Below, in pieces: positions 1 to 64,000 of a stretch of DNA of 64,000 bases. The translations under genes and the position numbers were made by a program. Origin of the DNA: a virus; IMG/VR virus record IMGVR_UViG_3300019877_000058, positions 2,557 to 66,556 of that record. One strand, written 5' to 3'. The number at the start of each line of letters is the position of its first letter. Position 1 is the stretch's first letter. The notes below the pieces were generated by a model that saw only the letters and a program-made list of their open reading frames with translations, was not told the DNA's origin and ran no database searches.

Positions 1-91
1 CGCCACGATCATCGGTTTTTGCACATCCGCGGAAGCGTAACTCAGGCCATCCTGGCGCATGAAGATCTGGCTGGTATTCAACCATTCCCAT
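1..91 (-). CDS. Hypothetical protein, truncated by window edge
   Basis: ATG overlaps the TAA of the 91..297 ORF (TAATG); frame open to base 1 (MGMVEYQPDLHAPGWPELRFRGCAK...). Confidence 0.35.
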   Translation of the reverse strand, partial: MGMVEYQPDLHAPGWPELRFRGCAKTDDRG

Positions 92-297
92 TAACCGCTA
101 GCCGGCTTGTGGGTGCGGTCCTGCATCCAGTGGATCGCCTCCTCGATCTTGGTCTGCGCCAACGCGCAGCTGCGGTGGCGGCCGAGCGCTGCAATCCGCC
201 AATTGATGCGGGTGAGGTCGATCGCGATCTGATCGATCTCGTCGGCCTGGTCGTTCGACAGGCCGTTGACGAAGGTTGCTGGCTGGTCGTCGGACAT
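91..297 (-). CDS. Acb2/Tad1-like helical hairpin protein (candidate immune-signal sponge)
   Basis: 68 aa; VNGLSND...RSCALAQTKIEEAIHWMQDRT resembles the Tad1 pattern VNGVTNE...RENAMAITKLEEALMWLRKRT as recalled; AAGGGA SD before ATG 297. Confidence 0.55.
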   Translation of the reverse strand: MSDDQPATFVNGLSNDQADEIDQIAIDLTRINWRIAALGRHRSCALAQTKIEEAIHWMQDRTHKPASG

Positions 298-379
298 CAG
301 GGCATCCCTTTTATGAGCACGATGAGGAACATGCACCACAAGGTGAGAACGATCTCGATTTTGATGACTTCGCTTTGCT

Positions 380-3196
380 TCATAGCGGCCTCAGCCCAAA
401 GCTGACGAAGAACGGCTTAGCATGAAGGACGGGGGGCGCAACAGCGCCGCCGCTCGGCGGCGTCTTGTTGATGGCCTTGAGCGGCGGATAGCCCGGCAGC
501 GCCGCGATCCAGGCGAGCTGGATCTCGAGCCGCAGCCGCGCGCCACCGTTGAACGGCGGATTGTCCACGGTGGCGCTGGGTGGGGTCAGGTTGCGCGCCA
601 CGATCGGCGCCGGCGGTGGCGGGATCCAATTGGTCAGCACCTCGCCAGGCACACGCGCGCCACCGAACAGCACCGGCGCGGCCGCGAGCGGCGGCAGCAG
701 GATGGCAATGAAGGGCGCCGGCGGGGCCGGGATCCAGGACACCAGCACCGCGGTCGGGATCACTGAACCCGTGAACGGCGGGTTGTTCACCACCGCACCG
801 ATCGGCGGGTTGAGGTTCTGCGCGACAATCGGCGCCGGCGCCGGCGGGATCCAGCTGATCAGGATCTCGCGCGACACGAAGCTGCCGAGCGGCGGGAACC
901 CGGGTGCCGCCGGCGCCTGGAGCAGATTGATCGCCAGGATCGGTGCGGGCGGTGGCGGTATCCAGGCGTTGAGGATCTCAACCGGAACCCGGGTCCCGAT
1001 CGGCACGTAGGGAACTGGCCCCGAAGGCGGGGTCAGGTTTACAGCGACGATTGCTGCAGGTGGGAGCGGCAGCCATGCGATCTGCACGGCCAGCGGCACC
1101 TTGGCGCCACCCGTGAAGGGAGGATTGTCCTGGGTCCCTGCGATCGGTGGATCGAGGTTGATGGCAAGGATCGGCGCTGGAGGCGGTGGGATCCAGGCGA
1201 CCAGCACCGCTTGCGGGATTTGAGCGCCAACGAAGGGCGGGTTCTGCACCGTCGCGCTGATCGGCGGCTTCAGATTAACCGCAACAATCGGCATCGGTGG
1301 CGGCGGGATCCACGCGTTCAGGACCTCGACCGGAACCTCTGTCCCGGTGAAAGGAGGATTGTCCACGGTCGCGCCGATCGGAGGATCGAGGTTCTCCGCC
1401 ACGATGGGCGCAGGCGCCGGTGGGATCCAGGCGTTCAGAACCTCGGTCGGCACCCTCGTCCCAGCGAACGGAGGGTTGCCCCCGACGACCGGCGGATTGA
1501 ACAACCGCCCCACGATCTGGAAGAACGGCGCCGGCGTCCACGCCAGGATTTCAGGTCGTACCGAGCTGCCCCGGAACGGGAACGTCGCCACCGCGCCAGA
1601 AGGTGGCGTACGCTTCGGGCCGACGATCGGCGCTGGAGCCGGTGGGACCCAGGCTGTGATGGTAGCTTCCTGCGGCCACCGGGCTCCAGGCACGCCCGGC
1701 GGGTTGATGTCGACGCCGATGGAGGCCCGGGGATTAACGTTCCCCTCGGTCGCCGTCAGCGTGACGCTCACCGCACCCACTGCAAAGTTGGCAGCGCCGC
1801 CGAAGGTCGGGGAGAAGCCGCCGTTGCCCCGATAGATTTCGTTGTTGTTGACGGCGGTGAAGCTTGGAGGAGAACTGCCGAGGGTGCCGCCGGAGTGCGA
1901 GGCGACCACCATATTTCCAGGCTTGCTGGCGACCGTCACCGTGGCCGGCGACGTTGCTCCGGTTGAGGTGGTGACGTGCTGGAACGCGGCAGCGATACTG
2001 GCCTGGTCGACGTTGTAGAATGACGCAGCCGAGATGGAATAATCGGCAGTGCTACCCCAAGAGCCGGCGAGCGTCTTGGTGCCGACGTTCGGGTTGAGCA
2101 GGCCATAGATTTCGGCGACGTTGTTAAAGCCGCCGTCGGGGATCGACCCGAGCAGCGTCATCGTCTGACCGTCCCAGGTCAGCGTCGCCCCGCCATTGCC
2201 ACTGCCGCTGAAGCCGGCCACCACGATCAGCGCGCGGTTGGGGTGGTTACCAACCGTCATCCGGCCGGTGTCGGAGAACGACGTCTGTGCCGAGGGCGAC
2301 AGCAGCGGCGCCGTCATCTGAGATTCGAAGATGACGACCGTGCCGATTTGCGCAAACGTGGTCGGCGGGATCAGCTTGGGCGGCAGTACCGGCAGCACCG
2401 CGGCAGCCGCGGTGCGAGCATCCCAGCAGCTGAGAATGGCGCCGCTCTGACGGAACGGTGGCGGGTCGCGCGGCGGCGGCTGCACCTGAACGATGTCGAC
2501 GCCAACCGCGACCCATGCGGCGCTCGTATTGTTGAGCGTCATCACATTGCTGGTGTTGGTGACCGACAGCACGCGCACTGCGGCTGCGGCTGTTCCAACC
2601 TGGGTATTGTCGATAAAGACCGGGATGCCGGCGTTGACGCTCGAGATCGCGCCGTTGGCGGTCGAGATCTGGGCGAAGGTCTGGTTGCCTATCCGGGTGC
2701 CGATGGTGACGGAGGCAAGGGCGCTGGTGCCGATCCCGAAATTCGCCCGCAGGAATGAGGTCGCGATGCTGGCCTGATCGACATTCCAGAACGAGGCGCC
2801 GACCACGTAGAAATCCCGCGCACCGGTCCAGGAGCCCGCGAGCGTCTTGGTGCCCGGGTTAGGATTAAGCAGGCCGTAGATGGCGGAGGTGCCACCCAGC
2901 CCATTGGAGTGGAGGATCAGCTGGGTGAGCGCGACGCCGTCCCAGGTGATGCTGATCCCGGTCGGCGGTGTCGACGTCGACCACGAGATGCCAACCAGCA
3001 GCGCGCGGTTGGGGTTGGCGGCAATGGTTAGTTTGGTGCTGTCGCTGAACGAAGCGGCCGCAGCGCCGGTGACGTCGGCGTTGCTTTGGGCGTCGAAGAC
3101 GACCCCAGGCAGCCCCGCCGACGGGGTGAGCTTCTTACCCTCTAGCGGCTGGGCGCCGCCGATATGGGGCGGATTGGGAGTGTAGTAAAGACCCAC
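380..3196 (-). CDS. Large virion-associated protein: two duplicated beta-rich domains plus 11 Pro/Trp-rich ~40-aa repeats
   Basis: 938 aa; duplicated PNRAL...TWDG...IYGLLNPN.GTKTLAGSW...NVDQASIA block; NPPFxG..VP.EVL.AWIPPPPAPIVA.NL.PP repeats. Confidence 0.85.
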   Translation of the reverse strand: MGLYYTPNPPHIGGAQPLEGKKLTPSAGLPGVVFDAQSNADVTGAAAASFSDSTKLTIAANPNRALLVGISWSTSTPPTGISITWDGVALTQLILHSNGLGGTSAIYGLLNPNPGTKTLAGSWTGARDFYVVGASFWNVDQASIATSFLRANFGIGTSALASVTIGTRIGNQTFAQISTANGAISSVNAGIPVFIDNTQVGTAAAAVRVLSVTNTSNVMTLNNTSAAWVAVGVDIVQVQPPPRDPPPFRQSGAILSCWDARTAAAAVLPVLPPKLIPPTTFAQIGTVVIFESQMTAPLLSPSAQTSFSDTGRMTVGNHPNRALIVVAGFSGSGNGGATLTWDGQTMTLLGSIPDGGFNNVAEIYGLLNPNVGTKTLAGSWGSTADYSISAASFYNVDQASIAAAFQHVTTSTGATSPATVTVASKPGNMVVASHSGGTLGSSPPSFTAVNNNEIYRGNGGFSPTFGGAANFAVGAVSVTLTATEGNVNPRASIGVDINPPGVPGARWPQEATITAWVPPAPAPIVGPKRTPPSGAVATFPFRGSSVRPEILAWTPAPFFQIVGRLFNPPVVGGNPPFAGTRVPTEVLNAWIPPAPAPIVAENLDPPIGATVDNPPFTGTEVPVEVLNAWIPPPPMPIVAVNLKPPISATVQNPPFVGAQIPQAVLVAWIPPPPAPILAINLDPPIAGTQDNPPFTGGAKVPLAVQIAWLPLPPAAIVAVNLTPPSGPVPYVPIGTRVPVEILNAWIPPPPAPILAINLLQAPAAPGFPPLGSFVSREILISWIPPAPAPIVAQNLNPPIGAVVNNPPFTGSVIPTAVLVSWIPAPPAPFIAILLPPLAAAPVLFGGARVPGEVLTNWIPPPPAPIVARNLTPPSATVDNPPFNGGARLRLEIQLAWIAALPGYPPLKAINKTPPSGGAVAPPVLHAKPFFVSFGLRPL
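440..1690 (-). repeat. Coding tandem repeat, about 11 units of ~120 bp
   Basis: Eleven W-[IVLT]-P-x-x-P-A-P-I-type units in the C-terminal half of the 938-aa ORF; boundaries approximate. Confidence 0.9.
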
Positions 3197-3230
3197 AACC
3201 CGCCCCCATCAGTGGTCTGGCAGCCTAGAT

Positions 3231-3734
3231 TTAGATCTCGCCGTAGTTGATGCCTGCCGCCCAGTTGGTGGTGACGCCGCCGGTGGGCGCGACTGGCAGG
3301 AACAGGCCGAGGCTGGAAGCTGAACCGGCCGGCATGACCATGGTTTCGCGCGGGGTGGCGACCCACAGGTAGCCGTTGAGGTGGTTGAAGCTGTCGCCCC
3401 ATGCCACGGTCTTGGCGCCGGCGCCTTCGGCCGAGGCGTTGATGCCGCACTTGCCGGCGGTGAGCGCGCCGCCGACGCCAACCAGGGCGGAGACGACGGT
3501 ATCGCCGAATTTCAGAGGTCGGGGAGTGGCGGTGACCACGGTCGGGAAGGCGGTGACCTGGGTCACGACCTCGATGCGTTGCTGGGCGGAGACCGCGCCG
3601 GCTGCCTGCGAGGCCCACATCCGCAGGTTTTCGAAGTTGATATTCGGTGCCGCGTTCGGCAGATAGCCGACCAGGGTGACAACCGCGTTCACGATGGTAA
3701 GGCCGTCGCCGCCAACCGAAAATTCACGAGACAT
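3231..3734 (-). CDS. Beta-rich hypothetical virion protein
   Basis: 167 aa, Gly/Ala/Thr/Val-rich beta-strand pattern, GGGGT SD, inside the structural-looking cassette. Confidence 0.7.
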   Translation of the reverse strand: MSREFSVGGDGLTIVNAVVTLVGYLPNAAPNINFENLRMWASQAAGAVSAQQRIEVVTQVTAFPTVVTATPRPLKFGDTVVSALVGVGGALTAGKCGINASAEGAGAKTVAWGDSFNHLNGYLWVATPRETMVMPAGSASSLGLFLPVAPTGGVTTNWAAGINYGEI

Positions 3735-3765
3735 GGTAGAGACCCCCTGGGGTGATTAGACCCGT

Positions 3766-4074
3766 TCAGATGAAGTGCCGGCGGCTGCGGCTGAACCGCT
3801 TCCATCCGTAGTGGCCGAAGATGCAGACAACCCCCCGCCGATAGACGATCTTCTTCGCCATCTCGTCGGTGTCGACGTCGTTCCGCAACACCGTAAACTC
3901 GTAGTCGCCATTGTGGATTGCATAATGGGTGCCAATTGTCCACGCCGCTCCATCCGAATCGGTGATGATGAAGGCTGGCGGGATCTCGACATCGGTCTCG
4001 GTTTTGCTCTGGCGCTCGTAGCGGACGCCGTTGATGACACCGGCCAGCATATGTTTGTCGAAGGCGATCGTCAT
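3766..4074 (-). CDS. Hypothetical protein (moron, left gene)
   Basis: 102 aa from ATG 4074 (MTIAFDKH...) with AAAGGGG SD; charged/aromatic composition unlike flanking structural genes. Confidence 0.7.
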   Translation of the reverse strand: MTIAFDKHMLAGVINGVRYERQSKTETDVEIPPAFIITDSDGAAWTIGTHYAIHNGDYEFTVLRNDVDTDEMAKKIVYRRGVVCIFGHYGWKRFSRSRRHFI

Positions 4075-4098
4075 TTTTACCCCTTTCTCACAAGATTT

Positions 4099-4135
4099 TT
4101 GACCCCGGAATATTGACACCGGAACCGGCTTAATT
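4099..4135 (+). promoter_or_regulatory. AT-rich divergent control region with tandem TTGAC(C/A)CCGGAA direct repeat and TTGACA -35 box
   Basis: ttgaccccggaa at 4099-4110 and ttgacaccggaa at 4113-4124, followed by ttaattatttt. Confidence 0.55.
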
Positions 4136-4194
4136 ATTTTGCCGCCCCGGTGCGGGCAATCCAGCCTCCGCGCCGAAGCGAGGGACCTAAAGCC

Positions 4195-4353
4195 ATGGGG
4201 AAGACATACCACGATCGATTCTACTACACCGACGAGGACTTCGGAGCAGAGCCCGATCTGGTGCACAAGGAAGCCTACGCGGCCCAGCTCAAACGGGAGG
4301 CGGCACTCTGGGCGCGCCGCAACAAGAAAGGACCCGAGACCGACGTTCCTTAA
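4195..4353 (+). CDS. Small hypothetical protein (moron, antisense to structural cassette)
   Basis: 52 aa MGKTYHDRFYYTDEDFGAEPDLVHKEAYAAQLKREAALWARRNKKGPETDVP; AGGGA SD; upstream -35 box and downstream hairpin. Confidence 0.6.
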   Translation: MGKTYHDRFYYTDEDFGAEPDLVHKEAYAAQLKREAALWARRNKKGPETDVP

Positions 4354-4365
4354 CGATAATCTCGA

Positions 4366-4395
4366 TCCGGGGGAGCCCCAGGGGGTTCCTCCGGA
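4366..4395. terminator. GC-rich hairpin between converging genes
   Basis: tccgggggagcccc-ag-ggggttcctccgga stem with G-U pairs; no clear U tract. Confidence 0.5.
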
Positions 4396-5109
4396 CTACT
4401 GCGCCAGGATCGGCGCGAGCTGGCGCCACGGGTTGTAGGGCGTCGGCGTCCCTCCGGCCGCGGCAGGCTGGATGGCCACAGCAAAGGTAATATACCGGCT
4501 ACCAGCATTGCTGGTCGTGAAGGTCGCGGCAACCGACCCCGCCGTGGACTGGACCTTGTCCTCGCTCGTGGTATCGACCTGGTTGATGTTGGTCTGTCGT
4601 TGCGTATAGCCCGTGCCAGTCGACGCCAGCGTGGCGTTGGAGGTGTCGATGGTGACGCCGTAGATCAGATCGCCGTTGACGGCGGTTGTAAAATTGCCAG
4701 AGCTGAGGAAATCCGTCGCCGTGCTGCCGGTCTGCACCGCTGCAGCAACGTGGTGACCGTCGCTTGAATTGGTTGCGGCCAGCACGCCGGAATATTCATC
4801 GGCGCCGATCTGAAGGAAGCTCTGACTCGGGGAGAAGTTGGCCGTGATGACGGTCGGCGCATTGGTGATATTGCCGAGGAAGAACATCGCGCCGGCCTGG
4901 GCGTTGACCGCGTCGGCCAGCCTATCCGAGATCGTGTAGGTATTGCCCTTGTCGTCGGTGACGCTGCTAAGGTTGGTGGTGCCGTTCTGTCCCCACGAGA
5001 CCCAGCCGCAAACGCTGTTGCCGGAGCCGACAGCGGCGCCCAGAGTCACCCCGAGCGAGGCTCCTGAACCTGCGCCGGCCGCATTGCCTTGAACGCGGGT
5101 AATGGCCAT
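4396..5109 (-). CDS. Beta-rich virion/fibre-like protein
   Basis: 237 aa, Thr/Ser/Gly/Ala-rich; C-terminal PYNPWRQLAPILAQ. Confidence 0.75.
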   Translation of the reverse strand: MAITRVQGNAAGAGSGASLGVTLGAAVGSGNSVCGWVSWGQNGTTNLSSVTDDKGNTYTISDRLADAVNAQAGAMFFLGNITNAPTVITANFSPSQSFLQIGADEYSGVLAATNSSDGHHVAAAVQTGSTATDFLSSGNFTTAVNGDLIYGVTIDTSNATLASTGTGYTQRQTNINQVDTTSEDKVQSTAGSVAATFTTSNAGSRYITFAVAIQPAAAGGTPTPYNPWRQLAPILAQ

Positions 5110-5123
5110 CGACTAGCCCTGGG

Positions 5124-5495
5124 CTAGATTTGCGCGATGAAGGCGTTGAAGGCGGCTGCGATCGCGTTGTTGATATCGGCGTCGAGGCAGAGCAGTGCCG
5201 CGGTCGCTAGCGGGCCCGTGGTGAACCCGACGATACTGCCGGGCGCGGTGGCTTCGTTGGCCACGATCTGGTTGGCTGCGGTCGCATTGACGAACAGCGG
5301 CTTGTAGAAATTCGGGTTGTTGAGCACTTGGGCGGCGTAGTTCTTGCGCGCGACGTGCAGCTGCAGCGCTCCGGAAGCAATGGTCTCGCCCGGCACCACG
5401 ACCGTGCAAAACTGGATCATGCTCATGAAGACGCGCTGGCCGAACACGGTATCGTTCGCCAGCGTCTGCATGTCGTTGAGGTTTGCAACCGACAT
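5124..5495 (-). CDS. Hypothetical phage protein
   Basis: 123 aa, coupled to neighbouring ORFs. Confidence 0.7.
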   Translation of the reverse strand: MSVANLNDMQTLANDTVFGQRVFMSMIQFCTVVVPGETIASGALQLHVARKNYAAQVLNNPNFYKPLFVNATAANQIVANEATAPGSIVGFTTGPLATAALLCLDADINNAIAAAFNAFIAQI

Positions 5496-5498
5496 CGA

Positions 5499-6086
5499 TT
5501 ATTTCCTCGCGAAATTGGACGGACCGTCCGGATCCAGGATCGAGCGCAGCGAGGCGAAGCGCTTCTCGGCCTCGGTCTTCATCTTCATCGCCTCGTTGTG
5601 CAGGTCGTCGAGGATGGTATGGCGCGAGTTGAGCTCGGCCTCATGCGCGTTGGCTGCTGATTCGCGCGCGGTGACGTCCTGCTCGCGCTTGCGCAGGTCC
5701 TGGTCGGTGGCGCTCTGACGCGCGTTCAGCGCCGCGTTCTCCATCGCCAGCTGGCGCTCGCGCTTCTCGAGATCACCCTTGGCCTTGGCGACCGCGTCCT
5801 GGTGATGGGCGGCGTCCTGGATCAGCTTGTCGTGCGCGGCGCTGGCCTCGCTGTGGCGCCTGGAGATCTCAGCCTCGCGCCTCGAGCTCTCGGTGGTAAA
5901 GCCCGCCATCTTCTCGTTCAGCTCGTACAGCGCCTTGTTATGGGCCTGGGTAGCCTGTTCCATCGAGACCTGGGCGGCACCAAGTGCGGCGAACTTGGCC
6001 TTGGCCAGTTCCGGGTCGCCGAGGATAGTCAAAAGCGACATCACGGCATTGGAGCTGTCGCTGCCCGGAGGCGAGGAACCCATCAT
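5499..6086 (-). CDS. Coiled-coil protein
   Basis: 195 aa with heptad-like E/R/A/Q-rich helix; GAGGT SD. Confidence 0.75.
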   Translation of the reverse strand: MMGSSPPGSDSSNAVMSLLTILGDPELAKAKFAALGAAQVSMEQATQAHNKALYELNEKMAGFTTESSRREAEISRRHSEASAAHDKLIQDAAHHQDAVAKAKGDLEKRERQLAMENAALNARQSATDQDLRKREQDVTARESAANAHEAELNSRHTILDDLHNEAMKMKTEAEKRFASLRSILDPDGPSNFARK

Positions 6087-6098
6087 GACGGAAATACC

Positions 6099-6458
6099 TC
6101 AGGTGTTGGTGATGAAATCGATCTTGACCTGGACCTGGTTGTTTCCGGAGCCATTGCCGTTGGTCGGCACGCCCTTGAACTCGGTCTGGTTGGCCGCAAA
6201 GCGCTGATTCGTCGCCGCTGCAGCTGGAGCCGGAGGAGTCCCAACCGTACCGAAGCCGAATAGAACCGAACAAACGCCGTCCGTGTGAATTCGAACGTAT
6301 TTCGTCCCCGGATTTAAGGCTGCGGTGATTTGGTGCCCGCCGCTGATGTCACCGGTTTTTTGCTCGGCAAGCTTGCTGTTCTCATCCGGCATCTGACCGG
6401 CATCGCCAGCGAGCTGGGTCAGCTGGGCATATTCGGCGATGTAGGCGAAGACGGCCAT
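6099..6458 (-). CDS. Conserved small phage protein (possible capsid decoration)
   Basis: 119 aa; YIAEYA...AEQ...YVRIHTDGVCSVLFG...RFAANQTEF pattern recalled from rhizobial phages; GAGGGA SD. Confidence 0.7.
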   Translation of the reverse strand: MAVFAYIAEYAQLTQLAGDAGQMPDENSKLAEQKTGDISGGHQITAALNPGTKYVRIHTDGVCSVLFGFGTVGTPPAPAAAATNQRFAANQTEFKGVPTNGNGSGNNQVQVKIDFITNT

Positions 6459-6467
6459 GGTGGTCCC

Positions 6468-6818
6468 TCACGAAGCAGGCTCCAGCGGTAGAGGCTGACG
6501 GCCGTATTGTAAAGCTCGGGCCTTGGAGCGACGCAAAAGCTCGACCTTGCCAAAGCTGCGCTCGTGCGCCTTACCGCGCTCTTCGTTGCACGACCGACAC
6601 GCTGCGACGTACCTTCGCTCGCCATTCCTCGGAGGATTCTTCCGCCTCAGGTCGCCCTTCGGGAACAGGTGGTCCAGGGTAACCATAGTTGGCGGATAGT
6701 GCTCGCCTTTTCGCGGCGGCATCGGCACCGGCGTCATCGCTGCCTGACACCAGTGGCACTTCCACTCCTGGCGCTTGGCTTCCTCGTTGCGCCGTCGCGT
6801 GATCTTGCTTCCGGCCAT
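6468..6818 (-). CDS. HNH endonuclease
   Basis: CHWC...TLDHLFPK...VAACRSCNEERG: zinc-binding CxxC pairs and HNH core. Confidence 0.85.
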   Translation of the reverse strand: MAGSKITRRRNEEAKRQEWKCHWCQAAMTPVPMPPRKGEHYPPTMVTLDHLFPKGDLRRKNPPRNGERRYVAACRSCNEERGKAHERSFGKVELLRRSKARALQYGRQPLPLEPAS

Positions 6819-6995
6819 TGCCTCTCCAGCTGCCGCGCACGTCCGACACCTCTCCTAACACCTCCCGGATCGAATAGCCTAACCCTTGGGCCTCGCAGGC
6901 CCCGCGCGCCAGCTGGAGCATCTCGTGATAGTACATCCGCCGCGCGTTGCCGGCAGGCGTCTTCACCATGCCGAGCGCCAAGCGCTGGATTGGGG

Positions 6996-7319
6996 TCATT
7001 GCAGGACCTCCATGCCGCACACCGGGCAATCGGATTGCGAGGGGCCGGTCCCGCCACAAGCCGGGCACGGCCCGAGGTCCCTGCCTACCTTTTGCGTGTA
7101 GCCGTTCTGAGCGAGCCAGGTCCGCGAAATCGCCTTCTCGGCCTCGGTAAACTCCACGAGATCGAGTCGCGTCTTGTGCATCATGGCGAGCCAGGCGTCG
7201 TCGATCCAGGTCCGCGGCCGTGGCTGCTTCCATTTGCGCAAGAATCTGTCCAGCTTGTCGCGGTCGAGCGCACGCAACACCTCATCGCGCTCCTTGCGGT
7301 AGGCGCGCGCGGCGCTCAC
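6996..7319 (-). CDS. Hypothetical protein with C-terminal Cys4 zinc finger
   Basis: CPACGG...DCPVCG; coupled to neighbours. Confidence 0.65.
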   Translation of the reverse strand: MSAARAYRKERDEVLRALDRDKLDRFLRKWKQPRPRTWIDDAWLAMMHKTRLDLVEFTEAEKAISRTWLAQNGYTQKVGRDLGPCPACGGTGPSQSDCPVCGMEVLQ

Positions 7320-7597
7320 GGCAACAGTTTCTCGCCCTTGGCGTCCGGCACCTTGAGCCGATCGGGATGCTGCCGGCGCCAGTTCTCGATGCGCTCGATT
7401 AGCCCGCGCACGGCATCGATATGTTCGTCATCGGCATGCAGCACGAAGCACCGCTGCAGATAGTGATACACCGCGCCGTCCGGCTTGGCGGCGAAGGCGT
7501 CATCATGAGCCAGGAACACGACACACTCGGTGTCGTCGACAATGGCGTCGTTCTTGGCCTTGCGGATCTCGCCGTAGAATTTCTTGTCGAGCTTCAT
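7316..7597 (-). CDS. Conserved small phage protein (VFLAHDDAF motif)
   Basis: 93 aa from ATG 7597; ends W...PDRLKVPD; resembles the 13086..13427 protein. Confidence 0.7.
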   Translation of the reverse strand: MKLDKKFYGEIRKAKNDAIVDDTECVVFLAHDDAFAAKPDGAVYHYLQRCFVLHADDEHIDAVRGLIERIENWRRQHPDRLKVPDAKGEKLLP

Positions 7598-7608
7598 CGG
7601 ATATCCTT

Positions 7609-7821
7609 TCAGGTTCGGCGCCGGCGGCTGCCGCGCGCCATGTCGATCATCGCCCTCGGCTTTGGACCGAGCCCCTTGATCCATAGCCTCAGCTCGCATT
7701 CGAGCGTCGCCATGCTCTCGTAGACCGCGCGTTTCTCTGGTGTGAGGCCCGCGACGATCGCAAGGTGCTTCGGATTACTTGGCTCAAGCCCCATGAACAC
7801 TGCCATCTGCTCGTCGGTCAC
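7609..7821 (-). CDS. Hypothetical protein
   Basis: 70 aa, GTGA overlap with the upstream ORF. Confidence 0.6.
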   Translation of the reverse strand: MTDEQMAVFMGLEPSNPKHLAIVAGLTPEKRAVYESMATLECELRLWIKGLGPKPRAMIDMARGSRRRRT

Positions 7822-8135
7822 GGTAGCTCTTCCGGTCGCGGCGCCAGCAGGCCCTGGCGGATGCGGTACCAGACCCCGGCGCCGGTCTCACATTCTGACT
7901 TGGGCGGGATCGCCGCGAGTGTCATTTTGCGCTGCAGCAGCTTGCCGAGATTGCTGTCCTCCGGCCAGTGTGAACCGCGACTCAAGAACAGCAGCACGAA
8001 CGGCGATGGCATCTCCGGAACGTCATGGATGGCGTGGGCGAGCGCAAGCTCCCGGTCCCAGCACATACGCACCTCACGCCGCAGCTCCTCGATCGTCAGG
8101 ATGTCTTCGTAAGACGGTAAATCGCGCTTCACCAT
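7818..8135 (-). CDS. Hypothetical protein
   Basis: 105 aa in the operon chain. Confidence 0.6.
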   Translation of the reverse strand: MVKRDLPSYEDILTIEELRREVRMCWDRELALAHAIHDVPEMPSPFVLLFLSRGSHWPEDSNLGKLLQRKMTLAAIPPKSECETGAGVWYRIRQGLLAPRPEELP

Positions 8136-8220
8136 GAGCCCATACTCATACCGTAGAAGCAGGCGCCCATCGCCAGCACGAAGACCACGACGATTAACAA
8201 TATCAGCGGGTCATGAGGCA

Positions 8221-8421
8221 TCAGATCGGCCCCCAGTCCTTGATATCCTTGATCGCAAAGGTGCGCTCGGCCTGCTTGTTGAGGTCCCAGCCGTGCAGCA
8301 GCCACTGCGGTTCCGGGTGATACTGATTGGCGCCGAACGCGATCATGATCGGGCGCACCAGGCGGATGCCGGTCACGCCCCTGTGGTTCGTGTAGGTGAA
8401 GGTGACCTCAGCTTTCCACAT
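8221..8421 (-). CDS. Stand-alone WYL-like domain protein
   Basis: 66 aa; FTYTNHRG..GIRLVRP....G...YHPEPQWLLHGWDL.KQAERTFA matches the WYL pattern Y....G....R...P........WYL.A.D......R.F. Confidence 0.75.
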   Translation of the reverse strand: MWKAEVTFTYTNHRGVTGIRLVRPIMIAFGANQYHPEPQWLLHGWDLNKQAERTFAIKDIKDWGPI

Positions 8422-8429
8422 ATCGGTTT

Positions 8430-8807
8430 TCACTTGCAGCCTCCGGCGCCACCCCCACCGCCACCGCCTCCGGAGCCCCCGCCAGAGCCTCCGCCGCTGC
8501 CACCTCCCGAACCACCGCCACTTCCTGCGCCTGCACCAGCGCCCGCCCCAGCCCCGGCGCTGGCCCCTGCGCTCGCACCCGCCGATCCATCGTTGCCGCC
8601 ACCGGCGTGCAGGCTCATCAGCCCGCGGCACTTGCCGGTGCGGGTATCGATCGAGAGGCAATACTCGACGCCTGGCTTGCCGGCGATCTGGTGACGGACC
8701 CGCTCATTGACGGCGATCGCCGCCTTCGGCGTGCCTGGAGGGTATTTGACCGGGGTCGCGTAGGCCGAGGTCGTGGACAGCAGAACCACAAGCATCACGA
8801 GTTTCAT
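8430..8807 (-). CDS. Exported protein with Gly/Ala/Ser low-complexity tail
   Basis: Signal peptide MKLVMLVVLLSTTSAYA; GASA/GA/GGGS repeats ending in GGCK. Confidence 0.7.
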   Translation of the reverse strand: MKLVMLVVLLSTTSAYATPVKYPPGTPKAAIAVNERVRHQIAGKPGVEYCLSIDTRTGKCRGLMSLHAGGGNDGSAGASAGASAGAGAGAGAGAGSGGGSGGGSGGGSGGGSGGGGGGGGAGGCK

Positions 8808-9520
8808 GTCGCTTCCTTTTCCAGTTTGAGGACGTCGTCGTATTGCACGAACACCTGCTTCAGCCAGCCGCGCAGCTTGCCGCCAAGCACCATCGAATCG
8901 GCGTTGACGAGATAGTCCTGGAACGGGATGCCCAGGCTCTCGACGTGCTCAGCGGCGAGCGCATCGAGTTGCGGGATGGTGATGTGACCGTCACCGAGCG
9001 CCAACGCATCCTTCGCCTTGTCGTTCCACTCAAAGAACGAGCTGTCGTTGATGTGGTTCAGCACCAGGTAGTGCTTGGCGCCGGCCGCGTCCGCATGCAG
9101 AATCCGGTTGACCTGGGCGATCTCGGCGAACGAAGCGACACTGGAGCCAATCACATGCAGCAGCGTCAGACGGATCTTGCCGGCGGCGACGGCCTCGAGG
9201 AAGCCGATGTCCTCCAATACGTCCAGTGTCGGCGTCAGCAGACCGGCCCGGATATCGATCAGCGTGGTCGGCGTCTTTGCCAGGCTATCGAACACCTGCA
9301 CCTGGCCCTTGCTCTGGGTAAGGTTGATCAGTTCGGTCTCCGGATGAAAACGCGTTAGCACGCCCTTCGGCCGGTCGACCGAGCGCACCTCGTAGATTTC
9401 GGTGTCGAATGGCCTGATTGGCAGGTTCCTGGTGTGGAAATAGGTCAGCAGCGTGCGCGACAGCAGCGTCTTGCCCACGCCTCCCTTGTCGGCGCCAACG
9501 ATAATCACATGAGGGGCCAT
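8804..9520 (-). CDS. ParA/MinD-family P-loop ATPase
   Basis: Deviant Walker A DKGGVGKT; FDTE; Walker B-like LIDIRAG. Confidence 0.85.
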   Translation of the reverse strand: MAPHVIIVGADKGGVGKTLLSRTLLTYFHTRNLPIRPFDTEIYEVRSVDRPKGVLTRFHPETELINLTQSKGQVQVFDSLAKTPTTLIDIRAGLLTPTLDVLEDIGFLEAVAAGKIRLTLLHVIGSSVASFAEIAQVNRILHADAAGAKHYLVLNHINDSSFFEWNDKAKDALALGDGHITIPQLDALAAEHVESLGIPFQDYLVNADSMVLGGKLRGWLKQVFVQYDDVLKLEKEAT

Positions 9521-9529
9521 CGGCTGCTT

Positions 9530-9844
9530 TCAGTAGTCGGAGGGGAGCTTGAGCCGCCACACCTTCTGCTTGCGCTTGTGGCGGTTGTCCAGCCCTTTGG
9601 TGTCGGCCGGCGCGCCCTCGGTGAAGAAGGTCTCGGTCTTGAGCTGGCTCGCCGGCCGGAAGCGCCAGTTCTGCCAAGCCCGGCCCGAGCCGTCAATGTC
9701 GACGCAGCCGATCCCTTTGGTGAGGGAATGGACCATGTAAATCCGATTTTTGATGAGCGGGTGCCGGCGATGCCAGGGGTTGGCAGCAAGGCTCGCGTCC
9801 ACGCACACCACCGCCTGCCCGACACGAAATATCATCGGCCTCAT
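9530..9844 (-). CDS. Hypothetical protein (FRVGQ.VVCVD, SH3-like)
   Basis: 104 aa from ATG 9844; ATGA overlap; GGAGG SD. Confidence 0.6.
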   Translation of the reverse strand: MRPMIFRVGQAVVCVDASLAANPWHRRHPLIKNRIYMVHSLTKGIGCVDIDGSGRAWQNWRFRPASQLKTETFFTEGAPADTKGLDNRHKRKQKVWRLKLPSDY

Positions 9845-10032
9845 AGCCTCCTGAGTGGCCAGCCATTGTCGATGGCGTAGCTGTAGACCCAAACGACCCC
9901 CGCCACGATAAACACTCCGATCCACGCCGCCACGATTACACCAATCCAGATCCAGCACCACGGCGACGGCACGAAATACCCCACCACGAAGCCGACCGCG
10001 ATCGACCACAAGAGCCTCAGGAGCGTTGCCAT
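9841..10032 (-). CDS. Small membrane protein (2 TM)
   Basis: Two hydrophobic stretches; 63 aa. Confidence 0.65.
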   Translation of the reverse strand: MATLLRLLWSIAVGFVVGYFVPSPWCWIWIGVIVAAWIGVFIVAGVVWVYSYAIDNGWPLRRL

Positions 10033-10382
10033 GTCATCCTCCCCGGTGGGCCGGGCTCATATTCGTCGACTTCGCTGAAATCCTTCGCTGCCTGGTCCCA
10101 AGCCCGCCGCTTTAGATCTCGTAGGTGAGCTTCCCGCACCGTCTCTTCGCCGCCAGGCGGCTTGACGTGTTCGCGCATCTGCTCGTCGCTGATGCCGCGG
10201 CGGTAGGTGTAACTCTTGTGGATCCGGATGCGGTCCTGGGTGAACGCGACCGCGGCACCGCCCTCGTTGAGCGCCACCGTCCATAAATAATCGTGCGGGG
10301 TGCGCTCGATCAGGATCGCCCGGCCGGGACCGAGCGGGGTGTCGACCGCGATCGGCTCGTGGAATTCGTGGAAGCTGCTCAA
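10017..10382 (-). CDS. Hypothetical protein
   Basis: 121 aa; TPLG.G.A......W.V.L pattern. Confidence 0.65.
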   Translation of the reverse strand: MSSFHEFHEPIAVDTPLGPGRAILIERTPHDYLWTVALNEGGAAVAFTQDRIRIHKSYTYRRGISDEQMREHVKPPGGEETVREAHLRDLKRRAWDQAAKDFSEVDEYEPGPPGRMTWQRS

Positions 10383-10756
10383 AACTCAACCACGGGGTCG
10401 CCGACCTCGGCATACTCGGGCCAGTACGGGAACGTGACCGGATGACGCTGTATGCCAGGCATATCGATATCGTAAACGCCATCAGCGTCCTTGAAGACGG
10501 TGCTGCAGCGGATGTTCTGCCACATCGGCCGCCCGCTCATTTCCGCTCGATCGATCCACTCGCTGTCGGCGCCGGTAAGCGGGCTCAGCGGCTTGCCGGC
10601 GATCAGGCGCTGCAGTACCGGCGCCATCGCCCAGACGCCGCCGCCGCTATCCCACCGCGCAAAGAACCGCTTGAGGATATCGATCAGGACGGCTGTGTCT
10701 TCCTCGCCGAAGTTGGCGGCCTTCAGCTCGATCTCAGCCCGCTCGATAATGCTCAT
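10379..10756 (-). CDS. Conserved phage hypothetical protein
   Basis: 125 aa from ATG 10756; SGGG...L..L...KPLSPLTG.DSEW....WQNIRCSTVFKD motif; GGAAGG SD. Confidence 0.75.
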   Translation of the reverse strand: MSIIERAEIELKAANFGEEDTAVLIDILKRFFARWDSGGGVWAMAPVLQRLIAGKPLSPLTGADSEWIDRAEMSGRPMWQNIRCSTVFKDADGVYDIDMPGIQRHPVTFPYWPEYAEVGDPVVEF

Positions 10757-10938
10757 TTGTCTGCCTTCCGCTTGAAGTCCTGACACCTGAATCGAGCATC
10801 GGTGGTGTCGCCAGCGTTGACCGATGACTGATGGCACTTGCCGGTCCACTTGGTTTCTTTGCTCCAGCCGGTGCAGGTCTCGCAGCAGTTCGGCGGCCAG
10901 CGAAGCCACGATGGCAGTATTTTGGCGGCGATGTTCAT
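10753..10938 (-). CDS. Hypothetical protein
   Basis: 61 aa; ATGA overlaps at both ends. Confidence 0.45.
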   Translation of the reverse strand: MNIAAKILPSWLRWPPNCCETCTGWSKETKWTGKCHQSSVNAGDTTDARFRCQDFKRKADK

Positions 10939-11354
10939 TTCACCTCCACCATATTACGCCTCGGGGTCTTGTCGCCAGCCGAGAGAATCTCGACGAACCG
11001 GGCGTCCGCCAGCACCATGCGGCGCTCGATCGGGATATAACCCGCCCATCTTTCCGTCTTGCTGAGCGCGACGTGGGGAGCGTCTGTTTTGCAGGGAAGA
11101 TCACCGAACATCATCCACGGCATCATTTTCCCAGGGAAGCTGCAGCTCCAGCGCCATGGCGTTAACCGCTTAAGCAGCCAGGCCAAGGTCACAGGGTCGC
11201 GCTGATGCAGCTTGCGGCCCATCACCCGCTCGTACTGGAGCTCGAACTCCTTGGCGCGCGCCTCCTGGCTGTCATCGAAGGCCTTGGCCTCGTCGATCAG
11301 CTCTGCCTTAAGGCGCACAGCATTCGGCGGCTCGTCGGGGAAAATTCCAACCAT
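10935..11354 (-). CDS. Hypothetical protein
   Basis: 139 aa in the operon chain. Confidence 0.6.
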   Translation of the reverse strand: MVGIFPDEPPNAVRLKAELIDEAKAFDDSQEARAKEFELQYERVMGRKLHQRDPVTLAWLLKRLTPWRWSCSFPGKMMPWMMFGDLPCKTDAPHVALSKTERWAGYIPIERRMVLADARFVEILSAGDKTPRRNMVEVK

Positions 11355-11537
11355 CTAATCTGCCTTCGGCGGCACGACGGTGACGTCTTCGCTGAAGTGC
11401 GAGCGCCACCATTCCGCAATAGCGAGAGCTTGACCATGCGCGCCAGCGATCTGCAATAGCTTCACCTGGCTGCCCACGATCACGCGATCAAGATCGTGGC
11501 GCGTCGGGGTTTTCGGAGTGCGTCCGACCATCAGCAT
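11355..11537 (-). CDS. Hypothetical protein
   Basis: 60 aa; GAGGAG SD. Confidence 0.5.
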   Translation of the reverse strand: MLMVGRTPKTPTRHDLDRVIVGSQVKLLQIAGAHGQALAIAEWWRSHFSEDVTVVPPKAD

Positions 11538-11642
11538 GCTCCTCTATGACTTTCTTCAGCTTCTCGATTGTCTCGCGCAGCCCTTGCGCCTGGCGCATGA
11601 CCTCTTCATAGGCCAGCTTGGTCTTTTTGGCGCGCTCGTCCA

Positions 11643-12056
11643 TCAGCTCATCCTCAGGATTTCGTCGAGCTCCTGGCCTATTGCGTCGAGCGCGGGGTCG
11701 CCGTTCGCGGGCGTGAGCTTCGCTCGCAGCTCACGAATCGCCATCTTCAGATTTCGGTTGCTGTTCATCGACTTGTTCAGCTGCCTAACGACGGCGGTGT
11801 CGACCCGGTTGGTGCGCGACTCGGTCGGATCGTAGATTTTGGTGAGCTTGCGCAGCTCCGGGCGATGCCAATACATCCGGCCCCAATGGTCGCACACCAC
11901 GGCACCGAGGCCAATGTCGGGCCCTGGGACGATATCGTAAAGCGCGATCTCTTCGGCACCGCGATCGATCCCAATCTTGACGACGGCGAGGCGTTCTTCA
12001 AGGGAGATCGGTGCCATCAACCCGACCCCACCAGCTTCAGTTCCGGTCTCGCCCAT
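11643..12056 (-). CDS. Hypothetical protein
   Basis: Up to 137 aa; start uncertain. Confidence 0.55.
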   Translation of the reverse strand: MGETGTEAGGVGLMAPISLEERLAVVKIGIDRGAEEIALYDIVPGPDIGLGAVVCDHWGRMYWHRPELRKLTKIYDPTESRTNRVDTAVVRQLNKSMNSNRNLKMAIRELRAKLTPANGDPALDAIGQELDEILRMS

Positions 12057-12556
12057 GTCGGCCTCCCTCGCGTTGCGTCGTCGATCTCGCGCACAATGAT
12101 CGCCATCAGTTCCAGCGGGCTCTGACTGATCTCGCCGGTGCCGGGGCTCATCTTGGAGTGATAATACGGCCCGGCCTTGAAGGCGGCATCGAGCGCCTGA
12201 GCATACATCGCCTGCGCCCTGCCTTCGGCCCAGAGCAGCTGCACGTCAAGCGCGTCCATCTCGAGCTGCGTCTTCACCAGCGGCAGCTGCGCGCGAATGA
12301 AACGCACCTGAGCCAGGAAATCCAGCGCCAGGTCGTGGAAGAACTCCTGCACCTCCCACATCAGCTCGCGCGGCGGGGTGCGGACCCGGCCACCCGGCGG
12401 CGGCGCCTGCACCACCATCAGCACCTGACGCGCATAGTCCTCGCTGAATTTGGTCGGCAGCTTGACGGTCGTTTGGCGCGCGGTGCGCTTGGGCTTCGGA
12501 TCGCCCAGCTTCTTCTTGGCGCCGCCACGGTGTTCGCCTTTGCGTGAGCCTGCCAT
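12017..12556 (-). CDS. Terminase small subunit-like protein
   Basis: Basic GSRKGEHRGG N-terminus; TPPRELM...ALDAAFKAGPYYHSKM resembles the recalled TerS-like TPLE.M...DAAKAAAPYVHPKL motif. Confidence 0.55.
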   Translation of the reverse strand: MAGSRKGEHRGGAKKKLGDPKPKRTARQTTVKLPTKFSEDYARQVLMVVQAPPPGGRVRTPPRELMWEVQEFFHDLALDFLAQVRFIRAQLPLVKTQLEMDALDVQLLWAEGRAQAMYAQALDAAFKAGPYYHSKMSPGTGEISQSPLELMAIIVREIDDATRGRPTWARPELKLVGSG

Positions 12557-12684
12557 CAGGATGTCGCCCAGATGCCGCCGAGGATCAATAACGCGTAGCC
12601 GGCAACGCCGAAGGCTGGATGCTCGGCAATACCGAGCAGCAGCAACGCGGCTGCGCCTGCGAGCACCATCACCAGGGGATCCAT
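12556..12684 (-). CDS. Small 2-TM membrane protein
   Basis: 42 aa MDPLVMVLAGAAALLLLGIAEHPAFGVAGYALLILGGIWATS; TGATG overlaps on both sides; below ORF-track cutoff. Confidence 0.6.
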   Translation of the reverse strand: MDPLVMVLAGAAALLLLGIAEHPAFGVAGYALLILGGIWATS

Positions 12685-12893
12685 CAGTACACCCGATCGG
12701 GAAATTGGATGCGGCGCGGCATCGCTTCGCCCAGATCCAGGTCACGGATCTCGAGGATGCGCTTGTGATCGTAGAGGCTGAACGACAGCACCCGCGGGAA
12801 CCTGCCGCTGCGACACGTCAGCATGTCGTGAACGGCGCGGCCGAGCGCCAGTAGCTCGGGCTCAGAGGCAGCCATGATGATCAACCTCGTCAT
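12684..12893 (-). CDS. Hypothetical protein
   Basis: 69 aa in the operon chain. Confidence 0.55.
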   Translation of the reverse strand: MTRLIIMAASEPELLALGRAVHDMLTCRSGRFPRVLSFSLYDHKRILEIRDLDLGEAMPRRIQFPDRVY

Positions 12894-13086
12894 CGTTGGG
12901 CCGATTCATTGCAACGGCCATGCGCTCGGCAGCCTCCAGCATCGCCTTGGCGATCGCCATGTGGGTGCGCTGCGGAATCTTGTTGACGATCGTGGCGCCC
13001 GGGCCAAAGCCCTCGGTGCGCCCGTCGGCCCAGATCTTGTAGGTGGTGCCGAACGCATCGACCACCATGAATGCGTAATCGTCCAT
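12862..13086 (-). CDS. Hypothetical protein
   Basis: 74 aa from ATG 13086; TGATG overlap. Confidence 0.6.
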   Translation of the reverse strand: MDDYAFMVVDAFGTTYKIWADGRTEGFGPGATIVNKIPQRTHMAIAKAMLEAAERMAVAMNRPNDDEVDHHGCL

Positions 13087-13427
13087 CAGTCCGGCCTCTG
13101 GCAATTGGGATGATATGATCCGGAACGCTTGGCGAGACTCATGACGTCGCGAGCATACTCGATATCGTCCTGGGACGCCGCCTGGGCATATTCGTAGAGC
13201 GCAGGGCCAGCGTATTTGTCCTTGAGGCGCATCACGAATGCCTCGGTCTCCGGCGTATCGCACCAGTCGAGAATGCCATGCGCCTGAAGGAGCACGAGGG
13301 CGCCGAGTATCTCGGGGAGCACGGGAAATCCGGCACTGCCCGGCGTCTTGCATTCGTCGAGCTTGCGTATCTTGATCAGCGCGTACTTCCCGTGAGGAGC
13401 ACCAATCACGCTGCGATCTAGCTTCAT
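13086..13427 (-). CDS. Conserved small phage protein (FVMRLKDKYA motif)
   Basis: 113 aa from ATG 13427 with AGGAG SD; GKYALIK...FVMRLKDKYAGPALYEYA...HPNCQRPD. Confidence 0.75.
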   Translation of the reverse strand: MKLDRSVIGAPHGKYALIKIRKLDECKTPGSAGFPVLPEILGALVLLQAHGILDWCDTPETEAFVMRLKDKYAGPALYEYAQAASQDDIEYARDVMSLAKRSGSYHPNCQRPD

Positions 13428-13492
13428 CGTCTTCTCCTGTCTCGACTTCCTCGCCGCGTGCGGCCTTGAGGTGTCGGTTGACGCTTCCAGCC

Positions 13493-13681
13493 TTAGACGA
13501 GCTCCTGGATAAGGGCAAGGATCGCCGCGGCCTTCGCCGTCGAGTCCTCGCGCCGGTGGCACATGTTGTGCGTCAGCTTGTGGTCCAGATCCGGATCCCA
13601 GCACTGCGGATCGATGATCTTCGCGATCAGCTGTCCCAGGTTAAGCGAATCAGCCAGCCAAGGCCGGTCACTTGTGGCCAT
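13493..13681 (-). CDS. Hypothetical protein
   Basis: 62 aa from ATG 13681. Confidence 0.5.
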   Translation of the reverse strand: MATSDRPWLADSLNLGQLIAKIIDPQCWDPDLDHKLTHNMCHRREDSTAKAAAILALIQELV

Positions 13682-13934
13682 CGGGCCAGCTCCTGGGCAG
13701 ATTGTCATGGGCGCGCTGCTCGGCGTCGTCATCCGCGCGCGGTGGATCTTCCCCACCCGGCTTGCGCTCGCATGTCACCACACCATCCTCGCGCTTGACG
13801 ATGCGCAGCCAGGTGCCGATCGGCCCGAGGCCGAGATGCGCGAAGATTTCCAGGCTGTAGCGCATACCGTAGACCTCGATAAACCCGCGCTCGAGGTCAA
13901 TCGTGATGTCGTGCTCACCGCTGATGATTCTCAT
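13668..13934 (-). CDS. Hypothetical protein
   Basis: 88 aa from ATG 13934; ATGA overlap. Confidence 0.6.
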   Translation of the reverse strand: MRIISGEHDITIDLERGFIEVYGMRYSLEIFAHLGLGPIGTWLRIVKREDGVVTCERKPGGEDPPRADDDAEQRAHDNLPRSWPDGHK

Positions 13935-14113
13935 GTTGGCACCTTGCATTTTGGGCAGCTGTGCACCCATTCGTTGGCGATCTTGCGTGTCTTCCAGCCC
14001 CCGCGCTTGGCCTCAGCCCAGAACTCAGCGAACTCCTGATCCCTATCGCTCTCGGTCACCGTGTCGCACGAATCGCATTCCAGCTGGATGCGGCCGTGCT
14101 GGTGATCGATCAC
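13931..14113 (-). CDS. Small Cys4 zinc-ribbon protein
   Basis: CDSC...GW......HSCPKC. Confidence 0.7.
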   Translation of the reverse strand: MIDHQHGRIQLECDSCDTVTESDRDQEFAEFWAEAKRGGWKTRKIANEWVHSCPKCKVPT

Positions 14114-14505
14114 AGCCCCTCACCCTCGGCGATATCCGGGATCTGGACGCAGGCGAAGCGGTTGCTGCAGGCGGCCCGATTGGCATCCTCCCGCGTCTCA
14201 TAGATTGTGACGAAGGAGCCGTTCAGCACGAGCTCCTCGCCTGGAGGCTTGGGCGATGGATAGACATTGACCCAGCCGCCCTTCAAGCTCTTCGGCGGCT
14301 GGTTCGCATACTCGCGCAGCGCGGCGATGATCAGATCGACGTTCTGCACGTAGGCGCGGCCCATCGGCTGTCTCTGTCCCTTGGCTTCCTCAAGCTCGCG
14401 CGCGCACCAGTCGGCAACCTCGTTGGCGTAGGCGCGCCGCTGGGATCCAAGCTTGGGCCGGCCAACGATCTCGCTGACCTTCTCTTCGTCTCTGCGATTA
14501 GCCAT
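14110..14505 (-). CDS. Hypothetical protein
   Basis: 131 aa; C-terminal GWVNVY...CVQI module. Confidence 0.65.
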   Translation of the reverse strand: MANRRDEEKVSEIVGRPKLGSQRRAYANEVADWCARELEEAKGQRQPMGRAYVQNVDLIIAALREYANQPPKSLKGGWVNVYPSPKPPGEELVLNGSFVTIYETREDANRAACSNRFACVQIPDIAEGEGL

Positions 14506-14725
14506 CGATTTTTCCTTTCAGGACACTGACCACGCGCGCGCGGACCTCGTTGGCAGTCTTGTCCGGCGATCGGTCGAGGCATACCGCGAGCAGCAGGGTC
14601 AGCGCGCCAATGATGGTGCCGTTGCCGGCGCCGGTCTCTTCGATCTCCTCGTACAAAAACATGGCCAGCTCATCGATCTCAGACACAGCCTCTTCGTACT
14701 CGGGCGATCCGATTTCCACCTTCAT
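14498..14725 (-). CDS. Small helical hypothetical protein
   Basis: 75 aa; ATGA coupling. Confidence 0.65.
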   Translation of the reverse strand: MKVEIGSPEYEEAVSEIDELAMFLYEEIEETGAGNGTIIGALTLLLAVCLDRSPDKTANEVRARVVSVLKGKIDG

Positions 14726-14940
14726 TGCAGGCTCCGGTCATTGCCGCCGAACATCGCCACGATCGTCTGCCTGCTCTTCTCACGGACATCGGGCTGCGCC
14801 CGGTTGAGACCGATCTGCAGCAGCAGGCATAGCGCCGACATCACGTAGCCGCTCGGCGTGCCATCCGGGATCGCTTCGTTGATCGCATCGGCGACCATCT
14901 GGACCCGCGCGGCGTCGTCGGGAAGGAGTGATTCGTTCAT
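14722..14940 (-). CDS. Small helical hypothetical protein
   Basis: 72 aa; IPDGTPS motif. Confidence 0.65.
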   Translation of the reverse strand: MNESLLPDDAARVQMVADAINEAIPDGTPSGYVMSALCLLLQIGLNRAQPDVREKSRQTIVAMFGGNDRSLQ

Positions 14941-14942
14941 CT

Positions 14943-15167
14943 TCAGCTCCCGTGGATCAGGTGGGCGTAACGCGAGATCAGGGTCCAGTGTTCCTTGATG
15001 AAGCGCGCGACATCGAGCGGCTCAAGCTTAATCTCGAACGTCTCGCCCTCCCAGTCGTAGGCGTGCAAGCCCTCGAGCAAATGCGTGTTGATCAGGCGCG
15101 TCAGATCCTCGCGGGCCTGGACGCGCTGCTGCGGGCTTGGCCGCTCTTCTTGTTCGGTGGTCGCCAT
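14943..15167 (-). CDS. Hypothetical protein
   Basis: 74 aa; TGATG coupling. Confidence 0.6.
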   Translation of the reverse strand: MATTEQEERPSPQQRVQAREDLTRLINTHLLEGLHAYDWEGETFEIKLEPLDVARFIKEHWTLISRYAHLIHGS

Positions 15168-15433
15168 CAGTTCATCTTCTTTCGTTCGAGATCCTCCAGG
15201 ATCTCGATCTGCTCGCTGTAGGTGCCGATCTCCTCGATCAGTTGGATCAAGACGTCACGGCTCGGCGTGCCTTCCGGAATGCCGATCTGGATCGTACCGA
15301 CCAGCACGCCAACCGCAGCGTTGAACCCGCCCAGCCAGTACAGCTTGTTCGGCGGCGGGGCGCCGGTGTCGGTCATGAATGTCATGTAGACGTCCCAGGC
15401 GCGCTCGATCAGGTGTCGCGGTATCTCGGCCAT
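15167..15433 (-). CDS. Small helical hypothetical protein
   Basis: 88 aa; W..Y......AP...GF.AA; IPEGTPS motif. Confidence 0.65.
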   Translation of the reverse strand: MAEIPRHLIERAWDVYMTFMTDTGAPPPNKLYWLGGFNAAVGVLVGTIQIGIPEGTPSRDVLIQLIEEIGTYSEQIEILEDLERKKMN

Positions 15434-15753
15434 CAGACAAACTCCGTCTCTGGGATCTCGGGGACGTGGGTGTATTCGGCCTCCAGCAATTGCAGGGCCT
15501 CCACCAGCAGCACGGCGTCGCTGTAGAGCACTCTGGTGTTGCGCTTATGCGAGACCAGCCCGAGCTGGGGATGCATCAGCGCGGTAACCAGCAGGTCTCT
15601 GATCCCCTTCGCTCTCCGGACATGATCGCGATGGAAGGCGTAGAGCTCAAACGGTCGGTGCATCCGGCCTCGCTGATTACTGCCTTTGTTGCGAATTCGC
15701 CTCATGAGGTCCGCTTCCGCAGCCTGCAGGACGTTCCTCGGTAATAGGCTCAT
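15433..15753 (-). CDS. Hypothetical protein
   Basis: 106 aa; coupled. Confidence 0.6.
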   Translation of the reverse strand: MSLLPRNVLQAAEADLMRRIRNKGSNQRGRMHRPFELYAFHRDHVRRAKGIRDLLVTALMHPQLGLVSHKRNTRVLYSDAVLLVEALQLLEAEYTHVPEIPETEFV

Positions 15754-16118
15754 TTGGGCTCTTTCGGCTCAGGGGCCTTATGAGGCTCAGATTCGAAGGG
15801 AGACTTGATCTCCATGATCGGCCGCAGCAACACTGCCAGGCGCGCGTTCTCATAGGCGAGCAGCTCCTGTCTGGTCCACCCTTTCGGGCCGACCGGCTGC
15901 ATGCCTACCTTGGCGCGCACCTCATCGCTAAGGATCTGGAAACCGCCATCGCGGAGCTCGTCTTCCAAGGCGCGATAGCACTGACCAATCTTGCCAAGCG
16001 CGACATCAGGTGGGTATCGATCAAAGTGCTTCTGCACGCAATTGATGACCAGGCTCATGAGCTGCTGGGCGCCCAAGCGACGGATATCGATCGGCCCATT
16101 GATGCTGTCGTCATGCAT
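15750..16118 (-). CDS. Hypothetical protein
   Basis: 122 aa from ATG 16118. Confidence 0.6.
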   Translation of the reverse strand: MHDDSINGPIDIRRLGAQQLMSLVINCVQKHFDRYPPDVALGKIGQCYRALEDELRDGGFQILSDEVRAKVGMQPVGPKGWTRQELLAYENARLAVLLRPIMEIKSPFESEPHKAPEPKEPK

Positions 16119-16119
16119 G

Positions 16120-16410
16120 CTAGCGCACCACGAAGCTGGCATCGCGTGAGCGCTCCAGGTCGGCGACCTTGGCCTCGAGAGCAGCCACTCGATCCTCCAG
16201 GGGACCATCGTCGTCGAGGGCGCCGGGCATCAGATCGCGAGGATCGCCAGCGGCGTCTCTCCACCAGCCTTCCTCGCTCCACGATTGTGTCGCTGGCGTC
16301 TGCCCAATCGCGCCCTGTAGAGGGTGATCGCCGCTCAGTTTGGAGCGTTCCGTGATGACAGCGACCTGACCATTGCGCATGCGGTACTGCTTGCCTGGCT
16401 CGAACATCAC
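16120..16410 (-). CDS. Hypothetical protein (GK.YR.RNG..A phage motif, C-terminal coiled coil)
   Basis: 96 aa; coupled. Confidence 0.7.
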   Translation of the reverse strand: MMFEPGKQYRMRNGQVAVITERSKLSGDHPLQGAIGQTPATQSWSEEGWWRDAAGDPRDLMPGALDDDGPLEDRVAALEAKVADLERSRDASFVVR

Positions 16411-16661
16411 GCACTCCCTTTGGTTTGTCCGAGCGCGTCCACGACCTGCTGGTTGCCGTGCTCGAGATTTCGAATCACTGTCTCCATCGCCACTGCCTTG
16501 CTGGTGACGCGCTGATCCTGCATCGCGATCAGTTTGCCGATCAAATTACCGGCTATCGCCAGGATCTCGATCGGGCTGAGGTCAGCGGCGTGCCGGTTCA
16601 TCAAGGCGACCAGCTCCTGATAGACGACCTCATGCGCAGGGCTGGCGATCTTAATGCTCAC
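16407..16661 (-). CDS. Small helical hypothetical protein
   Basis: 84 aa; coupled. Confidence 0.65.
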   Translation of the reverse strand: MSIKIASPAHEVVYQELVALMNRHAADLSPIEILAIAGNLIGKLIAMQDQRVTSKAVAMETVIRNLEHGNQQVVDALGQTKGSA

Positions 16662-16983
16662 GGCGAGCTTTCCTCATCTCGATGTAGCGCTCGAATTCAA
16701 CGATAAACTGGTCAAGCTCCTGCTGAATCATCGATAGTCGGTCCATGTCCTTTTGGGTCGGCTCGGCGCCCGGCTCCATCACGCCCATCATACTGCCAAA
16801 CAGGTGCTGGGCGCCGGCGAAAAACGCCACCCGCATTTCCACCAGTTGGATCTCAGGAGCGCCATCCTTGATCGACATGTGACGCATTCCCTGCCAACCA
16901 GCCTCGATCAGCTTGCCTTCGTCGGTGAGCTGCCTGGTCACATCGTCGATGATTCTCTTCAGCTCCGGGGTCATCGGTTTCAT
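16651..16983 (-). CDS. Hypothetical protein
   Basis: 110 aa; W.......AP..Q..EMR.AFFAGAQHLF motif. Confidence 0.75.
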   Translation of the reverse strand: MKPMTPELKRIIDDVTRQLTDEGKLIEAGWQGMRHMSIKDGAPEIQLVEMRVAFFAGAQHLFGSMMGVMEPGAEPTQKDMDRLSMIQQELDQFIVEFERYIEMRKARREH

Positions 16984-17396
16984 TCGACGATCACCCAGTC
17001 CTCAGAGAGCAGGTCCGTCTGTGACGCTATCCATGGAGCAACGGTGCCCTGCGCGCTCTTGATATCGATGTGAGGGTGACATTCCACCCGGGTGCCGATC
17101 GGCATGGCCTTGGCAAGCGGGTGGCCGGCCCCGACGATGAGGGTCGATCCCGGTACCCGGAATAGGAACTGATTCTTACCGTTCCAGCCGGAGCGCGCCA
17201 CCCGGCGACCCTCGTGGAGTGCCATCAGCGCGTGGCCGAAATTCATTTCCCCGCTCTTGCGGTAAGCTTCCTCAAAGGTTGCTCGCGGGCTCCAGGATTT
17301 GTAGCCATCCTCGTAAATCACCTGGTAGCCGCTGTTGCCGTCCTTCTCCTGGGGCTCGGCTTTGATTCGCTTGGTGCCGTAATAGACTTCGCTCAT
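16980..17396 (-). CDS. tad2: DUF2829 / Thoeris anti-defence Tad2-like protein with N-terminal extension
   Basis: MNFGHAL...GRRVARSGWNGK...IKSAQGTVAPWIASQTDLLSEDW, a canonical DUF2829 signature; N-terminal GY.V.Y.DGY.SWSP...FEEAY module. Confidence 0.88.
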   Translation of the reverse strand: MSEVYYGTKRIKAEPQEKDGNSGYQVIYEDGYKSWSPRATFEEAYRKSGEMNFGHALMALHEGRRVARSGWNGKNQFLFRVPGSTLIVGAGHPLAKAMPIGTRVECHPHIDIKSAQGTVAPWIASQTDLLSEDWVIVE

Positions 17397-17803
17397 GAGG
17401 AACTGCTTTCGTTAGACGCTGGAGGTCCTCCAGCAGGGTCGTCATCCGGTTGTTCGTCCAGCCCCTCTTCGTAGCCTTTGATGAAGGTCTGAAGCTCTTT
17501 GCCGATCCCCTCCATCCGATCCACATCTTTCTCGAGCTCGTAACCCTCCCATTCCGGCCAGTCCGGCAATTCGATCCCCTCGTTGCCTGTCGCGGTGCCG
17601 ACGAGATCGACATACTCCCGAATCAGCCACGCCAGCGAGGCCACAGTGAGCGGGATCTGCTTGCGGTCGTGCTCGTAGCGCTCGATCAGCGTGCTGTTGT
17701 TGCGCTCGTTGCCACGATAGCCGAGCTCGATCGCAAACTCATTACGCGTGAGCCCGAGCTCCTCCCGGATCTTGCGGAACTCAGGCCCTTTCACGCGACG
17801 CAC
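17393..17803 (-). CDS. XRE-family HTH DNA-binding protein with acidic tail
   Basis: FRKIREELGLTRNEFAIELG...IERYE. Confidence 0.8.
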   Translation of the reverse strand: MRRVKGPEFRKIREELGLTRNEFAIELGYRGNERNNSTLIERYEHDRKQIPLTVASLAWLIREYVDLVGTATGNEGIELPDWPEWEGYELEKDVDRMEGIGKELQTFIKGYEEGLDEQPDDDPAGGPPASNESSSS

Positions 17804-18033
17804 TCCTCCATCTGGATGAGTTGACGCCTCGATGCATTTTCGTAGACGCGCTGAAACATCAGCTCAGCCCGTCTCTGGCTCCCCGTGTCGTAGTACCGAA
17901 TCGCCACCAGCTGAGGATCCGTGCTGTACTGCGCCACCAGGTAAAATCTGTCCGGCAGTGCTGGGCATGGGTCCAGCCGCCGCACCAGGCGCAGCCGGAA
18001 GCTGCCGACCAAACGTTCTTGGATCGTAATCAT
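17791..18033 (-). CDS. Hypothetical protein
   Basis: 80 aa; overlaps the 3' part of the neighbouring frame. Confidence 0.45.
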   Translation of the reverse strand: MITIQERLVGSFRLRLVRRLDPCPALPDRFYLVAQYSTDPQLVAIRYYDTGSQRRAELMFQRVYENASRRQLIQMEECVA

Positions 18034-18241
18034 CGCCGTTGTCCCATGCTGTCAGGGCGTCGCGGCCCTGCTTGGTGATCTCGTAACCGTCGATGCTGCG
18101 AAAGCACAATTCGAAGGTCTTCAGGTAGGAGGCGTGCATCGGCTTGATGTGCCCGTAGCCGAGGCCCAGCGCCCGCAGCGCCAGAGCGATGTCGCCCGGC
18201 AGCTCGTGGCGATTGCCGTCCTCGTAAACGATCCCGATCAT
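17864..18241 (-). CDS. Hypothetical protein (possible winged helix, YEITKQGRDAL)
   Basis: ATG 18241 overlaps the upstream TGA; the 3' overlap with 17791..18033 is unexplained. Confidence 0.45.
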   Translation of the reverse strand: MIGIVYEDGNRHELPGDIALALRALGLGYGHIKPMHASYLKTFELCFRSIDGYEITKQGRDALTAWDNGDDYDPRTFGRQLPAAPGAAAGPMPSTAGQILPGGAVQHGSSAGGDSVLRHGEPETG

Positions 18242-18504
18242 AGCTTCACCTCGCAGGGCAGCCGCACCGTGCGCGGATCGTCCGGCCGTCCCGCTGCCGT
18301 CACCACGTAGCTTTGCCGACAGGTCTTGCAGAGGATAAGCCAAGCGCCGCAGCACTCGGCCGGATAGGGCAGCACCGCCAAGCACGATTCCTTGTAACCC
18401 TTCGATATGTCGACATCGATCCCTTCCGGATAAGCCGGGTTCGGCGCGCACTGCGGCTGCCGGTTGTGGCTGAGGAAGGTGACCTTCAAATTATCGTTCG
18501 GCAT
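18238..18504 (-). CDS. Cys-rich hypothetical protein
   Basis: C...LPYPAECCG...CKTC...TAAGRPDDPR...PC. Confidence 0.7.
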   Translation of the reverse strand: MPNDNLKVTFLSHNRQPQCAPNPAYPEGIDVDISKGYKESCLAVLPYPAECCGAWLILCKTCRQSYVVTAAGRPDDPRTVRLPCEVKL

Positions 18505-18691
18505 GATCGCGCCTCCTGATCATATGAAGCACTGGCGGCTCACCGGTCATGACCTCGATGTCGATGCTGATGCGGTCAAAGCCGAGGTCCCTCAGCCGCT
18601 GGCGGAACTCGTGCACCGGGATCAGACCGGCGCGGTATAGCTCCCGCGCACGGTTCACCCGAAAGCACATCACCACGTAGACCGGGGTCAT
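18491..18691 (-). CDS. Hypothetical protein
   Basis: 66 aa; coupled. Confidence 0.55.
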   Translation of the reverse strand: MTPVYVVMCFRVNRARELYRAGLIPVHEFRQRLRDLGFDRISIDIEVMTGEPPVLHMIRRRDHAER

Positions 18692-18894
18692 ATCGAAATG
18701 CTGTCAATGCTTGCTGACTCGGCCTCGCGTTTGCGATGCTCGCCGGCGTACCACATCGGCAGCAACACCATCTCGCCATCGGGCGCCACCGCGACCGCGT
18801 GCTGACGCGAGGGGCTGACCACGATCAGATAGTCGCGATGGAAGCAGTAGCGATCGAGCGGGCCGATCGTGTAACCGTGAATGACCTCAGGCAT
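18688..18894 (-). CDS. Hypothetical protein
   Basis: 68 aa from ATG 18894 with GGAAGGA SD. Confidence 0.6.
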   Translation of the reverse strand: MPEVIHGYTIGPLDRYCFHRDYLIVVSPSRQHAVAVAPDGEMVLLPMWYAGEHRKREAESASIDSISI

Positions 18895-18915
18895 CGCTCT
18901 TTCCTTCCCAAAATC

Positions 18916-19163
18916 GGCGAGGGGCAGCCGGCTAAGCAACCCCTCGCCTGTCCGCCCAGGGCGACCAACGTGTGCGTCGCTGGCCTCCTTGACGGCATCA
19001 CCCTGTCGCCAGGGTGTCTCGAATTAGCTCGGCGGAGACCTCAGCTCCGGGGTGGCGCAGGTTTCCGGATCATCGGCCTCCGCCTACTCTGCCCGCTCCG
19101 ACGCGCCAACGGGTGGCAGAGGTCTCGAATTAAACTGACGGGAGAGGCACCGCTCCCCTCCCG
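18916..19163 (-). ncRNA. Candidate structured cis-regulatory RNA or ncRNA (six hairpins, duplicated TAATTCGAGAC)
   Basis: Stems 18916-24/18940-48, 18961-65/18976-80, 18999-19005/19010-16 (GCGA loop), 19031-37/19078-84, 19087-93/19115-21, 19139-47/19155-63; motif at 19016-26 and 19122-32. Confidence 0.55.
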
Positions 19164-19174
19164 CCCATCCCTGG

Positions 19175-19203
19175 AAAAAGGGGGAGGGGGACTTACCCCT
19201 CCC
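19175..19203 (-). terminator. Intrinsic terminator after the DUF932 gene
   Basis: GGGAGGGG/CCCCTCCC 8-bp stem followed by a TTTTT tract on the minus strand. Confidence 0.75.
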
Positions 19204-19229
19204 AAGTCGCCCTTCCTCTCGGGAAGCTC

Positions 19230-20114
19230 TTAAGCCGCGTGGCTCTTGATCTTGGCCATCTCGTCGGCCAGCGTCCATAGCGCACGATTGAGGCGAACGT
19301 CACCGTCGACCGAGCGAACCGGGCGGGTGTGACGCTCGATCCGACGCACCGTGCCGTCCTGAAGCTCCTTCTCGTCGGTGTAGGCGATACCACCGCGAAT
19401 CACGTTCTCCTGGACCCGGTTGAAGGTGGTCCACAGATCATTCTCGGTGTCGCCGTTACGGCGCGGGATCAGCAGCTGAGCCGGGGTCACCGGCGCCTCG
19501 GTATCGAAACGGGCGATCGCGGCGGAAGCGGCGAACGCCATCTGCTCGTCGCGGTTAAGCTGGATGCGGCGCAGGTTGTCGATGCCGTCGTAGGCAAGCT
19601 GGCTCTGGCCGATCACAGTGAAGGCGGCGTCCACGACCTGCGGGATGATGTTGCCTTTGTGCGGGATCGCGATCTTGACCGCGCCCTCATCGAACCAGAT
19701 CGTGCCGTTCTTGCACAGCGCGCGGTAGAAGCCACCGAACATCTGGTAGGACGTGGTGCCGTCATGCGAGCCGAGCAGGCAAACTTCGTAGACGGTGCCG
19801 CCGCGACCGACCGAGGCGTCCTGCCGGAACCGGATCAGGTGCTTGGTGTAGCCGCGCTTGTCTTCGAACTTCGACCCGCCCTGCATGATCGAATGCGGAT
19901 GAAACCCCTCACTGGCGAGCGCCTGCAGGACCTGCAGCGTCGAGATGAAGGTGTACTTGTCGGAGCGGGAGGAGTGCTTGTCCTCGGCGAAGACGGCCGG
20001 ACAGCTGCGGGCGATGGTGGGAAGATCGAGAGCCTGACCGTTGCGGGCCTCGAGGACCACGGAGCCGCGGCCGAATTTTGCGTAGTGATGGGTCGAACCG
20101 GAGGAAATCTGCAT
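19230..20114 (-). CDS. DUF932/DUF945 family phage/plasmid protein
   Basis: HSSRSDKY.FI.T...GF......KH.IRFR...SHDGTTSYQM..G.YR..C.NG...DLWTTFNRVQEN..RGG...LNRALW. Confidence 0.9.
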   Translation of the reverse strand: MQISSGSTHHYAKFGRGSVVLEARNGQALDLPTIARSCPAVFAEDKHSSRSDKYTFISTLQVLQALASEGFHPHSIMQGGSKFEDKRGYTKHLIRFRQDASVGRGGTVYEVCLLGSHDGTTSYQMFGGFYRALCKNGTIWFDEGAVKIAIPHKGNIIPQVVDAAFTVIGQSQLAYDGIDNLRRIQLNRDEQMAFAASAAIARFDTEAPVTPAQLLIPRRNGDTENDLWTTFNRVQENVIRGGIAYTDEKELQDGTVRRIERHTRPVRSVDGDVRLNRALWTLADEMAKIKSHAA

Positions 20115-20180
20115 TTGGGAACTTCCTTCTTTTGCGGGCCGGGATGGCCCTGAGCATCTTCTAGTCGCGCTTCCAAAAAC

Positions 20181-20198
20181 TGTCAATGCTCATTGACA
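20181..20198. promoter_or_regulatory. Palindrome TGTCAATG-CT-CATTGACA (operator and/or back-to-back -35 boxes)
   Basis: Perfect 8-bp inverted repeat upstream of the DUF932 gene; the same consensus occurs at 25025-25042. Confidence 0.65.
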
Positions 20199-20206
20199 AC
20201 TTATTT

Positions 20207-21709
20207 TCAAACCTCGTAGTCCACGGAGACGTATTTTCCCTCTTGGCGTTTGAAATCTAACGACAATCTGCAGGCGTAGCCAAGCTCATCAAATCTCGCC
20301 TTGCGGTGATAGAACTGGCACTCGGTCCTGATCGCGCCCTTCTCGTACATCTTCGGTCGATGCACCGTAAAGCCTTGATCGCACACGTTGTCCCAGTGCT
20401 TGGCGCCGGCAATATCCTCCAATGTTGGAGCCTGCCCTCGGCGAGGGCCTTCCATCTTCGCTGGATGCGCCAGCACCTGGACGTGGCAGTTCATGTCGGT
20501 TGCAAACTGATAAAGCGTGCGCAGACAACGCAGTACATACTCATCGTCGCGCTCGCCGTTGCCGCGTGATGATTCAAACCGGTTCCAAGGGTCGGCCTGC
20601 ACGATCCGCACCCCGTGACGAATCACCGCAACCTCGGCCATCTCGAGAAACCACTCCAGCGTCGGCCGGTTCTCCTGGTGCACCAGGAAAAAATAACGCT
20701 CGTTGATCCAGGCATCGGCGTTGGCGCGCTCGTCGTCGGTCATGTCGCGCTCGAGCTTTTGATTGATCAGGGTGCGCAGCTGCCGCCGGACGTGCGGCTT
20801 CGGCCTGGTCTCGAACGAGGCACCGCAAAAGCCAACCTCGTAACGCTTGATCACGTTGAACCAAAGCTGGTTCCATAACGCGGTCTTGCCGTGCCCAGGG
20901 TGCCCAGTGACAACGCTGAGCGTTCGCGGCGCCAGCAGGACCTTGCGTTCCCACTCATCGAAGCCCGGGTTCCAAAGCGTCATCGGGGACGGCTCAGGAA
21001 GCTCGCTGAGGCGGTAGATACCGGTGACCGGCCATGGCAGGCTCCCATCCTGAATTAACTCACCCAGCGCCTCCGCGCCGTCGCTGAGGAGCATATCGTT
21101 GGCGTCCTTCACCCCCTCCGGCCACTCAACAAACCAGAACCTGGCTGCCCCGAGCAATTTGACCATGTCGTCGCGCAGGATGCGCCCGGCGCCATCGCCG
21201 TCACCGCACCAGACGAACCGACTAACCTTGCTCAAGCCGGCCTTCAGCGCCTCCTCAACGTAATCGTAGCCCGCGAGTTCCCGAGGATCGCCCTCAGTCG
21301 GCTTGTCCTTGGCGCCATGCGCGCCGAGCACCTGCGAAACCGGTATACCGGCTTCGACCAGGGCGCAGGCGTCGAGCTCGCCCTCGACGATGTAGACCAC
21401 CTCCGAACCACCCCGCAGCACGCGATCCAGGTTCCAGAACGAGCGCTTGAAGCCACCCCCGGAGACGAAATGCTTGTCCGGATAGGCGCGCGCCTTCCAA
21501 CCCTCAGCGTAGCGGAAAAATACCGCCGGCAGCTTCTCGCTGACGTCAGGGAAGAACGCCGTACCGCTGCCGACGTCGAGCTGCACCAAAGTCGCCGGGC
21601 TTAGGCCGCGGCTTTCCTTGAACCACTTGAGCGCCGGTAAAGCGATTTGAACCAACCCGCCAGCCAATGGGCCAGCCGCAGTTGTGGCAGTACGCTGCGA
21701 ACCCGTCAT
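20207..21709 (-). CDS. Toprim primase-SF4 helicase (T7 gp4/Twinkle-like) lacking the Zn-binding domain
   Basis: IVEGELDA, GDGDGAG, KDANDML (Toprim); TGHPGHGKT Walker A; IVQADPWN; LAHPAK; start uncertain. Confidence 0.92.
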   Translation of the reverse strand: MTGSQRTATTAAGPLAGGLVQIALPALKWFKESRGLSPATLVQLDVGSGTAFFPDVSEKLPAVFFRYAEGWKARAYPDKHFVSGGGFKRSFWNLDRVLRGGSEVVYIVEGELDACALVEAGIPVSQVLGAHGAKDKPTEGDPRELAGYDYVEEALKAGLSKVSRFVWCGDGDGAGRILRDDMVKLLGAARFWFVEWPEGVKDANDMLLSDGAEALGELIQDGSLPWPVTGIYRLSELPEPSPMTLWNPGFDEWERKVLLAPRTLSVVTGHPGHGKTALWNQLWFNVIKRYEVGFCGASFETRPKPHVRRQLRTLINQKLERDMTDDERANADAWINERYFFLVHQENRPTLEWFLEMAEVAVIRHGVRIVQADPWNRFESSRGNGERDDEYVLRCLRTLYQFATDMNCHVQVLAHPAKMEGPRRGQAPTLEDIAGAKHWDNVCDQGFTVHRPKMYEKGAIRTECQFYHRKARFDELGYACRLSLDFKRQEGKYVSVDYEV

Positions 21710-21854
21710 GCTCCACCAGCACGGACAGGCATTTGACGCGCTTCTTTTTGCGAAGATGCGAACATTTCGGACATAGGATTTGGTTCTCCCCGGGCTTCAA
21801 TCCGGCTGTTGGAATTCCAGCCTCGCGCAGCTTTTGCTCAATACGATCATCCAT
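21546..21854 (-). CDS. Primase zinc-binding domain, encoded separately
   Basis: CPKCSHLRKKK..KCLSV......YCHNCGW; overlaps the Toprim ORF by 164 nt in another frame. Confidence 0.8.
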   Translation of the reverse strand: MDDRIEQKLREAGIPTAGLKPGENQILCPKCSHLRKKKRVKCLSVLVEHDGFAAYCHNCGWPIGWRVGSNRFTGAQVVQGKPRPKPGDFGAARRRQRYGVLP

Positions 21855-22617
21855 CGTTCGCCCCGTATCGCGGTAGCCCATCGTCGCCGTAGTGCGTGAT
21901 ACGCCTGCCGTCCTCATCGGCGGCGTCGATGTTTTTGGCGTTGATCTCGACCTGCTTGGAAATCCACATCACCCAGCGCACATCCCAGTTCGCCGACACC
22001 GCCGCAGTATGCAGCGCCCATCGTCGAAAATTCGCGAACGTCGCCGCAGCATCCAGCCGCGCTGCGATCGCCTCTTGGGCTCTTGGGCCGGTAAGGATGA
22101 AATCGTCCGGAATGGGGATGGGAATCTTGCGCTTCGGAATCTTGGCGGGCGCCGGCGCGGGAGCGGCGGCTACCTCTTCTTTGATTCTTTGATTCTTAAG
22201 ACCTTCTTCTTCTTTGGTCCGCGTGCGGTTCACGAGCGGTCCAGATTCTTCTGGTGTCAGCGGTTCACTATCTGAGCCACCAAAGGCATATTTCTCGTAA
22301 TTACAGATGATTATGAGGGTTCCATCCGGGTCACTGAGTGTGGTCACCATCGCTTCACTTTGGAGTCGCTCGATGAATCGCCGAACACTGCTCTTTGACC
22401 ACTGCCATTTCTCAGCCAGGAACCGCTCAGAAAACATTAGCTGACCCCGCACCAGCCAGACCATTTTGCGGCCGCTCCGGATACGCGTGGTCTTCCAGGC
22501 TGCGGCCGAGATCATCCACAGCCACGCCTCGCGTTCCGTGAACGGCTCTGAAACAAAAAACGGATGATCGAAGATGCCGCGGTCGACAGCAAAAACACCG
22601 AATGTCCGTGTGACCAT
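21847..22617 (-). CDS. Phage replication initiator (lambda O/DnaD-like N-terminal wHTH)
   Basis: R.IFDHP...FTEREAWLWMI..A....RGQL..SERFLAEKWQWSKSSVRRFI..L. Confidence 0.85.
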   Translation of the reverse strand: MVTRTFGVFAVDRGIFDHPFFVSEPFTEREAWLWMISAAAWKTTRIRSGRKMVWLVRGQLMFSERFLAEKWQWSKSSVRRFIERLQSEAMVTTLSDPDGTLIIICNYEKYAFGGSDSEPLTPEESGPLVNRTRTKEEEGLKNQRIKEEVAAAPAPAPAKIPKRKIPIPIPDDFILTGPRAQEAIAARLDAAATFANFRRWALHTAAVSANWDVRWVMWISKQVEINAKNIDAADEDGRRITHYGDDGLPRYGANDG

Positions 22618-22752
22618 CTGCCGCTCCTTGGGCTTGAGCGGAGCAGGGAACCGGATGGAGGCGAGGAGGTTGACGGGAAAACGAGATTTCCGTAAAAACC
22701 TATCGCGACCACCCGATGCGCCTTACCGCATCGACTATTTGGCCCCCAGGGT

Positions 22753-23124
22753 TCAGCTCCTGGGGGCCGTTACTTTTTGTACGTCTCGTTCTGCAGAGTC
22801 GTCAATCGCTACCCGTGGGAGAGGCTCCGACCGCTCCCACCGGATGCGGTAGATCGAGTCTCTCCCATGCCTGGTGACGTGGATCCGACAATCCGTGCTG
22901 ACCAGCCTCTCGTTGATCTGGTAGACGTGGCACTTCAGGACGGCGCGCTGTGCGTCACGTCCTTTCAGGGTCCTTTCGAAGAGATCGCTGCCGGCGATGC
23001 CGGGCTTGCCGGCGCGCTCGATCGCGTCGAAAATTCGGATCTTCAGCGGCGACAGTAGAACCCCGTAGCGCAATCTCGCTTCAGGAATTTGCTGACCGCA
23101 GTGATGACACCTCACGCGAACCAT
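22753..23124 (-). CDS. Zn-ribbon plus winged-helix DNA-binding protein
   Basis: CHHCGQ; L..HVYQINERL (OmpR-like wHTH pattern). Confidence 0.6.
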   Translation of the reverse strand: MVRVRCHHCGQQIPEARLRYGVLLSPLKIRIFDAIERAGKPGIAGSDLFERTLKGRDAQRAVLKCHVYQINERLVSTDCRIHVTRHGRDSIYRIRWERSEPLPRVAIDDSAERDVQKVTAPRS

Positions 23125-23609
23125 CGGTACACCCTAATCACCAGCCGTGGCCGTGCGTCGTAAAGCTTCATCACCATGGCACAGACGATGTTCGAATCGT
23201 CCTGCCAGATGATCGGGCGCTTGATCTTATCGCCCTTGAATTGCGGGGGATGGTGATTGGCGCCGTCGAGCAGCTTGCCGATATTTTCCCAGTCCGGCTT
23301 GGTGGTGCAGGCGATATCGCCGGCGAGCGCAGCGGCGCGCTTCTTCTGGCTCCAGCTTTCCGGGATCGGCATATGCGCGAACACCTCGACGCCGAGCGCT
23401 TCGTTCACCGGCTCAAGCCCGGCCGCGGCCATGGCGGCAATGGCGTGGGTCTTGATCTGGTTTTCGAAGGTGCGGGTCTTGGCTGGCGTGTAGGCCTGCA
23501 CAAAGCCCCCACGTGTCGAGAACCTCGGGCGACCCTTCCCGGTGGCCTTGATGCGACCCTTGGCGTCCACGGGCCACGGCAGCTCGATGATGACGTAGGG
23601 TTCAGCCAT
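23112..23609 (-). CDS. rusA: RusA-like Holliday junction resolvase
   Basis: GKGRPRF...YTP..T..FE...TKPDWENIGK.LDG...IWQDDS.IV; AAGGAGG SD. Confidence 0.9.
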   Translation of the reverse strand: MAEPYVIIELPWPVDAKGRIKATGKGRPRFSTRGGFVQAYTPAKTRTFENQIKTHAIAAMAAAGLEPVNEALGVEVFAHMPIPESWSQKKRAAALAGDIACTTKPDWENIGKLLDGANHHPPQFKGDKIKRPIIWQDDSNIVCAMVMKLYDARPRLVIRVYRWFA

Positions 23610-23627
23610 GCTTCCTCCTTTGAAAGA

Positions 23628-23659
23628 GCCTCGGGGCGGCATGGAAACTACCCCGAGGC
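23628..23659 (-). terminator. Hairpin just upstream of the rusA SD (attenuator or terminator)
   Basis: GCCTCGGGG/CCCCGAGGC 9-bp stem then TCTTT. Confidence 0.5.
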
Positions 23660-23691
23660 CCTCCCATTCCCACCCGTCCTAACTCAGGCTT

Positions 23692-23798
23692 GGGCTTTAC
23701 CCCGGGGGAATTTCAAAAAGGGGTCGCGCCCGATGATCAGTCCGCGCGACCCCAATACTCCCACTCTCCTCGAGCTGGGGCTTTATCCCCGGGGAATT
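23692..23798. repeat. 21-nt direct repeat GGGCTTTA(C/T)CCC(G/C)GGGGAATT flanking a terminator
   Basis: Copies at 23692-23712 and 23778-23798, 19/21 identical. Confidence 0.8.
23715..23753 (-). terminator. Intrinsic terminator after the GapR-like gene
   Basis: GGGGTCGCGC/GCGCGACCCC perfect 10-bp stem plus TTTTT. Confidence 0.8.
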
Positions 23799-24597
23799 AC
23801 GACGGCGATGCGGCCTTGCGCGCGAATGCGCTGTCGGGGCCGGATCCGCCTTTCTCTGCTTTTTCCGCTTCCGCCTTGGCGGCGAGCTCCTGCTGCAGGG
23901 CGAAATCAGCCCGCGACATCCGCAGGCCGCTGGTGATCGGCGCGTCGCCAGCGCCTGATGTCGCTTTTTCCGCCTGCTTTGGAGGCTCAGGCTCAGCTGC
24001 GGCGGTCTTGCCGATGCCGGCCTTGAGCTGCTTGGTCTGCACCTCGTGATAGCCGCGCATGAACTCGCGGTGCTGCTCGGTCGCCATGTCGTAACCAGGC
24101 TTGGCGGCCAGGTGCTGCATCGCTGCGTTCTGACCCTCCTTGTAAGCGCGATCGACCGCGGGGACGCGGGACGGCTCCTGGAACATGTCGAGCTGTTCGC
24201 CGAGGTCCGCGTCGAGGAACTGTGCGATCTGCAGCTGGCGAACCATCTTGGCCTTGGTCTTGGCTTCCTTTTCCGCGGTCTCGAGCGCGAGCCCCATATC
24301 AAAATCAGCCTTCTCGAACCCGTCGGCCTTGGCTGTCTTGTACAGCAGGCGCAGATCCGAAACTGCCGAAGCGACCCTGTCCCTCTGCTCTTTGATCTTG
24401 GGGAGGTGGTGCTTGAAGAGGTCCTTTTCTTCCGAGTTTGTCAGCTGCACGCGGACCGGCGCCGGCTCCTTGGGGGCCTTCTCGGCCTTCGGGGGCTTGG
24501 CGGCCTTAGGCGGCCTCGGCGCCTTCGCGGCCTTTGGCTTCGCGGGGCCGGCCGTCTTCCGGTTGTTCTTGTCGGCTGATTTCGGCTTTTTGGCCAT
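23797..24597 (-). CDS. GapR/DUF2312-like nucleoid protein with histone-H1-like N-terminus and RMF-like segment
   Basis: KPKAAKAPRPPKAAKPPK arm; SDLRLLYKTAKADGFEK GapR-like core; AYKEG...PGY...FMRGYHE. Confidence 0.65.
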   Translation of the reverse strand: MAKKPKSADKNNRKTAGPAKPKAAKAPRPPKAAKPPKAEKAPKEPAPVRVQLTNSEEKDLFKHHLPKIKEQRDRVASAVSDLRLLYKTAKADGFEKADFDMGLALETAEKEAKTKAKMVRQLQIAQFLDADLGEQLDMFQEPSRVPAVDRAYKEGQNAAMQHLAAKPGYDMATEQHREFMRGYHEVQTKQLKAGIGKTAAAEPEPPKQAEKATSGAGDAPITSGLRMSRADFALQQELAAKAEAEKAEKGGSGPDSAFARKAASPS

Positions 24598-24710
24598 GAG
24601 GCGCTCCTGGTTGATGATGATGGTGTTGGGAGGGGTGACCCATCACGATACCCCTCCCAACTAGACGCCGCGCCCGGGCTTCGGGGGCTGGGTGAGGATG
24701 GACCCGGCGT

Positions 24711-24980
24711 CTATTCGTACAGATGCGGGGCTAGCACCTTTCGCGGAATTCCAAAGGCCTTTTCGGCCTGAACCACATATTTGTCAGGGAACCGGCCGCG
24801 CCAATTGGCGTGGATGGCCTGGCGCGATGTCCCCAAGGCTTTTGCGATCTGGGGGATTCCGCCAGCCTTTTTAACGCAATAGGCAAACCAGACCTCAGGC
24901 GGGAGACCAGGGTTAGGCTTGCCCTTCTCGTTGAAAAGCTGGCTATCCCAGTCAATCTTCACAACTTTTGGTGCGCTCAT
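24711..24980 (-). CDS. Cro/YdaS-like HTH regulator
   Basis: AGGIPQIAKALGTSRQAIHANW...P.KYV...EKAFGIPRKVLAPHLY; GGAAGGA SD before ATG 24980. Confidence 0.85.
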   Translation of the reverse strand: MSAPKVVKIDWDSQLFNEKGKPNPGLPPEVWFAYCVKKAGGIPQIAKALGTSRQAIHANWRGRFPDKYVVQAEKAFGIPRKVLAPHLYE

Positions 24981-25023
24981 TCGAATGTCCTTCCGGTCGA
25001 TCTTATCTCTCTTTTGACCATTC

Positions 25024-25065
25024 TTGTCAATGTCCATTGACAACGCGCTCCGGTTTCCATATCTA
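25024..25065. promoter_or_regulatory. Divergent promoter/operator: TTGTCAATG-TC-CATTGACAA, with TTGACA-N17-TATCTA on the plus strand
   Basis: Perfect 9-bp inverted repeat at 25024-25043; -10-like hexamer at 25060-65. Confidence 0.75.
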
Positions 25066-25108
25066 CAGGCACAGAGCCATTCCGGCTCGCCGCCAAAGGA
25101 ACGCCATC

Positions 25109-25417
25109 ATGGCCAACCGCAAGAACCAGACCAACGTTTCCGCCACCATCGATACTTTCGGGTACCTGTGCGCCCAGATCGCTGAGCTCGAGTCGCAAAG
25201 GAAGGCCGTCCGCGCCTGCCTGATCGAAGCCTGCGGCGAGGGTGCTTACGAGGGCGACCTCTATCGCATCACGATCTCGACCGCCGACCGCGAAACGCTC
25301 GATATGAAGGCGGTGCGCGCCAAGCTGTCCCGCCAGTTCATCGCCGCCAACACCACCGTGACCGAGGTCACCACGGTGAAGGCGACCGCCCGCAACGCGA
25401 TCAACGTGGCGGCCTGA
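25109..25417 (+). CDS. Hypothetical early protein
   Basis: 102 aa, AAAGGA SD; first gene after the rightward promoter. Confidence 0.75.
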   Translation: MANRKNQTNVSATIDTFGYLCAQIAELESQRKAVRACLIEACGEGAYEGDLYRITISTADRETLDMKAVRAKLSRQFIAANTTVTEVTTVKATARNAINVAA

Positions 25418-25418
25418 C

Positions 25419-25697
25419 ATGAAGCGCCCTCAAAAGGAAGTGCTGTTCATCAGCGACAAAATCCCGCGCCCGCGCCTGGAAAGCCGGGAATATCTGGCGA
25501 CGTTGATTCGTCGCCAGCGCGCCAACGATCAATTCCTGGTCTGGCGCGAGAACGGCGAGATCCGCGTGCGGGTGATTTCCTGGCCGAAGGTCGTTCTCGC
25601 TATCCGCAACGCGAGCGTGGCGCACGCTGAGGACTATTTCGATCATGTTGCGACGCTCGAGCGCCAGGGCCTGAAGCAGAACGGGGAGCCGTCATGA
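25419..25697 (+). CDS. Hypothetical protein
   Basis: 92 aa; coupled. Confidence 0.6.
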   Translation: MKRPQKEVLFISDKIPRPRLESREYLATLIRRQRANDQFLVWRENGEIRVRVISWPKVVLAIRNASVAHAEDYFDHVATLERQGLKQNGEPS

Positions 25698-25888
25698 GCC
25701 AGTTCTGGAAAATCGAGGAGGCCGTCGGCGGCGGCCTCTACATCGAACTCGACGGGATTTTCGAGACCGAAGAGGCCTGTAAGGCCGCGATCGCCCGGCA
25801 CAAGCACAACGAGGATATGCGTGCGGTGCAATATCAAACCGGCGGCTGGAGCGGTGGCCCCGTCCGCGTGGTGGGGTACTACCGATGA
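25694..25888 (+). CDS. Hypothetical protein
   Basis: 64 aa; ATGA overlaps; GGGGAG SD. Confidence 0.65.
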   Translation: MSQFWKIEEAVGGGLYIELDGIFETEEACKAAIARHKHNEDMRAVQYQTGGWSGGPVRVVGYYR

Positions 25889-26187
25889 AACGCTTTATCC
25901 TGGTCAAGACCGCGCTCGATCACCGGTTCCCTCCGGACGTCTTTGACGTTCCCTGGCGAGCGACGTGGGCCGACCGCGGCGGCACCGTCACGATCGATAT
26001 CTTCTTCTACGCCGCTGACATCACCGCGGCCAAACAGCACGTCCGGGACAGGTACCCGGGCGCGACCTTCTCTGACGAGAAACGGGATTCAGCACTAATC
26101 CTTGCCGACATCCTCCGTACGGCAGCCTCAATCACTGCCGCGACCCTGTTTTTAACAGCAATCGCAGTATGGTGGATAATCACATGA
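25885..26187 (+). CDS. Hypothetical protein with C-terminal TM helix
   Basis: ASITAATLFLTAIAVWWII. Confidence 0.6.
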   Translation: MKRFILVKTALDHRFPPDVFDVPWRATWADRGGTVTIDIFFYAADITAAKQHVRDRYPGATFSDEKRDSALILADILRTAASITAATLFLTAIAVWWIIT

Positions 26188-26528
26188 AGAAAAGTGACGG
26201 AATTCAAGGCTTTGCGATCTGGCACCCTGAGCACGGGTTCCAGCAACCGCGCCACTACGAGGGCCGACTGGCCTGCGTGCGGATCGAGGACTTTTTCGAG
26301 GAGGTGAAAGACCTCAACGTCAACGCCGGTCAGACCCCCCGCACCGGCTGGCGGGTGGTGCCGATCACCATCACCCGGGACGCCGCGGCCGAGGAGGACC
26401 GCGCCGCGGTGCTGGAACAGGCCAACAGCTGCCTCAACCACCTCACCCAGATCGACGTCATGCTGGCGCTGATGGTGGGGGCGATGGGAGACGAGAAACC
26501 GGAGGAACCGGAGGGACCGCTGCTATGA
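26184..26528 (+). CDS. Hypothetical protein
   Basis: 114 aa from ATG 26184 (ATGA overlap). Confidence 0.6.
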   Translation: MKKSDGIQGFAIWHPEHGFQQPRHYEGRLACVRIEDFFEEVKDLNVNAGQTPRTGWRVVPITITRDAAAEEDRAAVLEQANSCLNHLTQIDVMLALMVGAMGDEKPEEPEGPLL

Positions 26529-26731
26529 AAATGCATCCAAAGGTGACCCCCAAACGCATCCGCGAGGCAGTTTTCCTCGCCAACATCAGCCTGGAGAACC
26601 CTGGGTTCTGCATGGCCTGCGGCGCCGAGGCCGGCGGCGTGGAGCCGGACGCGCGTGGGTACGAATGTGAGGCCTGCGGGGAACCGCAGGTCTATGGCGC
26701 CGAGGAACTCCTAATGGAACTGTCGTTATGA
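26525..26731 (+). CDS. Cys4 zinc-ribbon protein
   Basis: GFCMACG...VEPDA..YECEACGEPQVYGAEELL. Confidence 0.8.
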   Translation: MKMHPKVTPKRIREAVFLANISLENPGFCMACGAEAGGVEPDARGYECEACGEPQVYGAEELLMELSL

Positions 26732-26904
26732 CCAAGGAGATCGGCCCCCGCGAGAAGGCCGCGCGGGAGGTGCGCGAAGCGCTCTATGAGGCGAACCAGG
26801 CGCGCATGCGGGCCCTGACGAAGGCCGAGAAGCTCCTCGCCTTGGACAAGGCCGTCGGGATCGCTTCCCTCAAGCGCGGCAAGCTCCGGAAGGCGAAAAA
26901 ATGA
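26728..26904 (+). CDS. Small basic hypothetical protein
   Basis: 58 aa MTKEIGPREKAAREVRE...KLRKAKK; ATGA overlaps on both sides; below ORF-track cutoff. Confidence 0.55.
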   Translation: MTKEIGPREKAAREVREALYEANQARMRALTKAEKLLALDKAVGIASLKRGKLRKAKK

Positions 26905-27302
26905 CGGGCGGTAAGCACATCACGCAAGTCCAGACCATCGCCATCGCCAAGCGCCTGGAGGACGTCATCAAGCGCCTTGATGCGAAGCACTGCGAATATA
27001 TCGGCGATCACACGGACCACTCGATCGCTAATGAATTTCAGGTCAGCCATCATGCCGTGCGCGGGCTGCGGACCAATGTCTTTGGCTTGCTCTTCACTCG
27101 CAATAGAGCCGAGGCGCCGGCGTTCCTTTACGAGACGCAGAAAGCCATCGAAGTGCTGCAGTCGGAAGTTGCTGGCTTGAGAACCATCCACAATGCCCGG
27201 ATCAAGGATCTGATCAGCCAGATCGAGGACCTGAGAGACCGTATTGGGTCATTGGAGATCGATGGCAACGCCCAGAGCCAACTGAAACTGAGGGCAAAAT
27301 GA
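26901..27302 (+). CDS. HTH-like plus coiled-coil hypothetical protein
   Basis: TDHSIANEFQVSHHAVRGLR...FG; C-terminal heptads. Confidence 0.65.
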   Translation: MTGGKHITQVQTIAIAKRLEDVIKRLDAKHCEYIGDHTDHSIANEFQVSHHAVRGLRTNVFGLLFTRNRAEAPAFLYETQKAIEVLQSEVAGLRTIHNARIKDLISQIEDLRDRIGSLEIDGNAQSQLKLRAK

Positions 27303-27832
27303 AGCGCCCTCGCCCCTACATCCCGATCGCGGTCCGGCTCAAGGCCGCGATCCGGCTCTACACCGCGCGGGGCGGGGACTTCACGAATTTCCGCATCCGC
27401 ATGCGCCGGGAACACGGCAATGTCGGCAAACGAGCGGCGCTCACCTTCTTGCTGAAGGCCATGTTCCCTGATCAGGTTCCCCAGCTCGACCACGACCCCG
27501 CGTTGATCCTGCGCGCGTTCGACAAGGCGACCGGCAAATATGCCCCGGACGCCTGTGATCCCGATTACCTGATCTGGCGCGAGAAGGCCGAGCACCAGGA
27601 GAAGACCTCCGGGCGCCGGCCGGGCGCCTCCCACACCATCACCACCAAGGGTTCCGACATCGGCCTAAAGACCAAGTTTGCCAGATTGGAAGGGGAACCG
27701 AAGCTCAAGACCAATATTCCATCCCGACGGTTCCAGCGCCGTTCCACGGCCGCCAGCATTGCCGCCTCAAAAAAGGGCTGGCGCACCCGCAAGTGGTTGG
27801 AAGCTCATCGTGAAACAAAACCGAAGGATTGA
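27299..27832 (+). CDS. HNH-like protein
   Basis: R.YIP..VRLK...QLDHDPAL.LR...P.YL.W....H..KT...SD; basic tail. Confidence 0.6.
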   Translation: MKRPRPYIPIAVRLKAAIRLYTARGGDFTNFRIRMRREHGNVGKRAALTFLLKAMFPDQVPQLDHDPALILRAFDKATGKYAPDACDPDYLIWREKAEHQEKTSGRRPGASHTITTKGSDIGLKTKFARLEGEPKLKTNIPSRRFQRRSTAASIAASKKGWRTRKWLEAHRETKPKD

Positions 27833-27836
27833 TTCT

Positions 27837-28703
27837 ATGGACAAATCCGTAATTTCGAACAACGAGGTTCCCGATTATGCCGCCGAGGTGATGGCGAGAC
27901 TGCGGAAGGACTACGCGCTCATCCTTGAGAACACATCGAACATACTGGCGCGCCTGCGCGCGTTGCCGAATCCGATCGAGGATGAGGCCACTTTAAGCGA
28001 TTATTCTAAAGTGATTGTTGAGGCGCGCGACTTACGCAAGCGGCTCGCCGCCTACCACGACGCCGAGAAGGCGCCGTTCCTGCGCGGCGGACAGGGCTGC
28101 GATCAGTTCTTCTTCGGGGAGATCGGCAAGCTTGGGCGCCGCGGCGACCGGGAACCGGCGGGTGGGATCGATATCGCCGACGCCAGGGTCGACGATTACA
28201 TGCAGCGCAAGCTGGCGGCCGAGCGGGAGGCGCGGGAGGCCCTCGCCGCCATAGAGCGCCGCAAGGCCGAGGAAATCCGCCAACGCGAGGAGAAGGCCCG
28301 CCAGGCCGCCCTGGAGGCATCCCAGAGGGCGGCGCGCGCCCGCAACGCCGAGACCATCGCCGCGCACCGGGCGGAGGCCGACCGTCAGGCTATCATCGCG
28401 GCAGAAGAGCGTGCCCGCCAGCTCGTGGCCGATCAGGAGGCCGAGGATGCCCGGATCGACACCCTGGCGCCGGCGGCCGACATGACCCGCACCCGGCTGG
28501 AGAGCGGCGCGCTGGCCACCATGAACACGACCCCGTTCGTCCAGATCACCGATGTGACCCTGCTCAACAAAGAGCGGCTGTGGCCGCACCTGAAGGAGGA
28601 GCACATCCTGATGGCTCTTAAATCCTGGGCCAAGACCACCTCGCACAAAACGCCGATGACCGGCGCTGTGATCGAGTTGCGCAACAAGGGAGGAATTAGG
28701 TGA
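27837..28703 (+). CDS. Coiled-coil phage protein (Gam/Gp157-like, tentative)
   Basis: H..EKAPFLRGG...D.FF; long EAR-rich helix; C-terminal beta module; 288 aa. Confidence 0.75.
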   Translation: MDKSVISNNEVPDYAAEVMARLRKDYALILENTSNILARLRALPNPIEDEATLSDYSKVIVEARDLRKRLAAYHDAEKAPFLRGGQGCDQFFFGEIGKLGRRGDREPAGGIDIADARVDDYMQRKLAAEREAREALAAIERRKAEEIRQREEKARQAALEASQRAARARNAETIAAHRAEADRQAIIAAEERARQLVADQEAEDARIDTLAPAADMTRTRLESGALATMNTTPFVQITDVTLLNKERLWPHLKEEHILMALKSWAKTTSHKTPMTGAVIELRNKGGIR

Positions 28704-29014
28704 CCGCAAGGAAACAGGTTTTCGTCCTCATTAACCGGTACGGCAATCCCGTCATCGTCTTCGCCAGCCCGATCGACGCGCTGGACCACTGCGCCAAGAT
28801 CGCAATGAAGCCGAGGGTAAAAGGTAAGCGTCGGCCGGTGTATCAGGTGCAGGCATTCGACGTCAGGCCGGTCAACGCTGAGCACCATAAGGAACTCGTT
28901 AAGATGAGCGACCGGCTCCGCCACGCCACCCGCCGCACCGCGGTCGTCAAGCTTCCGGATCGACGATCTGGCGCGAAGGTGATCCGCAAGGCCCGGAAAG
29001 GGGCCAAGCGATGA
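28700..29014 (+). CDS. Basic hypothetical protein
   Basis: GTGA overlap; GGAGG SD. Confidence 0.6.
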   Translation: MTARKQVFVLINRYGNPVIVFASPIDALDHCAKIAMKPRVKGKRRPVYQVQAFDVRPVNAEHHKELVKMSDRLRHATRRTAVVKLPDRRSGAKVIRKARKGAKR

Positions 29015-29259
29015 ATACGGCCGCCCCTAAAACCCCAGCCGAAGCTTTCGTGCGATCGATCTCAGAGCAGGTCTACCGCATCACGTTGTCGCAAAGTGCC
29101 GGCGGCCACGACAAGGCCTGGCGCCTGGCGACCTACGACCGGATGGTCGAAAAGGACGGCGACGGCGGCAAGCGCCAGAGCGGCCGCGCCGCCGCCTACG
29201 ACAAGCTCACCCGGACCTATCTCGAGGTTCTCGGGATCCCCATACCCGAGGGAGAGTGA
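29011..29259 (+). CDS. Hypothetical protein
   Basis: 82 aa; coupled. Confidence 0.6.
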   Translation: MNTAAPKTPAEAFVRSISEQVYRITLSQSAGGHDKAWRLATYDRMVEKDGDGGKRQSGRAAAYDKLTRTYLEVLGIPIPEGE

Positions 29260-29260
29260 C

Positions 29261-29452
29261 ATGAAGGTTTTCGTGCTGATGGGAAATGACTTTCCGGACC
29301 GCGTCTTCGCCAACGAGACCGAGGCCAACGAGGTCTGCCAAACCCTGATGGATGCGCGAGGCAACCAGGGAGATCACGGTTTCCGGCGAATCTATTGGCG
29401 GGTCTACCCATTCGAGCTGCAGGGCGCCCTCGAATCCCATATGGAGGAATAG
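29261..29452 (+). CDS. Hypothetical protein
   Basis: 63 aa from ATG 29261 with GGAG SD. Confidence 0.6.
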   Translation: MKVFVLMGNDFPDRVFANETEANEVCQTLMDARGNQGDHGFRRIYWRVYPFELQGALESHMEE

Positions 29453-29455
29453 GCC

Positions 29456-29791
29456 ATGATCACGGACAATGAGGTGAGATCGCTTTCGCTGGGGCTGATA
29501 TTGATCGTTGTCGGCCTGCTCTATCTGTTCGGAATCATCCCGGCTGCCGCGCAGGGGTATGGCGGCGGTTTCGGCGTCTATGGGCCCTACGGCCGCCCTG
29601 ACCGCGGGCCCGAAGCCTACGATCTGCCGTGCAACGCCCGCTACAATCCGGAGTGCGGCAGGTTCAGCTGGGAAGGCCCGCGCGCGCGGCAATGGCGCTA
29701 CGAGCAGCATCCGATGATGCCCGATGCACCGCGGGGGCGCCGAGGTGACCCGTACGAAGGACCGATCGAGCCTTGGTACTGGAGTCGGTGA
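29456..29791 (+). CDS. Exported or membrane protein, Gly/Tyr/Pro/Arg-rich
   Basis: Hydrophobic LSLGLILIVVGLLYLFGIIPAAA then QGYGGGFG; one Cys pair. Confidence 0.65.
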   Translation: MITDNEVRSLSLGLILIVVGLLYLFGIIPAAAQGYGGGFGVYGPYGRPDRGPEAYDLPCNARYNPECGRFSWEGPRARQWRYEQHPMMPDAPRGRRGDPYEGPIEPWYWSR

Positions 29792-30084
29792 TGATCCCGT
29801 TCGACGAGATCGTTACCGTCCAGGTCTGCCTGCGCTGCGGCAGGGGATTTCCGCCGTGGTCGGTATTGTCAACGCGCGTTGACACGCTACCTGTCTGGTG
29901 GACCACGACCGAGACCTCGCCGGTTTGCGGCGGTCAGATCCTTTCGGTCTCGCGCCACGATCAGATCCACCGGGTTGAGGTCGAAGAATTCCTTGAGGGC
30001 GAGCAGTGGACGCCCGAAGAGATCAAATCCATGACGGAGGCTCAAGATGCCCAAAAAGCCAAACCTGCAGCAACAGGCGAATGA
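29791..30084 (+). CDS. Cys-containing hypothetical protein
   Basis: CLRCG...PVCGG; TGATG overlap. Confidence 0.55.
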   Translation: MIPFDEIVTVQVCLRCGRGFPPWSVLSTRVDTLPVWWTTTETSPVCGGQILSVSRHDQIHRVEVEEFLEGEQWTPEEIKSMTEAQDAQKAKPAATGE

Positions 30085-30898
30085 CGAGCCGTCTAATAAC
30101 GTCTCCAACAACAACAAGCTCCCCGGCTTTCAAGGGGAACAGGGGCGCCCCAACGCCGTGGCATTGGCGCAGGCCTATTCGCCGCCGGAGCTGCTGAACC
30201 TCGCGATCATCAAGAAATCCGACATCGCAGTGATCGAGCGGCTGGCGACATTGGCTGAGCGCTGGCAGGAGGCGCAGGACCGGCGCATGGCCCTCCGGGC
30301 ATTCAACAACGCCGTGGCCGACGCCAAGGCCAATATCCCGATCGTCAAGAAGACGAGCCGTGTGAAATTCGAGGCGAAGACCGCCGGCGGCAAAGATACC
30401 GACTACATGTACGAGGACTTTGCCGCGGTGGCCGAGACGGTCGCGCCGCATCTCGGCGCCGTCGGGCTGTCCTATCGCTACAAGTTGGAGCAGCCGACCG
30501 TCGATAGCGTCACCGTCACCTGCGTCCTGAGCCATCGCGATGGCCACATGGAGGAGACGCCGCTGACCTGCAAGGTCGATCCGTCGGGCAACAAGAACCA
30601 CATCCAGGCGATCTCCAGCGCCGTCACCTACCTGGAGCGAATCACCCTGAAGGCCGCGATCGGCATCGCCGCCGGCAAGGATGATGATGGCCGCGCTTCC
30701 GGCAGGCCGATGGACGAGCCCCCGTTCGACGCCGTCAGCGAGGACGAGATCGAGCAGCTCAAGGCCAAGTGCGACGCGGTCGGGTGCTCATACGCCAGAT
30801 TTCTCAAATGGGTTCCGACCGATTCGTTCGAGGAGATCCCGGCGGATTATTTTCAGGCATGCCTCGACGGCCTCGGCACGTTCAAGAGGCCAGCATGA
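30047..30898 (+). CDS. erf: ERF-family ssDNA annealing protein
   Basis: AF..A.A....I.K...Y.YEDF...L...GLSY...V..VL.HRDGH.EE...QAISSAVTYLERITL.AAIGIA...DDDG. Confidence 0.9.
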   Translation: MPKKPNLQQQANDEPSNNVSNNNKLPGFQGEQGRPNAVALAQAYSPPELLNLAIIKKSDIAVIERLATLAERWQEAQDRRMALRAFNNAVADAKANIPIVKKTSRVKFEAKTAGGKDTDYMYEDFAAVAETVAPHLGAVGLSYRYKLEQPTVDSVTVTCVLSHRDGHMEETPLTCKVDPSGNKNHIQAISSAVTYLERITLKAAIGIAAGKDDDGRASGRPMDEPPFDAVSEDEIEQLKAKCDAVGCSYARFLKWVPTDSFEEIPADYFQACLDGLGTFKRPA

Positions 30899-31512
30899 TG
30901 GAAATCTACGACGTCGAGCAAGGCTCCCCCGAGTGGCTCCAGCTGCGCATGGGCATCCCCACAGCATCGAAGTTTAAGGTGCTGATCGCCAAGAGCGAGG
31001 AGAAAAAGGGTCGCACCGACTATCTCTACAAGCTGGCCGGCGAGCAGCTCAGCGGCGAGCCGATGGAGAAATTCAGCAACGACGCGATGGAGGACGGCAA
31101 GGCCAAGGAGCCGATCCTGCGCGATCAATATGCTTTCTATCGCCCTTGCGAGCCTGAGCTCGTCGGCTTCATTCGTAACGGCAAGTGCGGCTGCTCACCG
31201 GACGCCCTGATCGGGGACCATGGCATGCTCGAGATCAAGCGCGCCGCGCCGCACGTCCTGATCCCGTTGCGACGAAGGGCGCGGTCCGACCCGACCTACT
31301 TTCCGCCGGAGCATCTCGCCCAATGCCAGGGAGGTCTGATGGTCACGGGGCGCACTTGGTGCGACCTGCTGATCGGGTATCCGAAGATGAAGCCTCCGGT
31401 GATTATCCGTACCTGGCGTGACGAGACCTACATTCAACAGCTCCGCGACGCGGTCGATCTGTTCGAACTCGAACTGCGGCGGTTGGTCGAGGCGGAGCGG
31501 AAGGAGGCGTGA
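30895..31512 (+). CDS. YqaJ/lambda-exonuclease family nuclease
   Basis: EQGSPEWLQLRMGIPTAS...G...EP...GCSPDALI...LEIK...QCQG. Confidence 0.92.
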   Translation: MMEIYDVEQGSPEWLQLRMGIPTASKFKVLIAKSEEKKGRTDYLYKLAGEQLSGEPMEKFSNDAMEDGKAKEPILRDQYAFYRPCEPELVGFIRNGKCGCSPDALIGDHGMLEIKRAAPHVLIPLRRRARSDPTYFPPEHLAQCQGGLMVTGRTWCDLLIGYPKMKPPVIIRTWRDETYIQQLRDAVDLFELELRRLVEAERKEA

Positions 31513-31515
31513 GAG

Positions 31516-31701
31516 ATGGACATCTGCAATAAATACTGGGTCGCTTATAACGTTGGCGACGGCAGCATTACGATCATGAGCCCTCCCCGCGGAAAGGTCT
31601 CGAAAGCTGACGCGCTGCTGCTCGCTGCGTGGCTGGCGGCGATAGCCGACCCGCTCGATGAGCACTTCCACAAGATCCTGGACGCGGTCAAGAATTCATG
31701 A
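31516..31701 (+). CDS. Hypothetical protein
   Basis: 61 aa; ...DALLLAAWL. Confidence 0.6.
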   Translation: MDICNKYWVAYNVGDGSITIMSPPRGKVSKADALLLAAWLAAIADPLDEHFHKILDAVKNS

Positions 31702-32213
31702 AGCTGGAGCCGGTGGCGTTTGTCTGGGATGGTGCGGTGATGGTGCCGCTCGATCGCTTTCGGCCGCTCGCCCGGCGTCAATATCACCCGGGCCAGGAAT
31801 ACGCCTTGGTCCAGCACCTCGAGCGCTCCGACATCAGCCACAAGCACTACTTTGCTTGCGTCAAGAAGGGTTGGGAGAACCTGCCGGAGCGGATGACCGA
31901 GCGGTTTCCGACCTCGGAATATCTGCGCAAACGCTGCCTGGTCTGGGAGGGTTATGCCGATCACACCGAGATCCCGTGCGTGAGCGAAGAGGCTATGGCC
32001 AAAATGATCACCGCGATCAGGAAGGCGGATCCGTACGCCGTGATGAAGGCAGAGGGGCTCATCCTGCATATCTGGAATGCGCAGTCGCAGGATCACGTCA
32101 GCATGGGCCACGAGCTATTCCAGAAATCCAAGGATGACGTGCTCGGCCGGATCGCGCAGATGTGCGGCATCACCATGAAAGAACTCACCGTCAACGCCAA
32201 AACCAACGCCTGA
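31698..32213 (+). CDS. NinB/DUF1367-like recombination accessory protein (tentative)
   Basis: RS..SHKHYFA...W.NLPE....P..E.LRK..L...GY; position in the recombination module. Confidence 0.55.
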   Translation: MKLEPVAFVWDGAVMVPLDRFRPLARRQYHPGQEYALVQHLERSDISHKHYFACVKKGWENLPERMTERFPTSEYLRKRCLVWEGYADHTEIPCVSEEAMAKMITAIRKADPYAVMKAEGLILHIWNAQSQDHVSMGHELFQKSKDDVLGRIAQMCGITMKELTVNAKTNA

Positions 32214-32224
32214 AAGGAAGCCAT

Positions 32225-32935
32225 ATGAACGAACCTGCCATCGCTGCTAAGGAATTCCTGCCCGCCGGTCTGAAGCCGTGGGTGTTTTTCGATTGCGAGA
32301 CCACCGGACTGCCGATGCGATCGAAGAAGGGCGAGCCGCCGATCCCGGCCGATCATCCAGGCCAGCCGCGGCTGGCGGCGCTGGCGATGGTGTGGGCGAC
32401 GCCATCGCTGGCAATCACTCAGAAGAAGCGCTGGTACGTCAAACCGGATGGCTGGAAGATGGAGCCAGGCGCGACCAAGGTGAACGGATTGACGGATCAG
32501 TTCCTGGACTCGAACGGCATACCGGTCGGTCACGTCCTCGACGTCTATGAGCGCGCGATCGCCGAGGGCCACATCTTCTGCGCCTTCAACGTCCAGTTCG
32601 ACGCCAAGATCATGCGCGGCGAGCTGCGGCGCGCCGGCCGGCCGGATCATATCGCGGACACGCCGACGGTCTGCGCGATGATGAGCTCCGCCGGCGTGGT
32701 GAAGGCGAAGACAGTCGATGGCCGGCCGAAGCCACCGAAGCTCGACGAGGCGATGCGGCATTTCAAGATCGATTGGGAGGGCACACCGCACACCGCGCCG
32801 GCGGACGCGATGGCCTGCCTGCGGATCACACGCTTCCTGTCGCAGATCGGCATCGATCTCACGCCCAGCGTCATCAGATCGAAACATCACGAGGAGCCAA
32901 TCGGCGACCCGCAAAGCGACGGCTTCGGTCGATGA
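32225..32935 (+). CDS. DEDDh 3'-5' exonuclease (DnaQ-like)
   Basis: FFDCETTGL; AFNVQFD; PKLDEA; HTAPADAMAC. Confidence 0.92.
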   Translation: MNEPAIAAKEFLPAGLKPWVFFDCETTGLPMRSKKGEPPIPADHPGQPRLAALAMVWATPSLAITQKKRWYVKPDGWKMEPGATKVNGLTDQFLDSNGIPVGHVLDVYERAIAEGHIFCAFNVQFDAKIMRGELRRAGRPDHIADTPTVCAMMSSAGVVKAKTVDGRPKPPKLDEAMRHFKIDWEGTPHTAPADAMACLRITRFLSQIGIDLTPSVIRSKHHEEPIGDPQSDGFGR

Positions 32936-33189
32936 AGCTCCCGATCCTCACCGGCTTCGCCAAGCGCAAGCTGACGCCGGTGCAGGCCCGCTTCGTGCTG
33001 GACTGCCTGACGGTGAGCTTTCAGATGCGGCGGGCGGACGGCTTCCAGCGGCGCCGCAAGGGGGTCTACCAGGAGCTCGCTGCCAAATTCAGCGTCAGCG
33101 TCTCCTGCATCAAGAAGATCGCGGAGCGGCAGAGCTGGCGCACGCTGCGGCTGACGCAGCTCTATGACATCAAGGAGCGATCACGATGA
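32932..33189 (+). CDS. HTH DNA-binding protein
   Basis: KLT..Q......YQELAAKFSVSVSCIKKIAERQSW (NUMOD1/HTH-like). Confidence 0.7.
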   Translation: MKLPILTGFAKRKLTPVQARFVLDCLTVSFQMRRADGFQRRRKGVYQELAAKFSVSVSCIKKIAERQSWRTLRLTQLYDIKERSR

Positions 33190-33374
33190 GCGAACTCAAA
33201 AAAGGCGACCGCGTCATCGTCGAGCTTGAGCCGAGCGGCAGATTCCGCGGCACCATCACCGGCGAGAGCCGAACCGGGGAAGCCTGGACAGTCCTTAAGG
33301 ATGGCACCAAATACCCGCGCGGCATCCATAAATCGTTTTGCCGCCGTGATCCGTGGGAGCCGCGTAATGATTGA
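33186..33374 (+). CDS. Small SH3/KOW-like protein
   Basis: LKKGDRVIV....RGTI. Confidence 0.65.
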   Translation: MSELKKGDRVIVELEPSGRFRGTITGESRTGEAWTVLKDGTKYPRGIHKSFCRRDPWEPRND

Positions 33375-33840
33375 GCTGAAGCGCCGCAGTGAAGCTGATC
33401 GCCTGCGCTGCGTCCTGCAGAAGATCGTCGATTTTCCGTTTCCATATGTCGGAGGAAACGCGGCTTATCAAATGCAGCTGATGGCGGGGGGCGCGCTCGC
33501 TCTCGCTGCCACGCCTGCGGCCGATATTCCGCCCTGCCCAAAGTGTCACGCTCCCTACCATTTGGAGGGCGCGGAACGCTACTGGGAAGCCAGATGGCGT
33601 GACGAGAAGGCGGAGAACGATCGACTTCGCGCCGCAGCCAACGCTTGTGCCCAATGTGCGCTGACGCCCGAGATGATCGAATTGCCGCGCTGGTGGATTG
33701 AGCGGGCGTGTGAACAGCTTTTCTCGTTCAAAGCCCTGCCATCAGGCCAATTGGGGGATTGGGCTTTTCTATTTCGCGAGATGTTGAAAGACATTCTGGA
33801 CAAGAAAAAGGCAGATGCCGCAACGGGAGGATGCCAATGA
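33367..33840 (+). CDS. Hypothetical mosaic protein
   Basis: 157 aa from ATG 33367. Confidence 0.5.
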   Translation: MIELKRRSEADRLRCVLQKIVDFPFPYVGGNAAYQMQLMAGGALALAATPAADIPPCPKCHAPYHLEGAERYWEARWRDEKAENDRLRAAANACAQCALTPEMIELPRWWIERACEQLFSFKALPSGQLGDWAFLFREMLKDILDKKKADAATGGCQ

Positions 33841-34235
33841 CTACTATTGTGACGTTCCCCGTCTTTCGTATCGACCGCGCCTCGGAAGAGCAGACTTTAA
33901 GCCCTCAGATGGAATTATTGAATCGCATCAGGTGGGCCATCGATGATTGCACCGATGACGATCATCCTGGCATAGCCGGCCTTCTCGAAGAAGCGAGAGT
34001 TGAAATTCTGCGGCTCTGCGCGCTCACATCGACACCGGGCGAGCCTGCCCAACGAACGCTGCCAGATCGCGAGCGCCTGGCTGAAATACTTTTTACGGCT
34101 GCGCACAAGGGGCTTCGCAACTGCTGGAAATGGAGCAATCCGGAGCTGGATCACGAGCATCCCACCAGTCGCGGCTACTGGTATAAAATCGCTGACGGCA
34201 CTCTGGCCACGCTCACATCGACAGATCGAACTTGA
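33837..34235 (+). CDS. Hypothetical protein
   Basis: 132 aa; ATGA overlap; lower GC. Confidence 0.55.
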   Translation: MTTIVTFPVFRIDRASEEQTLSPQMELLNRIRWAIDDCTDDDHPGIAGLLEEARVEILRLCALTSTPGEPAQRTLPDRERLAEILFTAAHKGLRNCWKWSNPELDHEHPTSRGYWYKIADGTLATLTSTDRT

Positions 34236-34424
34236 ACTTGTCTCGCATTGCGCAAACCGCTGCAGCGCAGTCGGTTTCGTAATTGCACGCCCGCTTTGGT
34301 TGTGACGCTCCCCTATACAGTTGAAACCAAATAGTTATCTCGCGCTGCGGCAATCGCTGCGGCGCAGGCACTTCTCTCGTTCAGTTAACGAGAAATCGGA
34401 AATCCCGAAAACTGGTTTGCTACA

Positions 34425-34760
34425 ATGTCCTCACGCGCACCGAGAGTGCGTGGGCTGTTTGAAACGATGGAGATGAAGATGTGCGAGAAGAGCGAAGCTT
34501 GGCACACGATCGAGGGTAAGCACTTCGGGCGGTGCATGTGGCAGCAGCGGTCGCCGAACCGCCGAGGGCTGATGGAGGGCCTGCTGCACATGGCGACCGG
34601 GAGGATCATGATCGTCGAAAAGATGTACGACGATCCGCTACCTTCGCAGAATAGCTCCAAGCCGTGGCCGGACCTGATCGGGGTCAATGTCTATGCGCCG
34701 GTCGATCCGAACAACATGACGTGGGACGGCCTCGACGCCGCTCTGGCCGACTACAAGTGA
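34425..34760 (+). CDS. Hypothetical protein (start may be 34467)
   Basis: Up to 111 aa; followed by a hairpin. Confidence 0.55.
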   Translation: MSSRAPRVRGLFETMEMKMCEKSEAWHTIEGKHFGRCMWQQRSPNRRGLMEGLLHMATGRIMIVEKMYDDPLPSQNSSKPWPDLIGVNVYAPVDPNNMTWDGLDAALADYK

Positions 34761-34763
34761 GAC

Positions 34764-35009
34764 CTACGCCCCGGAGTTACGGCTCCGGGGCCTGTTGCTG
34801 CTTCTAAAGTGACTGCGGACGCTCTCGCCGGTGAGTTGACGGTCGCGCCTGGCATCGTCATCCAGGATGCTGCCGATCATCTGGTCGGTACATGCCGCGC
34901 TGAGCAACCTGCGTATCAACGTCCCGTGCGAGATGCCGCGGATCCGAGCGCAGCTGCTGAAATAATTCTGCTGCTCCTCGTCGAGCGTGAAGCGAACAGT
35001 GACGTACAT
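34764..35009 (-). CDS. Ribbon-helix-helix-like DNA-binding protein
   Basis: YVTVRFTLDEE...A..RGISHGTLIRRLL; TGATG overlap. Confidence 0.65.
   Translation of the reverse strand: MYVTVRFTLDEEQQNYFSSCARIRGISHGTLIRRLLSAACTDQMIGSILDDDARRDRQLTGESVRSHFRSSNRPRSRNSGA
34768..34791. terminator. Hairpin at the convergence of early and late transcripts
   Basis: GCCCCGGAG/CTCCGGGGC 9-bp stem. Confidence 0.6.
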
Positions 35010-35398
35010 CAGGCGCCTCCGCCCTGCACGAAGCAGAAGACATAATCGGAGCGGCTGAGGAAGATGATGCCGTGGCCGGTCGGGTTCGAGCGGTCCCACT
35101 TCAGCTTGTTGGTGGGGATCTCGATCTCGGTGCCATTGTCGACGTGGCGCCGGCCGAGCGGTTCGTCAGGCCGGTCGTCGGTGATGACCGCGTAGTTCTT
35201 GCCGTTGTGAGTGCGTGTGTCGTCGGCCCAGTAGGAATCGGCCTCGCCGCAGCAGCTCGCGCTCGGATTGTCCGGCTGCATCAGCTCCTGGTACCACTTA
35301 CGGATCGCCGGGTCGGAGTTTGTCCATTGTCCGCTGTCGCGCGCTAGGACGCCCGTGCTTAGCGTGCTTAACAGCATGAACCACAGGAGCGCTTTCAT
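35009..35398 (-). CDS. Exported Cys-containing phage protein
   Basis: Signal peptide MKALLWFMLLSTLSTGVLA; SCCGEAD...NPTG..IIF...FCFVQGGG. Confidence 0.8.
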   Translation of the reverse strand: MKALLWFMLLSTLSTGVLARDSGQWTNSDPAIRKWYQELMQPDNPSASCCGEADSYWADDTRTHNGKNYAVITDDRPDEPLGRRHVDNGTEIEIPTNKLKWDRSNPTGHGIIFLSRSDYVFCFVQGGGA

Positions 35399-35510
35399 CG
35401 AGTCCCCTTCGCCACTTCCACCACTCCGTCACCGCGACCCCGATCGAAAGAATCGCAACTATAACGAGGACTGCGCAAGGCCAGAGCAGCCAGCGCAGGA
35501 GCGTCGTCAT
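35298..35510 (-). CDS. Small single-TM protein
   Basis: LLWPCAVLVIVAILSIGVAV; ATGA overlap with the upstream ORF, but 100-nt overlap with the downstream ORF. Confidence 0.45.
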   Translation of the reverse strand: MTTLLRWLLWPCAVLVIVAILSIGVAVTEWWKWRRGLDESAPVVHAVKHAKHGRPSARQRTMDKLRPGDP

Positions 35511-36109
35511 GGCGTGGTTGTATGATTACGCACCGCAGCCTCCATCGCCGCCAGCCTACGCCACAGCTGCTCACTGACACTGTCACGCTCCGACTTCCAA
35601 ATATTGAACTCGTTTCTCGACATCGCCGCTGTGGCGACGTTCGTGGCCTGCTGGTCGACGCGCTTGATTTCAGCCAGGAACTCCAGCCGCGAAGCTTGCA
35701 ACGATGCCTGAAGGTCGGCCTTGGTGGCGACCTCGATGCGTCGCCTCTCGGTCTCGGCCAGAGAGTCCCGCAGTGCCGATTTAAGCTCGTCGATTTCCTT
35801 TATCGCCGCGGTGAACCTGCGGTCGAGACTGTCGCTGTCGTGCCTATCAAGCCGCTCGGTCGTCTCCATGCCGAGCTTCAGCGCCTTATCCTGCTCGGCA
35901 GCATGCAGCAGAAGCTCTGTCCGCAACGTCACGAGATCCTTGTCTTTTTGAGACGAGATCTCATAGAGGTGGCGTTCGAGCGCGGTAAATTTCTCAATCA
36001 GGGGATTTGAGAATGTCGAAAACCACGCGCCGATGATGACGACGACTAGCAATCCGGCATTTAAGATCACACCCCAATTGGTGACCCTGGAATGGCCAGT
36101 CGTCGCCAT
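35507..36109 (-). CDS. N-terminal TM plus coiled-coil protein (i-spanin-like topology)
   Basis: WGVILNAGLLVVVIIGAWF then a long coiled coil; in the lysis region. Confidence 0.55.
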   Translation of the reverse strand: MATTGHSRVTNWGVILNAGLLVVVIIGAWFSTFSNPLIEKFTALERHLYEISSQKDKDLVTLRTELLLHAAEQDKALKLGMETTERLDRHDSDSLDRRFTAAIKEIDELKSALRDSLAETERRRIEVATKADLQASLQASRLEFLAEIKRVDQQATNVATAAMSRNEFNIWKSERDSVSEQLWRRLAAMEAAVRNHTTTP

Positions 36110-36125
36110 TTACCCCTCCACGGGG

Positions 36126-36818
36126 TTAATACTTGAAAGCCACCCCAACCCGGGCGCCATTACCCTCTTTCGCGCAACGACCGCCGGCTCCTGGACAGAT
36201 TGAGTTCGAATTCAACTGCCAGCCAGCCCAGGTGTCGACCACGACCCCATCGCTGAGTCGTGTCAACATGCCGACACCGAGCAGGGGAGCGATCAGCCAC
36301 TGCTTGTTCTGCACCAGGCCCAGCCGAGCCGAGATGTCCTGCTCCACCAGGCCGGCGAAGAAGTAGCCGTTGGCGGGGCCCGCGGTGACGCCATTGGGCA
36401 GTGCCGGCAGGCTCGGCAGCGAGATCGAGTTACCGAACGGATTGAACAGGCTGTTGATCGGGGAACCGCCACCTACGCGCTGGATCATCACCAGTGGGCC
36501 GCTGAGAGCGAAGCCGTTCGCTGAGCCGTTGACATTGTCCATGCCGACGGAGGTTTCAACGAACCAGAACCCGGCCGCGCCGAGCGGGCAGGTGTAACCG
36601 AGGATGGCGTCGAGCTCGCCCTGCACGATCCGCTCGCCGGGTACGCCGCCGTTCACAGCCGTGGCGCTGCCGCCGGTGCCGAGGCCGTAGTACATGCCGC
36701 ATCGCGTGGCCGGATAACCGCTGGCGACCCGCGCCTTGGTGGGCAACTGCGACAGATCCGCAGCAAACGCCGCACCGGCGCACAGCATCGCGCAGGCGAC
36801 TACAAGAAGCTTCTTCAT
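36126..36818 (-). CDS. Outer-membrane beta-barrel protein (rhizobial Omp25/RopB-like)
   Basis: Signal peptide MKKLLVVACAMLCAGAAFA then ADL...KA; alternating beta strands; C-terminal ARVGVAFKY BAM-type signal. Confidence 0.8.
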   Translation of the reverse strand: MKKLLVVACAMLCAGAAFAADLSQLPTKARVASGYPATRCGMYYGLGTGGSATAVNGGVPGERIVQGELDAILGYTCPLGAAGFWFVETSVGMDNVNGSANGFALSGPLVMIQRVGGGSPINSLFNPFGNSISLPSLPALPNGVTAGPANGYFFAGLVEQDISARLGLVQNKQWLIAPLLGVGMLTRLSDGVVVDTWAGWQLNSNSICPGAGGRCAKEGNGARVGVAFKY

Positions 36819-36847
36819 TTTCGGTACCCCCAAATTACACAGGCGAA

Positions 36848-37165
36848 TTATTTCGCTGCGGTGACGTTGTACGGCAGCTGAGAAGCGAGCTCAGCTTCCT
36901 GCTTCGGTAGCGTGATGGTTGGCCGTGGTCCGCCAGTCTCAGTCGGCTTGGAGGCCGAGAGTATGATGGAATGACGGCTGTTGGCGATGAGGCTCCAGAT
37001 CGCGACGATGAAGTAGGCGATCGGCGCGATGCAGGCCAGCGCCATCTGCTCGTAGCTGCCGGCGGCGGTGTTGGAGATGCCGAGTGCGGTGGCGACAGTG
37101 GCGAGCGCCGGGATCAGGATCCGCAGCTGCCCCATAACCTGGTCTTGAGACGGAATGTATGACAT
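36848..37165 (-). CDS. Holin-like 2-TM protein
   Basis: QLRILIPALATVATALG / LACIAPIAYFIVAIWSLI; next to the endolysin. Confidence 0.75.
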   Translation of the reverse strand: MSYIPSQDQVMGQLRILIPALATVATALGISNTAAGSYEQMALACIAPIAYFIVAIWSLIANSRHSIILSASKPTETGGPRPTITLPKQEAELASQLPYNVTAAK

Positions 37166-37192
37166 GCAGCCCCCTGAGGTTTCAAACCTGGG

Positions 37193-37414
37193 TTAGGGAC
37201 CGGAATCGCTTTTGTCAGCCGGGATCGAGCTCTCGATGATGTTTTGCGCCAGGGTGTGGGCTTTGAGCAACATCGCGAAGCCAGCCTCGAACCTTTTGAC
37301 CGCTTGCGCGGGGGCGGCACTCTGAGACAAGCCCATACACAGCACGCCGAAGATCAGGCTGAACCGCTCGTTGGTCGCGGCCTCGAGAGCCGCCGTGGCC
37401 TGTGCGCGCTTCAT
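37193..37414 (-). CDS. Hypothetical protein
   Basis: 73 aa; ATGA overlap with the endolysin. Confidence 0.6.
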   Translation of the reverse strand: MKRAQATAALEAATNERFSLIFGVLCMGLSQSAAPAQAVKRFEAGFAMLLKAHTLAQNIIESSIPADKSDSGP

Positions 37415-37938
37415 GTGACCGCCATCCGGTTGCAGACCTGCTCGACGTCGCGGACCCGATTGAGCCAGCCTTTGCCGTCATGCTTAAAGCCGGGCAGCTT
37501 GCGGTAGAACGCGGTCTTCCTGTCGGAGACCGCCGCGATCAGCCGGATCGGGTTGCAGTGCACGGCCGCATCGAGCGTGATCAGGCCAAAATGGCCGTCG
37601 TCGGCGACACCGAGCCCGCGCTGCAGCAGCAGCGTCGATTCATGCGGGCCCATATTCACGTTCATGTCGAACACCAGGTAATCGATGCCCGCCGGCATCG
37701 CCGGGCAATGCGGCATCCAGTATTGCGTGCGGTAGATCTCGGCGACCTCGGCATCGCTGGCGGTCCACACGTCCTGAAACGGTGCCCCGATCTGACGGCG
37801 ATAGACGTTGTATTCGCGCTGGGTGATGCCGCGCGAGGTGCGCCCGCCCGGATCTTGCGGATCGTCGTCGTTGCCGCCCTCTTCCTTCAAGGTGTAGGGC
37901 AGGCACAGGTGAAAGCGGTCGATAACGTCATCCATCAC
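37411..37938 (-). CDS. Endolysin, glycoside hydrolase family 108 with PG-binding domain
   Basis: EEGGNDDDPQDPGGRTSRGIT catalytic motif; FD..VN.G...ADDG.FG..T; GWLNRV. Confidence 0.95.
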   Translation of the reverse strand: MMDDVIDRFHLCLPYTLKEEGGNDDDPQDPGGRTSRGITQREYNVYRRQIGAPFQDVWTASDAEVAEIYRTQYWMPHCPAMPAGIDYLVFDMNVNMGPHESTLLLQRGLGVADDGHFGLITLDAAVHCNPIRLIAAVSDRKTAFYRKLPGFKHDGKGWLNRVRDVEQVCNRMAVT

Positions 37939-39038
37939 AGCACCCTCAGGATATAGTTGACGCCGATCGTCGGCTGCACTCTGGGGACCGCCGAGCCGCT
38001 GGTGTTGTTCGACGTGGCGCTGATCGAGTTGTTGCTGGTTATGGAATAGGTATTGAAGAAACCACCGGCAGAGGGACCGCTAACCCCGCCGGTGAGGGTC
38101 GGGCTTAGAAGGGAGCTGTCGAATTCGAAAGTGTTGCCGCCTGAGCCGGTCACAGCGATCGACTGCGAGCCGTTGGCGAAGGTGATGCCGGTCGAGATCT
38201 GAGCCAACGGCAAGGTCAGGGTTTCAGCGCCATTGGCGCAGACGGCGCCGACCGAGGTGAAGGCGGTACCGCAGCCGCCGGCTGCGTTCGTCATGATGCT
38301 GGCGGCAGAGCCGTTGAGATTGTCCAGTGCTGCCAGCGCGCGACCGCGCAGGTCGATGACCGGGAAATTCCCGGCCGAGCAACCGCCGACACCGGGTGAG
38401 CCCAGCGCGACCCAGTAGGCGCTGTAGGTGGTGGTCGACAGGCACTGCCCGGCCGGAAAGACGTAGTTGGCGCTGGGCAGCACCGTGCCGGTAAACGGCA
38501 TCATCGCGCCGAGCGGCAGCGCAAACGGATTGCCGTAAGAGTTGTGCAGGATCCAGCACCCACTCGAACTAAATTTTAGCGCATAGGGCGTCAGCGCCGT
38601 CATCACATTGGCCGGTACGGCAACGCCGAAATTGCTGCAAATTCCAAGAGATTGGCAGCCATCGACAGTGATCTGGGCGCTCGCCGCGTTGGCGACATGC
38701 GGCGTGATCGCAATCATCTGCCCGTCGGTCGGCACGGTCCCGGCGCCGCAGATACCGTTGCCGGCCGCAGCCTGGTTGGTGGTGACCGAGTAGGCGGACG
38801 AGCTGCCGGCGGTCAGCAACGATCCTGAAATATCATCCCGCCATTCAGCGGTGCGCGACATCATCGCACGCATGCTAGGCCCGACCGCCGACGGCGGCAT
38901 GCCGATCGCCCAGTTGACGCTCGGGTCGGCCGTGGTGTTCGTGGCCGGCGTCGCTGACCATTGCCACAGCGCCGCAGTGGCCGGGCCGGCGCTGGCGGCG
39001 AATGCGAGCAGCAGCAGATATCTGAACAGGCCCTTCAT
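37935..39038 (-). CDS. Tail-collar fibre paralog 3 with signal peptide
   Basis: MKGLFRYLLLLAFAASAGPATA|ALWQWS; collar motif PLGAMMPF...DLRGR; 8 Cys. Confidence 0.85.
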   Translation of the reverse strand: MKGLFRYLLLLAFAASAGPATAALWQWSATPATNTTADPSVNWAIGMPPSAVGPSMRAMMSRTAEWRDDISGSLLTAGSSSAYSVTTNQAAAGNGICGAGTVPTDGQMIAITPHVANAASAQITVDGCQSLGICSNFGVAVPANVMTALTPYALKFSSSGCWILHNSYGNPFALPLGAMMPFTGTVLPSANYVFPAGQCLSTTTYSAYWVALGSPGVGGCSAGNFPVIDLRGRALAALDNLNGSAASIMTNAAGGCGTAFTSVGAVCANGAETLTLPLAQISTGITFANGSQSIAVTGSGGNTFEFDSSLLSPTLTGGVSGPSAGGFFNTYSITSNNSISATSNNTSGSAVPRVQPTIGVNYILRVL

Positions 39039-40157
39039 CTAGATCACTCTCAAGAGATAGCTCACCGCGATGGTGGGCTGGACGTTGGGGTGCGCACTGC
39101 CGCTGGTGTTGTTGGACGTCATGCTAATCGAATTAGTGCCGCTAAAGGAGAAGGCATTGCCGGCAGCCTGCGACGGCGACGGAGTGGAGGTGCCGGAGCC
39201 GCCTTGATGGTTGCCTATTGTGCTGCCGCCAGTGAACATCGGGATATTGTTGGGGCCGGTTAACGTGATCGACTGGCTGCCGTTGGCGGCCACCATGCCG
39301 GTGGGCAGCTGCGCCAGCGTGAGCGTTTGGCTCTCGCCACCGCACTGATTCCCGATCGTATTGAAGACGACGCCGCATCCGGCCGCAGCAGAAGTCAACC
39401 GGCCAGCAAAGGTGCCATTGAGATTGTCGGACGCGATCGGCACCCGGCCACGCATATCGACCACGGCGAAGGTACCGGCACCGCAGCCGCCTGGCGCTGG
39501 CGAACCGAGCAGCGCCCAGTAGCCCGCATAGGTCGTGGTCGAAATGCACTGGCCGGCCGGCAGGATGAAATTGCTGTTCGGCACGCTATTGATGGTGGAC
39601 GGCATCATGCCGCCGAGCGGGATGCCGTAAGGGCTGCCAAAGAACTCGCGCAGCATCCAGGCGGTGTTGGCGACGGAATACTTCAGGCTGTAGGGCGAGC
39701 TTAAAACCAGGGTGCCGGCCGGTGCGGCGACGCCTGGAGCCGACTGGATCGGCCGCGCGGTACAGGTATCGACCGCCAGCGTGGCCGTCGCGCCATTGGT
39801 GGCATGCACCGTGATCGCGAGCAATTGACCGTCGGTCGGTACCGTGCCCGCGCCACAAATGCCATTAGCCGCGCCGCTACCAGCGCGCTGATTGGTGTTG
39901 GCGACGACGTAAGCGGTGGAAGTGCCGCTGGTGCCGACCGCGCCAGAAATGTCATCGCGATATTGCGCGACCGCGGCCATCATGGCGCGACCGCTAGGGT
40001 CGATCCCCGACGGTGACATGCCGGCAGTCCAATTGATCGCCGGATCGACGCTGCTGTTGGTGGCGGTGGTGCGTGACCACTGCCAGAACGCCGCCGGCGC
40101 CGAGGCCGAGCCGAGCGCGACCAGTAGGACGAGCGCGTATTTGAGCAGACCCTTCAT
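39039..40157 (-). CDS. Tail-collar fibre paralog 2 with signal peptide
   Basis: MKGLLKYALVLLVALGSASAPA|AFWQWS; PLGGMMP...DMRGR; 6 Cys. Confidence 0.85.
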   Translation of the reverse strand: MKGLLKYALVLLVALGSASAPAAFWQWSRTTATNSSVDPAINWTAGMSPSGIDPSGRAMMAAVAQYRDDISGAVGTSGTSTAYVVANTNQRAGSGAANGICGAGTVPTDGQLLAITVHATNGATATLAVDTCTARPIQSAPGVAAPAGTLVLSSPYSLKYSVANTAWMLREFFGSPYGIPLGGMMPSTINSVPNSNFILPAGQCISTTTYAGYWALLGSPAPGGCGAGTFAVVDMRGRVPIASDNLNGTFAGRLTSAAAGCGVVFNTIGNQCGGESQTLTLAQLPTGMVAANGSQSITLTGPNNIPMFTGGSTIGNHQGGSGTSTPSPSQAAGNAFSFSGTNSISMTSNNTSGSAHPNVQPTIAVSYLLRVI

Positions 40158-41281
40158 CAGATCACCCTCAACAGGTAGCTCACCGCGATCGAAGGCTGCA
40201 CCGCCGGATGCGCACCGCCGCTGGTGTTGTTGGAGGTGACAGAGATGGAATTTGAGCCTGAGAAAGTGAGAGCCGTAGAATAGGAACCGCCTGACAATAT
40301 ATTAACAGACCCGCCGCTGGTACCGACCCCGCTGAGCGCGCCATTGCCATAGATCGAATGACCAATGGGGCCCGTCACCGTGATCGATTGTGCCGCATTG
40401 GCTACAGTGAGGCCCGTCGGCAACTGAGCAAGGGTGAGGGTCTCGCTTTCGATGCCTTGACCGCTGCTACCACTACAGACAGTGCCGACCGAGGTGAAGG
40501 TGACGCCGCATCCGGCCGCCGTCATCCGGCTTGCCGCCGAGCCATTCATGTTGTCGAGCGCCGCCGGGACGCGCCCCCGCAGATCGACGGCGGCGAATTG
40601 CCCAGCCGAGCAGCCGCCGACGCCAGGCGAGCCCATCAGAGCCCAGTAGGCGGCAAACGTCGTTGTCGACAGACACTGCCCAGCCGGCAGGATGAAATTG
40701 CTGTTGGGGACGCTGCCGGCGGTATAGGCCATCAACCCGCCGAGCGGGACGCCGTACGGATCGACATAGAAATCGCGCAGGACCCAGCGGCCGGCCGCAA
40801 CCGAATATTTCAGCGTGTAGGGCGTGCCGGCGATCATGGTGCCGGCTGGCGCGGCAATCGATGGCGAAGTGACGATCGCTGCCGCCGTGCATCCATCCAC
40901 GGTCAACAGCGCACTGGCGCCATTGGTGACGTTCGGCGTGATGCCGATCAGTTGACCATCGAGCGGAACGGTCCCGGTGCCGCACAGGCCGGTATTGGTG
41001 CCGCCGGCCGACTGCTTGGTTGTCACCGCCAGCGCGCTTGCGGTACCGGTCGTGACCAGGGAGCCGGAGATGTCGTCGCGATACTCGGCGAGCTTGGCCA
41101 TCATCCCACGGCCGCTCGGCTCGACCGAGGTGGTCGGCATACCGTTGACCCAGCTGACGGCCGGGTCGACCGAGCTATTGGTGAAGGGCACCAGCGACCA
41201 CTGCCACAACGCGGCACCGGCAGGCCCAGCGCCGATCGCGATCAGGGCGACGACGAGATATTTGAGTAGCTCTTTCTTCAC
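40157..41281 (-). CDS. Tail-collar fibre paralog 1 with signal peptide
   Basis: MKKELLKYLVVALIAIGAGPAGA|ALWQWS; PLGGLMAY...DLRGR; 6 Cys. Confidence 0.85.
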   Translation of the reverse strand: MKKELLKYLVVALIAIGAGPAGAALWQWSLVPFTNSSVDPAVSWVNGMPTTSVEPSGRGMMAKLAEYRDDISGSLVTTGTASALAVTTKQSAGGTNTGLCGTGTVPLDGQLIGITPNVTNGASALLTVDGCTAAAIVTSPSIAAPAGTMIAGTPYTLKYSVAAGRWVLRDFYVDPYGVPLGGLMAYTAGSVPNSNFILPAGQCLSTTTFAAYWALMGSPGVGGCSAGQFAAVDLRGRVPAALDNMNGSAASRMTAAGCGVTFTSVGTVCSGSSGQGIESETLTLAQLPTGLTVANAAQSITVTGPIGHSIYGNGALSGVGTSGGSVNILSGGSYSTALTFSGSNSISVTSNNTSGGAHPAVQPSIAVSYLLRVI

Positions 41282-41604
41282 TGGGTGCCTTGCGGCAGGG
41301 TCGCGTTCTGCGGCTTGGCATTGAGCTGCGCCATCACCTGGGCCAGCGCCTGGGCGTAGGGCTGCTGATGCGTCTGCGGCATCTGGATCGTCGGCGCCGG
41401 CGGCGGCCCAGCCATCTTCGGCATACTGGCACCAGCTCCACCCAAGGCGGCGAGCCCCTTCATCAGACTCGGATCGTTCGGATTGGTCGGGTTGAGCGCC
41501 ATGCCTGCCGAATCAGGCGTCGGTGCTGGAATTCCTGGCGCGGCCAGCGATGTAGGAGCCGCCTGGCCGCCACCGCCGCCCAACAGGCTCGAAAGCCAAC
41601 CCAT
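41278..41604 (-). CDS. Low-complexity internal virion/ejection-like protein
   Basis: MGWLSSLLGGGGG...; Pro/Gly/Gln-rich. Confidence 0.65.
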   Translation of the reverse strand: MGWLSSLLGGGGGQAAPTSLAAPGIPAPTPDSAGMALNPTNPNDPSLMKGLAALGGAGASMPKMAGPPPAPTIQMPQTHQQPYAQALAQVMAQLNAKPQNATLPQGTQ

Positions 41605-41614
41605 GCCGCCGGTT

Positions 41615-42316
41615 TCACTGGGATCCATTTTGAGCCACCTGGAGCCGCTGCATGATGGCAGCGAGCCGTTGCGCCGCCGGCAAGCCGATCGGCTGGGGAA
41701 TATTGATCTGCTGCGCCTGGGGCGCCTGCTGCTGACTGACCATCTTACTCAGGGCCACGCCGACCGGAGGCGCGTCCGGTGTCTCCCCGCCGGGCGTTCC
41801 ACTCGCTGGAGGCGATGGAGACGTCGGAGGCGACGAGGCATCGTCGCTGGATCCGGATTGAGCCGGCGGAGAGATCGAAATTGGATTTGATTCGTCGCCG
41901 AGCATCGAATTCGCCCGCGCGCGATGCCCGACCATCTGGGTCGCTACCTTGTCGGCCACGGTCCCAGGCGCGCCACCATTTCCTGCGTCGGAGCGGTCGT
42001 ACAGCCCGGGATGACCGGCGTTGATTGTCGAATAAATGTCAAGGAGACCCATCCCAGGCTTGACACCTCGATCGCGCAGAAAGTTTTCAGCAGCGTTGAC
42101 GTGTTCTTCGAGGGGCATTCCGGGTCGGACACCATATTTCGCCTGCTCCTCCGGGCCGAATTGAATCAGCCCGAGATACTTTCCGCCCTTGCCGCCCCAC
42201 AGGTTCGGATCTAGCTTTCCACCGGTCTCGTAGCTCATGGCCGTCAGCACGTCAGACGGCGACACCCCGAGCCGGGCCGATGAAGCTCTGACCGCATCCA
42301 CCAGCTGGGAGCCCAT
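41615..42316 (-). CDS. Virion-associated lysozyme/transglycosylase-like protein
   Basis: AMSYETGG..DP......YLGLIQFG...YSTINAG; Pro/Ser-rich tail; GAGGT SD. Confidence 0.85.
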   Translation of the reverse strand: MGSQLVDAVRASSARLGVSPSDVLTAMSYETGGKLDPNLWGGKGGKYLGLIQFGPEEQAKYGVRPGMPLEEHVNAAENFLRDRGVKPGMGLLDIYSTINAGHPGLYDRSDAGNGGAPGTVADKVATQMVGHRARANSMLGDESNPISISPPAQSGSSDDASSPPTSPSPPASGTPGGETPDAPPVGVALSKMVSQQQAPQAQQINIPQPIGLPAAQRLAAIMQRLQVAQNGSQ

Positions 42317-42330
42317 CGTTGTCAAACCTC

Positions 42331-42489
42331 ATGTTTATCGTCATGGCCATCGCCATGCTCGTGCTCTGGTGGGCGATCCATGTAGCGGCGCGCTGGTTCG
42401 TCACGGATTTCGGGATCCTCGCCGGGGCCATCGCCTGCGTTGTGATGTATCTCAGCGCGGTGGCGTTCGAGCGTGGTCGACACTGGTGA
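42331..42489 (+). CDS. Antisense 2-TM membrane peptide (candidate superinfection exclusion)
   Basis: 52 aa MFIVMAIAMLVLWWAIHVAARWFVTDFGILAGAIACVVMYLSAVAFERGRHW; no clear SD. Confidence 0.45.
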   Translation: MFIVMAIAMLVLWWAIHVAARWFVTDFGILAGAIACVVMYLSAVAFERGRHW

Positions 42490-45124
42490 GCGGCGTTGCC
42501 GCATGCGCAAGCACGGCGGCGGCTCTCTCATAATTCGGATTTACACTACCCTTCGGCTTTTTGCCAAGGAACAATTCCTTGGTCTTGGCCAGCTGGCGGG
42601 CGGTTTTCAGCGCGGCCGCGCCTCGCTGCAGGCTTTCGCCGATGACGAGACCGGGCAGGCCGGCGGCATGAGTACCGATCAGCGCGCCGACGTGGGTGGT
42701 CATCACGCGCCCGAGTTTAGCGAGCGTCACGGCGGTGCCGGACGGATTGGTGGTATTCTCGAGCGGCGCCAGCTTGGCGAAATGCTCCTGGTAGACGCGG
42801 ATATCGGCGCGCTCGGCCTCCGAATACAAAATCCTGGCAGCGGGCGTGTCGAGGAACTTGGCGAGCCGCTGCGACATCGCGTAATTGGTGAACTCCTTGA
42901 CGCCTTCCGGCTTCTCGAACAGGTTTTTCAATTGCGCTTCGCGGATATGATCCCACGCCGCCGGGCTGCCGGCGCGATGGAGAGCCTCGAGCAGCCGTTC
43001 ATTCTCTGGCGAGATAATGCCGTTGGCGGGAAAAATCTTCTTCACCAGATCGCTCGCGCCCTGCTCACCGCTGGCCAACTTGGCGAGCTGACGATCCGTT
43101 GCGCTCTGAGCCGGAGCTGGAGCTGCCTGACCACGCAGATCGGCGGCATGCGCCATCAGTCGGGTGCGCTCGGCCGGCGTGAACATGTCGCGGGCATGCG
43201 GGGTCTGCAGGTAGGTCTGCAGCCGGTCGGCCTGCTTGCCTGGCGGCAGCGGTTCCATCCCCTCCGGCGTGTCCAGGATGTGCGCTAGCATGCCCTGGCG
43301 CATCGCCTGATGCTCGGGTGAGTTCTCGCCAACGATCTGCCGCACTCGGGCGGCGATCGCCTGCGAGTTGCCACCGCCGGGCGCCGTGGGCGTGCCGAAC
43401 ATCGAGGTCGTCATCTGCCCGACCGGCATCTCCTGACCTGGATGTCGGCCAACGATACGCTCGACCACCGGACCGACGGTGTCGCCGCCTCCCTGGTTCG
43501 AATAGGTGGCGCGACGCTCGGAGTGCGCGGCGCGTGCGGCACGGATGGCTTGGTTATAGCCAGGACCGTCTCCGGAAAAGGCACCTGGGGTGCTCAAAAC
43601 CGCATCGTGGTGCGCATTGAAGGCGTCCATGACGCGCTGGGCGGCATAGGCATCGGTTCCGCTGCCGCCCGGCGCGCGAGCCGCGCTGCGGGCGTCCTGG
43701 AGCAGGCCAACGAGCTGCTGGCGCGCCGCTTCGACGTCGGCCGGCGTCAGCGGCCGCGGGATCACGCGACCGTCCGGGGTGCGAATCATCTCGCCGCGCT
43801 GCAGCGCGTTCTCGTAATAATTGTGACCGAGCTGGTTATCGAGCACATCCAGCATGGCGCTGGCGTTCCGGGTGAGCTGCGGGTTGATGGTGACCCGTTG
43901 CACGCCAGGCCCGGTCGCGCGCTCGATGCGATTGCGGACCGACTGGCCGATGTTACCGAAGGCCGCCTGGGCATAGTCGCCAGGGAACTGGGACGCTGCA
44001 TTGTAGCGATCGGTGACGTTCTGGCGCGCTGCCTGCGCGCGCTGCTGCACGCCGCCCTGGATGCCGGTGATGGCGTCGACCACGGACGTGGGTTGGGCGG
44101 GCTCAGGAGCCCCCAGGGGCGCCGCAACATTGCCCCGCAGCGACGTGCCCTCCGCTGCGATCTGTGCGTCGTGGCGGGCCTGCGCGGCCACCTGATCGTT
44201 ATGCTGCTGGGCGAGCTCGGTGATGGTCTGGCCAGCCGCAGCCTCCGGCGTCGCCGGGGTGGCGGCTCCCGGGTTCAGGGACCGGCCGAACTGCTGCGCC
44301 GCCTGCTGAGTATCGGTATCGGTCTGCTCGCCGGCGGCCTGGGCGACCTTCTGCGGCCCCTCGCCGAGCGTGCCAGCCCTCGCCATCTGTTCCTGGGAGC
44401 CGATCTCGTTGGTCGGGGTGTGGTAGGACTGCGGAACCCGGACCGCATGAACATTAGCGCCGCCCACGGGCAGATTGGTGGTGATCGCGACCCGCGGCGC
44501 CGAACCAACCAGATTGCGCACGCCGCGCGCGGCCCTCCCGATCAGATTGCCAGCAGCCGGAAAGGCGCCGCCGGTGACGCCGCTGATCGTCGCCTCCTTG
44601 GCGATATCTCCACTGTCACCACCGCGGGCCGCGGCATCGACGCCACCGATCGCGCTGTTGGACATGACGCCGTTGCGAATCATCTGCGGCAGCGTGCCGC
44701 TCATGCCGAGCAGCCGGGCCGCGGTTGCCGAGGCCGCCAGCGGCGCCACCGCAGCGGAGCCGATCGCCATTTTGCCTACGGTGGTGCCGATCGGGTGCGA
44801 GGCTTCGTAAGCATCGGTGCCGGCAGTGACCTTCGGTCGGTTCTCCGCCAGACGCTGCGAAAAGCTCGGCGCGTGTGACATGCCAGTTTCGATAACAGGC
44901 TGCGCCGCCGCATTGAGCGCGGACGTCGCGTAATCGACGCCAGCCCCCGCGATCGGGATGCCTCGCAGTCCAGCCACCAGTGAAGCACGGTTATCGCCAA
45001 TATCAGGAGCAGCAGCAGGCGCAGCACCATAGTGGCTGTCCATCGCAGACGTGATCTCGCTCTCCGGCGTTCCATCGGGAAATGCCAGATTTGACCCATC
45101 AGGACCTTTGACGTTGATCGTCAT
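42452..45124 (-). CDS. Large internal virion (DNA ejection) protein
   Basis: 890 aa; V.GPDG....FPDGT N-terminus typical of podoviral ejection proteins; Ala/Gly/Gln-rich. Confidence 0.8.
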   Translation of the reverse strand: MTINVKGPDGSNLAFPDGTPESEITSAMDSHYGAAPAAAPDIGDNRASLVAGLRGIPIAGAGVDYATSALNAAAQPVIETGMSHAPSFSQRLAENRPKVTAGTDAYEASHPIGTTVGKMAIGSAAVAPLAASATAARLLGMSGTLPQMIRNGVMSNSAIGGVDAAARGGDSGDIAKEATISGVTGGAFPAAGNLIGRAARGVRNLVGSAPRVAITTNLPVGGANVHAVRVPQSYHTPTNEIGSQEQMARAGTLGEGPQKVAQAAGEQTDTDTQQAAQQFGRSLNPGAATPATPEAAAGQTITELAQQHNDQVAAQARHDAQIAAEGTSLRGNVAAPLGAPEPAQPTSVVDAITGIQGGVQQRAQAARQNVTDRYNAASQFPGDYAQAAFGNIGQSVRNRIERATGPGVQRVTINPQLTRNASAMLDVLDNQLGHNYYENALQRGEMIRTPDGRVIPRPLTPADVEAARQQLVGLLQDARSAARAPGGSGTDAYAAQRVMDAFNAHHDAVLSTPGAFSGDGPGYNQAIRAARAAHSERRATYSNQGGGDTVGPVVERIVGRHPGQEMPVGQMTTSMFGTPTAPGGGNSQAIAARVRQIVGENSPEHQAMRQGMLAHILDTPEGMEPLPPGKQADRLQTYLQTPHARDMFTPAERTRLMAHAADLRGQAAPAPAQSATDRQLAKLASGEQGASDLVKKIFPANGIISPENERLLEALHRAGSPAAWDHIREAQLKNLFEKPEGVKEFTNYAMSQRLAKFLDTPAARILYSEAERADIRVYQEHFAKLAPLENTTNPSGTAVTLAKLGRVMTTHVGALIGTHAAGLPGLVIGESLQRGAAALKTARQLAKTKELFLGKKPKGSVNPNYERAAAVLAHAATPLTSVDHARTPPR

Positions 45125-46845
45125 TGGGCGGGGACCAGTTTCCTTGCCTTCGGATCGTAAACATAGTTGCCGGGCGGAGGCGCCGCCGTGGCGGCGGGAG
45201 CGGCACCCGCTTCACCGCGCAGCCGGCTGATGATCTGCTTGGCCTCGGCGATCTTGGCGTCTGTCTCCGGGGTACGATATTGATACTGGGGATGATTGGC
45301 GCCTTTGCCCATCACCCGATCCCGGCCCTGCTCGAGCGAGTGGATACCGCCCTCCATCAGCTCCAGGGTCGACTCGAGCGAGCCGGCATGTTCAGGACCA
45401 GAGGCGTTTGGCTTGAAGCGGGTACGCGTTTCTTCGCGCTCTTTGACGCCGCCACCATTGGGCCCGGAATAAAGCTTACCGACCTCGCCGGCCGCAGCCG
45501 CGGCATCGGTCGCGATCTTGTTGGCGCGCCCCTGCTGAGCCGTTGTCGTTTGACGGATATCATTCATCAAATGAGCCGGCCCCTTGAAGCCAAACCCGCC
45601 ACTCGGCTGGGACGCCTCGATGTCCTTTGCCAGCGTGAGGACATGGTCGATGCCTTGGTGGAACGACTTTACCTGCATGCCGACGCCAGACTTGGTGTTG
45701 CCGACGTCGCGAGCATACTGGTTGCGCGTGATCGCGGTCTGCTCGGTGAGGTCAGGGTCGATCTGGCGCGCGAGATCGGTCGCCGCCTTGTTCTTCGGGT
45801 CGTTCATCGCTCGGCCGTTGGGCCAACTCTCCTTGCCCTGCACGAGGTTCATCGCGCGGCGGTAGAGCGCAGGGTCGGCCTGCTGCGCCGCCTTCTCGGC
45901 GTCCTCGCCGGTGAGACTCGGGTCGATTAGACCGGCCTGACCGCTGCCGCCGGCCCAGGGCGTGCCATCAAGGTTCTTGATCTCGTTGGTCCACGGATTA
46001 TGCAGCACCGAGACCTTGGTGCCATTCGGCATGTCGACGCTCTTCAGCTCGCTCTTCTTGTCGCCGATGTAGCTCGCCATCAGCGTCTTCGCGAGCTCCG
46101 GGTTGGTGGTCGCCGCGATCGCCTGCTGCCGCGGTACGCCAGCCGCGACCAGCGCCTGGTAAAGCTGCTGCGCACTGCCGCTCTGCAGGTTCAGCTTCTG
46201 GTCGGCCGCCGCACCCGCCTGCGCGCCCGCAAAACCGCGGCCGAAGCCGGTGGCCCAGGACGGCGCGCCCATCATCCCGGCGCCCATGCCCATCAGTAGG
46301 TTGGAGTTGTCTTTGATGCCGCCCCACACCTTGCTCAGCATGCCGGGGGTGGCGTCGATCATGTCGACCGCGCCTTCGGCCGGGGAGCCGCTGCGCTGGC
46401 CGCTGGTCGGCGCCGCGTTCGGCGGGATTGCAGCTTCGGCGGCAGGCGCCACAGCCACAGGACCCGGCGCGCTAGCCGGTCGTGGGACTGGTAGCGGCGT
46501 CGTCGGGGGCGACGGAGCCGGCGCGGCCTGGGGGCCTGCGCCAGTTGCTCCAGGCACCGCCCCGTAAGGACCTCCCATTTCGGAGCCGAGCATTCCGGGC
46601 AACGGTCCAGCCGCAGCCATCGGCGGCGCCGCCGCGGCAGCCGTCTGCGGGGTAAGCGGATGGGTCTCCTGGAACTTCTTGAGATCGTCATCGAACGCCT
46701 TCTCAGGCTTCTTCTTCACCGGCACGCCGTTGGAGTAATCGTCGTAGGCCGGCACGTTGAAGCGCGGGTCCTCCTCGTTGCCGAGCGAGCCCATCTGGAA
46801 CGTGGCCGGATCCTGCGGCGCGAACAGCTGATCGAGCATTCCCAT
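45121..46845 (-). CDS. Internal virion (DNA ejection) protein
   Basis: 574 aa; LMGMGAGMMG..SW..GFGRG hydrophobic Gly-rich segment. Confidence 0.8.
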   Translation of the reverse strand: MGMLDQLFAPQDPATFQMGSLGNEEDPRFNVPAYDDYSNGVPVKKKPEKAFDDDLKKFQETHPLTPQTAAAAAPPMAAAGPLPGMLGSEMGGPYGAVPGATGAGPQAAPAPSPPTTPLPVPRPASAPGPVAVAPAAEAAIPPNAAPTSGQRSGSPAEGAVDMIDATPGMLSKVWGGIKDNSNLLMGMGAGMMGAPSWATGFGRGFAGAQAGAAADQKLNLQSGSAQQLYQALVAAGVPRQQAIAATTNPELAKTLMASYIGDKKSELKSVDMPNGTKVSVLHNPWTNEIKNLDGTPWAGGSGQAGLIDPSLTGEDAEKAAQQADPALYRRAMNLVQGKESWPNGRAMNDPKNKAATDLARQIDPDLTEQTAITRNQYARDVGNTKSGVGMQVKSFHQGIDHVLTLAKDIEASQPSGGFGFKGPAHLMNDIRQTTTAQQGRANKIATDAAAAAGEVGKLYSGPNGGGVKEREETRTRFKPNASGPEHAGSLESTLELMEGGIHSLEQGRDRVMGKGANHPQYQYRTPETDAKIAEAKQIISRLRGEAGAAPAATAAPPPGNYVYDPKARKLVPAQ

Positions 46846-46854
46846 CGTGTGACC

Positions 46855-47946
46855 TCAGGCTGCCATCTTGAGCATGCCGATGCGGCGCGAGTTCTGCGTG
46901 GCCTTGGCGTAGTCGACGTGCTTGACGCCGCCAATGTCGTGCACGGCATCGGGCCGCACCTTCTCGACCTCCTGCGCCAGCAGACCGATCTGCGGCGTCT
47001 TCTTCGGATCGTCCTTCCAATTAAATTGGTGCACGGTCTGGCCATCGTGCATCTCGCCAACCGGCTTGATGTTTTCCTTCAGCCGCGCGTCCGACTTCGC
47101 CACCGCGCCCGCGATCCCAGCACCGCCCATCAATAGCCCGAGCATATTCGTGATCGGACTGGTCTGCTGCGTCGTCGTACCCGAACCGCTCGCGGTGCCA
47201 CCAAGGCCCGCGATGCCCGAGGTCGCCGCTTCCGCCGGCGCCAGGTTGGTCCATGGCGTGCCGTAGGCGGTGTTCGCAGCCTCGTACTGGGTCTGACCGG
47301 GCTGGGTGATGAGGCCGGGCAGCATGCCGCCGGCGCCGAGGCCCTGCAGCTGCTGCGCCAGCGCCGACATCTGCTCGGAGGTGAGGCCGCCCGCGGTCGA
47401 GCCGGTGACGCCGGCCTGGCCGGCATTGGCGTTCATCAGGTTGCCGACGTTGGAATTGTACTGCGCCGCGATCACAGGCGCCTCAGCCTGCGCAATGCCG
47501 CGGCCAGCATTGGTCGTGAACGAGCCGGCGCCGGTCGGATCGCGCCCGGAGCCCGCGTACATGCTCTTGAAATTCTTGGTGATGTCGTTGGTCATCGTGC
47601 CGAGCGCATCGCTGAAGCCCGGGGTGTGCATCGGATCCAGGTCAGTGTTGCTGGCGAGCGGGTTGGTGTTCTTCATGTAGTTGGCAAGCTCGCCGGACAG
47701 CATGCCCTGCTGCGGCGTCGTGCTGGCGTTCAGCGAATTCATCACCGCGCCGGTGGCAGGTGCGCCGATGTCCGGGATCCCGCTGGCCTCGGCTTGCAAC
47801 TTATCGGTCGCCGCCTTCTGCGCTGCCGTCACACCGGTGTTGATGCCGCCGATGGTGGAAGCTTCGTTGGCGAGCAGCGGGATCGTCGGCGCATACGGGT
47901 CGGTCTTCGACGACTGCTGCGTGCTGGTGGTGTTTTCGCTGCTCAA
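46855..47946 (-). CDS. DNA transfer protein with C-terminal Peptidase S74 intramolecular chaperone
   Basis: SDARLKENI..VG.......F.WK.....IGLLAQEVEK..PDAV....VDYAK. Confidence 0.85.
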   Translation of the reverse strand: MSSENTTSTQQSSKTDPYAPTIPLLANEASTIGGINTGVTAAQKAATDKLQAEASGIPDIGAPATGAVMNSLNASTTPQQGMLSGELANYMKNTNPLASNTDLDPMHTPGFSDALGTMTNDITKNFKSMYAGSGRDPTGAGSFTTNAGRGIAQAEAPVIAAQYNSNVGNLMNANAGQAGVTGSTAGGLTSEQMSALAQQLQGLGAGGMLPGLITQPGQTQYEAANTAYGTPWTNLAPAEAATSGIAGLGGTASGSGTTTQQTSPITNMLGLLMGGAGIAGAVAKSDARLKENIKPVGEMHDGQTVHQFNWKDDPKKTPQIGLLAQEVEKVRPDAVHDIGGVKHVDYAKATQNSRRIGMLKMAA

Positions 47947-47956
47947 GGAAGCCCCC

Positions 47957-48364
47957 TCAGATTTCCAGCTCCAGAATCACCTGGGACCGTCGATATCGCG
48001 GAAGAAGCTTTGCCCAACCGGGCCGCCCTTGGACGGTCACCCTAGAGCACCCTTCCGTCTTTGCCCACTCCTCGATCGTGGCGATGCCATGGATCCAGCG
48101 CGTCGCCTCAGCCCCGCCGCAGGCCACCACCTCGCAATAGAGACCGGATCGCATTCTGGCTAGCCTTGTGAGCACGGCGCAGAGCACTTTCGCCTCATTG
48201 TCGCAGGCGACCCATAGCTGCTTGTCGCCGGAAACCAGATCGGAGTGCAGCGTCGGCGGCAGCGGGATGTCCATCTCGGCGTAGGCGGCATCGAGCCAGG
48301 GAAACACCCGCTGCCAGATGTAGCCAATGTCGGCGCGGGGAATGCAGAAGATTTTGATCGCCAT
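47957..48364 (-). CDS. GNAT-fold virion assembly protein (P22 gp14/T7 gp13-like position)
   Basis: 135 aa from ATG 48364; QLWV...CGG....W...IEEWAK.EGCSRV...GRPGW.KLL. Confidence 0.75.
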   Translation of the reverse strand: MAIKIFCIPRADIGYIWQRVFPWLDAAYAEMDIPLPPTLHSDLVSGDKQLWVACDNEAKVLCAVLTRLARMRSGLYCEVVACGGAEATRWIHGIATIEEWAKTEGCSRVTVQGRPGWAKLLPRYRRSQVILELEI

Positions 48365-49062
48365 CACGCGCCGCCGGTGATGCTGTAGGTGTAGGTCTGG
48401 TCGGCATCCGCGCGGCTGGGGTGCGTGATGGTGAAGGAGCCGGTGGTGCGTGAGGAGATACGAAGCCCTGCCGGAAGCGTTCCAGCAGCGCTCACGTCCG
48501 GATGGCAGCTCGCGGCCACGGTCGCGCTGATGGCACCGGCTGCTCCGTTCTTGACCCAGGCCAGGGTAAATCCATCCGCATCGAACGAAGCTACGGTGAA
48601 GGTTTGATAATCCGCCCCAGCGGCAGCTGCGCGCTGAATCCCGGCGATCCCTCCCTGGTAAAAGACGTTGCCCGGCATCGAGATTTCCAGGCAAGTGTTG
48701 TTGACGCCGTCGGACGTCCCGATCGAGCCGCTCGTGTTGCCGCCGGACACGCCAGTGTTGAACTGAATGAAGCCCGGCTTAAATCCCAGCCCGGTGTAGG
48801 CGATATTGGCGGTGGCGGCATTGAGCAGCCGGGTGACCCCGAGGATCTTCGGGTTCGGCAAAATGATCTTGCGCGAGCTCTCGGTGATCGGCGTCAGCGA
48901 GATGTGCGAATTCGGATTGCAGCTCTGGTGATTGACCACGGTCGTGGTCTGATTCGCCCGCAGCGTCACCGTGCCGGTGTTGTTGGAGCCGCCTTTGTAG
49001 AGCTGCCGGATCGCCGAATTGAGCCGCGCCGGATCGCGTTCGCCAGGGGTTGGACTGGTCAT
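48364..49062 (-). CDS. Tail tip/needle-region protein with inserted beta domain
   Basis: ERDP.RL..AI.QL..G.SN..G.VTL N-terminus and F.I.H.....D.TY.Y..TG C-terminus, with an internal GFKP..I insertion. Confidence 0.65.
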   Translation of the reverse strand: MTSPTPGERDPARLNSAIRQLYKGGSNNTGTVTLRANQTTTVVNHQSCNPNSHISLTPITESSRKIILPNPKILGVTRLLNAATANIAYTGLGFKPGFIQFNTGVSGGNTSGSIGTSDGVNNTCLEISMPGNVFYQGGIAGIQRAAAAGADYQTFTVASFDADGFTLAWVKNGAAGAISATVAASCHPDVSAAGTLPAGLRISSRTTGSFTITHPSRADADQTYTYSITGGA

Positions 49063-52000
49063 TGATCGTCCTGCGGATTGAGCGAGCCCATCGGCACGCC
49101 ACCGGCATAGAGCGGGATCTCCTTTTTGACCAGGCCGCGCTTGACCACTTCATTGCGCGGCATGCCCGTAAGGCGATGCGTGCGCTCGATCGCGTCGTTG
49201 ACGTCGGTAATCATCGGCCCCTTGTAGCTGAACTTCTTGCCAGCCTCCTCGGTCTTGAGCTTCTTCAGGCCCGCCCACGCCACGTCCTGGAAATCGCGCG
49301 GATGCACGCCGTTCTTGGCGGCGAGATCGTGCACGACCTGCGCCGCCACACCATAAGAATCGCCCGGCGGCTTTTGCATGCCTGGGACCAGGCCGCCCGA
49401 CATCTGCTCGTCCATCGTCGCCTTGTTCGCGTGACCGAGAAAGGCATGCGCAAAATCGTGACGCTTCGGATTGTTTTCGGTGAAGCCGCCCTCCGGCATC
49501 TTGCGGAACTGGTCAATGTTACCTGACACATACCGCCCGCCGATCGGGAACGGGAGCTCGTGGCTGGCCTCCGGGATCGCGCCGTGGTTCTTCTGCGCCC
49601 ACTGCACGTAGTGTGCGAGCAGCAGGTTCGAGGTCGGATCGGCGCCGCCGGTGGTCGCGGCCATGGTGTGCGCGAACTCGTCGGCGAATCGCTTGCGACC
49701 CTCTTCGGGGCCGAGGTGCTTGATGTACTGCTGCTCGAGCTGGCGCATCGCGTACCAGTTGTCAGCGCCAGGGATCGCCCGACCGACGTCGAACGCCTTC
49801 TGCAGCCGCTCGGTGGCCTCCGGCGTCGAGAACATCGCGTGATATTTGTCGACCGTCGCCTGCTTGGCCGGCAGCGCGTCCTTGGTCATGTCGAGCGGGG
49901 TCGGATAGTTCGCCGGATCGACATGGCTGCGCTCTTCCGGCGGAAAGAACGGGTCGTAGCCCTTGGTCTCCAGCTCCTTTTGGATCGAGCCACGGTCCTT
50001 CTGGAACGCCTGCGCCTCCGGCGTCAGCTGCTTGCCCCAATAGGCCTTACCCTGGTCGACGAGCTTCTGCGCCGCCTTGCCCTTGTTCGGCAGCGGCTTG
50101 CCGGTCGCCTTGTCCATCAGCTGCGGCGGACCGACCGGCGGATATTGCTCGGCGTATTGCGGGTACTTCGCGCCTGGATGCGGCGCCGTGTTCGGATCGA
50201 CGCCGGCTGCCCGCTCAAGCTCCTTGATCGGCTCGCGGTCGCGCATGGTCCAGTCCGGCATCAGCCCGACCTTCTGTTCGGAAAAGTGCGTGTCGGCAGC
50301 GCTGGCGGTGCGGTTATGCTCGCCATGCGGACCGTAGTTGACCCAGGAATTCTGCCCGCGGGTCTCGGTCGTCATCGCTGGCCGGGCGGCTTCCGAATAC
50401 ATCTTCGAATGCGTGCGCCAGGCATTGTCCTCGCCGGCGGCGCGGAAGCCATTGCCCTCCTTCAGGTGACCGAAGTAGTCGTGCACGATCCGGAACAGGT
50501 CATTGTTGAGCAGCGGCTTGCCGTTTAGCATCTCGCCCGAAGGCTGCAGCATCGGGTGCTCGGCCGAAGCCGCGCCCTTCTCAGCACCGAAGCCCCCTTC
50601 AGTCGGAAAGAACCACAGATGATTGTTCTCCGCGACATCCTTCGCTGCAAGGCGTGGATTGGCCGCATACGGATCCGGCATGTCCGGTCCGATCGGCTCG
50701 ACCTTCAGCCCACTCTTTTTGATCGCGCGGTACTGATCGCCGGTCTCCTTGGCCAGTGCCTCGTACGACGCCTTGACGCGTGGGTTGCTGGGTTCATGCT
50801 TCATCTCATCGAACGCTTTGGCGATCGCGGTCGAATGCTCGACGTCGAGCGGCCGGTAAGCCTCGGCACGCTCATACGGTCGCCCGGTGTGCTCCATGTA
50901 CTGCTTGGCGACGTCGTGCACGGCGCCGATCGGGCCGGGGATGTAGTGCTCGCCATTCAGGACGATGGGCTTTTGGGGGAGCCCTGCGAGGGGTTGGACG
51001 GCTCCGGCCGCCCGCGCTGATGCTCTCTGCGCTTCCTCCAGGCTGCCAGCTCCTCCTCCTGCTCCTGGAGCTCCTCGGGGGATTGCTGCGGCTCTTTCGA
51101 CATTGGCTTCTCCTGCATGGGCGGCGGCAGCGATCGGCGCGGCCGCGGCATTGTCTTCGAATAGCGGCATGCCCTTGGTGAGCAGCTGCTGCTTCAGCGA
51201 GGGCGGGATGTCCATATAGTGTACGGGATGCGGAGTTTCTTTGAGCGACCAGAATTTCGCAGCCACTGGATTTCTGCGCAGCCACGCTTCTCCTTGCGCG
51301 CGATCGCTAAAACTCTGTCCCGGCTTACCCTCTTCATCGACCAACGAATAACTCGATTCAGGCAAGTGCCCCCGCCCCACCTTCACACCATGCGGCTTGC
51401 CGATTTTGTCGAGATATTCCGGAATGATCTTGTCGTAGAAGCCCTTCATGCCCTGGCCGCCGACTTTCAGATCAACGCCTTCATACTTTTTGTAATTCGC
51501 CTTCTCGTTGGCGATGCGCTCGGCCATCTCCTTGCCGACATAATCCGGCAATTTTGCCTCGGGAATATTGTCACCAATGGATGTGCTGCGTTGAACTGCG
51601 GTTTGCGATCGACCGACACCCTTCAAATCGTAGGTGCCGTCCGGATTGCGATTCCACTCAAGCCTGTGAAGCTGCGTGCTTAGATCGTATCGCGCCGCCT
51701 GCGCCTCGCCCGGCGTCCAGCTGATCCGGTCCTTGCCGGTCTCGGCCGCCTCGTGCAGCGCGCGCTTCAGCGCCAGCTCGTGCCAGTTTTTCTTGAACGG
51801 AGCATCAGGCACGCCACCGGTCTCCAGGCCGCCGAAGTGCCGAGCAACTCTTTCGGCCTCAGCCGGATTTGCGCCAATGCCGTAAGGAGGCGCTGCGCGA
51901 TCGGGACCGTGAACAGCGATGCCGCCATCCTCGAGCGTGTTATATCGCCAGCCAGGCTTGAGACCTTGCCCATAGCCCTTCTCGCGACCTGTCTGATGCC

Positions 52001-53240
52001 AGTCGCTCTGGATCTCCTCGAGATGCAGCGATGGCTTGGCCTCGCGAGCCGGCACGATATTGACCTGGCGCTGGATGTTCTCGGGCAGCTTCTCGATGTA
52101 GGCGTTGGCCGTGGCGTGGTCCGGAAAGTGCTGCGAGGCATTGCCGGACACCTGGTTGCGCACCACGAAGCCGTTGCCCGTGACGTCGCGATCGTTCATG
52201 CGCAGGTGCGCCAGCACGTTGGGCTCGTCCCAGTGCGAGGATTGATAGACCGGATGCCCGGCGTCGCGCGCTGCCTCAGCGTCAGCAAAGCCGGGAGGCG
52301 CGTAGGTCAGCAGCTTCTCGCGGTAGTTCTCGCCGCCGGGCAGCTGGTATCCGGCGTAGCGCGCTGCGCCCGGCACTTCATCAGGGTTTTCATGCGTGTA
52401 CTGTTCATAGAAATCACGCGGACCGCTGTATTCGGCACGGCTCTCAGGCTCCAGCTCATGATAGCGATCACGGAAATCGTACTGCTCCTCCGGCGTCAGT
52501 TTTTCCCACGCCGGGTATTCGCCACCCTTCATCACCTCGCCGAGCTGGACCTTATTCTGCTCGAGATGGTCCTGCAGCTCGGCCTTGGTGACCGGCTGAT
52601 CGCCCTTCTTCGCCAACATGTCGGCGGTGCCGGTGTACTTCAGCTCGTCCGGCTTGACGCCCGGCTTGTTGCTCAGCGTGCCCAGCCACTGCTTGGCCGG
52701 CGCCACCTCCTGGGGATGCTCGGCGACAGCGTGCTCCAGTGCCGAATAGAACGGCGGCGCGCGCTCGGCAGCCGCCACCGGCAATGCTGCCTTGGCCGAA
52801 TCAGCCGCTACCACCGGGGCCGCAGCCGCCTTGCCGCCGAAGCTGGCGCCACCTGCCATCGCCGAGGTGTCGAAAGCGCGGTGCACCATCTCCGGCGAGG
52901 TGTGGCCGTCGGCGTATTCCGGGATCTCGCCTGACTTAACGTCACCAGGCGCCGTAAAGCCGCTCTTGATGGCGCCGCCGACATTGCTCAGCACGTTGGC
53001 GATGGGGTCCTGCTTGAGCAGGGCATCGGCCTCCGGCAGCTCTCCCGGCGCCACAGGCGCCTGCGGCGGGGCGCTGGCGAGGCCTTTGGCGAGGCGGTAG
53101 GGCGCGCTCAGGACGCTACGGCCGGTATCGGCCCAGCTGCGCTGCTTGGCCGCCTCAGCGTCCTTCTGCTGCAGCGCCAGGCCCTCCTGAGCCTCCTGCT
53201 CGCGCCAGTCGCTGGGGTCGAGGGAACCGAATTCGGCCAT
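49059..53240 (-). CDS. Large polyvalent internal virion protein (conserved EEIQSDWHQ domain, HDYFGH peptidase-like domain, HhH-glycosylase-like domain)
   Basis: 1393 aa from ATG 53240; motifs PFYSAL..GVK.DE, LEEIQSDWHQ, LALKRAL; FRIVHDYFGH...GEDNAW; WY...AAT...N...TMD...YG....A...GV.PRDFQDVAWAG. Confidence 0.8.
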   Translation of the reverse strand: MAEFGSLDPSDWREQEAQEGLALQQKDAEAAKQRSWADTGRSVLSAPYRLAKGLASAPPQAPVAPGELPEADALLKQDPIANVLSNVGGAIKSGFTAPGDVKSGEIPEYADGHTSPEMVHRAFDTSAMAGGASFGGKAAAAPVVAADSAKAALPVAAAERAPPFYSALEHAVAEHPQEVAPAKQWLGTLSNKPGVKPDELKYTGTADMLAKKGDQPVTKAELQDHLEQNKVQLGEVMKGGEYPAWEKLTPEEQYDFRDRYHELEPESRAEYSGPRDFYEQYTHENPDEVPGAARYAGYQLPGGENYREKLLTYAPPGFADAEAARDAGHPVYQSSHWDEPNVLAHLRMNDRDVTGNGFVVRNQVSGNASQHFPDHATANAYIEKLPENIQRQVNIVPAREAKPSLHLEEIQSDWHQTGREKGYGQGLKPGWRYNTLEDGGIAVHGPDRAAPPYGIGANPAEAERVARHFGGLETGGVPDAPFKKNWHELALKRALHEAAETGKDRISWTPGEAQAARYDLSTQLHRLEWNRNPDGTYDLKGVGRSQTAVQRSTSIGDNIPEAKLPDYVGKEMAERIANEKANYKKYEGVDLKVGGQGMKGFYDKIIPEYLDKIGKPHGVKVGRGHLPESSYSLVDEEGKPGQSFSDRAQGEAWLRRNPVAAKFWSLKETPHPVHYMDIPPSLKQQLLTKGMPLFEDNAAAAPIAAAAHAGEANVERAAAIPRGAPGAGGGAGSLEEAQRASARAAGAVQPLAGLPQKPIVLNGEHYIPGPIGAVHDVAKQYMEHTGRPYERAEAYRPLDVEHSTAIAKAFDEMKHEPSNPRVKASYEALAKETGDQYRAIKKSGLKVEPIGPDMPDPYAANPRLAAKDVAENNHLWFFPTEGGFGAEKGAASAEHPMLQPSGEMLNGKPLLNNDLFRIVHDYFGHLKEGNGFRAAGEDNAWRTHSKMYSEAARPAMTTETRGQNSWVNYGPHGEHNRTASAADTHFSEQKVGLMPDWTMRDREPIKELERAAGVDPNTAPHPGAKYPQYAEQYPPVGPPQLMDKATGKPLPNKGKAAQKLVDQGKAYWGKQLTPEAQAFQKDRGSIQKELETKGYDPFFPPEERSHVDPANYPTPLDMTKDALPAKQATVDKYHAMFSTPEATERLQKAFDVGRAIPGADNWYAMRQLEQQYIKHLGPEEGRKRFADEFAHTMAATTGGADPTSNLLLAHYVQWAQKNHGAIPEASHELPFPIGGRYVSGNIDQFRKMPEGGFTENNPKRHDFAHAFLGHANKATMDEQMSGGLVPGMQKPPGDSYGVAAQVVHDLAAKNGVHPRDFQDVAWAGLKKLKTEEAGKKFSYKGPMITDVNDAIERTHRLTGMPRNEVVKRGLVKKEIPLYAGGVPMGSLNPQDDQ

Positions 53241-55000
53241 CAGACATCTCCGCCGGGCACCGTCAAAGGCTGGAGGCCACGGGCATATGTCCACACTGAA
53301 CCCGCCGGCAGCTCCAGTCGACCCCGCATGTAGCGAGCCTCAACGCAGATGCCGGCAAGCCCATTGGCATCGATCGTACTCGGCGTCGAGATTACCCGGG
53401 CCGCGGACGGTGAGGTCCGCGTCACCACCGAGCAGATCGCGACCGCGCAGTCCGTCAACGGCCGGATGGTGTCGCAGAACACGGTCTCGCCCTCGAGATC
53501 GAACTCCTCGGTCTCCACGACCGCATCCATATTGGTGCCGGTGAAGAAGCCCAGCGCGTTGTTCTGATCGAACACGGAGATCGTCGCCGAGGCCGCGATC
53601 GCCAGACTGTCGAGCGAGAAGCCGAGCGCATCGAGCGAGCCGCCGATGTGAGCATTGGTGCAGGTGTAGACATGCGCGCCGTTGAAGACCGAGCCGATCA
53701 GGTCGATATGGGTGGCGTCGATGATGGTGAATTTCCAGTTCCCGTTCGGGGTGTTCGGGATCGCGCTATTGACGTCGTTGGCGCCGGTCCCGGTCACGCC
53801 ATAGACCTCGCAGGAAGGTTGGCCGGCGAGCGTGAACGAGACATTGAAGGTCGCGTTCAGCGTCAACCGACACAGACCGCCGCCGTTGTTGGCGACAGCG
53901 GTGACGTTGAGCGGGATCGGCGCGACCGCGTCGAGCGCGTCCAGCGTGATGCCGGGGCGCGCCAGCGAGGCGATGTAGTGACCGTTTTGCAGGATCAGGC
54001 TGAATTCGCCGAGCTGGCCGATCGACCAGTCGTAGACCAGGATCTTGTCGAACATCCCGGTCTGGCCGGTGATCGACTTATAAGCCCAGTAGACCCGGGT
54101 CTGCGACGGATCGGCTGAGCCGATCACGAGCTGCAGGTTGGCGGTGTCGACGTCGCCCTTGAAGAAATCGTCAACCCGGCCCTTGCCGATCTGCACCGGA
54201 TAGCCGCCGGGATCGATCCGCTTGATGCCCTGGGCGGAGATGTAGAACGTCTTCTCGCCGGCGTTGATGATCGAATATTTGGCGAATAGCGGATCGTTCT
54301 GCGCGATGCGGACGATTTCAAACACCACCGCGGTGCCAGGGGCATAGATCAGCGAGCGGATGCACAGGTCCTGGAACGCCAGCCCGTAGTTGTCGCCACC
54401 CGACAGGCCATGGACGCCGCCGCCGTCGGGCAGGTCCTGGAAATCGGAATAGCCGACGCCAGCGGTCCAGGTGGTGATCCCGAACAGGTCCGACCACTGC
54501 ACCCGGTTGACGTTGCCGAGCAGCTCCGACAGCACGATGAAGCCGTTGATCGCGGCGATGCAGCCGGCTTGCGGCGGCGAACCACCGAGATCGGCAAACG
54601 CCGCCGAGACGCCGAGCGTGAAGGTCTGCGGCACCGTATTGGCCTGCACCGCCAGCAGGGTGGCCTCGAACTGCAGGAACTGCCAGTTGGAGTCGCTGGC
54701 TACCGGCGAATAGTTGACCGCGCCCTTCGACACCAGGACCCAGGTGAAGGTCGTGTTGTTCATCTGGTAGAGGTTGGTTGCGGTGCCGGCGAAGATCGAG
54801 ATCGAGCTGTCGGCGTTGCGGGCGTAGTAGTAGCCGCGGCAGTCCGCCGGCAATGCCGTGGTGAAGACGACCAGCGCCGGCACCGGACCATAGCCATCGA
54901 CGCGCGGCACCACGTTCTGAATCACGGACGAGAAACTCAGTCCGGGCTCATTCTGATCGGGGGCAAACTTTGGGAACGGGACAGTGGGGGCTTTGGCCAT
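53240..55000 (-). CDS. Tail tubular protein B / P22 gp10-like head stabilisation protein
   Basis: 586 aa beta-propeller-like; RVQWSDL....W...SDFQDLPDGG.V.G; position after the adaptor. Confidence 0.8.
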   Translation of the reverse strand: MAKAPTVPFPKFAPDQNEPGLSFSSVIQNVVPRVDGYGPVPALVVFTTALPADCRGYYYARNADSSISIFAGTATNLYQMNNTTFTWVLVSKGAVNYSPVASDSNWQFLQFEATLLAVQANTVPQTFTLGVSAAFADLGGSPPQAGCIAAINGFIVLSELLGNVNRVQWSDLFGITTWTAGVGYSDFQDLPDGGGVHGLSGGDNYGLAFQDLCIRSLIYAPGTAVVFEIVRIAQNDPLFAKYSIINAGEKTFYISAQGIKRIDPGGYPVQIGKGRVDDFFKGDVDTANLQLVIGSADPSQTRVYWAYKSITGQTGMFDKILVYDWSIGQLGEFSLILQNGHYIASLARPGITLDALDAVAPIPLNVTAVANNGGGLCRLTLNATFNVSFTLAGQPSCEVYGVTGTGANDVNSAIPNTPNGNWKFTIIDATHIDLIGSVFNGAHVYTCTNAHIGGSLDALGFSLDSLAIAASATISVFDQNNALGFFTGTNMDAVVETEEFDLEGETVFCDTIRPLTDCAVAICSVVTRTSPSAARVISTPSTIDANGLAGICVEARYMRGRLELPAGSVWTYARGLQPLTVPGGDV

Positions 55001-55003
55001 GGC

Positions 55004-55684
55004 TCACCACGGCATCGGCGCGACGCGACCCCGACCCTTGAGGCGATTGACCTCGCCCTTCAGCGCGCGCCAGGCGCGATAGGTGGCGCCAATGGGTCGC
55101 TGCTCCGGATCCGGCGACATCATCGCCGCCATCTTCTCGTTGCGGGTGACGTGGGTGGCGATCTCGAACTTGACGCGGGAGCGGATCAGCTCCTCGCCGT
55201 CGGTCATCCAGCGATTGCCGGTGGCCACGTCGGACACAGGTGCTGCCACCAGGATGTGGCAGTCGAGCGTCATCGCGTAGACCGTGTCCGGGATCGGGGA
55301 GATCATCAGGCTCTCGCCCTCGTAGGCGAATTTCTCCGGCGGGCCCCGCACCGCGGTGTTCTGGTTCGTCATCACGATGTCGAGCGGGGTGGTCCGGCTC
55401 ACGAGGAAATTCGAGGTGCCCTGGGTGTAGATCAGCCAGTCGATGAAGAAATTCGAGGCGATCTCATCCATCGCACCGATGTCATAGACGAACTGGCCGG
55501 CGACAGTGTTGAAGGTCGGAGGCAGCGCCGGATTGATGTCAGAGAAGCGGAAGCGCTGCTTCTGGTACACCTTGATGGCGTCGGTGATGGCGTCGGCGAT
55601 GCGAATGTCGCTCGCGAGGATGTCCGGACGCGCCAGCTCCAGCGCGATCCGCGCCTTCAACAGTGCCTGCGTGCCGATTCCCAT
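55004..55684 (-). CDS. Head-tail adaptor / tail tubular protein A
   Basis: LKARIA.ELAR...I.DAI..Y...RF.F...G.P..FA...PIPD.VY...NRWMTDGEELI. Confidence 0.8.
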   Translation of the reverse strand: MGIGTQALLKARIALELARPDILASDIRIADAITDAIKVYQKQRFRFSDINPALPPTFNTVAGQFVYDIGAMDEIASNFFIDWLIYTQGTSNFLVSRTTPLDIVMTNQNTAVRGPPEKFAYEGESLMISPIPDTVYAMTLDCHILVAAPVSDVATGNRWMTDGEELIRSRVKFEIATHVTRNEKMAAMMSPDPEQRPIGATYRAWRALKGEVNRLKGRGRVAPMPW

Positions 55685-55717
55685 AACTGGTCACCCCATC
55701 GGCACGCGTAGCACAGA

Positions 55718-56140
55718 TCAGGAGTAGATAACGCAGGTTTCCGCGCCTGGCGTCACACCGGTGAAGCGGAACTGGCAATCTTTCGAGTTGTTGGCGGGGA
55801 TCGTGCCATTGCCGCCGGTGTCGAAGCTGATGCCGGCGCCGAGCACCAAGGTGAGAACATTGCCGCCGTTGTTGATGATGATGCAGTCGATGGTATCGCC
55901 GATATTCAGCGGCGTGCCTGCACCGCGCAGGATCGCTGCGATCGCCGCCGCCGTCGGCAGCTGACCGTTACTAGCGCCGCCCGAGGCGGAATGGAGGAGG
56001 ATGGCGCCGACGATATCAGCCGCTGCATAGGTCTGATTGCCGGTTGCGAAAATCGCAGGCGTCGGCGTGTTGTAGATCAGCGGGCTGCCGATCTTGACGC
56101 CCTGGTTCTGGGCTGAGGAGTCTACGCCGCTATTGGCCAT
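55718..56140 (-). CDS. Capsid decoration / minor structural protein
   Basis: LPTAA.IAA....GDTIDC.IIN; beta-rich. Confidence 0.7.
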   Translation of the reverse strand: MANSGVDSSAQNQGVKIGSPLIYNTPTPAIFATGNQTYAAADIVGAILLHSASGGASNGQLPTAAAIAAILRGAGTPLNIGDTIDCIIINNGGNVLTLVLGAGISFDTGGNGTIPANNSKDCQFRFTGVTPGAETCVIYS

Positions 56141-56167
56141 GCTCGGAACCTCAAAAAGAGAACGGGG

Positions 56168-56191
56168 AAGCGGCGGGGTTAGCCGCCGCTT
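56168..56191 (-). terminator. Terminator after the capsid and decoration genes
   Basis: AAGCGGCGG/CCGCCGCTT 9-bp stem followed by CCCCGTTCTCTTTTT. Confidence 0.65.
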
Positions 56192-56197
56192 AATTCA

Positions 56198-56605
56198 TCA
56201 GCCCGGGAAGTTGCCTTCGAACTCGATCACGATGTCGAGCACGCCAGCCGCAGCGGCGGCAGAGAACTTCAGGAAGATCGGGGTGTCGGCAGCCGCCGCA
56301 TAAAGGCGACCATGTTTGGCTGCGACAGCGGCCAGTGGCGTGGTGGCGTTGGTGACACCCGCCGAGATCATGTTGGTGGGCGGACCATCGGTACCGAGAC
56401 CGAAGGTCGGCGAGCCGGTGAATACCGTCGAGACCTCCGATTCGATGGCGGTGACATACGCCCCTTGCGGCAGCACACCGACCTGAAGGCCGTTGGTGGA
56501 CGTCAGAGGTCCGGCAGCGACGCCAGCCGGGATGTTGATGCGAATGGTATTGGATACCTGACGCGGGTCCTGTCGGGCGACCGAGCCGGCGGTGTTGGTG
56601 GTCAT
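56198..56605 (-). CDS. Capsid cement/decoration protein
   Basis: 135 aa; VGVLPQGA.V......V.T.F.G..T.G.G; AGGAGGAG SD; directly after the MCP. Confidence 0.75.
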   Translation of the reverse strand: MTTNTAGSVARQDPRQVSNTIRINIPAGVAAGPLTSTNGLQVGVLPQGAYVTAIESEVSTVFTGSPTFGLGTDGPPTNMISAGVTNATTPLAAVAAKHGRLYAAAADTPIFLKFSAAAAAGVLDIVIEFEGNFPG

Positions 56606-56645
56606 AGCTGCTCCTCCTGAAAGGGCGAATGCGAAAGGTGGAGAA

Positions 56646-56661
56646 GGCGCCCGAAGGCGCC
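56646..56661 (-). promoter_or_regulatory. C(UUCG)G tetraloop hairpin after the MCP stop (mRNA stability or processing)
   Basis: GGCGCC-TTCG-GGCGCC. Confidence 0.5.
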
Positions 56662-56668
56662 CTCAGGC

Positions 56669-57772
56669 TTAGGTGTGCGCGACCGCGAAGGTGGAGCAGA
56701 CGATCGTTCCGTAATCCAAGTTGTTGTACTTGGTCTTGCGGAGGCCGTGGATGGTCCAGGCAGAGACCTCCATGCGACGCTTGTGGTCGAACAGCTCCTC
56801 GTTCCAGCGATACTTGCCGGGGGTGTCCTTCTGGCCGAAGGCGATCATTGCCGCCTGGCCGCCGAGCAGCACCGAGCGGAATACGTTGGCCACGGTGGCG
56901 CCTGCGTTCGACACGCCATTGGTGACGTTGAACGAGGAGCGCAGGATGACCGAGTTGTACTCGCCGATCGCGCCCGTATAGAGCCCGTTGCCGGTGATCT
57001 GGCCGCCGGTGAGGGCCGCCTTGGTGATGTCGAGCCACTGACCCGTCGAGGTCGAGGTGCGCAGATCAGTGACCTGGAACGGATGCAGGTACATCACGTA
57101 CTTGTCGGTCAGCGTCGAGTTGTAGTCGCGTCGGCCGCCCTTCGGATCCTGGCCACCGATCTTGATCGGACGCAGCTTCGGGGTCGCGACGATCGCGGCT
57201 TCCTTGACCTTGTCGATCAGGTTGATGGTGAAGGTATCGGATGACAGCAGCGAGACGTCATCGGACCGGCTGGACTGCCGGATGATGCGGGTCGCCGCCA
57301 CCGGGGCATTGAGGCCGGTGAAGCGAACGTCGGTCTGCGGGGTGAAGCCGCACACCTGGTTGAAGAAGGCGACCGAGAACCGGCCGGCGTACCAGTCGGC
57401 AAGGCCGTCGCGGGCTTCCTCACGTAGATTGAAGGGGACGCGCTGGGCGTCGATGGTATTGCCGTTCTTGACCGAAACCACGTGGCCAAGCTCGTTGATG
57501 ACGAGCGCGTCGGAGAAGATCGACAGCGATTCGCCGTTACCTTCCGCCAACTGGTTCTCGGTAAAGCCGGCGCCCACCAACTGCATCCGGATGCCGTAGG
57601 TGACCTGGTCGCCAGGTCCTTTCGACGTCTCGGTCTTGCGATGGATGATGGAGTTCGGCGAGTCGCCGATCAGCGGGCCGATGTCGGTATACTTCAAAGC
57701 TTCGGCGTCGAGCGTCTTGGACCACAGCTTGACAGCTAGCGAGTCATTGACGCCAAAATTGGTCATAGCCAT
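56669..57772 (-). CDS. Major capsid protein (N4-gp56/DUF4043 family)
   Basis: KGPGDQVTY...L.G.G..E...AEGN.ESL...D...INEL.H...NLREEARDGL.DW...EELFDH. Confidence 0.93.
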   Translation of the reverse strand: MAMTNFGVNDSLAVKLWSKTLDAEALKYTDIGPLIGDSPNSIIHRKTETSKGPGDQVTYGIRMQLVGAGFTENQLAEGNGESLSIFSDALVINELGHVVSVKNGNTIDAQRVPFNLREEARDGLADWYAGRFSVAFFNQVCGFTPQTDVRFTGLNAPVAATRIIRQSSRSDDVSLLSSDTFTINLIDKVKEAAIVATPKLRPIKIGGQDPKGGRRDYNSTLTDKYVMYLHPFQVTDLRTSTSTGQWLDITKAALTGGQITGNGLYTGAIGEYNSVILRSSFNVTNGVSNAGATVANVFRSVLLGGQAAMIAFGQKDTPGKYRWNEELFDHKRRMEVSAWTIHGLRKTKYNNLDYGTIVCSTFAVAHT

Positions 57773-57789
57773 GGAAAGGCACCCCTGCG

Positions 57790-57942
57790 TATGGCCTCAG
57801 CGCAAAGGGCGCGGGCCGGTTATCGCGTGTGAGATTTTGGGATGCGCGATTATCGTTCTGCGCGACGGGATGCCCGCGTTCTGGGGCATCGCAGCTCGGA
57901 CACTTGACCGTGGTCCGTCACGAAAGCCCGGCGTGAGCCGGG
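57790..57942 (-). promoter_or_regulatory. Structured MCP leader with two CAGAACG-containing hairpin loops
   Basis: CCCGGC/GCCGGG 57927-42; GATGCCC/GGGCATC 57869-90; CGCG/CGCG 57845-64; CAGAACG at 57854-60 and 57877-83. Confidence 0.5.
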
Positions 57943-57950
57943 ATTAGTCG

Positions 57951-59066
57951 TTAGTCGCCGAAGACTTCCCGAAGCCTGGCTTTGGACATGCCTGCCACTG
58001 CTTGATCGAAGTCATCTTCATCCATAGCCAGCAGTTTCGCGCCTGTCAATTGTTCCACGGGCGAGCCGCCGACGTTCGACAGTGAAAGCGCTGCCTCCGC
58101 ACCCTTGGCAGCGAGCGCGACTTGCTCGGTTACGGTCGGGATCGCAGGCTTGGCGACAGCTGCGGCCGCTGCAGGTTTTACAGCCGCGTCCAGTGCCGCG
58201 CCTGGCACAAGTGGCTGCGCTGCAGGCGGATCAACAACCGGCGCCGGTGGCGTAAAGCCTGCGGCCTTCGCCATCTCGAACAGCCGCTGCGCCGGACTGG
58301 CGTTCTCCTTCAGCGCATTGCGCACCAGGCCGCGCTCTTCCTTGACGATCTGCTGATCGATTTTGGTCTGATCGGTCCAGCCGCCGGCTTTGAGCTGCCC
58401 TTGCCGCAGCGTCAGCAGGAAATGGTAGGCGCGGCCGAAATTAGGCTCGGTGCTGGCGAACCGGTTGGCGTCCTGGCGATAGCTCGAGGCCATCTGGCCT
58501 TCGTCGCGTTCGTCCTTCCAGCTCTGCTCCAGGTTGGTGCGAGCTTCGCGCTCGCGGTCGATCTGGCGCTCCTGCCATTTGACGTATTCGAAGATGTTTA
58601 CTTCCGGATCGGGGCGCGGATCCTGGTCGACCACAGGCTCGGGAGCTGCCGGGGTGGTCAGCGCCTCGTTGATGATCTTGAGCCGCTCGTCGATGCGGGC
58701 GCGCTCCTCGGCGGTCTTGCCGTGCTTCAGCTCCAGCTCGTTGTAGCGCTGCTCCAGGCGCTGATACTTGTGGAACGAGACTCGTTTTTGCGGCTTGCCG
58801 GTGCCATCGAGCACGGCGGCGCCAGCAGCATCCTTGACGGTTTCGACGTCCGGATCGTCCGGCTCGCCTTGCGGCGCGGGCTCGGGCGCCTTCAGCGTGG
58901 CGTCGGCGGCTGGCGTGATCGTGGTCGGGGCTGGTTGCTCGAGCGGGTCGACCAGCTGCGTCGGCGAATCGACGTTGCTGCCGGGCGAACGCATCGCATC
59001 GAACTGAGCCTGCTCTTCGGCGTTGAGACCGCCGTCGTCTAGCGCGTTGTCGTCAGTGGTCGACAT
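57951..59066 (-). CDS. Scaffolding protein
   Basis: Acidic, Pro/Ala-rich, coiled coil; PDPEVNIFEYVKW; C-terminal L..MDEDDF; position upstream of the MCP. Confidence 0.85.
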   Translation of the reverse strand: MSTTDDNALDDGGLNAEEQAQFDAMRSPGSNVDSPTQLVDPLEQPAPTTITPAADATLKAPEPAPQGEPDDPDVETVKDAAGAAVLDGTGKPQKRVSFHKYQRLEQRYNELELKHGKTAEERARIDERLKIINEALTTPAAPEPVVDQDPRPDPEVNIFEYVKWQERQIDREREARTNLEQSWKDERDEGQMASSYRQDANRFASTEPNFGRAYHFLLTLRQGQLKAGGWTDQTKIDQQIVKEERGLVRNALKENASPAQRLFEMAKAAGFTPPAPVVDPPAAQPLVPGAALDAAVKPAAAAAVAKPAIPTVTEQVALAAKGAEAALSLSNVGGSPVEQLTGAKLLAMDEDDFDQAVAGMSKARLREVFGD

Positions 59067-59385
59067 GTGATGTCCCTTCTGTTCGGTTGATCATGGCTGC
59101 GATGGCGCACCATGTTTGATGGTCGATGACCCCCTCGACCGTGTCATTGTTGGGGGAAGTGCAGATGATGCGACCGAGAGGCGGCGCCTCCGCGGTCGAA
59201 GTGATCGAGAGCCGGAAGCCATCAAAGCTGCCGGCCACGACCTCATGCGGACGCTGGCGCAGTCCTTTTTCTTTTGGCGCCAGCTCCGGCTGGTCGAAGC
59301 GCATCCCGCTGATGTGCTTCGATGGCAGGTAGGCTTCGAAGAAATGCTGCAGCTGCCGGAACAGCAGCGTGCGCGCGTTCATCAT
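59053..59385 (-). CDS. Hypothetical protein
   Basis: 110 aa; TGATG overlap with the portal. Confidence 0.6.
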   Translation of the reverse strand: MMNARTLLFRQLQHFFEAYLPSKHISGMRFDQPELAPKEKGLRQRPHEVVAGSFDGFRLSITSTAEAPPLGRIICTSPNNDTVEGVIDHQTWCAIAAMINRTEGTSHVDH

Positions 59386-61751
59386 CAGGCCGTCGCTTTC
59401 ACCGGCGGCGCGTTGAGGTTCTCGTCGGTCTGGATCGGCTGCAGCGCGTCAGTGATCGCGCCGACCCGATCGCGATGAGCGGCGGCATGATCGCGCACCG
59501 CTCCGGCGTGGGTGGCGATGGTGTCGTTAGCGAGCGCTCCCATTTTCGCAACGTGATCAGTCTGCGCCTGCTGATGGCCCGACAGAGCATCGATCAGCTT
59601 GGCATGCGTGTCTGAGTGTCCGGTCGTGGCTTTGGCTTCGGAGGCGCGCGCTTCAGCGTCTGCCTTTCTCGCCTGCGCGGCGCTTGCCATTAGATCGAGG
59701 TGAGCCTTGAGCGGCTCGAGCTGCCCCTTTGCCAGTAGATGCTGCGCCATCGCGAGATCGTAGCTCGCGGTGGCTTGCGTCGCGCCTGCCTTGGCGTTGT
59801 TCATCTCGGCGATCGACTGATTCTTGTCGATCTCGGAGACCTCCTTGGCGATCAACAGCCGCTTCGCCGTCGCGACCTCGGCCTTCTTGGTCGGATCGTC
59901 GGAAGCTTCGGACACGAACGACTTGATCATCTCGACCAGGCGCGCCGGCAGCGGCGAATATTCCAGCATCTCCGCGAACACCTTCGGGTTCTGCATCAGC
60001 TGATCCTTGAAGATCGCGAGCAGCGGCTGGATGATCGCCCAGTTGGCTTCCTTCTGGTTCGGTGAGGTCGGGGTGTCGTCAACGATGGTTTCGTATTCGC
60101 CGAAGGTCTTGTCGCGCAGCAACGGCAGCGCCACCGCACCTTCCGGACCGACGACGCGGATCAGCCGGCCGTCGGAGAAATAGGTCTGCACGAAGTAGAG
60201 CCGGATGCGGCCGACCTGCTTTCTGAAGCGGCGCAGTGAATCGAACAGCGTTGCCAAGACCGTCATGCCGGCCTGCTTGCGCTGCGCCTCCAGGATACCG
60301 GGCTGATTGATGTCCTTCTGGCCCAGGAGCTCCAGGTTAATGCCGGTGCAGTCGCGGATCGAGGAGATCGCAAACTGCATCAGCTCGACATGACCCTGAG
60401 TGAAACCGCCGCCGGGCTTTGGCATGATCTTCGGGTTCGGACCCGACAGCGATCCTGGTGCGGCCCACACGATGGTGTCGGGTTGGGCCCATTTTTCCTC
60501 AGCGTCCTGCTGATCCTCGAACGCATCCTCCTCCGCCACGACGCCGCCCTTGGCGGTGGTGTTAAGGATGTGCAGCGTCTGGGACAGCCACTTGTTGGCC
60601 CACATCTGCGGGTCGCGCATGGTCTTGATCAGGCCGAACCAGTGGCCCTTGTTGCGATCGAGCTCGCCGGTGATGCAGGCCCAGGAGAACCGGCCCTTGA
60701 CCGGCGCGTCGCCGGATTGCAGCAGTTCGCCGCCGAGGAAGGCGCGCTTGTAGACCTTACGCGTCATCCGCGCTGCGGCCGGCATCACGTCCAAACCTGG
60801 AATATTCAGCCGCGCGTGGGTCCTGGCGGCATTGCGCACCATGTTCTGGTAGGCCGGCTCGGAGATCATCAGCTTCTTGCCGTTCTCCTCATCGGCAATG
60901 ACGTAGAACACCTCGCGCTCGAACCACTGCATCTCGACCAGCATCACCTTGGTGGCGTCGTCGTAATGGTCGTAGGCCGATCCGGAATCGGTGTTGCGGA
61001 TTCGCTTTTCCTCGATCGATCGCGGGGTCTTGTCGAGGTCGCCGCCGACCGCCCACACCGCGTCGAGCTGGACCCGGGTCTTGCCGGGGAATAGCTGCAT
61101 CGCGTCGCGCAGCGGCACTTCCTTGGCGCGCGCCAGGCGGCCGGCGCCATCCAGGTTCTTCTTGCGAACCGAATGATCCCAGTACATTTCCAGCGGATTG
61201 GTGGATTCTTCGATGTAGAGCCCGGCCGGATCGTCCTCGTAGGACAGCCGGTTCTCGGTCCAGCCCATGCCGCAGGTGGCGCAGTTGTCGAACGCCTCGC
61301 TCTCTTCGTCCTCGGCGTCGCAGCCCGCCGCCATCCATTTCGAGGCGGCCGACAACAGCTCGTTCGGCGCGGTCACCGCATTGTTGGAGGGCAGGTACTG
61401 GATCTCGTGACGGCCGTTGATCTCCATGCCGGCGACGGCTTTGAGGATCGTCAGCACCCGATTGAAGACGATGTGCGGGCGCTGCTGGGAGTTGAGCAGC
61501 GCCTTGTCGGTGTCGCTCCACTGCTCGCCGCTTCGGAAATCGAAATCGTTCTTGGCTTGGATGCGCCAGGGCGCGGAGTGCTCGGCGTCGGTGATGAACC
61601 AGCGCTTCAGGACCTCGAACAGGTCGATCGCCGGCAGCTTACTCGGGTTCGGCGGCACCTGCGTGCCCGTTCCCTCGATGCCACCGTCGGTGTGGATGGT
61701 CATGCCCGCGGCAGACTCATCCTGACGCTCGTCGAGCCCAGTTAGCGACAC
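59385..61751 (-). CDS. Portal protein (P22 gp1-like)
   Basis: DFDFR.GEQW......RP...FNR......V.G...A...GMGW...DPQ.WANK.LS...GIN.ELLG; helical C-terminal barrel. Confidence 0.95.
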   Translation of the reverse strand: MSLTGLDERQDESAAGMTIHTDGGIEGTGTQVPPNPSKLPAIDLFEVLKRWFITDAEHSAPWRIQAKNDFDFRSGEQWSDTDKALLNSQQRPHIVFNRVLTILKAVAGMEINGRHEIQYLPSNNAVTAPNELLSAASKWMAAGCDAEDEESEAFDNCATCGMGWTENRLSYEDDPAGLYIEESTNPLEMYWDHSVRKKNLDGAGRLARAKEVPLRDAMQLFPGKTRVQLDAVWAVGGDLDKTPRSIEEKRIRNTDSGSAYDHYDDATKVMLVEMQWFEREVFYVIADEENGKKLMISEPAYQNMVRNAARTHARLNIPGLDVMPAAARMTRKVYKRAFLGGELLQSGDAPVKGRFSWACITGELDRNKGHWFGLIKTMRDPQMWANKWLSQTLHILNTTAKGGVVAEEDAFEDQQDAEEKWAQPDTIVWAAPGSLSGPNPKIMPKPGGGFTQGHVELMQFAISSIRDCTGINLELLGQKDINQPGILEAQRKQAGMTVLATLFDSLRRFRKQVGRIRLYFVQTYFSDGRLIRVVGPEGAVALPLLRDKTFGEYETIVDDTPTSPNQKEANWAIIQPLLAIFKDQLMQNPKVFAEMLEYSPLPARLVEMIKSFVSEASDDPTKKAEVATAKRLLIAKEVSEIDKNQSIAEMNNAKAGATQATASYDLAMAQHLLAKGQLEPLKAHLDLMASAAQARKADAEARASEAKATTGHSDTHAKLIDALSGHQQAQTDHVAKMGALANDTIATHAGAVRDHAAAHRDRVGAITDALQPIQTDENLNAPPVKATA

Positions 61752-61791
61752 CCCAATTACCCCCGCCTGTCAGACCGGCAAATTTGCCGCT

Positions 61792-62298
61792 CTACTTGGC
61801 TTTCTTCGTCGGTTTCGGCTCGAGCGCCGAGAACCGTTTCTCCATCGCCTTGAGGGTACCCTCGAACTTAACGAGGAAGTCCATCAACGAGCCTGAGGGA
61901 GCCGCCCATTCCCCATAGATCCTACTGATCGTTTCGTCGAGGCTTTTGCGCACAACATCTAGATCCTTGCGAATCTGATTTAGGCGCGAAGGGTCGAATT
62001 TTTCGGGCTCCGAACCCCTAACATGGCGCCACGCCGGGTACTGAACCTCGTCCGAAAACTCCGGAACCGCCGACATTTCGACCGAGTCGTCGACCGCGTA
62101 GATCACCAGCAAACCCAGCGAGCGCTGGTCCCGCGCGTGGTACATCACGAGGGCGGGGAATTCCATCCGGCCGGAACGGCCCTCACCAGGCCGACAGAGA
62201 TACACCACGTTGGTACCGACATCGGGCAGCGTGGCCGCCTCGCCTCCGATCTGGTCGACCGCTTCAGGGTTCGTGGTTTGCAGGTAATGGCCCGACAT
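61792..62298 (-). CDS. Hypothetical protein
   Basis: P.VG..V.Y....PALV....L.L.V motif; C-terminal coiled coil. Confidence 0.7.
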   Translation of the reverse strand: MSGHYLQTTNPEAVDQIGGEAATLPDVGTNVVYLCRPGEGRSGRMEFPALVMYHARDQRSLGLLVIYAVDDSVEMSAVPEFSDEVQYPAWRHVRGSEPEKFDPSRLNQIRKDLDVVRKSLDETISRIYGEWAAPSGSLMDFLVKFEGTLKAMEKRFSALEPKPTKKAK

Positions 62299-62342
62299 GA
62301 GGGCTCCTTTCCAGGTTGGAAATAATATCCGCGGGCTCGGAA

Positions 62343-62771
62343 CTAGAGCCCCATGAACGGGTTTGCCAATTTGTCGCCGGCCTTGCTTGTACCCCCAGCA
62401 GGGAGGCGATGTTCCAGCACGGGGCTTGGCTCGGGGACCGATGCGGACCCGGGTTTGGTCTCGAGATTGGAGGCTGACGGACCGGTCGCTGCTGCGAGAA
62501 CAGCCCCCTCAGTGGTGGTGGCCGGTTCCTTCTTACGCACTTGGTCGCGCATCTGCAAACCCAGCGCCCTCACCTCAGTCTGGCCGTCGGAACTCATGTC
62601 ATGGGTCGGGGTCTGCGCCGTGAACTCCTCGCCGTCGGCCCAGCTGCCGATCAGAGTGATGATCTGCACCTGCTTGCCGTCGACACGGGAATAATCCATG
62701 AAGCCCTTGATGCAGCTGCCGGCGTCGCCGAGCGCCCGGTTGAACGCTTCACGGATTTGCTGCATCCCCAT
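62343..62771 (-). CDS. Hypothetical protein
   Basis: 142 aa in the operon chain. Confidence 0.6.
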   Translation of the reverse strand: MGMQQIREAFNRALGDAGSCIKGFMDYSRVDGKQVQIITLIGSWADGEEFTAQTPTHDMSSDGQTEVRALGLQMRDQVRKKEPATTTEGAVLAAATGPSASNLETKPGSASVPEPSPVLEHRLPAGGTSKAGDKLANPFMGL

Positions 62772-63192
62772 CGGATAGTACCTTTCGCGCGCTCGCCTTG
62801 TTCATCATCGGACCGTAGAGCGGGTGCGATAACTTGGTGGCGATGATGGACAGATGCCGGCGGCGCTGATTGCGGCCCCCGGCGTGGTCGCACAGATGAC
62901 GGTATTCGGCGCGGTGGGCAAGCACTTCCTCGGCGCAGCGAAAATTGATGTCCTCCATGTAGCGGACCCACCACATCGCGATGTTCGTATTCGCATCGTC
63001 CCCACGGGCGCCACCCGATTGGCGAGTACCATGAACCTGCTCATGCGCCATCAGCGCCGGCGAGACGTCGAGGCTGCCGGTGGGGATGTAAATCTTGTCG
63101 CCCCAGGAGAACAGGATCGGCTTGCCGAGAACATTGAATTTGGCGTCGATCAGATCGAACAGCGGTGGCCGCGCTCGAACGATCTTCATCAT
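62749..63192 (-). CDS. Zincin-like HExxH protein
   Basis: LMAHEQVH..RQ...FRCAEEVLAHRAEY. Confidence 0.7.
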   Translation of the reverse strand: MMKIVRARPPLFDLIDAKFNVLGKPILFSWGDKIYIPTGSLDVSPALMAHEQVHGTRQSGGARGDDANTNIAMWWVRYMEDINFRCAEEVLAHRAEYRHLCDHAGGRNQRRRHLSIIATKLSHPLYGPMMNKASARKVLSDGDAANP

Positions 63193-63467
63193 GGCTTTTC
63201 CAGCAGCATCACCAACAGGGCGACGACGTCGCTGAGATCGATCTGCTCGCGGCTCTTGGCCTTGATGGCGTTGAGCTTCGCCTGCTGCAGGAGCTGGTAG
63301 CGCTGGCCGACCAGCTCCCGCCAGTTCTCGGGCGCCAGCATCTCGCGCAGCTCGGCGACCTCGACCTTGTCGAGCTTACCTTCCAGGTAGGCCTTGCTGT
63401 AGCTGTCGATGTCGAGGGGAGCGCGTTCTGTCTGCGTCATGAAATCCCTCCTGATCATGCCGACCAT
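63189..63467 (-). CDS. Hypothetical protein
   Basis: Up to 92 aa; start may be at MTQ. Confidence 0.55.
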   Translation of the reverse strand: MVGMIRRDFMTQTERAPLDIDSYSKAYLEGKLDKVEVAELREMLAPENWRELVGQRYQLLQQAKLNAIKAKSREQIDLSDVVALLVMLLEKP

Positions 63468-64000
63468 GACGTCGGCCCACTGCCGACCGAATCGTGCCGG
63501 TGCTGCTTAGGCTGCCGCCGAATCCGGTCGGGGATCAAGCCCACCGCCCCGGTCATCAGCGCGTCGGCGATATGGCTGGCAAAGTCATGCACCGGATCTC
63601 CGGACCAGCAGGCGAGCGTCTTGTTCCACTTTTTGCGGTAGTTATCGAGGCCCTTGGTGCCGTCGCCGCAGTGCTCGCTGTCGATCCAGGTGGTCTGCAG
63701 GAAACGTCGCGCAGCCTCGATGGCGTCGGCCTTGTCTTCGATCCGCGGCACGATGACGAAGATGAGCCCGAGGTCTTTGGCGATCTCTTTCCTGGGCTTT
63801 GCCGCCTGGCTCGTCCACTCCCGCACTTCCAGATCGTGCGGACCGTAGTGCTTGCCGTAGATGAATTTGCGCTGCCGCTGCTTTTCGTGGAGCTGCTCGA
63901 CATAGTGCGGAAGACCCTCCCCGGAGTTCTGGTAGAAATCGATCAGGCGGTGGCGCACGCCATCGGTCTGGTGAAACCAGATGCAGTTTTCGTCATCCAT
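63455..64000 (-). CDS. terL: Terminase large subunit, C-terminal nuclease domain (5' end outside window)
   Basis: IWF.Q...IDFY.NSGEGL.HY...HYGPHD...GIEAAR-like...L.NY...P.HD.ASHIADA. Confidence 0.93.
   Translation of the reverse strand: MDDENCIWFHQTDGVRHRLIDFYQNSGEGLPHYVEQLHEKQRQRKFIYGKHYGPHDLEVREWTSQAAKPRKEIAKDLGLIFVIVPRIEDKADAIEAARRFLQTTWIDSEHCGDGTKGLDNYRKKWNKTLACWSGDPVHDFASHIADALMTGAVGLIPDRIRRQPKQHRHDSVGSGPTSWSA

Follow-up and report, generated by a model that had tools for sequence, protein, structure and literature searches.

What does a phage keep in a 335-nt gene-free gap (18895-19229, minus strand) at the boundary between its replication genes and its accessory genes? The stretch of DNA analysed here (the window, 64,000 nucleotides) represents most of a 67.5-kb IMG/VR virus record and has a G+C content of approximately 62%. 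A long leftward (minus-strand) transcription unit starts in a divergent early control region at approximately 25.0 kb. Its first member is a cro-like ORF (24712-24979), followed by a GapR-like gene, rusA, a gene for a DnaD-like loader, the primase/helicase gene of the replication module (20207-21709) and, last in that module, a DUF932 gene (19230-20186; Pfam PF06067, E = 4e-34), with all coordinates referring to the minus strand. Some 30 small accessory genes lie 3' of the DUF932 gene in the same unit, among them a Tad2-like gene (16980-17396, minus strand). The gap separates the DUF932 gene from the first of these accessory genes, gp68 (68 aa; 18688-18894, minus strand), which together with its Shine-Dalgarno region, GGGAAGGAAAG, occupies 18688-18909.

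The DUF932 and primase/helicase proteins have only distant relatives among cultured phages, and gp68 gave no Pfam or PHROG match. The gp68 protein is acidic and is predicted to be a small beta protein, with confidence over residues 1-45. Its model returned no structural match above Z 4.3, no recognisable RNA-binding fold and no informative fold match. As set out below, the gap holds an array of repeat units that constitute a new, previously uncatalogued structured RNA family.

Layout of the gene-free gap

The region 18895-19229 is non-coding. Candidate ORFs within it have flat GC1/2/3 values, compared with approximately 0.62/0.44/0.78 in the genes of the phage, in agreement with an initial annotation of this DNA that had found no convincing ORF here. 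That annotation had also correctly placed, on the minus strand, a terminator, a further hairpin, two 11-mers 106 nt apart, 7-bp stems, a GCGA loop, and a perfect 9-bp stem immediately preceding the Shine-Dalgarno sequence of the first accessory gene. Folding of the sense strand gives z = -3.9, with none of 100 shuffled sequences as good; the corresponding value for the antisense strand is -2.35.

The first element of the gap on the minus strand, added here to the earlier description, is H0 (19212-19226), a 5-bp hairpin (CUUCC-CGAGA-GGAAG) located between the DUF932 stop codon and T1. T1 (19173-19203, minus strand) is an intrinsic terminator that closes the replication module and comprises an 8-bp G+C-rich stem with a 6-nt loop (stem-loop 19182-19203) and a U5 tail, CCUUUUUCC. 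It is followed by H2 (19137-19165, minus strand), an 11-bp hairpin of the type termed P3 below, which starts GGCGGGAG and whose U-rich tail is curtailed by the array.

The array itself consists of two units, both on the minus strand. Unit 1 (19027-19132) is of a two-hairpin 'A' type and is composed of a leader, hairpin PA, the dinucleotide UA, and hairpin P3. Leader 1 (19122-19132), UAAUUCGAGAC, is predicted to be single-stranded and is flanked by two stable helices. PA (19087-19121) has a 7-bp stem, CUCUGCC/GGCAGAG, and P3 (19031-19084; GGCGGAGGCC/GGUCUCCGCC) has no U-run after it. Unit 2 (18910-19026) is of a three-hairpin 'B' type and comprises leader 2 (19016-19026; again UAAUUCGAGAC), P1 (18999-19016) with its GCGA loop, a single A, P2 (18949-18997), P3 (18916-18948), and the tail GAUUUU. 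The perfect 9-bp stem noted above forms the base of this last P3, pairing 18916-18924 with 18940-18948. At the DNA level, the exact 11-mer TAATTCGAGAC is found at 19122-19132 and at 19016-19026, 106 nt apart, and has no third match in the 64 kb of the window, even with one mismatch allowed. By themselves, two exact 11-mers are modestly unlikely to occur by chance; it is the comparative data that make the feature solid.

An intrinsic-terminator scan (G+C-rich stem-loop plus U-run) flagged T1 and H2, and no P3. The definition of an intrinsic terminator holds for the T1/H2 cassette, not for every unit. No sigma-70-like promoter was detected in the arrays of the window or of two related phages, L024 and L029, and the units are therefore probably produced within a longer leftward transcript running through T1 and H2.

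Arrays of zero to three units in related phages

Homologues of the DUF932 protein and gp68 in a large protein collection led to metagenomic contigs representing nine distinct relatives. Duplicates among the contigs were recognized as such: L006 is the same phage as the window and identical to it, L022 equals L017 across the region, L025 and L026 equal L024, and L028 is the same contig as L019. Across the nine relatives and the window, the number of units per phage is 0, 1, 2, or 3. The window has H2 and two units; L018 has two units as in the window, but with a different upstream gene and with a tRNA-like minihelix in place of H2. L017 and L024 carry three units each, and L031 has a single unit directly after T1. 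In L029 (three units) and L030 (two units), the array lies inside the operon behind two other small genes, not behind DUF932, and no terminator was detected adjoining it. L019, L020/L021, and L027 are short forms with zero units, in which T1 and H2 are followed within approximately 20 nt by the gp68 ribosome-binding site. L002 and L003, in which DUF932 is 73% and 57% identical and the downstream genes differ, have the terminator only.

The right-hand neighbour of the array does not vary: a gp68 homologue comes directly 3' of every array found, a linkage that is partly built in by sampling through gp68 and DUF932, and the position is constant even where gp68 is only 66-70% identical. Comparison with the short forms places the units exactly between TAATT and TTGAGG, and the junctions are thus short repeats. 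In the short forms H2 has a U-rich tail and resembles a second terminator (AGUUUUUUU in L019). Since close relatives with the same downstream genes carry no unit, the function of the array is dispensable. The array adds to the examples of RNA modules that come and go at the boundaries between phage genome modules.

The elements upstream of the array behave differently. All relatives have a terminator at the T1 position, even where another gene lies downstream (L002, L003, and L029). H0, which moves together with T1, is also kept in the relatives, with a compensatory change from U-A to C-G in L018 and L029, and its loop reads CGAGA in the window and GUGAG in L017. Both H0 and T1 follow DUF932 in L029 too, though another gene comes next there. 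On this comparison, H0 and T1 are not part of the repeat array but of the upstream gene cassette, which closes the replication module. Within the arrays, the unit 1 type is also found in L018 and occurs in L029 in a diverged form with compensatory stems, CUUCGC/GCGAAG and GGCGCAG/CUGCGCU. The last P3 of an array often has a U-run (GAUUUU in the window, U6 in L024).

This distribution bears directly on the suggestion, made in the initial annotation, that the element gates the accessory operon by antitermination. Strong terminators at T1, at H2, and at 23.7 kb mean that the leftward operon needs some mechanism of read-through, and a processive antitermination RNA, either put-like (protein-free) or N/nut-like, could provide it for the accessory operon of approximately 19 kb. 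The put element is a two-stem RNA of approximately 70 nt that lies just downstream of early promoters and upstream of the terminators it suppresses, and that binds the beta-prime zinc-binding domain of RNA polymerase, making the enzyme terminator-resistant (PMC9378689). HK022 putL and putR resemble the units in being structured RNAs of a phage early transcript with almost no linker between helices (PMC9378689); adjacent helices of the units are 0-2 nt apart. However, the units are too large to be put elements (93-193 nt), and each combines an unpaired leader of 10 nt with two helices in the A type or three in the B type. The array is tandem, lies approximately 5.8 kb from the early control region, and is 3' of both T1 and H2, while the terminator scan found no strong minus-strand terminator in the accessory operon downstream of it. 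The units are missing from L019, L020, and L027, which retain both T1 and a strong H2 terminator ahead of the same downstream genes, and the arrays of L029 and L030 have no detected terminator beside them.

A lambda-type nut site is no better a match. Its boxB has a 5-bp stem and a purine-rich, GNRA-like pentaloop, whereas the P1 loops vary freely among units (GCGA, GCUACGAG, GCACAAUA, CCGAC, and UGGUC) and the H0 loop is GUGAG in L017. No boxA (GCUCUUUAACAA-like) was found in 18895-19260 with up to three mismatches. Antitermination, in either form, is therefore a very improbable role for the array, and this part of the initial annotation is not borne out. Two further candidates nearer the early control region were rejected. 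A boxB-looking hairpin with a GAAAA loop (24755-24769) lies inside the cro-like ORF, and a put-like hairpin pair at 24615-24710, an optional insert in another intergenic spacer of the leftward operon, is missing from L022 and so does not qualify as a conserved antiterminator.

Unit grammar and selection on the RNA fold

The units are typically approximately 105 nt long (106-117 nt in the window, 93-193 nt across the set) and recur with a period of 106-115 nt. Each begins with a conserved, unpaired AU-rich leader (10-11 nt), continues with one or two internal hairpins, and ends in a G+C-rich terminal hairpin, P3. In B-type units, the leader UAAUUCGAGA(C) is followed by P1 (CACCCUG/CAGGGUG, with a free loop), a single A, P2 (UGCCG.../...CGG-ACA) and, directly after P2, P3 (GGCGAGRGG/CCYCUCGCC), the loop of which varies from 13 to approximately 100 nt and the tail from U6 to no U-run. 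A-type units combine the B-type leader with one hairpin, UA, and P3. The leader is nearly invariant across unit types that have entirely different internal hairpins, and its CGAGAC part is near-invariant. Upstream of the leader the helix may be P3, H2 or T1, and in L018 it is a tRNA-like acceptor stem with a CCA end. Conservation of P3 is confined to its base (GGCG...CGCC), with a freely variable loop: all 19 of the P3 and H2 hairpins examined start with GGCG, and positions 5-9 covary. H2 is itself a P3-type hairpin. In most cases the tail of an internal P3 contains little U. Folded singly, 15 of 15 units leave the leader unpaired and form the expected helices, and what the units of a single array have in common is mainly the leader and the helix bases.

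The consensus fold obtained with RNAalifold from eight B units contains 27 pairs, nine of which show compensatory (double-sided) changes. In this alignment 94.9% of cells are paired, compared with 40-49% when partners are slid by 1-3 columns, and none of 500 shuffles reaches the observed covariation. A covariance model built from the eight units, R1, scores unit 2 of the window at 90 bits (E = 4e-23) and identified three further, more diverged units; it gave no other match in the window, the whole virus record, or the other loci. In the 11-unit alignment, which is fitted to R1 and consists of interrelated units, so that its figures are supportive and not formal probabilities, 95.0% of cells pair (39-45% when slid) and 12 of 27 pairs are double-sided (1-5 when slid). 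Slid controls of the eight- and 11-unit alignments have 0-5 double-sided pairs overall. P1 and P2 are conserved in stem sequence and not in pairing alone.

The kind of mismatch tolerated in the helices distinguishes the two strands. Among the eight training units, cells with G.U number 19 and cells with A.C only one, and as G.U is in such excess the fold works on the gene-sense strand only, pointing to RNA. These comparisons show that a sense-strand RNA structure is under selection. The initial annotation had proposed an undescribed structured non-coding RNA with a repeated leader motif, and had named a lack of conservation or covariation in related phages as grounds for abandoning that view; both conservation and covariation were found, and the proposal stands.

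A role at the DNA level, as a replication origin, a single-strand initiation signal, or a set of iterons, might be considered for an element that adjoins the DnaD-like, primase/helicase, and DUF932 genes, contains a repeated 11-mer, and has hairpins that could also form in single-stranded DNA. This is scarcely credible given that in L029 and L030 the array stays with gp68 and not with the replication genes, that the motif is not palindromic and is present in three copies at most, that close relatives dispense with the units, and that G.U wobble pairs are frequent.

The family is, in addition, narrowly distributed. Rfam 15 gave no match in the window at gathering thresholds (best permissive scores 14-18 bits, against thresholds of 38-90), in line with the description of the RNA as new in the initial annotation, which had called for this search. 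ARAGORN found no tRNA or tmRNA in the window and six loci. BLAST searches of the region against GenBank phages and PLSDB plasmids, and a tblastn search of gp68 against phages, gave no match. Scans of IMG/VR with the two-leader pattern, the P1 motif, gp68 alone, and a gp68 alignment yielded no other contig, and a metagenome motif scan returned L022, of the same lineage as L017, as its sole match. In 185,579 species genomes, the two-leader pattern had 10 matches in unrelated taxa, compared with approximately eight expected by chance, and none in high-G+C alphaproteobacteria. One two-leader match, L009, was rejected as an unrelated iteron array. The array is so far restricted to a small clade of uncultured soil phages. 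The family is compact, with covariation support, a clear unit grammar, and a covariance model; the catalogue of phage non-coding RNAs is poor, above all beyond the enterobacterial phages.

The sequence of the units offers a hint of their origin. The true ribosome-binding junction of gp68 (UAAUUUGAGGAG) is similar to the leader, and the gp68 start-codon context to GAUGCC, which suggests that the units arose by duplication of a segment comprising a hairpin, a ribosome-binding site, and a start. The units might be nothing further than by-products of such duplication, or selfish palindromic repeats of the REP/BIME/MITE kind, without a function for the phage and kept by ancestry and unequal crossing-over. 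Their exact insertion between short repeats, their absence from close relatives, and the other optional hairpin insert at 24.6-24.7 kb would all fit. Intergenic mosaic repeats such as BIME/REP, pneumococcal BOX, and rhizobial RIME are likewise modular, hairpin-forming, and variable in module number, with tens to hundreds of copies scattered through each genome. In contrast, the array is found at one locus per phage genome, always beside the same neighbour, with no copy elsewhere in 67 kb; a repeat dispersed within the phage was rejected on the single locus that R1 finds in the 67.5-kb genome. The position is also constant where gp68 has diverged to 66-70% identity. Moreover, compensatory changes in three helices, together with the bias towards G.U over A.C, indicate selection on the RNA fold and not neutral decay, and an origin without function is accordingly improbable.

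Possible roles of the units

If the fold is selected, the question becomes what the RNA does. The reading we prefer, tentatively and at somewhat less than an even chance, is that the units are small stable RNAs of the early leftward transcript, cut out at their AU-rich leaders in the manner of DicF and acting in trans. The array would be transcribed within the early leftward polycistronic RNA, by read-through of T1 and H2. An RNase E-type endonuclease would then cut the leaders, which form single-stranded AU-rich linkers between stable helices, to release stable RNAs of approximately 100 nt, each beginning (5') with the rest of a leader and ending (3') with P3. The released RNAs would act in trans. 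RNase E cleavage and tRNA-punctuated processing usually take place in such a setting, an unpaired AU-rich stretch flanked by stable helices, and in L018 the CCA-ending tRNA-like minihelix adjoins the first leader as in the latter. Processed RNAs of approximately 100 nt are favoured because the leaders present this context; it is from sequence context only that we infer cleavage at the leader. The near-invariant CGAGAC of the leader and the conserved helix bases further suggest sequence-specific recognition.

Some observations weigh against processed RNAs. Most internal P3 tails are U-poor, so the units would not end by termination, close relatives do without any unit, and conservation of the leader could in part reflect the origin of the units by duplication. 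Within the phage, complementarity to the leader was limited to eight scattered 8-mers, compared with approximately three expected, none of them at a ribosome-binding site, a result judged to be at chance level. To our knowledge, and as compared by eye, the leader fits no CRISPR type I-C repeat handle, T-loop, CtrA/CcrM site, or alphaproteobacterial -10 element.

DicF is the closest parallel for processing of this kind. It is encoded in the dicBF operon of the Escherichia coli Qin prophage, where it is cut from the operon transcript just upstream of the small-protein gene dicB, and like the units it is a non-coding RNA of a repressor-controlled phage or prophage early operon (PMC10448788). Both DicF and the units lack a promoter of their own, and both are directly upstream of a small-protein gene, dicB and gp68, respectively. 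DicF differs in being a single 53-nt RNA of unrelated sequence, whereas here there are zero to three tandem units of approximately 105 nt, with two or three helices. The dicB product has 62 aa, compared with 68 aa for gp68.

The main rival to processed RNAs, distinctly less probable though to be taken seriously, is a cis-acting leader that serves as an insulator and/or stability element and gives rise to no trans product. As extra terminator-type hairpins and protective stem-loops, the units would adjust the leakage of transcription that reaches the accessory operon from the replication module and determine how stable the flanking mRNAs are. The constant location of the array directly 5' of the gp68 ribosome-binding site agrees with such a role, as does the kinship of H2 and P3, which are one hairpin type with H2 terminator-like in the short forms. 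The U-run that often follows the last P3 is also consistent with it, variable copy number fits quantitative tuning, and a separate optional two-hairpin insert (24615-24710) occurs in the same operon. Long operons of mobile elements with several internal terminators have been described (PMC8955417). Tandem terminators and insulators resemble the units in placing several G+C-rich hairpins at a module boundary of a long transcription unit, and H2 and some P3 hairpins share U-rich tails with them (PMC8955417).

The details of the units are harder to reconcile with a cis-acting role. Simple terminators or stabilisers need neither an invariant 11-nt unpaired leader nor conserved P1 and P2 stem sequences with compensatory changes, and the units differ from tandem terminators in these unpaired leaders and internal helices as well as in their internal tails, most of which are not U-rich. 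In L029 and L030 the array is within the operon with no terminator detected. Were the units only insulators, the finding would be an ordinary one. The natural variants with zero, one, two, and three units in near-isogenic phages constitute a ready allelic series for separating action in cis from action in trans.

It is also conceivable, if rather unlikely, that the units, placed ahead of an anti-defence gene block, act as RNA decoys or sponges. Their conserved leader and helix bases would bind and titrate a host protein, for example RNase E itself, an RNA-binding regulator, or a nuclease involved in defence. The tandem multiplicity of the units, their rapid gain, loss, and swapping between close relatives, and the conservation of stem sequences as well as pairing would all be compatible with a decoy. 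The Tad2-like gene lies 1.5 kb downstream of the array in the same operon, and Tad2 is found downstream of the gp68 locus in L018, L020, L027, and L030 as well. Phage RNA mimicry has a precedent in pseudo-ToxI (PMC3475682). Against decoys, the two-leader pattern revealed no similar repeat in bacterial genomes, its matches there staying at chance level, and the adjacent gp68 is acidic and without a recognisable RNA-binding fold. In its most elaborate form, a view we consider doubtful, the array would serve counter-defence or host takeover as a string of decoys, cut apart at the leaders and titrating a host nuclease or RNA-binding factor, with an anticodon-less tRNA mimic in one lineage and with unit number and type turning over fast in an arms race.

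The pseudo-ToxI precedent invites comparison with type III antitoxin arrays. ToxI arrays, pseudo-ToxI, and the units are all tandem direct RNA repeats of variable copy number located directly upstream of a protein gene (PMC3475682). Both ToxI arrays and the units have a conserved short motif at the unit boundary, a possible cleavage site. ToxI repeats, however, are approximately 36 nt long, nearly identical, and followed by a ToxN-family endoribonuclease gene, whereas the units are approximately 105 nt long and diverged. Across known families, type III antitoxin repeats measure 34-45 nt, and ToxN-family endoribonucleases have approximately 170 aa. A type III antitoxin array was rejected on the period of 106-115 nt and the divergence of the units. 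The gene downstream does not belong to the ToxN/AbiQ, CptN, or TenpN families: gp68 is an acidic small beta protein that matches no family and is also present in phages lacking units. Should processed trans-acting RNAs or decoys prove to be the correct reading, biology of the DicF or pseudo-ToxI type would be extended to a phage of a soil or symbiotic alphaproteobacterium.

The tRNA-like minihelix of L018 occupies the first position of its array and could, if the units are decoys, serve the same purpose as they do. Its match to a tRNA-like (mascRNA) Rfam family is below threshold (22.6 bits, compared with 42.5). The minihelix ends in CCA and directly abuts the first leader.

The boundary between the DUF932 cassette and the RNA array

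Directly between the stop codon and T1, the terminator ending the replication module behind the DUF932 gene, sits H0, a 5-bp hairpin with loop CGAGA (window 19212–19226, minus strand). H0 is conserved in the metagenomic relatives L018 (L018:2156–2170) and L029 (L029:3388–3402), and displays a compensatory change. The H0 and T1 cassette is preceded by DUF932, or in L018 by a phrog_1362 gene; the stop codon lies within a conserved GCYGCUUAAG, retained even with a different upstream gene. In L029 and a further relative, L030, the DUF932/T1 cassette and the RNA array are separated by two inserted genes, of 157/168 aa and 66 aa (L029:3464–4134; L030:453–1156). The boundary between these modules thus acts as a hot spot of gene acquisition.

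In L018, a tRNA-like minihelix lacking an anticodon arm (L018:2212–2268) replaces H2, the hairpin following T1, and its CCA is directly adjoined by the first leader (the AU-rich unpaired segment opening each tandem RNA unit). The acceptor stem of the minihelix spans 7 bp; the other parts are a D-like hairpin, a canonical T arm (GGGUUCAAGUCCC), a discriminator G, and the CCA. The minihelix was missed by ARAGORN, and an Rfam search over 361 nt gave a match to mascRNA below threshold, at 22.6 bits (E = 0.025).

The gp68 protein

The first accessory gene, directly 3′ of the array, encodes gp68 (window 18688–18894, minus strand), a conserved, acidic protein of 66–70 aa (MPEVIHGY...LPMWYAGE). Only ten gp68 clusters are known, all metagenomic. 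No match to gp68 was found in Pfam or PHROG, and comparison with PDB folds yielded nothing above Z 4.3. The predicted model comprises six short β-strands, with residues 1–45 at pLDDT ~90.

Elements elsewhere in the leftward operon and in a bacterial contig

The leftward operon opens with a cro-like HTH ORF (window 24712–24979, minus strand). Within it, AGGCC-GAAAA-GGCCT (24755–24769) resembles a lambda boxB hairpin; this is probably a coincidence of coding, given that the sequence encodes Q-A-E-K-A-F. A 92-nt insert of two hairpins (24615–24710, minus strand; z = −3.7) separates the ORF from the GapR-like gene. The insert is absent from L022, another relative, where the two genes lie ~25 nt apart. 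A 12-mer, UUGGGAGGGGUA, occurs both in the second hairpin of the insert and in T1. Between the GapR-like gene and rusA, a 10-bp terminator is bracketed by two direct repeats of 21–26 nt, (U/A)AAUUCCCC(C)GGGG(A)UAAAGCCC (window 23640–23800, minus strand); AAUUC is the sole sequence that the repeats have in common with the array leader.

The two-leader pattern scan also returned a Pseudomonadota MAG contig (L009; JBCCCO010000029.1), in which a low-G+C intergenic stretch contains seven or eight iterons, ATTCGAGACTYTAGGAAC (L009:6070–6300). These surfaced only because they contain the leader core, and probably represent an unrelated origin or operator.
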